Source of the DNA: Octopus sinensis
Taxonomy: Eukaryota
Reading direction: 5' to 3'
Length of the DNA: 11,057 nt
Assembly: GCF_006345805.1 (NCBI RefSeq)
Contig: NW_021827131.1
Span: 1-11,057, forward strand
Below, in pieces: positions 1 to 11,057 of this stretch. Each line of letters starts with the position of its first letter. The stretch's first letter is position 1. The position numbers were made by a program, and so were the translations under genes. The notes beneath the pieces were generated by a model. The model saw nothing but the letters and a program-made list of their open reading frames with translations. It did no database searches and was not told where the DNA came from.

Positions 1-63
1 TGGGTTTGTATGTTTGTGTGTAAATATATAAACATAAATACGTGGACCTCAAGAAGAAGGTAA

Positions 64-142
64 ATAGATAGACAGATAGATAGATAGAATGACAGACAGA
101 CAGACAGGCAGACACACAGACACACAGACACACAGACACACC

Positions 143-228
<86 letters not shown>

Positions 229-280
229 CTGATTGACTGACTGGTTGATTGATGGAGTCATTCATTGATTGATTGATTTA
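64..280. repeat. Compound tetranucleotide microsatellite (GATA/GACA/GACACACA/GATA/GATT)
   Basis: Directly visible; pure (GATA)n at ~143-226. Confidence 0.97.
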
Positions 281-719
281 CAGGGAGGCAGACAAACAGA
301 GAGATACAGAGAGCGACAGATAGGTTTCCATAAAGAACAAATTGCAAGGGAAAAAAGAAAGAAAAAACATTTTGCTATACTCATTTTCCCTTGATTCAAA
401 AAGTTCCAACAGAGAACTCTTCAATAATGGAGTATTTCTTGGCTTTCATCTCGCCATATTTGTCTGGCGTTTAAATAAGATATACATGTATCGCGAAATG
501 GCGATTTAGTGATCAAAGTATGTAATTTAGTGACTTGTTGACGAATTGCATATCAGTAAAATTTGGCATTTACATTGCTAAACTATTTCAAAAGTTGTGT
601 ATTAAATGAATAATGAATATCATAACAGAAAAAAAGCCGTTCGCTTCTCTCTCAGTAAATCAATGAGTGTTGTTTGTTTTGATATTATTTTCATAATTTT
701 GGTCGTGGTCGCTGTCCTT

Positions 720-797
720 CACATCATCATCATCGTCATCGTCATCATTATCATCCTCGTCATCATTACGATAATCATTGTGTGTGTGTATGTGTAT

Positions 798-839
<42 letters not shown>
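720..839. repeat. Compound microsatellite (CAT/CGT)n-(TG)n-(TA)n
   Basis: Directly visible; source of spurious ORFs 606..857 and 660..863. Confidence 0.95.
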
Positions 840-1050
840 GTAACAACTTATAAATAAGGGCAAATGAAAAAATTTCTAATGCCAAATATGCCGAAAATTG
901 GACATAATGTCCATTACCATATAATTTTTTCCAATACGCACGCTACTCGAAAAAGGTCGACAGAAATCTCTAAAAAAGTTCCATTATTACCATATCGGAC
1001 CGATTTCAGGGTTAGTTCAAAAAGAACCCTCTCTTCGTCAGTGATACATG
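840..1050 (-). mobile_element. Putative Penelope-like element terminal repeat fragment carrying a hammerhead-like motif
   Basis: Hammerhead-like motif followed on the minus strand by ~155 nt of AT-rich sequence ending at a (TA)n tract; same layout as 8100-8336 and 9875-10232. Family assignment is inference. Confidence 0.5.
992..1047 (-). ncRNA. Type I hammerhead ribozyme-like motif HHR-1
   Basis: Minus strand: GUAUCA-CUGACGA-AGAG-AGGGUU(CUUUUUGAACU)AACCCU-GAAA-UCGG-UC|CGAUAU. CUGANGA and GAAA boxes intact, 6-bp stem II, GUC triplet, stem I GUAUC/GAUAU with a mismatch at the core-proximal pair. Confidence 0.6.
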
Positions 1051-1098
1051 TGGCAAAGAAGTAAATGAGATACTTACTCATACCCATGGAAGAAGCAA

Positions 1099-1152
1099 AT
1101 TGATTGATTGATTGATTGAATTGATTGAAAATAGATAGATAGATAGATAGAT

Positions 1153-1223
<71 letters not shown>

Positions 1224-1276
1224 GATAGATAGATAGATGATAGATAGATAGATAGATATTAGATAGATAGATAGAT
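1099..1276. repeat. (GATT)n then (GATA)n microsatellite
   Basis: Directly visible. Confidence 0.97.
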
Positions 1277-1294
1277 GTTTCTTTATTAGGAGGA

Positions 1295-1347
1295 GAAGAA
1301 GAAAAGAGACGAAGAAGAAAGAAGAAAAGAAGAAGAAGAAGAAGAAG
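1295..1347. repeat. (GAA)n microsatellite
   Basis: Directly visible, imperfect. Confidence 0.95.
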
Positions 1348-2183
1348 CGAGAGGCAAATTTAAAACGAGGTTTTATTTAAGAAACCTTACATATATAAAT
1401 TGATGTGGGAATCAGATTTCAAAGATTCCTATCTATAAGGATTATCCATGTCTCAGTATTTTTGCATATGTGTGTATGTATGCGCGGGGTGGGTGTTTGT
1501 GTGTGTATCTATAGACCGGATATGACTATCTGATCGTATATGTGTATGTCATTGTGTATGTATTTTCATCTGTAAGTGTATATGTGTTTATGTACGTAAA
1601 ACTCTATTTCGATGTTTGTACATTTATATACCATTTCTTATTACTTCTGTCACGTCTCCTGATTATTGAATGATTAAAAACATAAGATCCCAGAATACTT
1701 AAGTCATTGTTATCAAAACCGTATTTATCAAGTCTCATTGAAATTTAATCACTTTTGCAACAGACGTCATTATCTCGGATTGACTGTTTGTAATTAACGT
1801 TGAGTCATTATTAAATAGTACACGAGTTAAACTGTATAGACGGGTTGACCTGACAACGCAGTTTCGAATTCTCGTGTTGAAATTCTTTCACTTTATAAAT
1901 GCATTTGACAATGGCTAACATTAACGTATTTCTTTAATATATATATATATTCGTGGAAAATGGCGATTTTGACGTCTATATCTAGCATATAGGCTGTCCA
2001 GTTTTTTAGTGGTCAGTCCTCTAAATTTTGTATGTAAAAAATTTTAATCTTCGAGGTTTTTTTTAAAATATGCTAGGCCACTGGTTTTAATTGATTAACA
2101 ATTTCTACCCCTTATTTAATTATAAATATTAGAGCTAATATTTATCCCCATGTGTGTGTTCTATTTGAACAATTACGAGAGTT

Positions 2184-2282
2184 CTTTATTACGAACAAAT
2201 CAGGAGCCTCTAACTGGTCGCTCTACCGGCTAGAAATAGGAGCCAGTGCTATCTCAAATCAGACAAGCTTATACAGTATATC
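2184..2282 (+). repeat. Left arm of 99-bp inverted repeat (partner 3062-3160)
   Basis: Ungapped match to the reverse complement of 3062-3160, ~14 mismatches by hand count. Confidence 0.92.
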
Positions 2283-2529
2283 TCGAAGTGCCGTCCTCAT
2301 AAAAGCGTTGTTCGGGGTGCACCAACCCTGTCACCACTAACTACACTGCTATATGAGTAGTGCTATATGAGTTTTACCTTTACATATGAGGATAGTTTGT
2401 TTCAAATACGATGTTTTCTACGGTCGTGTAAAGACAATGAACTTTTCTTTAACTGAAATCATAAGAAAAGGGTTCGTACATGGAAGTATTTATTAGTCTC
2501 AATCCTTACGTATGAGATATTTACTGCTT

Positions 2530-2865
2530 TGCTTAAGTCATTCCATTTCTGTGGAACATATGCCATCGACATCTTTTCTCCACTGTTTTCAACCCTGGAC
2601 TGCTCCACTTGCCATCGTTCCCTCAAGGAAGGTTTTTGTCTCCGAGAACTTCGTTTTGAATTTTCCTCGAAGCTTCTGTAACTTTCCTTTTTTTTTTCAA
2701 AGTAGGGGTTTTGTGTCTACACAACCCAGATTTTACCTTTAGGAAGCAGTGATCCAAATTTGTCTGCCTCCTATCCTTTGACTTGTCAAACATGTGAGGC
2801 CTTATCAGGATCTTACGCTCCGCTGGTATAGCTCTCAATGAAATACACAAGTTACTACACTTCAA
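2530..2865 (-). mobile_element. Decayed 3' end of RTE-like non-LTR retrotransposon
   Basis: Minus-strand translation with a frameshift and stops: RRQTNLDHCFLKVKSGLCRH... then AVQG*KQWRKDVDGICST, resembling the RTE ORF C-terminus (WIGHTLRK...AQDRxxWRxxVxGLCS). Confidence 0.5.
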
Positions 2866-3061
2866 TGAGGATTGGATCTTGTCATGGACACATTAGGATC
2901 GTTTGGTTCAAATTCGATGTTTGTACGTAAGTATTTTACTGAATTATAAAATTATAAGAAAGACAAACTTGTGAAGCTGTCCTGAACGTAACATATGTGG
3001 ACAATATGGATGGAATACGTTAATATTTAACCTCACTTAAACTATTCTGTAATAAATTCTG

Positions 3062-3160
3062 GATATGCTGCATAAGCCTGTCTGATTCAAGGTAGCACTG
3101 GCTTTTATTTCTGGCCGGTAGAGCGACCAATTAGGGGCTTCTGCTTTGTTCGTAATAAGG
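3062..3160 (-). repeat. Right arm of 99-bp inverted repeat (partner 2184-2282)
   Basis: Reverse complement aligns ungapped to 2184-2282. Confidence 0.92.
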
Positions 3161-3210
3161 AAGGTTATCTATGAATGTGAATATCGATACATATCATTGG
3201 AAAATTATCA

Positions 3211-3316
3211 GGCGCAGGAGTGGCTGTGTGGTTAGTAGCTTGCTTACCAACCACATGGTTCCAGGTTTAGTCCCACTGCGTGGCACTTTGCGCAAGTGTT
3301 TTCTACTATAGCCTCG
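3211..3316 (+). mobile_element. tRNA-derived SINE 5' part (family A)
   Basis: GGCGCAGGAG-TGGCTGTGTGG (A-box-like)...GGTTTAGTCCC (decayed B box); related heads at 3317-3387 and 7512-7580. Confidence 0.85.
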
Positions 3317-3387
3317 GTGCCACGCAGTGGGACAGAACCCGGAACCATATGGTTGGGAAGCAAGCTACTTACCACACAGCCACTCCT
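3317..3387 (-). mobile_element. tRNA-derived SINE head (family A), inverted against 3216-3286
   Basis: 71-bp reverse complement of 3216-3286, 6 mismatches. Confidence 0.88.
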
Positions 3388-3661
3388 TTGAATTTTCGCT
3401 AAAATTTCAAAGACTTTTGAAATTTTCTAAATCACTGAATTGATTTTATCGAACGAACCATGTATAAGGTTGCCTGTTTAATTTTCTTCTCATGTTTACC
3501 TTTTTTTTTCTTCGCAAGAAATGTCATTATCTAATTAACAAGAATATCAGAAAACTCTCAAATAGCTTCAACGAAATTAGCTGGACAGCTGCATATACAA
3601 ATTCAGCTTTTAATGTTTGCTTTATGATAAAAAAGATAAAAAAGAGCGATCAATAAATTTT

Positions 3662-4020
3662 ATGTCTTCAGAGTGAAGAAAATTCTTGAATGATTTTCAA
3701 TGATCTTCTTCACTTTTATTTCACGTGCGGCTCCTACACTTTGCAGAAACAACGAAGAAACATCACAGATTTAGTGAAGAAGTTATATTCTCTCTACTTA
3801 ATGCTGAAAAGTGCAAACCATGGTAAGCACTGGCACCACATATGGTTTTTGAATCGTGTTTAGCAAATCCTCGAAGATAGGAAAGGGAAAAAAAGAAGGA
3901 ACTAGCATTTGGAATACTAATGATTTGGAGAGAGTCTAAGGATCCTTAGACTATCTCCAAATCATTAGTATTCAAAAAAACTGCAATTTTTCAATGGGGA
4001 TAATAAAGCGAAAATTCAAT
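3662..4020 (+). pseudogene. Decayed Chapaev3-like (CMC superfamily) transposase N-terminus
   Basis: Across frameshifts: MSS...CGSYTLQKQRRNITDLVKKLYSLY...GKHW/APHMVFESCLANPRR*EREKKKELAFGILMIWRESKD...NCNFSM, matching the recalled Chapaev3 pattern FCYxCG...YFG..GDQDKxWAPHxxCxxC...FxIPxIWREPxDH..CYFC. Too disrupted for the ORF track. Confidence 0.75.
3912..3973. repeat. 62-bp spacerless palindrome centred on GGATCC
   Basis: 31-bp arms, one mismatch (3932/3953). Confidence 0.97.
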
Positions 4021-4023
4021 ATA

Positions 4024-4186
4024 TTGGGTTGTCCGGAAAGTTCGTGCCGATTTTTAAAGGAAAGAAAAAGGTCAATAAATACTTGCCATTACATTTTTAA
4101 TCAGCCAAATATGAACCATTTTGTTGCACAATGCGTCTCCATCTTTCTTTTAACTTGAAAATACCCTCTTCCCAGAACTGAGGTGG
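4024..4186 (-). mobile_element. Mariner (Tc1/mariner) right end: TIR plus transposase C-terminus
   Basis: TA (4022-4023) then TTGGGTTGTCCGGAAAGTTCGTGCCGATT TIR-like sequence; minus strand 4186-4097 encodes PPQFWEEGIFKLKERWRRIVQQNGSYLAD*, the typical mariner C-terminal FxxxGIxxLxxRWxxxxxxNGxY motif. Confidence 0.88.
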
Positions 4187-4201
4187 AATTCCCAGAATTG
4201 A

Positions 4202-5038
4202 GGCGGAATTTGAACTCAGAACGTAACGGCAGACGAAATACCTATTTCTTTACTACCCACAAGGAGTTAAACACAGAGAGGACAAACAAGGAAAGACAAA
4301 CGGATTAAGTCGATTATATCGACCCCAGTGCGTAACTGGTACTTATTTAATCGACTCCGAAAGGATGAAAGGCAAAGTCGACCTCGGCGAAATTTGAACT
4401 CAAAACGTAACGGCAGACGAAATACGGCTACGCATTTCGCCCGGCGTGCTAACGTTTCTTATTTCTTTATTGCCCACAAAAAGCTACACACAGAGGGGAC
4501 AAACAAGGACAGACAAAGGGATTAAGTCGATTAGATTGACACCAGTCCGTAACTGGTACTTAACTTATCGACCCCGAAAGGATGAAAGGCAAAGTCGACC
4601 TCGGCGGAATTTGAACTCAGAACTTAACGGCAGATGAAATACCTATTTCTTTACTACCCACAAGGGGTTACACATAGAGGGGATAAACAAGGACAGACAA
4701 ACGGATTAAGTCGATTATATCGATCCCAGTGCGTAACCCTGAAAGGATGAAAGGCAAAGTCGACCTCGGCAGAATTTGAACTCAGAACTTATCGGCAGAC
4801 GAAATACCTATTTCTTTACTACCCACAAGGGGATAAACATAGAGGGGGTAAACAAGGACAGACAAACGGATTAAGTCGACTATATCGACCCCAGTGCGTA
4901 ACTGGTACTTAATTTATCGACCCCGAAAGATGAATGGCAAAGTCAACTTCGGCGGAATTTGAACTTAGAACGTAGCGGCCGACGAAATACTGCTACGCAT
5001 TTCGCCCGGCGTGCTAAAGTTTCTGCCAGCTCGCCGCC
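4202..5038 (-). mobile_element. Head-to-tail concatemer of five SINE family B units
   Basis: Units ~4808-5038 (full head GGCGGCGAGCTGGC), 4643-4807, 4460-4642, 4242-4459, 4202-4241 (truncated); B-box-like GAGTTCAAATTCC and core GCCTTTCATCCTTTCGGGGTCGATAAA recur. Confidence 0.9.
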
Positions 5039-5293
5039 TTTGTAATTTGGTTTCCGTGTTAGCAAACCAGTTGACACACTTAAAGTTGATCAAGACAACA
5101 GCTGTTTTATGTAAAGTACTTTACGTAGCAGCTCTTAGTGTCAAATTACATTTCTATCTTTCAGATTATATTTGAAGCCAGTTCACGATGACCTTCGTCA
5201 TTATTTTAGCGCATTCTGTCATCCTTCTTCTCACTCTCAGACAGCTTGCGCGTGATTTGTCACAATATGTTAGCAGACAATCGAACAACCGCT

Positions 5294-5479
5294 GGGAGGC
5301 GCAATGGCCCAGCGGTTAGGGTAGCGGACTCTCGGTCGTAAGAACATAGTTTCGATTCCCAGACCGGGCATTGTGAGTGTTTATTGAGTAAATATACCTA
5401 AGCTCCGCGAGGCTCCGGTGGGTGTGGGGTGAACTCCGCTGTACTCTTTCACCACAACTTTCTCTCACTCTTTCTTCCT
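5294..5479 (+). mobile_element. tRNA-derived SINE (family C)
   Basis: A box TGGCCCAGCGG (5305-5315), B box GTTTCGATTCC (5349-5359), non-tRNA body and CT-rich segment; 3' boundary uncertain. Confidence 0.75.
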
Positions 5480-5762
5480 ACTTCTGCCACAAAGCAGAGG
5501 AACCATGGTGTAACCCACTATGGTGTGGTAAACTTTCAGACCCTAGTCTCGATTGCGAATCCTCTGTACGCCAGGATGGTTCAGCTCTCCACCCGTTAAA
5601 AACCACCGTTTACGGAATGAGGATAACAACGTAGCTTTCGCGCCCGTGCAACCGCCAGTCTATCGCGTGCAGTGGGTGGATCTTCAAGTTGCCACATGCA
5701 TTCTTAGTAGCTTAGAGTAGGCTCGAATTAGAGATTATTAATTGTGGCTAATGGCGTGATTG

Positions 5763-5803
5763 GAAGAAGAAGAAGAAGAAGAAGAAGAAGAAGAAGAAGA
5801 AGA
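5763..5803. repeat. Pure (GAA)n microsatellite
   Basis: Directly visible. Confidence 0.97.
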
Positions 5804-6565
5804 CAATAGCTGGGCCACGTAGTCTAACAGAGACAATCGTTTTCACTGGATGATATCAGCTTTAAAATCACATTCCGGCAATCAGAAAAGATGTATGTTA
5901 CGATCAGAAGCAAGCAGCCATACCCAAAGCGTGCATAGAGCTTATATCCACAATGTTGACCCGACAGTTCTGCAGCGTAATATAACAGTTACCACCATTT
6001 TTCACTGTAGATTGTACCAGCTGTGAAACCACTCTGAGTCGGTGGGGAAACCGGTTAAAGGTGTGACGGTCACATCGTTTTTAGCGCAGATTCGAAGCCT
6101 CCCATTTGAGATAAGATTTCGATTTCCAATGTAACCTAACCGACGTTCCCGTGTTTAATCATTTCTCTCCACTCTTGTATTAGAATTGCTCAGGAGAATC
6201 AATTAATCGGCTATTGACACTGTCTCCGGTTGTGAAGTCATCGAATTGCAAAATTCCTCCTATCTATTCTGGTTGTTTATTGCTGCATAAATAATAAAAG
6301 CAATTCTATTCCGACTGTCATTCAGTGATAAACTTACTTTCATTAATCTATTGGATTTAGCAACGGGACGCGACTCAGGTATGCTGGCGAGAAGACTCAC
6401 GAAGGCTGAGGCAACGGCAGCTTCCTTCCGTAAGTCTTATTTCTTTGATTAGGTGCCTTGCTCTCATAATTCATCATTTTAACAAATTTTCACGTAACAG
6501 AGATGTCTATACCAGCATGCATCTTACCTTTATTCGTTATCTCATTCCTGGAGACGATGACCAGA

Positions 6566-6767
6566 CAGAATCATTAGGACGCCGGGCAAAACGCTTACCG
6601 GCATTCCATCCACTTTTCTGTTCTGAATTCAAAGTCCTCAAGGCCGTCTTTGCCTTTCATCCTTTCACGAAATAGGTACCAATTCAGCAATGAGGTAGAT
6701 GCTATCAACTGACCCTTCCCCCACCCCCGTATAATTTCAGGCCAGATGCCCGTAGTATAAAGTATTA
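6566..6767 (+). mobile_element. Old diverged family B-related SINE copy
   Basis: CAGAATCATTAGGACGCCGGGCAAAA...GTTCTGAATTCAAA...CTTTGCCTTTCATCCTTTC matches the reverse complement of the 4202-5038 units. Confidence 0.8.
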
Positions 6768-6781
6768 AGTAAGTCCTTCAT

Positions 6782-6930
6782 AGGATAGTGGGTTTACAGA
6801 ATCGTTAGTGCGTCGTACAAAATGTTTAGTAGCATTTATTTCTCCTCTTTGACATTTTGAGTTCAATTCAAGCTGAAGTCAATTTTACTTTTCATCCTTT
6901 CTGGGTCGATAAATATTGTGGAAGCCAAGT
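6782..6930 (+). mobile_element. Second, more diverged family B-related SINE copy in tandem
   Basis: CAGAATCGTTAG...TGAGTTCAATT...TTTCATCCTTTCTGGGTCGATAAAT. Confidence 0.75.
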
Positions 6931-7026
6931 ACGTGGCTCCATATAATTGTTTCTTCGTAGCATAAGTCCGTTACACTGCCCGCTACTTCTGAGAGCAATC
7001 CGGAACAGTGTAGCAATAAAACTGAT

Positions 7027-7044
7027 ACACACACATGCACACAC

Positions 7045-7125
<81 letters not shown>

Positions 7126-7218
7126 TACATATATAAATACATATATAAATACATATATATATATATATATTATAGTTTAAACACACACAACCATATATAT
7201 ACATACATATATATATAT
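7027..7218. repeat. (CA)n-(GATA)n-(TA)n compound microsatellite
   Basis: Directly visible; pure GATA ~7046-7124. Confidence 0.96.
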
Positions 7219-7466
7219 GAAAGGTAAGAGAGTCCAGTTTGATGGACATTGTTGTAGAGCTGAAAAAGAGGTAATTTCTACTCTTCTCCTCTGGAAGCCA
7301 TCTACTCGCAATACCAGCGGGCGCACACTCTCCTATCCTGATGTAATCTCCAGGGATACAGGCATCCAGCAACAGGACCTCCGTAATGCCATGATGGACC
7401 GTGAACTCTGGCGTAGCATGGTAAATTCCATTGTCTCGACCACGGTCGAACAATGATGATGATGAT
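7219..7466 (+). mobile_element. 5'-truncated RTE-like LINE 3' end with (TGA)n tail
   Basis: Open frame KGKRVQFDGHCCRAEKEVISTLLLWKP...GRTLSYPDVISRDTG...LRNAMMDRELWRSMV fits the RTE ORF C-terminus (FAGHCxR..LLWxP..GRP..DR..WR); stop codon is part of a TGATGATGA tail; TA repeats on both sides. Confidence 0.85.
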
Positions 7467-7511
7467 ATATATATACACACATATACGACGGTCTGACAGT
7501 GGTTTTGGCTT

Positions 7512-7580
7512 GTCCGCAGTAGGAGTAGGCCCAATGCCATGTGGCTGGAAAGCAAATTCCTTATCACACAGCCACTCCTA
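7512..7580 (-). mobile_element. Diverged family A SINE head
   Basis: Minus strand AGGAGTGGCTGTGTGATAAGGAATTTGCTTTCCAGCCACATGG resembles 3216-3260. Confidence 0.75.
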
Positions 7581-7585
7581 GATGC

Positions 7586-7586
<1 letters not shown>

Positions 7587-7677
<91 letters not shown>

Positions 7678-7700
7678 TGATTGATAGACAGATATATATA
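7587..7700. repeat. (GATA)n microsatellite
   Basis: Directly visible. Confidence 0.97.
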
Positions 7701-7716
7701 TTCATATATAAATGAT

Positions 7717-7902
7717 GGTGGGTGGGGGGACAAAGACACACAAACATATGTGCACAAACACACACACACGCATATATATAAGAAGCCCGTATATAATAAT
7801 ATATATATATTCTTATATACGGGCTTCTTATATATATGCGTCTGTGTGTGTATGTGTGCGTATGTGCACATATGTGTGTGTCTCTTTGTCCTCGCACCCA
7901 CC
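7717..7902. repeat. ~186-bp fold-back palindrome
   Basis: Core 7768-7841 is a spacerless palindrome with one mismatch; outer arms GGTGGGTG..GGACAAAGA(CA)n..CATATGTGCACA match with microsatellite length differences. Confidence 0.92.
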
Positions 7903-8066
7903 TTCACTTGATAACCGATGCTAGTGTGTTTATGTTCCCATAATCTAGCGATTCGGTAAAAGAGACTGATAGAATAAGTACTAGGCTCAAAAAAATAACT
8001 CCTGGTATATAAATGGCGGTGCCCCAGCATGGCCACAGCTCGTGAGCTGAAACTAGACAGAATAAA

Positions 8067-8067
<1 letters not shown>
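7875..8067 (+). mobile_element. 3' half of a SINE (probably family A)
   Basis: CTTGATAACCGATGCTAGTGTGTTTA...GATAGAATAAGTACTAGGC...GGCGGTGCCCCAGCATGGCCACAG...AATAAAA; recognised from memory of Octopus repeats, not confirmed within the window. Confidence 0.65.

Positions 8068-8097
<30 letters not shown>
8068..8097. repeat. (TATG)n microsatellite
   Basis: Directly visible. Confidence 0.95.
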
Positions 8098-8098
<1 letters not shown>

Positions 8099-8099
8099 G

Positions 8100-8336
8100 A
8101 ACTTTTCTGAACATTTTTTGTATTTTCTGTTTTTTTCTATTATGGTTTTTTTTTCTCTGTTTATGTCTATATTCCTTTCTGTTGAAGAGCGTGGGCTCGA
8201 AACGTAAAAGACTTTCTCACTTCCCGAGCGTTAAACTAATACATCTCTATGTTGTTTACACACCCGTCTTCGTCTCTTGTGTTTTGTTTGTTTGTTTGTT
8301 TTTTTTTCTTTTTTGTAAATTCCAACTATATATATA
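8100..8336 (+). mobile_element. Putative Penelope-like element terminal repeat with hammerhead-like motif
   Basis: T-rich leader, HHR-2, conserved TTCCCGAGCGTTAAACTAATAC motif (8221-8242), T-rich tail ending AAC-(TA)n; collinear with the 9875-10232 element. Confidence 0.6.
8175..8210 (+). ncRNA. Minimal type I hammerhead-like motif HHR-2
   Basis: CUUU-CUGUUGA-A-GAGC(GUGG)GCUC-GAAA-CG-UA|AAAG: stem I CUUU/AAAG, stem II GAGC/GCUC, palindromic ACGU in place of stem III, GUA triplet; A6U core variant. Confidence 0.65.
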
Positions 8337-8540
8337 TTACATACTTGCGCCCAGATCATTTCAATTTCCCTCTAAAACAAATTTGTGGAATCGGGGAAAA
8401 ATTATGAAATCTGGTTTTCATTATATTTCTTGGATTGCAACTGAATTCAACTTAGGAAAAGAAGATGGATTTTTTTTCATCTCTCTGATTCTATTTATTT
8501 ACAGATTTCTTGTATCACTAAATAAATACGTGTAAACGTT

Positions 8541-8542
<2 letters not shown>

Positions 8543-8587
<45 letters not shown>
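8543..8587. repeat. (TG)n microsatellite
   Basis: Directly visible. Confidence 0.97.
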
Positions 8588-8589
<2 letters not shown>

Positions 8590-8759
8590 CTGTGTGTTTT
8601 GTTGTGTGTTGCATACTTTCTTTGTGTGTTTGCTTACTCGTACACCATACACATACTGAAATATATTTGATTTCTTATTTATTCAAAAGTATTATAGATA
8701 TATGTATATATGTGTGTGCATGCAGCTAACCATAAACGCATACTTTGTTTCTATCTCAT

Positions 8760-8868
8760 TCTCTCACTCTCACGCGCTCTCTCTCTCCCTCTATCTCTCA
8801 CACACACACACACACAGACTTTTATATCTATGTATCATAGACGATACGTCCATGTGAACAGGCTTTCT

Positions 8869-8920
<52 letters not shown>

Positions 8921-9075
8921 CTCTCTCTCTGTTATTGTCTGTGTGTTTGTCTGTGTATGTGTGTGTGTGCGTGTGTGTGTATAAAACGAGTGTATCTGAG
9001 TGTGCGCGCCCGTGTGTGTTCATGTATGCGTGTGTGTTTATGTGTGAATGTGTGTGTGTACGTGTGAGTGTGTAT
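8760..9075. repeat. Low-complexity block: (CT)n, (CA)n, (TA)n, degenerate (TG)n
   Basis: Directly visible. Confidence 0.9.
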
Positions 9076-9643
9076 TTGGTAATGGCAGATAGTATGTTAT
9101 CATTTAATGTCCTTAGATTCGGATAACAAGATGGACGGCATATGTGCCTGTGTGCATGTATAAGCGTCCAGATCTGCATGTTGAATACGTGCGGGTGCTC
9201 GTGGGTGTGTTTGTGAATAGAAAGTTTATATGGTCGTCTTGTATTCGGAAACTACATAACTACAACACAAATATTCATAAAACTTTATATATTACTTTTC
9301 GAGACATTACAGAGGAATTTTGTATAATATTTACTCAAATACATAACAACCATATCACACACAAACAACAACCTATTTTCTGCCAAGAAAGGAAATAGAG
9401 AAATGCAATTTTGATTTCTATTAGCAAAAGTTGGAGGAGGGAATGGTAATATTAGTGAAAATACGTTTGTATTACGTCAAACTCTATGTTCTCTATTGAT
9501 GTTACATTCCCATTGTTGCTTTCTCTCTTTTTTTTTCTTCTTCACTTAGTTGTCGGCTGTTTATCTACTCCACATTTCGAACAATTCACGACAATGTGCC
9601 TCTGAGAAAATAGTTGCTCCCGCAAACCAAAATAAAATTTGGG

Positions 9644-9874
9644 ATTTTGCGGAGGGTCAAAGTTGGTAACAAAAACAGGACAGTGAAACAAATAGTGAGG
9701 GCTGCTAAGTCAGACGGGATAAACCGACAACTGATGAAGAGTCGTTCTTTTTGTTACTGTCTTCTTTTCCAGTTGTTTCTCTCGTTGCCCGTAAAAAAAA
9801 TGTTTGTCGTATTTCATGTTGTTTTTCGTATTTCGGATTTCATGTTTTCGTATTTCATATTGATTACGCTTTAT
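9644..9874 (+). repeat. Left arm of 231-bp inverted repeat (partner 10275-10505)
   Basis: Ungapped, ~7 substitutions; also visible as near-identical peptides in ORFs 9614..10072 (+) and 10149..10532 (-). Confidence 0.97.
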
Positions 9875-10232
9875 ATATATATAAAGTTAATCCAAACAAG
9901 AAAACAAAAACAAAAAACAACGATGCAAGGACGTGGAACAAATAAAGTATTATTGGACGCTCAGGAAAGAAGGGAAGAAGGAGGGTTTGACGTTTCGGGC
10001 GGAGCTCTTCGTCGGAAACATAGGAGAAGGAAAGATCCCGAGAAGGGAAGACAGGGGGAAAAAAATCGCTAGTGATACAGACGAGTTCACATACTAAAAG
10101 ACGGAAATAGTAAAAGTAGAAGAATAATGTTTTTAAAAAACAGGAGAGCTATATCAAAGACAGTATGGTAAAGAAAGTGAGGGGAGGAATGTGTGTAGGT
10201 GTGGTGCGTGCGGGGAGGTCAGCGTGTGCGCG
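9875..10232 (-). mobile_element. Putative Penelope-like element terminal repeat with hammerhead-like motif
   Basis: Minus strand: pyrimidine-rich leader, HHR-3, TTCCTGAGCGTCCAATAATAC motif (9947-9967), T-rich tail ending AACTT-(TA)n; bounded by TA-rich tracts. Confidence 0.6.
9985..10019 (-). ncRNA. Minimal type I hammerhead-like motif HHR-3
   Basis: GUUU-CCGACGA-A-GAGC(UCC)GCCC-GAAA-CG-UC|AAAC: stem I GUUU/AAAC, GUC triplet, ACGU palindrome; U4C core variant and one stem II mismatch. Confidence 0.62.
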
Positions 10233-10274
10233 ATATATATATGTATATATATGCATATATGGGTACAGGACGTC

Positions 10275-10505
10275 ATAAAGCGTAATGAATATGAAATACG
10301 AAAGCATGAAATCCGAAATACGAAAAACAACATGAAATACGACAAACATTTTTTTTACGGGCAACGAGAGAAACAACTGGAAAAGAAGACAGTAACATAA
10401 AGAATGACTCTTCGTCAGTTGTCGGCTTATCCCGTCTGGCTTAGCAGCCCTCACTATTTGTTTCACTGTCCTGTTTTTGTTACCAACTTTGACCCTCCGC
10501 AAAAT
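10275..10505 (-). repeat. Right arm of 231-bp inverted repeat (partner 9644-9874)
   Basis: Reverse complement of the left arm; outer end abuts (TA)n at ~10504-10515. Confidence 0.97.
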
Positions 10506-10724
10506 ATATATATATGATTGAACGCCACGCATCCATTTCCAAGTAAATTTATCTTTTCTGAAGACTGAGGGGTTCGAATGTCCTGTCCATGTTTATTGTA
10601 TCGTCTTCTATGAGTTATACGTTCTTGTCCATGTTGTATTTTTCTACATACCTTAACATATATTCCAGGCGCCCCGTACCCCCTTTATCATTAATGTGAA
10701 CACATATTCTTAATAATTGGTACG

Positions 10725-10980
10725 ACTCTCTGTTTGTCTCTCTCTCTCTCTCATTTTTACTTTCTCTCTTCATCTTCTCTTCCCTCTGATCCTTTGGTCT
10801 AGTCTTCCACTACACCTCCTATTCTTTGTCTCGCTCTGCACTCACAGGTCATTCTTCGCCACCCCATCCCTTCTCCTCTCTGATTCCTTCTTCTCTCTCT
10901 TCTCTCTCTTTGTTGCGTTTTGTCCACCTTTTCTCTCTCTCTCTTCCTTTGCTTCTCTTTCTTTTTTTCCCTCTTCTCTG
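10725..10980 (+). repeat. CT-rich polypyrimidine low-complexity tract
   Basis: Directly visible; explains ORF 10717..11019. Confidence 0.85.
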
Positions 10981-11057
10981 TCAGTGACTGTTGGCCGAAA
11001 TCTGCCTTTCAGCTCCTGACCCTCGTCGTGTTAACATCGTTGTTCTTCGTCCGCCGC

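What the first reader, a model, noticed from the sequence alone, without database searches (positions are those of the whole stretch)
992..10019. Three divergent hammerhead-like cassettes sharing a non-canonical CUGANGA-A(GAG) core and a (TA)n-anchored tail
Seen: motifs at 992-1047(-), 8175-8210(+) and 9985-10019(-) all have the order stem I / CUGANGA-like box / extra purine(s) / stem II / GAAA / short palindrome / GUH / stem I', and each lies ~105-160 nt upstream of a (TA)n tract. Stem I covaries (CUUU/AAAG, GUUU/AAAC, UAUC/GAUA), which points to selection on structure. Established: Penelope-like elements and retrozymes carry minimal type I hammerheads, many cleaving as dimers. Inference: several short ribozyme-bearing retroelement families that target TA microsatellites, with an inserted-purine core variant. 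No RT or GIY-YIG ORF is present in the window.
Basis: partly seen in the sequence, partly recalled or inferred. Interest (0 to 1): 0.8.

Follow-up and report, generated by a model that had tools for sequence, protein, structure and literature searches.

The report
Penelope retrotransposon hammerheads with altered cores
The three motifs are real hammerhead-ribozyme-shaped tails of Penelope-type jumping genes, a known arrangement in animals, but two of the three families have spread to thousands of copies carrying a changed letter in the normally fixed catalytic core, which likely means that fast self-cutting is not what these elements need the fold for.

Summary
The three motifs are there, are not chance, and each ends a high-copy repeat family. 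Motif 2 (8179+) and likely motif 3 (10015-) are 3' ends (pseudo-LTRs) of Neptune/Nematis-type Penelope-like elements (PLEs): relatives lie downstream of RT + Cys-linker + GIY-YIG frames. Motif 1 (1041-) is an ORF-less 480-500-nt head-to-tail unit, retrozyme-like, with PLE-type inversions and two 3' ends. What is new in my searches: core changes are family-wide. Motif 2's family has U at position 6 in 16,186 exact matches against 274 with canonical A6; motif 3's has C4 in 7,292. The rest of motif 2's core is better conserved than its flanks. Most copies span the cleavage site uncut; 5' ends do not pile up there (motif 2) or only weakly (motif 3). Cleavage is untested. The main paper on PLE hammerhead variants was not available. 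The scan holds 358 hammerhead-Penelope notes elsewhere, none for this genome or sequence.

The parts
842..1099 (-). m1: 5'-truncated monomer of an ORF-less 480-500-nt head-to-tail unit (retrozyme-like, PLE-type insertion pattern); 3' end runs into (TA)n at 795-839
   Evidence: Extent from BLAST of 29 family loci on the window; tandem dimers 479-498 nt apart in 4 of 4 fetched same-strand pairs; 450 exact core matches, reversed control 0
992..1047 (-). m1 hammerhead fold: CUGACGA (1041-1035), long stem II with internal loop opened by an A-U pair, GAAA, self-complementary AUCGGU, GUC (predicted cut 998/997), stem I with an A.C mismatch next to the core
   Evidence: 91% of cells paired, 0 of 500 shuffles as high; one U-A/C-G compensatory pair in 10 of 26 distinct rows
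8146..8326 (+). m2: 5'-truncated 3' end (pseudo-LTR) of a Neptune/Nematis-type PLE; ends in (TA)n from 8327
   Evidence: 84% over 140 nt to L172, where the motif follows an RT-GIY-YIG frame remnant; 6 of 18 pattern-picked m2 loci have a sense PLE frame within 1.5 kb upstream
8175..8210 (+). m2 hammerhead fold with A6U: CUUU / CUGUUGA / A / GAGC-GUGG-GCUC / GAA / ACGU / A (predicted cut 8206/8207) / AAAG
   Evidence: U6 16,186, A6 274, C or G6 468 exact matches
9884..10212 (-). m3: 5'-truncated 3' end of a related PLE with a long CA-rich 3' UTR; ends in (TA)n at 9872-9883
   Evidence: 79% over 291 nt to L177, which holds an RT-GIY-YIG frame 2.7 kb upstream on the same strand; extent
9985..10019 (-). 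m3 hammerhead fold with U4C: GUUU / CCGACGA / A / GAGC-UCC-GCCC (family GCUC) / GAA / ACGU / C (predicted cut 9989/9988) / AAAC
   Evidence: C4 7,292 exact matches; 37 C4 to 20 U4 among the m3 rows in the first 100 listed

Best explanation
The three motifs are hammerhead-shaped 3' ends of Penelope-type retroelements copied into TA microsatellites: motif 2 and likely motif 3 are truncated ends of Neptune/Nematis-type PLEs, and motif 1 is an ORF-less tandem unit likely moved by PLE proteins. Mechanism: the GIY-YIG nuclease would nick (TA)n, and the RT would start inside the RNA 100-280 nt past the ribozyme, at an AT-rich patch of the element itself (shown in sequence: read-through copies carry TATAT at the m2 end point; inferred: it anneals to the nicked target). 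cDNA then usually runs through the ribozyme and stops early, leaving a ribozyme-plus-tail stub (shown: most copies span the cleavage site). The fold is still under selection in active lineages (shown for m2), but with A6U or U4C it is predicted to cleave slowly, only as a dimer and probably with protein help; slow or no cleavage is tolerated because uncut RNA is the main template (inferred from the Anolis PLE).
For: PLE frames upstream: tblastn of a Pfam-confirmed RT+GIY-YIG frame (L180) hits L174 (m2) at E 1.5e-52 and L177 (m3) at 5.6e-30; translations show DKG, GxxMG, YIDD, a CX4CX2C linker and GIY-YIG. 6 of 18 pattern-picked m2 loci have a sense frame upstream, 0 antisense upstream. Fixed 3' ends: first (TA)3+ lies 128-140 nt from the core in 30 of 30 m3 BLAST loci; m1 is bimodal, 194-212 (16 of 30) and 270-291 (14 of 30), like the two RT starts and 'tail' of the Anolis PLE (PMC11167929 parts 1-2 of 4); background 122 of 745 60-nt windows. 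Inverted 5' pieces and partial tandems in m1 match Craig et al. 2021 Fig. 2 legend (passages). Selection: in 49 m2 copies not picked by the core pattern, 0 of 17 non-CpG core/stem columns but 52 of 102 flank columns have a second letter in 10% or more (Fisher P 2.5e-5); N7 takes all four letters (52 U, 23 A, 16 C, 9 G in the first 100 rows, counted by hand) while A13 is C or G in only 52 matches. Core mutants: CUGA-turn single mutants had low activity in a full scan (PMC9901934 passages); natural A6C is slow in Mg2+, U4C is slow in vitro yet supports a viroid (PMC3088659, PMC7151607 passages). Anolis PLE: ribozyme mutants still insert; cleavage needs the protein.
Against: No cleavage was measured. 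For m3 the core-versus-flank test is not significant (0 of 14 against 18 of 145, P 0.37), and the ORF link rests on 1 of 3 extended loci across 2.7 kb of low-complexity DNA of which only the last 1.3 kb is shown shared with a second locus. For m1 no parent frame was found (0 of 60 loci with a sense frame upstream); the one m1 pair flanking a PLE frame is a passenger in a 1,676-nt local duplication. Pfam found no RVT_1 on the broken m2/m3 frame pieces and GIY-YIG only below cut-off on 1 of 6. None of the 30 BLAST-picked m2 loci, closest to the window copy, had a frame within 1.5 kb. Copies for the conservation test had to cover the core in an HMM search, which may favour intact cores. Clade was read from the linker, not from a tree.
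Confidence: 0.8

Rival explanations
1. The A6U and U4C cores are fully working ribozyme variants in their own context (dimer, protein or Mn2+), and cleavage plus re-ligation to circles is part of the cycle; copies span the site because the template is a re-ligated circle or tandem.
For: G5, G8, G12, A13, A14, A15.1-U16.1 and H17 are all kept while N7 varies, the signature of a catalytic core. m3 5' ends: 3 of 91 at +1/+2 of the predicted cut; 8 of 13 ends between -60 and +24 lie 3' of it (binomial 0.013, window chosen after the fact; the 8 include one internal deletion and an inverted pair counted twice). A6C cores cleave well in Mn2+. Tandem units exist for m1 and m2 (three junctions 510 nt apart, L344).
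Against: m2 5' ends are spread evenly across the site: 3 of 91 placed copies at +1 to +3, others every few nt, with a cluster at the TGT microhomology near -26. Ends at +1/+2 can be explained by A/TA microhomology with the target. Position 6 is about nine times more variable than A13 (468 against 52).
Confidence: 0.35
2. In m2 and m3 the ribozyme is dead and the sequence is kept for another job: an RNA handle for the RT, a promoter element of the pseudo-LTR, or a rod hairpin in which U6 pairs with A15.1.
For: Folding of natural copies: U6/U7 copies pair U6 with A15.1 at mean probability 0.84 (19 copies), A6 copies at 0.00 (9 copies). U6 outnumbers A6 59 to 1. Naiad PLEs thrive without hammerheads.
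Against: The rod is weak in U6/C7 copies (0.24, 15 copies) and absent in m3; N7 varies freely, which the rod would not favour; H17 is rarely G. Energy models cannot score the catalytic core.
Confidence: 0.2
3. The motifs are chance matches or single decayed copies in microsatellite-rich DNA.
For: No Rfam hammerhead hit; two of three boxes miss CUGANGA.
Against: Shuffle test; 19,730 exact m2+m3 matches and 450 m1 matches with 0 in reversed controls; position 6 is U in 70, C in 1, A in 0 of 71 readable among 122 copies picked by downstream sequence.
Confidence: 0.01

Closest known systems
Minimal type I hammerheads in the pseudo-LTRs of metazoan PLEs (Cervera and de la Pena 2014, PMC4209133; Lunse, Weinberg and Breaker 2017, not held, known only from its citation in PMC6765202)
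   Same: Extra nucleotide after A9, G10.1-C11.1, palindromic stem III without loop, 4-bp stem I, thousands of lone copies, few next to RT-EN frames.
   Different: All rows of supplement Fig. S3 seen in part 2 have U4 and A6 (the only core change is U3-A8); here U6 and C4 dominate whole families.
Neptune/Nematis clade PLEs (Craig et al. 2021, PMC8557442, passages)
   Same: RT, CX2-5CxxC linker, C-terminal GIY-YIG, microsatellite-biased insertion, hammerhead near the 3' end.
   Different: Clade not resolved by a tree; m3 has an unusually long (about 2.7 kb) CA-rich 3' UTR; variant cores.
Animal non-LTR retrozymes (Cervera and de la Pena 2020, PMC7229834, passages; Li, Clavereau and Pollet 2026 preprint, parts 1-2 of 5)
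   Same: m1: ORF-less unit in the reported 51-972 bp range, one type I hammerhead per unit, tandem dimers and lone monomers, living beside PLEs.
   Different: Minimal rather than canonical hammerhead, A.C mismatch at the base of stem I; mostly truncated monomers with inversions; circular RNA not shown.
Anolis Poseidon PLE (Frangieh et al. 2024, PMC11167929, parts 1-2 of 4)
   Same: Internal RT start past the ribozyme, AT-rich targets, two 3' ends, uncut template.
   Different: Different clade; its ribozyme overlaps the ORF start; in vitro data exist there, none here.
Natural core variants A6C (phage Bcep176) and U4C (viroid) (Perreault et al. 2011, PMC3088659; PMC7151607, passages)
   Same: Changes at the same two positions; U4C is identical.
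   Different: Those are rare single cases; A6U was not found in my searches, and here the variants number 16,186 and 7,292 exact genomic matches.

Membership tests
PLE minimal hammerhead | Type I order of stems with CUGANGA and GAAA boxes | tested here: met
   Order met in all three; exact box met for m1 and for the U4 subfamily of m3
PLE minimal hammerhead | Invariant U4 and A6 | tested here: not met
   m2 family U6; majority of m3 C4. Met for m1. So m2 and m3-C4 are variants, not consensus members
PLE minimal hammerhead | One nucleotide between A9 and G10.1-C11.1 | tested here: met
   m2 and m3: A9.1 in 49 of 49 and 44 of 44. Not so in m1, where the A pairs with U
PLE minimal hammerhead | Palindromic 15.1-16.1 allowing a dimer | tested here: met
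   ACGU in m2, m3; AUCGGU with two G.U in m1
PLE minimal hammerhead | Self-cleavage at NUH, as dimer | not testable with these tools
   Bench assay needed; only contigs, no raw RNA reads
Rfam hammerhead models | Score against Rfam 15 covariance models | tested here: not met
   No hammerhead family among 52 matches up to E 10
EN+ PLE, Neptune/Nematis type (m2, m3) | RT then C-terminal GIY-YIG upstream of the motif, same strand | tested here: met
   m2: L171-L175, 5 of 5 extended loci, chosen for a prior hit; m3: L177, 1 of 3
EN+ PLE, Neptune/Nematis type (m2, m3) | CX2-5CxxC linker | tested here: met
   Seen in L174, L175, L177 translations
EN+ PLE, Neptune/Nematis type (m2, m3) | Pseudo-LTR repeated before the frame (partial tandem) | tested here: met
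   m2: L174 and 132 read-through junctions. Not tested for m3
EN+ PLE, Neptune/Nematis type (m2, m3) | Placement in an RT tree with named clades | not tested
   No named reference proteins were fetched
Non-LTR retrozyme (m1) | ORF-less short unit in head-to-tail repeats, hammerhead in each unit | tested here: met
   Dimers at 479-498 nt; longest ATG frame in one dimer 83 codons; the ATG frame across the ribozyme is 16-85 codons, not conserved
Non-LTR retrozyme (m1) | Abundant circular RNA | tested here: inconclusive
   Only contigs of runs guessed to be RNA; back-joints also stand in the large run of unknown kind

The most novel reading that the evidence does not exclude
A PLE lineage has run for many subfamilies on a hammerhead with U at position 6 (and a sister lineage with C at position 4) while every other catalytic position stays under selection: either a new working core that needs the element's protein or Mn2+, or a ribozyme fold turned into a non-cutting RT handle. 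With natural A6 and U4 sister copies in the same genome, it is a ready-made test of what PLE hammerheads are for.
Probability: 0.4. Interest if true: 0.55.

Novelty: new variant of a known kind. Interest (0 to 1): 0.33.

Why it matters
As posed, the finding is ordinary: PLE minimal hammerheads are common in animals. The residue of interest is that the role of these ribozymes is an open question (Craig et al. call it unclear; Frangieh et al. found cleavage dispensable in vitro). Families that amplified to 16,186 and 7,292 exact matches with changes predicted to slow cleavage, beside canonical sister copies, let one ask whether selection acts on cutting or on shape. Descriptor searches that demand CUGANGA miss these copies, so hammerhead counts in such genomes are likely far too low.

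Tried and rejected
Rfam scan: no hammerhead model. tblastn for PLE frames in the window: none. m1 as pseudo-LTR of the young 781-aa PLE family: rejected, it is a passenger in a local duplication and that family has its own U3-A8 motif. A conserved peptide across m1's ribozyme: rejected. One shared alternative helix explaining both U6 and C4: rejected, holds for m2 U6/U7 only. 5' ends piling up at the cut, prompted by L174 starting at +3: not borne out in 92 m2 read-through copies (1 unplaced) or 30 further m2 copies; weak excess in 91 m3 copies. C4/U4 as CpG decay: unlikely, only 1 of 57 m3 rows has T at the neighbouring CpG while 20 have T4; on a 31-row tree (most window-like BLAST copies and unreadable cores left out) the label changes 4 times and C4 spans several subfamilies, root unknown. 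Monomer/dimer energies did not give hammerhead folds and are not used. RNA: no RNA holder listed; contigs cannot show ends. Papers not held: Lunse 2017, Arkhipova 2017; either may already list these variants. One of two supplement files of PMC4209133 was not searchable and only part 2 of 3 of the other was read; bioRxiv supplements are closed. 'Not in print' rests: none showed A6U or U4C in PLE hammerheads (listings only for hits not opened), and a 2026 octopus repeat annotation has no 'ribozyme' in its text. Earlier scan notes: none for this genome or sequence.
Full report
Setting. The window is a whole 11-kb contig of a 2.72-Gb animal genome, rich in microsatellites and repeats. The repeat at 4200-5040 looks like an octopus SINE (recalled, from no call); I did not identify the source further.

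Observation. A relaxed descriptor finds these three and nothing else; shuffles give 0.114 per window and never two (the descriptor was written post hoc). Rfam has no hammerhead match. (TA)n follows at 152, 116 and 101 nt.

Each motif is a family. DNA searches gave 2,386, 1,153 and 1,629 candidates for m1, m2, m3, 40 scored each. Exact patterns give 450 for m1 and 19,730 for m2 plus m3, with 0 in reversed controls. The 3' ends are fixed and the 5' ends vary, as for target-primed reverse transcription. and outputs were partly cut from view; counts come.

m2 and m3 are PLE ends. The genome holds many GIY-YIG frames (147 matches of 150 scored from 5,029 candidates). Of 18 m2 loci picked by pattern in genome order, 6 have a PLE frame upstream in sense within 1.5 kb and none in antisense; 0 of 30 BLAST-picked loci do. 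Extended loci show RT motifs, a CX4CX2C linker and GIY-YIG, broken by frameshifts; Pfam confirms RT and GIY-YIG only on the intact control frame and GIY-YIG weakly on one piece. The window's m2 is 84% identical to L172's end, its m3 79% to L177's, where the frame lies 2.7 kb upstream across a CA-rich stretch; the L174 (m2) and L177 (m3) frames are 69% alike in DNA. The linker points to Neptune or Nematis, for which a microsatellite bias is in print. 132 places carry the read-through from the m2 end into the next unit, and the element itself has TATAT there (the pattern demands it), so the TA 'anchor' is likely microhomology at the RT start, not a tail.

m1 is a short ORF-less unit. Sequence upstream of the ribozyme is the continuation of sequence downstream of it; dimers are 479-498 nt apart. 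Copies show inverted 5' pieces and two 3' ends about 85 nt apart, the PLE 'tail' pattern. No parent frame in 60 loci. It fits the non-LTR retrozymes, for which a PLE origin is argued in a 2026 preprint; circles are not shown. Stem II has a U-A/C-G compensatory pair in 10 of 26 rows, probably one or two events.

What is known. The extra nucleotide after A9 and the palindrome are the 2014 consensus.

What seems new. With all else fixed, position 6 is U in 16,186 matches, C or G in 468, A in 274; the A6 copies are sister sequences with like flanks (10 of 274 seen). In copies picked by downstream sequence it is U in 70 of 71 readable (122 examined). m3 has C4 in 7,292 matches and 54 C to 15 U in 91 copies picked downstream, 22 unreadable. 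In m2 the core and stems II-III are far better kept than the flanks (P 2.5e-5), in m3 not significantly (P 0.37). N7 is free and A13 nearly fixed, as in a working hammerhead, yet published mutants at positions 4 and 6 are slow. I could not see Lunse et al. 2017.

How it likely works. Shown: fixed 3' ends in (TA)n, random 5' truncation, copies spanning the cut site, upstream RT-EN frames (m2; m3 in one locus), tandem ORF-less units (m1), family-wide core changes. Inferred from the Anolis PLE: nicking of AT-rich DNA, internal RT start, uncut RNA as main template, protein-assisted cleavage. Untested: any cleavage. 5' ends gave no peak at the cut for m2 (3 of 91 at +1 to +3) and a weak excess for m3 (3 of 91 at +1/+2). 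I put about 0.45 on slow, dispensable-per-cycle cleavage, 0.35 on a fully working variant, 0.2 on a dead ribozyme kept as a handle; the PLE identity holds under all three.

Verdict. Real, well explained by known PLE biology; new variant of a known kind; interest 0.33.

Noticed in passing
window 9548-9874(+) and 10232-10505(-): A fourth TA-ending family (2,656 candidates) with CUGAUGA-A-G(A/G)GUC but with its GCUC-GAAA about 25 nt upstream of the box, like a permuted or broken hammerhead; copies often have inverted 5' parts. In the window a 231-nt, 97% inverted duplication of it brackets the m3 insertion, likely made when m3 inserted.
   Followed up: partly
window 10558-10590(+): A further CUGAAGA motif followed by UUCGAAUG, with look-alikes in L084 and L163; lacks a full GAAA box.
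   Followed up: no
L098 2361, L211 919 and 6852, and other GIY-YIG loci: The young 781-aa PLE family ends in a U3-A8 hammerhead (UUGAUAA ... GAAACAUGU) before (TA)n, in 9 of 30 GIY-YIG loci by my scan; an overlapping 479-aa frame lies upstream of the RT frame in L211 and L218.
   Followed up: partly
L211 484-2153 and 6417-8091: 1,676-nt, 99.3% direct duplication around a full PLE, carrying an m1 copy as passenger: possible 3' transduction.
   Followed up: partly
L344 (G000:C5:121298326-121299366); G000:C8:80490300-80491211: Three m2 junctions 510 nt apart and three A6-type cores about 440 nt apart: short tandem arrays from the m2 group, possible retrozymes in the making.
   Followed up: no
window 4200-5040: Five head-to-tail copies, 165-217 nt apart, of an abundant short repeat, recalled as an octopus SINE; decayed antisense copies at 6566-6915.
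   Followed up: no
window 3216-3387; 2182-2287 with 3057-3162; 7744-7865: Fold-back inverted repeats (71 nt at 92%, 106 nt at 85%, 61 nt at 90%), apparently inverted pieces of other repeats; they cause the spurious miRNA hits.
   Followed up: no
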